From positions 1 through 5,974 of IMG/VR virus record IMGVR_UViG_3300020041_000021: a stretch of DNA of 5,974 bases; one strand, 5' to 3'. The DNA is from a virus. The position numbers were made by a program, and so were the translations under genes. Below the pieces are notes generated by a model. The model saw only the letters and a program-made list of their open reading frames with translations. It did not search any database and was not told the DNA's origin. Below are positions 1-5,974 of this stretch, piece after piece. Position 1 is the first letter of the stretch. The number at the start of each line of letters is the position of its first letter.

Positions 1-119
1 ACACCTTTATCTTGCCTCCTCCAACATCGCCGTTATACGCGAAAATTCGTATCTGCTGGCGTTGGTGATTTTCTTGGTTATATGCCTCGCCCTTCTGTTC
101 GTACTTCGTCGTGGTCTTA
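1..119. repeat. Terminal redundancy, copy 1 (identical to 5856-5974). This is an assembly overlap of a circular molecule.
   Basis: Base-by-base comparison shows all 119 nt are identical to the last 119 nt of the window. The repeat lies inside the Rep coding frame. Confidence 0.97.
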
Positions 120-462
120 TTTCGATTTTGAGAAGCGTGTCAATTATAATTACTCGATTCCTCGATATTATTTTAAATACCTCAAATCGGAAGACGAGGT
201 TGCTCGTTCGGTTGCCGCTGCTGATTCTTATGCACGTTTTAGCAAGTCTTCTTTGGTTAAGCGTATTGTGTCTCTGTGCGTTGAGCGGTTCGGCCTCGGT
301 TCCGCCGTATCCCGTAGAGAGACGTACACGTGGGAGCAGAAACAGATGATGCGTTTCTCTGCTTCTTCCCGCAAAATGCCCGATTTCGACCCTCCTACTT
401 GGCTAGATTTTGATATTCTTCAGTTTTGGAGAGACCATTATAAACTTCAACTAAACATTTAA
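1..462 (+). CDS. VP4: Replication initiator protein (VP4 / gene A-like), C-terminal part. It continues the CDS that starts at 5247 across the circular junction.
   Basis: Frame 1 is open from position 1 (TPLSCLLQHRRYTRKF...) to TAA at 460-462, and it is the same frame as 5247..5974 after subtracting 5855. The 126-aa track ORF at 82..462 is only the internal-Met tail of this protein. Confidence 0.9.
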   Translation, partial: TPLSCLLQHRRYTRKFVSAGVGDFLGYMPRPSVRTSSWSYFDFEKRVNYNYSIPRYYFKYLKSEDEVARSVAAADSYARFSKSSLVKRIVSLCVERFGLGSAVSRRETYTWEQKQMMRFSASSRKMPDFDPPTWLDFDILQFWRDHYKLQLNI

Positions 463-465
463 TTT

Positions 466-2280
466 ATGGGAAAACAACCTTTTATCTCTCATGCTGTTAA
501 CGGCTACTCTCGATACGATGTCCCCGAGAGTAAGGCCTTTACGTGTACACCGGGTATCTTGTATCCGGTGCGGATTGATTTTATTAACGCTCGTGACCGT
601 GTGTCTATTGAGCAAGGCATTGATGTTCGTACTAATCCACTCGCCGTCCCGACATTCAATCCTTACACTATTCGACTTCATCGTTTTTATGTGCCGCTTC
701 AGTTGTATCACCCTGAAATGCGAACGAATAGCAGTAAGTTTGATATGAATAGCTTGAGCCTGAACTGGATAGCCACGACTATTGACTCAGGCTCCCCCAT
801 TGGAGAACACGATACCGCGCCTTCCAATAGTCTCTTCGCTTGGTTGCGCTTGAGTAATAAGCGGGTTTTTGGCGACAGCACCGTTCCCGCCGTTGATTCG
901 AGCCTTGTCTCGCTCTCCGCTTCGGCCGTTGATGGCTCTTGGGCTAATGCTGATACTCTTTTGGCTTACTGGGATATCGTTCGTAATTTTTACGGCTATT
1001 CGCAGTGGGGTGTTTTTTCGTACGCTTGGCCAGGCTCTTCGTCCATCCGTTACGATACCCAGATTTCTAAATATACTTCTAAGCTTGAGTCTAGTGGTTC
1101 TTTCTTTTCGCAGGCTTATGGAAATCTTGAATTCCTTGATGCTTACTTTGAGAGTCAATTCTACCCCGCCGCCGTCCCCTCCAGCAATAATACCTATAAT
1201 CGCGGAAACCTGTTTCTTCAAATCGTTAATAGTGACGTTACCTTAAATTCGAGTTCTCTTGGTGCGGCCGGTAATGGTTATCCAGTGGCTGCTCTTGATA
1301 CTCGATTTACAGGTTCGGTCCCTGCCGATTATGTCACAACGGATACTCCTACGGCTGTTAAAAGCATATACTTTTCTGCCTTGGGTATTCAGTATTATCC
1401 GATGGCTGTAGTGCCTTCAAATCCTGACCGTTTTAGCCGTTTGCTTCCGATTGGTTCTGCTGACGCCGTCTCGATGTCTGGTGTCAGCACGATTCCCCAG
1501 TTGGCTATTGCTTCGCGTCTTCAAGAGTACAAGGATTTGCTTGGCGCCGGCGGTAGTCGCTATAGCGATTGGCTCGAAACGTTTTTTGCCTCTAAAATTG
1601 AACACGTCGACCGCCCGAAACTCCTTTTTAGCGCTTCTCAGACCGTCAACGTCCAAGTGGTTATGAATCAGTCTGGCGCTAATAATTTTGCTAACGAGTC
1701 TTACTCCTTGCCTCCTCTCGGACAGCAGGGTGGAGCTATCGCTTTCAACGACCGTTTAGGTCGACGGCAGTCTTATTACTTCCGCGAACCTGGCTACATG
1801 ATTGACATGTTGAGCATTCGTCCCGTTTATTATTGGTCTAACATAACCCCCGACTACCTTTCTTATAGGGGTAGTGATTATTTTAATCCTATTTACAACG
1901 ATATCGGCTACCAAGATGTGCCTACTTTTCGCTTAGCCTCGTCTATACCGCAGGCTAATATGGCCGCTGTTCATGAACCTTGTTTTAATGAATTTAGAGC
2001 TTCCTACGACGAGGTTTTGGGTCAGCTTAATCCCGCGTACGCTGCCGCTGGTGCTACGCCTCTTTATTCTTATTGGGTACAGCAACGCTCTTTTAGTGGA
2101 TTCGGTCTTTCTGCAGGCAATTCTCGCCCCTATTATCCTATGCTGTTTGTCGACATGTCTCAGGTAAATTCGCCGTTTGTTTCTAAAAGTGAGGATAACT
2201 TCTTTGTGAATATGTCTTACGCGGTACAGAAGAAGAGCCTCGTAAACAAATCCTTTGCTACTCGTTTGTCTAATCGTTAA
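466..2280 (+). CDS. VP1: Major capsid protein (Microviridae F / VP1 family), 604 aa
   Basis: This is the largest ORF, and its ATG lies 3 nt after the Rep stop. The N-terminal segments (GILYPVRIDF, RTNPLAVPTFNPYTIRLHRFYVPLQLY) look like the conserved F-protein jelly-roll N-terminus. Size and position next to Rep and the pilot protein fit VP1. Confidence 0.9.
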   Translation: MGKQPFISHAVNGYSRYDVPESKAFTCTPGILYPVRIDFINARDRVSIEQGIDVRTNPLAVPTFNPYTIRLHRFYVPLQLYHPEMRTNSSKFDMNSLSLNWIATTIDSGSPIGEHDTAPSNSLFAWLRLSNKRVFGDSTVPAVDSSLVSLSASAVDGSWANADTLLAYWDIVRNFYGYSQWGVFSYAWPGSSSIRYDTQISKYTSKLESSGSFFSQAYGNLEFLDAYFESQFYPAAVPSSNNTYNRGNLFLQIVNSDVTLNSSSLGAAGNGYPVAALDTRFTGSVPADYVTTDTPTAVKSIYFSALGIQYYPMAVVPSNPDRFSRLLPIGSADAVSMSGVSTIPQLAIASRLQEYKDLLGAGGSRYSDWLETFFASKIEHVDRPKLLFSASQTVNVQVVMNQSGANNFANESYSLPPLGQQGGAIAFNDRLGRRQSYYFREPGYMIDMLSIRPVYYWSNITPDYLSYRGSDYFNPIYNDIGYQDVPTFRLASSIPQANMAAVHEPCFNEFRASYDEVLGQLNPAYAAAGATPLYSYWVQQRSFSGFGLSAGNSRPYYPMLFVDMSQVNSPFVSKSEDNFFVNMSYAVQKKSLVNKSFATRLSNR

Positions 2281-2292
2281 TCTATTAATTTT

Positions 2293-2589
2293 ATGGCGCT
2301 TGATTGGTTACTCGAAGATGCCCCCGCCTACGTTCCCCGCGGTCGGCGCATCCTCTCCGTTCTCGATGGTTCCGGAACCGTCGATGTTTTGCCCGGCCGT
2401 CCGGATGTGAAGGCTGAGCCCTCTGATTTTGACAGAGGTGAAAAGTTCAACCCCGAAATTGATTTTGACCCTAATTCGTTCTCCCGCATGGATAAGTTTG
2501 ACGGTCTCGAGGTTGGTCAGGAATTTATTGATTCAGAGCTGGATAAATTGAAGCCCGCTTCAAAATCCTCTAATTCTGAAGAAAAATAG
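2293..2589 (+). CDS. Acidic 98-aa hypothetical protein, a possible internal scaffolding protein
   Basis: ATG-to-TAG ORF directly downstream of VP1. It is rich in D/E (EIDFDPNSFSRMDKFDGLEVGQEFIDSELDKL). The function is guessed only from its acidity and position. Confidence 0.6.
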   Translation: MALDWLLEDAPAYVPRGRRILSVLDGSGTVDVLPGRPDVKAEPSDFDRGEKFNPEIDFDPNSFSRMDKFDGLEVGQEFIDSELDKLKPASKSSNSEEK

Positions 2590-2620
2590 TACACTCTTTA
2601 CTTGACGATATATGCTACGT

Positions 2621-2700
2621 GCGCGGACCCCTCTGGAAGAGTTCGTGAATTTCTGAGGGTTATTGGTAACGACTGCCGGAGAGGCCGCGCATTTTTCTAT
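2621..2700 (+). terminator. Long imperfect hairpin followed by a T-run, a candidate intrinsic terminator/attenuator or ssDNA structural element
   Basis: The outer stem pairs 2621-2636 with 2676-2690: 13 Watson-Crick pairs, one G-T, one mismatch and one bulged A. The inner stem pairs 2640-2646 with 2669-2674: 6 bp with one bulged T. The apical loop is 22 nt. The GC-rich stem base (GGCCGCGC) is followed immediately by ATTTTTCTAT. Confidence 0.35.
2634..2644 (+). repeat. Intergenic 11-mer TGGAAGAGTTC, copy 1
   Basis: Exact match to 4927-4937 in the other structured intergenic region. Confidence 0.7.
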
Positions 2701-2721
2701 CGTTCTTTAAATTTTATTACC

Positions 2722-2913
2722 ATGTCTGACACTAAACAACCCTTCTATAGGTCAAAAGCTTTTTGGACGCTCATTTCCTCCATTATCGCTGCTTTGGCTG
2801 CCTTTTTCTTGTCGTCATGTTCTGCTCAGGCTAGGGTGCAGCGCAGTGGCGTTCACGTCGATACAGTGCGTGTCGATTACATTATTCGTTCTAATAATTT
2901 AACTCACGTGTAG
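2722..2913 (+). CDS. Small predicted lipoprotein / membrane protein, 63 aa
   Basis: The ATG at 2722 is preferred over the TTG at 2602. The protein has a charged n-region (MSDTKQPFYRSKAF), a hydrophobic core (WTLISSIIAALAAFF) and a lipobox-like L-S-S-C with Cys33 at 2818-2820. The predicted mature peptide is 31 aa. The TAG stop lies 1 nt before the VP2 ATG. Confidence 0.6.
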   Translation: MSDTKQPFYRSKAFWTLISSIIAALAAFFLSSCSAQARVQRSGVHVDTVRVDYIIRSNNLTHV

Positions 2914-2914
2914 T

Positions 2915-4168
2915 ATGGCTGTTCCTGTTGCCTCCGCCGCGTCTTTTGGTCAGTCCCTCGGCCAGGCTGCCGCCTCTACGGGTACTACAGGCTTAATCTC
3001 TGGTGCCCTCGGGCAACTTTTCGGCGGCATGAATGCCCGTCGCCAATGGCGTTATCAACAGAAACAGATGAAGCTTCAGCAGCAGTATGCTCTTGAGCAA
3101 ATGCAGAAGCAATCAGAACTTTCTTACGCTAATTGGCAGAAACAATTTGATTACGAAAACGCCTACAATGACCCTTCAAAGGTCTTCGACCGCTATTTGA
3201 AGGCCGGCGTAACACCCGCCGCTGTTTTAGGCTCTTCGGGCGTCGGCGTTAATGCTACCATGTCCGGCGGCTCTGCCCCTATGCCTTCCGCCTCTGGCCC
3301 TACTGGTGGTTCGCCCGTCGCCCCCGGTGGTTTCGCCGCTGCTGACCCTACTGCTATCGCGCAGAATATGGTCGCGCGTTCTACGGTCGACCGTAATACT
3401 GCTGCTGCTAATCGAGATGATGCAGAAGCTGACCTCATGAGAGGTAATACTCATAGTGCAGACTGGCGAAAGGATATGGACGCGCTGGAGAAGAAATCTT
3501 TAGAGTATAACATCGATAATGCTTCTGAATTGATTCGCCTTAATCGCGCTTTGGCTGACATCCATGCAGCTGATGCTGAATACGCTGACCTTATGGCTAC
3601 ATACAAGTTTCAAGATTTTGTTGCCATGTATTCGAAGCATGTCGAGGAGGCGAGTCAGATTAAGAAATACAATGATAAATATTTCGATTCCGTTTATGCC
3701 GCTCAAATCGCTCGAGATTTTGCTGCTGCTTACGAATCTGCCGCTTCCGGCGATGTCTTAAATGTTGAGTCTGAAGTACGTAAGGTTAATTTAGCTGACC
3801 TTCGTGAATGGTTTTCCCTGAACTGGGATTCTGAGATTGATGTTCCGGAGGTTGACGAGAAAGGTAAGCCTACTGGTAAAACGACAAAGATGACAGGTCG
3901 TCAGATTCATCAGAGGTTAATGGGTCTCGCTGCCTCGGAAGGAGAGCAAAGCCTCTCGGGCCGTTGGTTTCAGAATCGCTCCAGTAAGAATGCTTTTGGC
4001 TATAGTTTGGCTAGAACTGCCTTGGTTGGCGCTATGGCCGTTGCCGGCACGGCCGCGACAAAGCGTCCCGTTTCTGTTGGTTATGATGAAGAGAGGGAAG
4101 CTTACAACAGAGACGGTGAATTTGTTGGAGGCACGAGAGTATCCCGTCGTCATTTGAGGAAAAATTGA
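2915..4168 (+). CDS. VP2: DNA pilot / minor capsid protein (VP2, gene H-like), 417 aa
   Basis: The N-terminus is Gly/Ala-rich and hydrophobic. A Q-rich helical segment follows, then NDPSKVFDRYLKAGVTPAAVLG (aa 85-106), which matches the AGLNP-type motif common in microvirus pilot proteins. A G/S/P-rich linker covers aa 105-146, followed by a long helical charged region. The size and second-largest-ORF status fit VP2. Confidence 0.8.
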   Translation: MAVPVASAASFGQSLGQAAASTGTTGLISGALGQLFGGMNARRQWRYQQKQMKLQQQYALEQMQKQSELSYANWQKQFDYENAYNDPSKVFDRYLKAGVTPAAVLGSSGVGVNATMSGGSAPMPSASGPTGGSPVAPGGFAAADPTAIAQNMVARSTVDRNTAAANRDDAEADLMRGNTHSADWRKDMDALEKKSLEYNIDNASELIRLNRALADIHAADAEYADLMATYKFQDFVAMYSKHVEEASQIKKYNDKYFDSVYAAQIARDFAAAYESAASGDVLNVESEVRKVNLADLREWFSLNWDSEIDVPEVDEKGKPTGKTTKMTGRQIHQRLMGLAASEGEQSLSGRWFQNRSSKNAFGYSLARTALVGAMAVAGTAATKRPVSVGYDEEREAYNRDGEFVGGTRVSRRHLRKN

Positions 4169-4191
4169 ATAGTTTTTTCGACTTTTCAAAC

Positions 4192-4223
4192 TTTACGTTT
4201 ACTCCTTTTTTGTTGTATATTTG
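4192..4223 (+). promoter_or_regulatory. Candidate promoter for the ORFan block
   Basis: TTTACG (4192-4197), an 18-nt spacer and TATATT (4216-4221) resemble a sigma70-type -35/-10 pair. The same region reads TATATTTG (4216-4223), which matches the Bacteroides-type TAnnTTTG -7 element. It lies in the T-rich 81-nt gap after VP2, about 27 nt upstream of the ATG at 4250. Confidence 0.3.
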
Positions 4224-4249
4224 CGCTGTAAACCAATAACCACTTTGTT

Positions 4250-4570
4250 ATGAAAAAGGTAAGTAAAAAATCCCGAATCAATGATTTGATGATTGACGTT
4301 GTTGAGTATGCTTTCACCGAGTGGCTTGTTCGTCAAGGCATATTCACTTCTTTTAAGGTAAACTATGAGAGCACTGTTTCTCCCTATCGGAGCTTCCGCG
4401 ACCGCCTTCGCGCTCATATTCGGCGTTCTCTTTGTAGCCCTGGCTTTGATCCGAGTACCTTAATTTCCTCTGCCTTCTTATTTGCTGCGACACCCGAGGG
4501 TGTTGATTTTTGGGAAAAGCAGTCAGCTGCTTGGGAGCTTTTTTACGTGAGATTACAAACAAGACTTTAA
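4250..4570 (+). CDS. Hypothetical protein, 106 aa (ORFan)
   Basis: ATG-to-TAA ORF on the coding strand that fills the gap between VP2 and the next ORF. It has a basic N-terminus (MKKVSKKSR) and an aromatic C-terminal segment (TPEGVDFWEKQSAAWELFY). I do not recognise a family. Confidence 0.6.
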   Translation: MKKVSKKSRINDLMIDVVEYAFTEWLVRQGIFTSFKVNYESTVSPYRSFRDRLRAHIRRSLCSPGFDPSTLISSAFLFAATPEGVDFWEKQSAAWELFYVRLQTRL

Positions 4571-4581
4571 ATTATATTACT

Positions 4582-4905
4582 ATGACAGAAATTCATGTTG
4601 TTATCCGTCGAATTAACCCGGCCATCAAAATTGACCTTGTCCAGGTAGGGCGTCTCAAAGATTGTCAATTTGAACCCCTTCCTTCTAGTGCTATCGCGAA
4701 TTCTCCTATTTCCTGCTTTTTGAAGAGTTCGAATATCTGCGACTCAGCTTACGTCGACCATTCGGATGTCTCCAACCTCATTGCCGCCTGCGAAGGTCTT
4801 CCTGGTTTTGACATTGAATTTTTCGACAATACGATTATTCTCATTTTTGACTTTGAACTTAACTGCGATGAAATCACGACGAAAGAAAAAGACTCGGGGA
4901 ACTAA
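4582..4905 (+). CDS. Hypothetical acidic protein, 107 aa (ORFan)
   Basis: The ATG at 4582 lies 11 nt after the preceding stop and is preferred over the alternative-start extension at 4510, which would overlap the upstream gene. The protein is net acidic with 5 Cys. I do not recognise a family. Confidence 0.55.
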   Translation: MTEIHVVIRRINPAIKIDLVQVGRLKDCQFEPLPSSAIANSPISCFLKSSNICDSAYVDHSDVSNLIAACEGLPGFDIEFFDNTIILIFDFELNCDEITTKEKDSGN

Positions 4906-4926
4906 AATCGTTACCCGTCCGCTTGG

Positions 4927-4937
4927 TGGAAGAGTTC
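4927..4937 (+). repeat. Intergenic 11-mer TGGAAGAGTTC, copy 2
   Basis: Exact match to 2634-2644. It ends 11 nt upstream of the three-way junction element. Confidence 0.7.
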
Positions 4938-4948
4938 TTTAGTTATTT

Positions 4949-5012
4949 GAACCACAGGGGACAGCCGAAGGCTGTGGCCACCGCGAAGCGGTAAGGTACC
5001 CCCCTGTGGTTC
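4949..5012 (+). other. 64-nt three-way junction (Y-shaped) structure with two GAA-triloop hairpins, a candidate ssDNA origin or recognition element
   Basis: A perfect 12-bp closing stem pairs GAACCACAGGGG (4949-4960) with CCCCTGTGGTTC (5001-5012). Hairpin 1 is ACAGCC-GAA-GGCTGT (4961-4975). Hairpin 2 is ACCGC-GAA-GCGGT (4980-4992) and can be extended by CC/GG pairs across an AA bulge. GCGAAGC sits at 4983-4989. Confidence 0.75.
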
Positions 5013-5043
5013 TTCCGCTTAACCCCTAAATACCCTTTTTTTT

Positions 5044-5247
5044 ATGGATTACTTTGACCCCTTTCGTCCTCGCTTTTCGCCTGTTGTTAACTCTATCCCA
5101 TATCGTTACTCTGTAGGTGCTTATCGCGGCAAGAAGCGCGTGGTTATCGCCTGGTTCTCCGACGAACAGGCCGCTGCGGATTACTGTCGTCGCCTTCGCT
5201 CTGAACGTCCTTATATCAAATTCGATTATGTTCAATCTTTACTGTAG
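5044..5247 (+). CDS. Small basic hypothetical protein, 67 aa
   Basis: ATG-to-TAG ORF immediately upstream of Rep, with its stop overlapping the proposed Rep GTG start (TAGTG). It is net basic. The segment GKKRVVIAWFSDEQAAADY weakly resembles the strand-helix end of AP2-type DNA-binding domains. Confidence 0.55.
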   Translation: MDYFDPFRPRFSPVVNSIPYRYSVGAYRGKKRVVIAWFSDEQAAADYCRRLRSERPYIKFDYVQSLL

Positions 5248-5974
5248 TGGCCTGCTCTTCACCCATATGGATACGCAATCGTCGCTATTTCGACAAGAAG
5301 AATCCTTGTCGGGGTGGCTCCGACGTAGCCAAGTCTGCCTTAGCTCTTCGCCCCTGGGATATCGCTCGTCAGTGGTTGATGGTTCCTTGTGGAAAATGTG
5401 AGGACTGCTTGCGTCGCCAGCGTAATGATTGGTTCGTTCGGCTAGAGCGCGAGCTCTCTCGTTGTAAGGCGAATAGTCAGCAGGCGATATTTATTACCAT
5501 TACGATTGCTCCTAAGTATTACCAGGAGGCACTCCTTGACCCGGCTCGTTTCATTCGACGATGGAATGAGCGCGTTCGGCATACGCTTGGACATTCTTTT
5601 AAGCACGCGTTTTTTCAAGAGTTTGGGACTCACCCGGAAACAGGTTCGGAGCCTCGCCTACATTTCCATGGTTTTCTTTTCGGTACTGACTGCATGTACA
5701 ACGATATTCGAACGGCCGTCCGCGACCTTGGTTTTGTGTGGTTAGCGAAAGCCACCCACAAGCGCGCTCGCTATTGCGTAAAGTATGTTACTAAACAAAT
5801 TCAATTTAATCCCGAAGAAATTTCGGATAAACATGTTACTGTAGATGGAAAGCTTACACCTTTATCTTGCCTCCTCCAACATCGCCGTTATACGCGAAAA
5901 TTCGTATCTGCTGGCGTTGGTGATTTTCTTGGTTATATGCCTCGCCCTTCTGTTCGTACTTCGTCGTGGTCTTA
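5247..5974 (+). CDS. VP4: Replication initiator protein (VP4 / gene A-like HUH rolling-circle endonuclease), N-terminal part. It runs off the window end and continues at 1..462, for 356 aa in total.
   Basis: My own translation of frame 3 is open from the TGA at 5202-5204 to the window end. It shows the N-terminal ACSSPIWIRN and VPCGKCEDCLRRQRNDW, RCR motif 1 FITITI (5490-5507), motif 2 LHFHGFLF (5658-5681) and motif 3 YCVKYVTK. The two tyrosines of motif 3 (5772-5774 and 5784-5786) are spaced as in the phiX174 A protein. The proposed start is GTG at 5247, and the first ATG is at 5379. Confidence 0.9.
   Translation, partial: MACSSPIWIRNRRYFDKKNPCRGGSDVAKSALALRPWDIARQWLMVPCGKCEDCLRRQRNDWFVRLERELSRCKANSQQAIFITITIAPKYYQEALLDPARFIRRWNERVRHTLGHSFKHAFFQEFGTHPETGSEPRLHFHGFLFGTDCMYNDIRTAVRDLGFVWLAKATHKRARYCVKYVTKQIQFNPEEISDKHVTVDGKLTPLSCLLQHRRYTRKFVSAGVGDFLGYMPRPSVRTSSWS
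5856..5974. repeat. Terminal redundancy, copy 2 (identical to 1-119)
   Basis: Same as copy 1. Position 5856 corresponds to position 1, and the reading frame is continuous. Confidence 0.97.

Follow-up and report, generated by a model that had tools for sequence, protein, structure and literature searches.

Immediately upstream of the VP2 gene, the window (the whole 5,974-nucleotide stretch of viral DNA analyzed here) contains a short open reading frame at positions 2722 to 2913 that is almost certainly a genuine, strongly constrained gene and whose product is very probably a processed lipoprotein. The predicted precursor carries all the sequence hallmarks of a bacterial prolipoprotein. Its role may, by analogy with the colicin lysis proteins, be lysis or disruption of the host envelope, and this tentative reading is favored over a receptor-masking role like that of T5 Llp, which we regard as possible but doubtful.

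Translation from the ATG at 2722 to the TAG at 2911 to 2913 gives the 63-residue product MSDTKQPFYRSKAFWTLISSIIAALAAFFLSSCSAQARVQRSGVHVDTVRVDYIIRSNNLTHV. Disruption of the frame in close relatives had been named beforehand as a finding that would speak against the original proposal, and it was never seen: the 83 distinct homologous coding sequences are all exactly 192 nt long, with Cys33 invariant and the residue before it (position −1) always serine. Entropy over these 83 sequences is 0.27, 0.15, and 1.11 at codon positions 1, 2, and 3, respectively, and dN/dS for the gene is approximately 0.06 (NG86). The third-position value of 1.11 indicates that the gene stands alone and is not overprinted. 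The junction with VP2, read directly, is TAG-T-ATG, and the stop thus lies exactly 1 nt before the VP2 ATG at 2915, as the initial annotation had stated. The same spacing (TAG or TAA, then T, then ATG) is maintained at 76 of 77 loci, and the tightness of this junction suggests that VP2 is translationally coupled to the lipoprotein ORF.

Features of the lipoprotein locus and of the overprinted reading frame, in positions of the window
Feature	Positions	Strand	Basis
Prolipoprotein gene, 63 codons plus TAG	2722..2913	+	192-nt ORF in 83/83 distinct relatives; dN/dS 0.06; 325 homologous clusters
Signal peptide, residues 1 to 32: basic n-region and hydrophobic core	2722..2817	+	Consensus SK[KA]FWTL..I.AAL.AFF; dN/dS 0.043
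Lipobox L30-S31-S32-C33, with Cys33 the predicted lipidation and cleavage site	2809..2820	+	Cys invariant; −1 residue always small
Predicted mature lipopeptide C33 to V63, 31 residues, CSAQARVQRSGVHVDTVRVDYIIRSNNLTHV	2818..2910	+	No acidic surface-export signal at +2 to +6
1-nt spacer and VP2 ATG	2914..2917	+	Stop, T, and ATG in 76/77 loci
Conserved structured element: outer stem GUGCGCGG/CCGCGCAU, inner stems, then T-run	2619..2697	+	Fold and covariation
Overprinted 119-aa membrane-protein ORF, 5′ part, in the +1 frame of VP4	5845..5974	+	Start and stop kept in 43/43; VP4 entropy drop
Overprinted 119-aa ORF, 3′ part (circular genome)	120..349	+	Continuation of 5845 to 5974

The signal peptidase II architecture first proposed for this ORF is borne out in all its parts, namely, a basic n-region, a hydrophobic core, the motif L-S-S-C with Cys33, and a mature part of 31 residues. 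The n-region owes its charges to K5, R10, and K12, and the uncharged core extends from A13 to L30, being 16 to 18 residues long depending on the start chosen. The PROSITE-type lipoprotein rule reads {DERK}(6)-[LIVMFWSTAG](2)-[LIVMFYSTAGCQ]-[AGS]-C with a Lys or Arg near the N terminus; in its strict form, the Cys lies at positions 15 to 35 and the Lys or Arg within the first seven residues. The window protein agrees with the strict form through Cys33 and K5, and the pattern itself falls on residues 23 to 33. When the ATG-initiated ORFs of at least 30 aa on both strands of the window were scanned with a relaxed rule (Cys at 15 to 40, Lys or Arg within the first 14 residues), the lipoprotein ORF was the sole match. 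The sequence features of a PS00013/PS51257-type prolipoprotein are all found: a lipobox following an uncharged core, a basic n-region, and conservation of both the Cys and the small residue at −1.

These features extend to the family. In an alignment of 26 diverse members, with identities to the window protein from 27% to 87%, no column but that of the Cys is invariant, and at least 90% of the sequences share K12, W15, T16, A23, A24, and F29. The −1 residue is Ser, Gly, or Ala in all 173 family members with a locatable motif; a few relatives have an atypical Glu at −2 (L-E-S-C). The signal peptide has a dN/dS of 0.043 and is under constraint no weaker than that on the mature part. The latter is strongly conserved within its own type (for example, at G43, H45, D47 to D52, Y53, R56, and S57), and in other sub-clades it is swapped for unrelated sequence types behind the signal peptide. 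The C terminus of the 63-aa protein is polar (…RSNNLTHV). An AlphaFold2 model built from a 66-sequence alignment consists of one long helix of moderate confidence (mean pLDDT of 73.7, with 53 to 73 in the mature part) and offers no functional clue; it does not support a beta-hairpin in the mature part.

Surface lipoproteins of Bacteroidetes carry an export signal just after Cys+1, of the form C-X-K-(D/E)2-X, which is SDDDD in B. fragilis (PMC5080379). Positions +2 to +6 of the window lipoprotein read SAQAR, and two acidic residues at these positions occur in none of the 173 family members, five of which have a single Glu at +6. Since this export signal is missing, the mature lipopeptide should, from its sequence, face the periplasm.

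A structured element resembling a terminator separates the 98-aa ORF from the ATG of the lipoprotein gene. Compensatory double changes are seen in 6 of its 22 predicted pairs across 40 sequences, and neither the window nor the ∼100-nt insertion found here in relatives has a match in Rfam. This conserved hairpin explains the spurious calls of a 100- to 103-aa ORF. It is very improbable that the true product is such a longer protein, starting at TTG 2602 (at an ATG in many relatives) and keeping the hydrophobic stretch as an internal membrane anchor, even though about half of the database gene calls are 100 aa long and the extension appears conserved at the amino acid level in the 100-aa relatives. 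The apparent conservation is that of the hairpin, with its six covarying pairs. The ATG from which relatives open the extension lies in another frame in the window and meets a stop after 14 codons. About 40% of relatives have an upstream frame that is frameshifted, split by the ∼100-nt insertion, or closed after one to five codons, whereas ATG 2722 is always retained. The 103-aa TTG-start ORF from 2602 (100 aa in many databases) was therefore rejected as a gene, its upstream frame being broken in so many relatives and its region being a covarying hairpin. For this lipoprotein family, about every second database gene call is in error, giving 100 aa instead of 63 aa.

The family comprises 325 homologous protein clusters (90% identity) at an E value of ≤0.01, with 65 representatives at 50% identity, across which no residue other than the Cys stays unchanged. 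Cellular homologs were looked for in the full profile search, which matched only microvirus and provirus proteins, apart from two repetitive long proteins that appear to be compositional matches. An ORF of 58 to 78 aa with the signal peptide and Cys lies upstream of VP2, immediately so in nearly all cases, in 22 of 22 GenBank relatives examined whose VP1 is at least 46% identical. The gene is present in all 83 close-clade genomes and is a core gene of the clade, and the same lipoprotein module is found at other genome positions in other microvirus lineages without a peptidase. Homologs were also found in three Alistipes genomes, inside VP4-VP1-VP2 proviruses, in a genome-collection scan that was based on a narrower, less diverse alignment. 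In the temperate relatives, the lipoprotein gene lies at the provirus edge and adjoins host DNA. The Alistipes proviruses have long forms of the lipoprotein (190 to 216 aa), with an N-terminal lipobox, a hydrophobic stretch of 11 to 17 residues, and a basic C-terminal tail; their middle region is a putative overprinted low-complexity reading frame. Because relatives are integrated in Alistipes genomes, the host of the window virus is probably an Alistipes-like diderm of the Bacteroidales, and the “gokusho/alpa-like” placement made at the outset is compatible with these proviral relatives.

Pfam, PHROGs, and NCBIfam assign the lipoprotein to no family. Pfam at an E value of ≤1 returned DUF4330 alone (E value of 0.15, below the cut-off of that family), and no similarity to the Lysis_col, entericidin, spanin, Llp, or Cor families was found in Pfam at this threshold, PHROGs, or NCBIfam. 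One NCBI record already labels a homolog “lipoprotein,” and a literature search on microvirus lipoproteins and on lysis proteins of Bacteroidales phages found no description of the family. A widespread lipoprotein family is thereby defined and tied to Alistipes and the Bacteroidales, with a clear and easily mutated feature in the lipobox Cys33.

Microviruses outside the phiX174 group that lack a peptidase rank among the most plentiful viruses of animal guts, and to our knowledge, their mode of lysis is largely undescribed. No peptidase family was found in the window (Pfam, PHROG), the genome gave no match to an endolysin or holin family, and neither the genome nor its relatives contain a recognizable lysis enzyme. 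The M15 peptidase is absent from all fetched loci that bear the lipoprotein, and the cultured B. fragilis microvirus phiHBP1 has this peptidase and no such lipoprotein. Since only a few percent of microviruses carry M15, its absence from the lipoprotein-bearing genomes is statistically uninformative, and a mutual exclusion of the two was rejected, given also that two more distant relatives have neither. From these two relatives, it follows that a lipoprotein is not the sole means of lysis available to such phages.

The initial annotation stated that, apart from the lipoprotein, no protein of the genome has a clear membrane-targeting signal. This is contradicted by a previously unannotated ORF of 119 codons that is overprinted on VP4 and encodes two to three strongly hydrophobic segments and a basic C terminus. 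The ORF runs to the end of the window and, because the window ends repeat, resumes near its beginning on the circular genome of 5,855 nt. Its ATG and stop are identical in 43 of 43 relatives, and it is retained in relatives down to approximately 53% VP1 identity. The third-position entropy of VP4 drops from a range of about 1.1 to 1.3 to one of 0.3 to 0.6, coinciding exactly with the overprinted ORF, which by this measure suppresses synonymous variation in VP4. The protein has no match in Pfam, PHROGs, or NCBIfam, and its gene is nearly always missed in databases (5 entries in 5.8 billion clusters). As a protein overprinted like phiX174 E, it is by analogy at least as good a candidate for lysis as the lipoprotein. 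The original proposal of the lipoprotein as a lysis or exclusion candidate thus holds in part: the gene is genuine and of the signal peptidase II type, a lysis enzyme is missing, and small phage and plasmid lipoproteins have such roles, but it is not the only membrane-targeted protein. A second, hidden membrane-protein gene competes with it for the lysis role, and both are relevant to the choice between lysis and exclusion in Bacteroidales microviruses.

In an Alistipes-like host, the precursor would be exported by Sec, lipidated at Cys33, and then cut by signal peptidase II, giving a 31-residue lipopeptide on the periplasmic side and a free, unusually conserved signal peptide. The gene may then serve an attack of the phage on the host envelope late in infection, as do the colicin lysis proteins, or bacteriocin release proteins (BRPs), whose action requires outer-membrane phospholipase A. 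The small lipoprotein, possibly together with a stable signal peptide, would be produced in low amounts, the gene lying behind a terminator-like hairpin and its translation being linked to that of VP2. The membranes would be destabilized from the periplasm, by the lipoprotein alone or with the overprinted 119-aa inner-membrane protein inside VP4. Colicin lysis proteins are small plasmid lipoproteins that act in lysis; BRPs are made as small precursors with a lipobox, and the mature lipoprotein reaches the outer membrane and is lethal if overexpressed (PMC2896534). BRP signal peptides are stable and themselves toxic, according to work cited there (references 47 and 48 in PMC2896534). If the membrane segment itself matters, as in the BRPs and in the transmembrane domain of phiX174 E, one would expect the signal peptide to be constrained no less than the mature part and the mature part to be swapped, as is observed. 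Among the points against a BRP-like reading, several unrelated types of mature part are unusual for an effector of one conserved target, and the same genome has a competing lysis candidate that is overprinted like phiX174 E.

With receptor masking, or superinfection exclusion, the periplasm-facing lipopeptide would bind the inner face of an outer-membrane entry protein, block adsorption or DNA delivery, and spare progeny from debris, in the manner of T5 Llp and Cor. Llp is a small phage lipoprotein acting in exclusion on the periplasmic side, and the architecture and predicted location of the window lipoprotein match it (PMC9586334), although the mature part has 31 aa against 61 for Llp and shows no similarity to Llp or Cor. 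Discrete, unrelated mature types behind a constant signal peptide would be expected of a module that tracks variable host receptors, yet the type shows no clear association with the VP1 or VP2 trees and, if anything, follows VP4: in star-like neighbor-joining (NJ) trees, which are crude and weak evidence, type B comes close to a clade only in the tree of VP4. The gene adjoins and appears coupled with VP2, and VP2 of phiHBP1 contributes to host range, but the data for that phage favor phase variation of capsular polysaccharide over a protein receptor (PMC13064476), and a periplasmic lipopeptide would be unable to mask a surface glycan. The position at the provirus edge beside host DNA in temperate relatives is typical of conversion genes; fixation of the gene throughout the clade is at odds with exclusion genes, which are usually sporadic, and exclusion would leave the strong constraint on the signal peptide unexplained.

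That constraint is what would be accounted for if the conserved membrane helix were itself the effector, with the uncleaved precursor or the released signal peptide acting in the inner membrane as a “protein antibiotic.” The helix could inhibit an essential enzyme of the envelope or obstruct the maturation or trafficking of lipoproteins (LspA, Lgt, LolCDE), and the protein could largely do without its variable C-terminal part, as in phiX174 E, the C-terminal domain of which is replaceable. In agreement with this are the low dN/dS of the signal peptide, not above that of the mature part, the near invariance of K12, W15, T16, A23, A24, and F29 across sequences otherwise 27 to 40% identical, the replacement of the mature part by unrelated sequences, and the precedent of the toxic, stable BRP signal peptides (from work cited as references 47 and 48 in PMC2896534). 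The invariant Cys and the small −1 residue nevertheless argue that processing matters, the mature part is strongly conserved within each type, and the sequence names no target; we consider this reading unlikely. Improbable, too, is a more specific form of it, in which the prolipoprotein would be a novel single-gene lysis factor acting through its conserved signal peptide: the signal peptide would either persist after cleavage or, as a poor substrate, jam the maturation or trafficking of lipoproteins (LspA, Lgt, or Lol) in Bacteroidales, and the interchangeable 30-residue lipopeptide would mainly deliver or anchor it. An active signal peptide, if real, would be the protein counterpart of globomycin and would add lipoprotein biogenesis to the envelope pathways hit by the “protein antibiotics” of small phages (MurA, MraY, MurJ). 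A role outside both lysis and exclusion, for example in modulating the host envelope or vesicle release in the course of infection or lysogeny as a conversion factor, or as a spanin-like outer-membrane partner of another small membrane protein, is rather unlikely, being a residual category to which nothing points specifically. It would suit the mobility of the module across microvirus lineages and genome positions, the presence, 350 nt upstream of the lipoprotein in Dipodfec virus UOA04_Rod_542, of a 72-aa ORF whose product begins with a membrane helix and ends in a charged helical tail, and the co-occurrence of the lipoprotein and the VP4-overprinted protein across the clade of the window, both being missing in PQ006994. 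A spanin would, however, have no endolysin to follow, and the gene is flanked in the window by VP2 and the acidic 98-aa protein, neither of them a type II membrane protein. Should either the lipoprotein or the overprinted protein turn out to be a “protein antibiotic,” what it hits would represent a previously unrecognized vulnerability of the envelope in a major gut phylum.

An attack on the envelope, the favored reading, invites comparison with the colicin lysis proteins or BRPs (Lysis_col; ColE7 Cel, pCloDF13 BRP). These likewise have very small lipobox precursors, with mature parts of approximately 28 to 33 residues against 31 here; their genes also follow a terminator-like hairpin at an operon end, and their signal peptide is functionally important, as the one found here is unusually conserved. 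They differ in having no detectable sequence similarity to the window lipoprotein (the Lysis_col profile is not matched), in belonging to enterobacterial colicin plasmids and not to a single-stranded DNA phage of Bacteroidales, and in a signal peptide of approximately 19 residues instead of 32.

T5 Llp and Cor (T1, phi80, N15) are also small phage-encoded lipoproteins that face the periplasm, which is predicted for the window protein from its lipobox and the lack of an export signal. In T5, llp adjoins the gene of the receptor-binding protein, and the gene described here is similarly placed beside a host-recognition gene, abutting VP2. Protection of progeny would be a plausible benefit in both cases (PMC9586334). 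The mature part of the window lipoprotein is half as long, at 31 versus 61 aa, lacks a disulfide pair, and is not similar in sequence; a glycan may serve as the receptor of the window virus, and the gene is fixed in its clade instead of sporadic. Spanins (the o-spanin of the Rz1 type and the u-spanin gp11 of T1) are small outer-membrane lipoproteins of phages that carry out the last step of Gram-negative lysis, and the long forms in Alistipes proviruses loosely resemble T1 gp11 in their lipobox, hydrophobic stretch, and basic tail. The genome studied here, by contrast, has no i-spanin, holin, or endolysin gene to accompany an o-spanin, the neighbors being the acidic 98-aa ORF and VP2, and the short 63-aa form lacks the C-terminal membrane segment of a u-spanin. 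With phiX174, the window virus shares a genome without a muralytic enzyme, and the lipoprotein shares with the MraY inhibitor E the design of a small membrane-targeted microvirus protein in which a hydrophobic helix at the N terminus is conserved and the C-terminal part is replaceable and under less constraint. E is, however, uncleaved and overprinted inside gene D, whereas the lipoprotein gene stands alone and encodes a lipobox; judged by gene architecture, the true analogue of E in this genome is the 119-aa ORF overprinted in VP4.

The window covers a microvirus genome that is circular and complete. Bases 1 to 119 are identical to bases 5856 to 5974, and this exact terminal direct repeat is the assembly overlap of the circular genome, which leaves 5,855 nt as the true length. 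A linear ORF scan misses VP4 and an ORF overprinted within it, because both cross the circular junction. Searches of the window against PHROGs and Pfam match VP1 and VP2 only. In GenBank, the closest matches are "Microviridae sp." entries without annotation, from the faeces of pig, deer and civet (72-79% nucleotide identity), followed at greater distance by Tortoise, Dipodfec, bajarodmic and Dulem microviruses.

Coordinates of the features discussed, in window positions
Feature	Position	Strand	Remarks
VP4 (replication protein)	5247, across the circular junction, to 462		356 aa
Overprinted ORF	5845-5974, then 120-349 (circular)	+	119 codons, ATG start, +1 frame of VP4
VP1 (capsid)	466-2280		
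TTG-ORF	2255-2410	+	51 aa
Acidic 98-aa ORF	2293-2589		
Multi-stem hairpin	2619-2697		conserved; follows the 98-aa ORF and precedes the lipoprotein ATG
Lipoprotein ORF	2722-2913	+	63 aa
VP2 (pilot)	2915-4168		several small ORFs downstream
Basic ORF	4868-4942	+	24 aa

Two further small ORFs were observed. The TTG-ORF, which begins within the last part of VP1 and extends into the first part of the 98-aa ORF, has a hydrophobic N terminus (MLLVCLIVNLLILWRLIGY…) and is without stops in 30 of the 36 relatives covering that stretch. The strongly basic ORF (MKSRRKKKTRGTKIVTRPLGGRVL) overlaps the end of ORF 4510-4905 and resembles the DNA-binding peptide J of phiX174 or VP8 of gokushoviruses; its motif RRGGRRGK.RPK.K.IPLGGSHL also terminates long ORFs of Alistipes proviruses.

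The lipoprotein ORF translates to MSDTKQPFYRSKAFWTLISSIIAALAAFFLSSCSAQARVQRSGVHVDTVRVDYIIRSNNLTHV, with K5, R10 and K12 in the n-region, an uncharged core from A13 to L30, and a lipobox L-S-S-C leading to Cys33 and a mature part of 31 residues. Translation and the lipobox rule confirm this architecture, as described in the initial annotation, and the stop indeed lies 1 nt before the VP2 start (TAG-T-ATG). The rule, PROSITE-style, was slightly relaxed (Cys at 15-40, Lys or Arg within the first 14 residues) and applied to every ATG-ORF of 30 aa or more in the window, on either strand; the lipoprotein ORF is the sole match and also conforms to the strict form.

This ORF represents a genuine gene, correctly read as 63 aa. 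A database search retrieved 325 homologous clusters, and one homolog, NCBI DAU60727.1, is already titled "MAG TPA: lipoprotein [Microviridae sp.]". All 83 distinct homologous CDS, taken from 80 IMG/VR loci, 3 of 4 GenBank loci and the window, are exactly 192 nt long with Cys33 and Ser32 invariant; entropy at codon positions 1, 2 and 3 is 0.27, 0.15 and 1.11, and dN/dS (NG86) is 0.06 at a dS of ~1.4. About half of the database calls for homologs are 100 aa long, starting from an upstream ATG. This reading was rejected as an artefact: in the window the upstream ATG of the relatives is out of frame, and ~40% of relatives do not keep the upstream frame intact, which either meets a stop within 1-5 codons, carries a frameshift or is interrupted by an insertion of ~100 nt. 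ATG 2722 is kept in every relative, including those with a broken upstream frame, and the apparent "conserved extension" is the nucleic-acid structure of the hairpin.

The hairpin consists of an outer stem (GUGCGCGG/CCGCGCAU) and inner stems, followed by a T-run. RNAalifold predicted 22 pairs from 40 sequences, six of them with compensatory double changes, such as G-C to A-U (5 sequences), U-A to C-G (10) and C-G to U-A (14), and Rfam holds no match to it. It resembles an intrinsic terminator or attenuator downstream of the VP1/98-aa block, behind which the lipoprotein and VP2 would be expressed at a lower level, or it could be a complementary-strand origin element on the packaged ssDNA strand. 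The ~100-nt insertion, conserved and GC-rich (CAATTGTTTACACCATTGTGGCGAGGTG…CGGCACCGTAGCTTCCC), separates the hairpin from the lipoprotein ATG in roughly a dozen close relatives (loci L008, at about 3036-3135, L013, L016, L017, L021, L026, L028, L039, L043, L049, L082 and L084). Rfam gives no match for it either, and a small mobile element or a structured element are the candidates.

Searching 1.84 billion representatives with a profile returned 65 family proteins. In a diverse alignment of 26 members, whose identity to the window protein is 27-87%, Cys is the sole invariant column, and K12, W15, T16, A23, A24 and F29 are conserved in at least 90%; the residue preceding Cys is S, G or A in all 173 members with a locatable motif. 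The signal peptide of the family (consensus SKKFWTLVAAIVAALAAFF) is better conserved than the mature part, which falls into unrelated types, namely, A (…RSGVHIDTVRVDYIIRSNN…), B (…HYVVQSASSVKSGDTTRTTITYEQIGNFKRP) and several others. Within the close clade, dN/dS is 0.043 for the signal part (residues 1-32) and 0.079 for the mature part, the signal being at least as constrained, which is unusual for a signal peptide merely cleaved off and degraded.

Proviral and some free relatives carry lipoprotein ORFs without a stop after the 60-aa module (6001-6609 in L103, from Alistipes montrealensis; 4688-5320 in L121; L090-L095 and L098). These continue for ~130 further codons through a 118-135-aa gene in another frame and end in the J-like basic motif. 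Both frames are open in all nine such loci examined, and ~30 of the 50%-identity representatives from the profile search have such a length (160-223 aa). The long ORFs could be real dual coding or a fusion artefact from gene calling.

All 22 GenBank relatives examined with VP1 at least 46% identical have a lipoprotein-type ORF of 58-78 aa ahead of VP2, in nearly all cases immediately ahead (the gap in Tortoise microvirus 7 is 140 nt); some relatives show an atypical lipobox, L-E-S-C. The ORF is absent from two more distant genomes, PQ006994 and MZ089787 (VP1 ~40%). In bajarodmic viruses 634 and 807, Dipodfec UOA04_Rod_542 and Dulem 219, the lipoprotein ORF is found between VP2 and VP4; in integrated proviruses it is positioned just upstream of VP4, at the proviral margin. 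Given these differing positions, the lipoprotein is a mobile module that has since been fixed in the clade of the window. In Dipodfec virus UOA04_Rod_542 (L123), a 72-aa ORF (3912-4130), whose product would begin with a membrane helix and end in a charged helical tail, precedes the lipoprotein copy (4485-4664) by ~350 nt, a loose likeness to an i-spanin/o-spanin pair.

When one genome of each prokaryotic species was scanned, three Alistipes genomes contained the family, and in A. montrealensis the member lies inside a VP4-VP1-VP2 provirus with bacterial genes on its flanks. These proviruses give a host link for the whole group, and, judging from these relatives, the host of the window phage is most likely Alistipes or a related member of the Bacteroidales, a diderm with a lipoprotein pathway. 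The VP4-VP1-small ORF-VP2 proviruses of the Alistipes genomes L103, L104 and L105 and of L091 (234-2018) sit in Alistipes chromosomes beside a formate/nitrite-transporter-like gene. Bacteroidetes lipoproteins reach the cell surface only with an acidic export signal after Cys, C-X-K-(D/E)2-X, or SDDDD in B. fragilis (PMC5080379). The window protein reads SAQAR at this position, and not one of the 173 family members carries two acidic residues within +2 to +6; with no such signal, the lipopeptide is predicted from its sequence to face the periplasm.

Hydrophobic ORFs were sought in all frames, and each was checked for staying open in 44 relatives. The one that stood out is the overprinted ORF, which translates to MESLHLYLASSNIAVIRENSYLLALVIFLVICLALLFVLRRGLISILRSVSIIITRFLDIILNTSNRKTRLLVRLPLLILMHVLASLLWLSVLCLCALSGSASVPPYPVERRTRGSRNR, with two to three hydrophobic segments and a basic C terminus. 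The initial annotation had taken the lipoprotein for the only membrane-targeted protein in the genome, which this ORF refutes. Its start, stop and length are identical in 43 of 43 relatives, and it is retained at 111-129 aa, with conserved motifs that include PPYP.E, down to ~53% VP1 identity. Exactly across VP4 codons ~190-315, third-position entropy drops from ~1.1-1.3 to 0.3-0.6 and first-position entropy increases, a pattern that marks a second reading frame under selection rather than low divergence. With only 5 homologs in 5.8 billion protein clusters, the gene is essentially unannotated. In phiX174 and reekeekeeviruses, the C-terminal part of Rep is known to contain overprinted genes, which gene callers miss (PMC9865509). 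By its predicted features, the protein looks like a holin or E-type lysis protein, making this a candidate lysis gene.

PHROGs and Pfam revealed no muralytic enzyme in the genome, and every fetched lipoprotein-bearing locus lacks an M15 peptidase; phiHBP1, a cultured microvirus of B. fragilis, encodes an M15 peptidase and lacks a lipoprotein of this kind (PMC13064476). For the lipoprotein gene, which is fixed in its clade, an envelope or lysis role is tentatively proposed, in line with the likeness to colicin lysis proteins and to phiX174 E described below, but the overprinted gene is a strong rival for lysis, and the mature part differs between types. In sequence, the protein resembles no lysis, spanin or exclusion family. 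Receptor masking or exclusion in the manner of T5 Llp is the chief alternative; Llp, a lipoprotein of the periplasm, attaches to FhuA from the inner side and shuts its outer loops (PMC9586334). Such masking fits the predicted periplasmic topology, the modular mature part, the adjoining VP2 gene and the provirus-edge position, but it appears rather unlikely: the mature part has just 31 aa, Bacteroides microviruses are hinted to depend on capsular glycans, and, a weaker point, the mature-part type shows no clear association with the VP1 or VP2 trees. A "protein antibiotic" mechanism centred on the signal peptide is improbable.

The literature searched contained no description of this lipoprotein family and no lysis gene assignment for peptidase-less Bacteroidales microviruses. 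Small phage or plasmid lipoproteins acting on the envelope are already known. What is new is that such a lipoprotein belongs to the core genes of an ssDNA microvirus clade, that it resembles none of the known families, and that conservation is inverted, with the signal part above the mature part. The E protein of phiX174 combines a conserved membrane segment with an exchangeable C-terminal part, a pattern that the lipoprotein shares. In size and architecture, the closest proteins are the colicin lysis proteins, made as small precursors with a lipobox; their mature lipopeptide is sent to the outer membrane and switches on phospholipase A (PMC2896534). Overproduction of these proteins is lethal, and their stable signal peptide is toxic by itself (PMC2896534, its references 47 and 48).

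Follow-up and report, generated by a model that had tools for sequence, protein, structure and literature searches.

A portable mini-hairpin cassette within a terminator-like hairpin of a gut microvirus: a candidate signal for complementary-strand priming

Introduction

In microviruses, which are among the most abundant phages of the gut and the ocean, the conversion of the injected single-stranded genome to double-stranded DNA is understood only for phiX174 and G4. Among the closest described systems are the primase-dependent oric sites of G4, St-1, phiK and alpha3 (Bullavirinae), which belong to the same virus family as the phage analysed here. The mini-hairpin of oric reads GCGAAAGC in G4 and GCGTTAGC in St-1 and alpha3 (PMC13037366). 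According to two sources, DNA hairpins of the d(C-GNA-G) type greatly surpass the corresponding RNA hairpins in thermal stability and nuclease resistance, depend on the C:G closing pair, sit at the complementary-strand origins of G4, St-1 and alpha3 and at the ssiA signal of RSF1010, and bind SSB poorly when two of them are consecutive (PMC13037366; PMC3201870). The connection between mini-hairpins of the d(GCGAAGC) type and ssDNA priming sites is documented for G4, St-1, alpha3 and RSF1010 ssiA (PMC13037366).

The primosome assembly site of phiX174 (PriA n' site) and the sso cassettes of rolling-circle plasmids (ssoA, ssoT, ssoU and ssoW) are likewise structured, orientation-dependent non-coding ssDNA signals. 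The sso signals are exchangeable, vary independently of the plasmid Rep and are not absolutely required. Among small microviruses, the reekeekee- and roodoodoo-microviruses have predicted, conserved hairpins between the late genes and Rep that show compensatory substitutions and have been proposed as the start of the negative strand; the 2022 study that pointed to them stated that their function "cannot be certified" (PMC9865509). Our literature search found no paper connecting mini-hairpins with Microviridae.

Results

The window, that is, the whole stretch of DNA analysed (5,974 nt; IMG/VR record IMGVR_UViG_3300020041_000021), comprises the complete circular genome (5855 nt, the other 119 nt being a terminal overlap) of a small gut phage, a microvirus with an ssDNA genome whose genes all lie on the plus strand. 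The element under study, 64 nt long, had been assigned to the region between VP2 and Rep. This placement is wrong: VP2, the pilot protein, occupies 2915-4168, and the element lies elsewhere, behind a small J-like ORF and 31 nt upstream of a 67-aa ORF (5044-5247) that precedes Rep, with the Rep ORF about 235 nt downstream of the element. The features of the locus are as follows.

4868-4942, plus strand: J-like ORF of 24 aa, highly basic, translated as MKSRRKKKTRGTKIVTRPLGGRVL; the element begins 6 nt past the stop of this ORF
4949-4960, plus strand: 5' arm of the outer stem, GAACCACAGGGG; covaries and shares homology with the corresponding arm of plain, terminator-like hairpin alpha in relatives
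4961-4975, plus strand: hairpin 1, ACAGCC-GAA-GGCTGT, with the DNA mini-hairpin sequence CCGAAGG as its core; supported by the fold and by compensatory changes
4976-4979, plus strand: junction linker GGCC, invariant in 20 of 20 type-A sequences
4980-4992, plus strand: hairpin 2, ACCGC-GAA-GCGGT, containing d(GCGAAGC); supported by the fold and invariant in type A
4993-5000, plus strand: junction linker AAGGTACC, mostly AAGG(T/G)AC across type A
5001-5012, plus strand: 3' arm of the outer stem, CCCCTGTGGTTC; covaries
5013-5043, plus strand: T-rich tail (by T counts) and conserved flank, ending where the next ORF begins with its ATG

In the relatives, synonymous changes preserve the J-like peptide and its stop position is fixed, be it TAG, TAA or TGA. 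An upstream 17-mer, GGTGGAAGAGTTCTTTA, was considered as conserved non-coding sequence and dropped, as it is the C-terminal coding sequence of this ORF. By computation, the element is the sole strongly structured non-coding site of the window genome. It is not alone in being non-coding: a second structured non-coding region, 2590-2721, is conserved equally, and universally. Its first part, 2590-2625 (CTTTACTTGACGATATATGC), is a universally conserved non-coding sequence that adjoins a conserved hairpin.

The perfect 12-bp outer stem seen in the first-pass annotation is exact in its coordinates, and both enclosed hairpins are indeed capped by C-GAA-G, with the CGAAG of hairpin 1 at 4966-4970 and the heptamer GCGAAGC of hairpin 2 at 4983-4989. 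Folded as DNA, positions 4940-5020 give exactly the three-way junction at -23.8 kcal/mol, against a mean of -11.05 kcal/mol (sd 2.5) for dinucleotide shuffles, none of which folds equally well (0/200; z = -5.1). The RNA fold of the element is also strong (-41 kcal/mol, z = -4.4). With nearest-neighbour energies, whose models carry no stability bonus for mini-hairpins, DNA and RNA and the plus and minus strands all fold equally well in silico, so that the energy comparison discriminates neither between DNA and RNA nor between strands. The minimum free energy fold contains in addition a weak pairing of 4994-4997 with 4977-4979, which is lost in 3 of 20 sequences, and a one-base bulge in the 3' arm, present in most relatives, is lost in the window. 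An extension of the outer stem by GGAAGA and TCTTCC was rejected, for it is unconserved in the other types and overlaps coding sequence.

Both hairpins show the d(C-GNA-G) signature of DNA mini-hairpins, namely a G-N-A triloop, the type that forms a sheared G.A pair, C:G closure and a short GC-rich stem. Among the 18 perfect hairpins of the genome (at least 5 bp, loop of 3-5 nt) the C-GNA-G form is found only in these two. An Rfam 15 covariance-model scan of the whole window (E up to 1) gave no match.

In comparison with seven relatives, identity is 91.3% for the element and averages 70.9% over the genome, which puts the element at the 99.7th percentile of 64-nt segments. Related genomes keep its stems and show covariation in them, a check that the first-pass annotation had proposed: 98.9% of pair cells are standard and nine pairs are doubly changed. 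None of 500 shuffles matches the observed pairing or the double changes, a statistic that is inflated by the kinship among the aligned sequences, and only 39-52% of positions pair when the partners are slid by 1-3 columns. Within type A, compensatory changes affect the outer stem, mostly through a few sequences (MG945790, L223 and L095), and hairpin 1, where G:C is replaced by A:T in five sequences and A:T by G:C in two. Hairpin 1 of OM869680 and of MG945151 has C:G exchanged for G:C. Hairpin 2 shows zero variation within type A and covaries in sequences gathered without selecting on it (ACCCAC-GAA-GTGGGT, ACCGGC-GTA-GCCGGT and ACCAACACC-GAA-GGTGATGGT). The same twin hairpins are enclosed by four unrelated outer-stem sequences. 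The loops, too, are kept, staying G-N-A (GAA or GTA), and the closing C:G pair is retained in 19/20 and 20/20 relatives for the two hairpins, with other stem positions covarying.

The three-way junction is real, is under selection and folds in the plus-sense nucleic acid. In this regard, the non-Watson-Crick pairs are G.T wobbles on the plus strand, and none of the A.C type was seen. Along the same lines, 80 complete oriented genomes hold 57 triloop hairpins of the C-GNA-G form versus 5 of the C-TNC-G form (13 versus 5 when only distinct ones are counted), and C-TNC-G hairpins are this scarce despite T making up 32% of the plus strand.

In every relative a plain hairpin with a T-run, here called hairpin alpha, stands directly after the J-like gene, and the outer stem of the junction is homologous to it. 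Since this terminator-like hairpin is universal, the junction is a composite and no dedicated origin. By this homology, the outer stem is the hairpin alpha of the lineage, which follows the last late gene, the J-like ORF, and most likely acts as intrinsic terminator of the late transcript; the two inner hairpins with the GGCC linker between them are, by sequence comparison, a portable cassette inserted in its loop. The first eight bases after the stem contain four T in the window and a mean of 5.3 in type-A relatives, similar to plain hairpin alpha. A terminator scan calls the homologous plain hairpin of a "simple" relative and does not call the element, as the loop of the latter exceeds 8 nt. 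The loops of the plain terminator hairpins vary freely, and none reads G-N-A.

The cassette is modular. Distant microviruses (VP1 identity 22%) carry it elsewhere in the genome, always in plus orientation, a near-identical core sequence occurs in genomes with 19-22% VP1 identity, and the GGCC linker is found also in OM869680, MG945151 and MG945243. In MG945151, a genome without the J-like/small-ORF spacer, the cassette lies in the other intergenic region with no T-run after it. In OM869680 (22% VP1 identity) a separate canonical terminator with T8 comes first and the cassette follows downstream, with a tail of its own that reads TATTTTT.

A non-homologous sister junction (type B) is present in 40 of 77 distinct relatives, and most close relatives have it in place of the cassette of the window. 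It lies downstream of the terminator hairpin, has no T-run, and carries in loop 1 the sequence G-N-A, with A, C, G or T as N; both of its loops stand behind fixed C:G closing pairs. Loop 2 is GTTA, GCTA, GTCA, GTTAA or GTTGA; its pyrimidine at position 3 breaks the GNRA rule of RNA and fits d(GCGNAGC)/d(GCGNNAGC). No mini-hairpin cassette of any type is found in the genomes of ten distinct close relatives and of the more divergent clade members. Given that some close relatives have another cassette and others lack one altogether, the cassette is accessory and cannot be the only or an indispensable complementary-strand origin of this lineage; its role, of whatever kind, can be dispensed with, to judge by the relatives that have no cassette.

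The type of cassette is also independent of Rep. Rep identity is equal within and between cassette types, the nearest Rep neighbour carries another type in 34 of 76 cases, and the Rep closest to that of the window (91.6%) belongs to a genome with the other cassette. No transposase, target duplication or repeated copies were found within any genome examined.

Discussion

G4-type oric and the present element are alike in being non-coding sites on the packaged plus strand, built of adjacent stable hairpins, a mini-hairpin included, and the C-GTTA-G cap is shared by hairpin 2 of the sister cassette. Homology in sequence to the G4, St-1 and alpha3 origins was not found, nor any similarity to G4 3884-4019. 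In G4, three separate hairpins follow one another and a CTG start is present, whereas the element has two hairpins within a common stem and no CTG primase start on its 3' side, where the flank reads TTCCGCTTAACCCC. A single CTG occurs, within the 3' arm, and MG945790 does not share it; the CTG rule is specific to E. coli DnaG, so its absence weighs little. A further difference from G4-type oric is that the element sits within a terminator-like hairpin and that close relatives do without it. The ssiA hairpin of RSF1010, whose single-strand initiation signals are ssiA and ssiB, has the same CCGAAGG mini-hairpin cap as hairpin 1 of the window and is a strand- and orientation-specific priming signal (PMC13037366), but it is a single hairpin read by the plasmid-encoded primase RepB', and the window contains neither a primase-like ORF or domain nor any ORF of sufficient size for a primase.

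Concerning the sso cassettes, their modularity matches the shuffled and patchy distribution found here. Neither they nor the n' site of phiX174 have a mini-hairpin signature or a three-way junction with twin triloops, and the conserved RSB and CS-6 motifs of sso are absent from the element. With intrinsic terminators, such as the intergenic hairpins of phiX174, the outer stem shares its GC richness, its position just after a stop (6 nt) and the T-rich tail; unlike them, the element has a loop of 41 nt with two conserved, loop-constrained hairpins and a weak T-run (4/8). The hairpins of the reekeekee- and roodoodoo-microviruses are simple, 13-64 nt long and unrelated in sequence, with no mini-hairpin loops, junction or mobility reported (PMC9865509). 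The promoters of the N4 virion RNA polymerase are formed in ssDNA by a stem of 5-7 bp with a 3-nt GAA or GGA loop, which the polymerase recognises (PMC13037366); N4, however, has its own giant RNA polymerase and extrudes its hairpins from duplex DNA, and a microvirus encodes nothing of this kind. In a scan with the sigma-70 consensus, no promoter-like site overlaps 4949-5012, and by the same consensus the element shows no mimicry of -35/-10 boxes like that of the M13/f1-type origin hairpins.

We propose, at a probability of roughly 0.45, that the cassette is an accessory, exchangeable and SSB-resistant ssDNA signal that would most likely serve complementary-strand priming. In the injected or packaged plus strand, both C-GAA-G mini-hairpins would adopt exceptionally stable DNA structures, which host SSB would probably neither melt nor coat. 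As a result, a fixed and protein-accessible three-way junction could be presented on the SSB-coated circle, to which a priming enzyme of the host (primase, RNA polymerase or a PriA-type primosome) might be recruited and there begin complementary-strand synthesis. The cassette would act in this scheme as an exchangeable, non-essential efficiency module, like the sso/ssi signals of rolling-circle plasmids. A further step, to be taken only tentatively, is that microviruses swap small, self-contained mini-hairpin cassettes, three-way junctions with both arms capped by G-N-A or G-N-N-A mini-hairpins, as plug-in, orientation-dependent complementary-strand origins, each an SSB-proof landing pad on the injected strand. 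The proposal of the first-pass annotation, a strong candidate for the minus-strand origin or another ssDNA signal, stands as regards fold, conservation and covariation, and is weakened by the composite make-up of the element, its accessory character, its mislabelled context and the second conserved region. In this regard, the 2590-2721 region could hold the actual origin or origins, which counts against a priming role of the element.

Selection may also act on the transcript, which includes the element because all genes lie on the plus strand. Under this explanation, which we consider unlikely, the junction would be a branched intrinsic terminator and/or a protector of the late-mRNA 3' end and, where the cassette stands alone, a stabiliser of the 5'-UTR of the Rep transcript, with the inner hairpins merely adding stability or faster folding. 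The strong RNA fold agrees with it, as do the homology of the outer stem to a plain GC-rich hairpin with T-run after the last late gene of all relatives, the terminator call in the "simple" relative and the T-rich tails of type A and OM869680. It leaves unexplained, however, the G-N-A and G-N-N-A loops behind invariant C:G pairs: the loops of the plain terminator hairpin of relatives vary and are never G-N-A, loop 2 of the sister junction breaks the GNRA rule, and hairpins of this sort are much more stable as DNA than as RNA (PMC13037366). The sister junction, moreover, stands beyond the terminator hairpin without a T-run, the cassette of MG945151 has no T-run either, and that of OM869680 is already preceded by its canonical T8 terminator; in the window itself, a structured loop of 41 nt is atypical of intrinsic terminators and the tail has just four T in eight.

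The patchy distribution of the cassette, its near-identical core at 19-22% VP1 identity, its varying genomic position and the close relatives that dispense with it would also suit a mobile palindromic ssDNA module with another benefit to the phage or none, either a selfish insert spread by recombination or a device for condensation or packaging with the J-like protein, for nuclease resistance or for evasion of ssDNA-sensing defence; in the window, the element does adjoin the gene of the basic J-like DNA-binding peptide. We nevertheless hold this to be improbable, as the compensatory evolution and the fixed identities of loops and closing pairs denote long-term selection on the fold, beyond mere spread, and no transposase, target duplication or within-genome repeat accompanies the cassette. 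No known defence or anti-defence mechanism matches, and packaging in phiX-type microviruses is not known to require a structured signal. Finally, hairpin recognition is widespread among the HUH endonucleases of ssDNA elements, and the element lies upstream of the Rep ORF, which could make the junction the plus-strand (double-strand) origin, bound and nicked by Rep to begin and finish rolling-circle synthesis. This is very improbable indeed, given that cassette type is uncorrelated with Rep sequence, a 91.6%-identical Rep adjoining a different cassette and some relatives having none, that loops of 3 nt are too small for a nick motif, and that CTTTACTTGACGATATATGC, beside its conserved hairpin, is a better candidate.

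The element offers a synthesisable candidate of 64 nt together with a sequence rule (G-N-A loops, C:G closure, twin arms, plus orientation), and close relatives with a different cassette or none are at hand as natural controls. If the cassette is a priming signal, the mini-hairpin principle of G4 and RSF1010 would be general, such signals would move as cassettes between unrelated phages, and they would serve, in microvirus genomes from metagenomes, as a marker of which strand is packaged and where the replication module lies. The plug-in origin, if true, would give microviruses beyond the phiX/G4 group their first defined negative-strand origin, a viral counterpart of the interchangeable sso signals, able to nest in a terminator hairpin without destroying the terminator. 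If the element is merely a decorated terminator, it is a curiosity.

As for the host, VP1 relatives were absent from 185,579 species genomes in a prophage search with single-protein and alignment queries; the window genome lacks Shine-Dalgarno motifs, which together with the gut sources gives only a hint of Bacteroidota. A metagenome scan with the 18-mer GGCCACCGCGAAGCGGTA, a pattern too short to be specific, gave at least about 120 matches; among those listed, four were microviruses and the rest random GC-rich bacterial sequence. An IMG/VR scan with the sister-cassette hairpin GAAGRCGCGNAGCGYCC returned clade members and chance matches in GC-rich contigs. An unbiased scan of IMG/VR with hairpin 1 and the linker added just two genomes, so that the cassette is rare in that collection, and the matches of the element in a BLAST search against phage records were confined to microviruses of the same group.

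Genome organization and the intergenic junction

The window comprises a complete circular microvirus genome of 5855 nt plus a 119-nt terminal overlap (5974 bases in total), and every gene lies on its + strand, which is T-rich (31%).

Features of the genome
466-2280, +: VP1, capsid protein
2590-2721: second non-coding region, equal to the junction in conservation and found in 87 of 88 clade genomes
2915-4168, +: VP2, pilot protein
4868-4942, +: J-like ORF, 24 aa, very basic, unannotated, translation MKSRRKKKTRGTKIVTRPLGGRVL
4949-5012, +: three-way junction, a 12-bp outer stem enclosing hairpin 1 (4961-4975) and hairpin 2 (4980-4992)
5044-5247, +: 67-aa ORF, followed by Rep
about 5247 or 5379 to 462, +: Rep, crossing the circle junction

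The coordinates of the junction in the first-pass annotation proved exact, but its placement between VP2 and Rep was wrong: the element starts 6 nt past the stop of the J-like ORF, and is followed 3' by the 67-aa ORF and then Rep. Folded as DNA, positions 4940-5020 give the three-way junction described there at -23.8 kcal/mol (z = -5.1), whereas dinucleotide shuffles average -11.05 and none of 200 matches the real fold. The genome contains 18 perfect hairpins (at least 5 bp, loops of 3-5 nt), and the two in the junction are the only ones of the C-GNA-G type.

Our results show that this + strand fold is under selection. Aligned over its whole length with seven relatives, the genome averages 70.9% identity, whereas the element reaches 91.3%, at the 99.7th percentile of 64-nt windows. 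Among 20 distinct sequences sharing the window's layout (type A), the stems are kept with compensatory changes: 98.9% of pair cells are standard and nine pairs show double-sided changes, a level reached by 0 of 500 shuffles (a test inflated by the kinship of the sequences), and shifting partners by 1-3 columns lowers pairing to 39-52%. In hairpin 1, five sequences replace G:C by A:T and two replace A:T by G:C. The outer stem, whose signal comes largely from few sequences, is wholly changed in MG945790 and L223, where it remains complementary, and elsewhere shows one G.T wobble (+ strand) and one compensatory change in L095. Hairpin 2 is invariant within the type-A set; in sequences gathered without selecting on it, it covaries with loop and closing pair kept (ACCCAC-GAA-GTGGGT, ACCGGC-GTA-GCCGGT and ACCAACACC-GAA-GGTGATGGT). 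These statistics, together with independent recovery across several studies, rule out chance or an assembly artefact.

Composite architecture and mobility

Uncultured gut microviruses, sampled from pig, civet, musk deer and rodents, form the large group in which the genome falls. Its sequence matches 66 GenBank phage records, seven of which cover more than 80% of it at 72-78% identity, and has at least 172 relatives in IMG/VR. The region from the J-like gene to Rep, extracted from 77 distinct relatives, is modular. A GC-rich, terminator-like hairpin, here hairpin alpha, directly follows the J-like stop in all 77; its loop varies freely, never with G-N-A, and a T-run comes after it (mean 5.1-5.4 T in 8 in the main types). 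In a relative of the simplest layout, a terminator scan calls it with 11 pairs and the tail CTTTTTCTTT.

Layouts of the J-like gene to Rep region in 77 relatives
Type A (the window), 18/77: twin hairpins nested in hairpin alpha
Type B, 40/77: plain hairpin alpha and a separate three-way junction downstream
Type C, 9/77: another structured module, GATATCGCGGACGCGAGATC...
Simple, 10/77: hairpin alpha alone

A covariance model of the window junction finds full matches in 22 genomes only; elsewhere its hits are weak, about 50 nt long, and run from one end of the model to the other, with hairpin alpha aligned to the outer stem and the interior deleted. This alignment indicates that the window's outer stem is the terminator-like hairpin of the lineage and that the twin hairpins have been inserted into its loop. 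These hairpins and their linker form a cassette. Full genomes of the simple layout lack a mini-hairpin cassette at any position, as do more divergent clade members (VP1 identity 51-58%).

The type B cassette, the most informative case, repeats the window's architecture with non-homologous sequence. Its outer stem occurs as GCTCGA/TCGAGC and, with covariation, as GGCCGA/TCGGCC and GCCCGA/TCGGGC, its hairpin 1 is GACGC-GNA-GCGTC with all four bases observed at N, and its hairpin 2, CGGCC-GTTA-GGCCG, has one stem pair in three covarying states and the loop variants GTTA, GCTA, GTCA, GTTAA and GTTGA. Pairing holds in 99.6% of cells (slid controls, 16-48%), with double changes in 37 cells and essentially fixed closing C:G pairs. 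Since this junction lies downstream of hairpin alpha (in L010, about 115-160 nt past the J-like stop) and lacks a T-run after it, we rejected it as a terminator. It is flanked by more conserved hairpins, ACCGG-TTTA-CCGGT and GCGCTCGAAAG...CTTTCGAAGCGC.

The cassette also occurs in other positions. In MG945151, of the same clade (regions 1-120 and 3469-3545), the next ATG follows the J-like stop at a distance of 1 nt and the usual spacer is missing; a twin-GAA cassette with its own outer stem and no T-run after it lies in the other intergenic region, at the 3' end of another gene whose frame it extends, upstream of the universal conserved region. In OM869680, a rodent microvirus with a different gene order (VP1 22% identical), it follows a separate canonical terminator with T8 and once more folds as a three-way junction, closed by an outer stem of unrelated sequence, and in MG945243, which has gokushovirus gene order (VP1 19% identical), GGCCACCGCGAAGCGGTG occurs after the Rep gene amid other hairpins. 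Orientation is identical in all three and in the window. The comparison indicates that the cassette is mobile. A position-independent, orientation-dependent role on a circular single strand is what complementary-strand initiation would predict; an operon terminator fits less well.

Strand preference extends to the GC-rich perfect hairpins of 80 complete genomes oriented by VP1, where C-GNA-G triloops outnumber the mirror C-TNC-G by 57 to 5 (13 against 5 distinct) despite T being the commonest + strand base, and where pentaloops bounded by G and A number 29 against 4 of the mirror form. A C-GGA-G hairpin, GGTTC-GGA-GAACC, recurs in seven genomes (L226-L302), about 3079-3775 nt past the J-like stop.

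Proposed role of the junction

Cassette loops begin with G, end with A, leave the middle bases free and are closed by C:G, which is precisely how the d(GCGNAGC)/d(GCGNNAGC) mini-hairpins are defined. This rule, together with pyrimidines at loop position 3 that break the RNA GNRA rule, points to DNA rather than RNA; the unconstrained loops of hairpin alpha provide the contrast. In this regard, RNA versions are much less stable, as reviewed in 2026 by the discoverers of mini-hairpins (PMC13037366), and dependence on the closing pair is documented as well (PMC3201870). The phages G4 (GCGAAAGC), St-1 and alpha3 (both GCGTTAGC) have mini-hairpin sequences at their complementary-strand origins, RSF1010 ssiA contains CCGAAGG, and single-strand binding protein (SSB) binds poorly to a fragment with two consecutive mini-hairpins (PMC13037366). 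The CCGAAGG of ssiA is identical to the core of window hairpin 1.

These findings lead us to favor, with a probability of about 0.45, an accessory, exchangeable ssDNA signal on the + strand that most likely primes the complementary strand. On injected DNA, the twin mini-hairpins would remain folded and SSB-free, providing a host priming enzyme with a fixed structure at which to start the complementary strand; in the transcript, the outer stem would also serve as the late terminator. The junction would then work most like the origins of G4, St-1 and alpha3 and RSF1010 ssiA. It is nevertheless not a member of those families: it shares no homology and differs in architecture, with neither the CTG start of the phage origins nor the element-encoded primase of ssiA. 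The M13 complementary-strand origin tolerates viable deletions, and the sso cassettes of rolling-circle plasmids are dispensable and exchangeable; a patchy distribution is thus compatible with priming, and the effect of the cassette on the phage may be modest.

A branched terminator or stabiliser acting purely at the RNA level would explain the outer stem, but we consider it rather unlikely, as it leaves the loop rules and the stand-alone cassettes unexplained. Less probable still is that the cassette has some other role in ssDNA or is selfish and mobile; this fits the mobility and sits poorly with long-term selection on the fold. The idea of the junction as the + strand origin recognised by Rep was rejected and is very improbable, because layout is independent of Rep similarity: Rep identity is equal within and between layouts (0.80-0.87), the nearest Rep neighbour has a different layout in 34 of 76 cases, and the window's closest Rep (91.6%) adjoins the sister, type B cassette.

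The second non-coding region, 2590-2721, is a much better candidate for the Rep site, and a candidate + strand origin or universal replication element. Identity in its 64-nt windows rises to 0.92, compared with a mean of 0.71 for the genome. It reads CTTTACTTGACGATATATGC (also given as CTTTACTTGACGATATATGCTACGTG), continues with a long, imperfect conserved hairpin, GCGCGGACCCC...GGAGAGGCCGCGC, whose inner helix covaries, and then TTTTTC. ACTTGA at 2600, a single copy in the genome, faintly recalls the phiX/G4 origin CAACTTG|ATATT, and the region bears a faint resemblance to the Bullavirinae origin CAACTTGATATTAATAAC, whose 30-mer we confirmed in the G4 sequence. The same region could also hold a universal complementary-strand origin, which is the main reason for caution about a priming role of the junction.

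The junction matches no Rfam family, and our literature search found nothing tying mini-hairpins to Microviridae; the closest earlier case is a hairpin predicted, but not certified, in other small microviruses (PMC9865509). The structural and comparative evidence is solid, the function is inferred and the cassette is dispensable. As a candidate complementary-strand origin, the junction lends itself to direct testing.

Small ORFs and host

The J-like ORF overlaps the 3' end of ORF 4510-4905 in a different frame; across relatives its peptide is kept through synonymous changes and its stop position is fixed, as TAG, TAA or TGA. The ORF probably corresponds to the J protein of phiX and G4 and encodes the J-like DNA-binding protein of this lineage. 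Shine-Dalgarno-like sequences are absent upstream of all window genes, whose leaders are A/T-rich; taken with the gut origin of the samples, this hints at a Bacteroidota host. Two scans of reference genomes for prophage relatives gave no match. Neither Pfam nor PHROG has a match for the 67-aa ORF, which to the eye looks like an AP2-type DNA-binding domain (YRGKKRVVIAWF..EQAAADY); its ATG is conserved among relatives, and the ORF is deleted in L057, L090 and MG945664. The TTG-started ORF 2602-2913 probably has its true start at an ATG near 2722.
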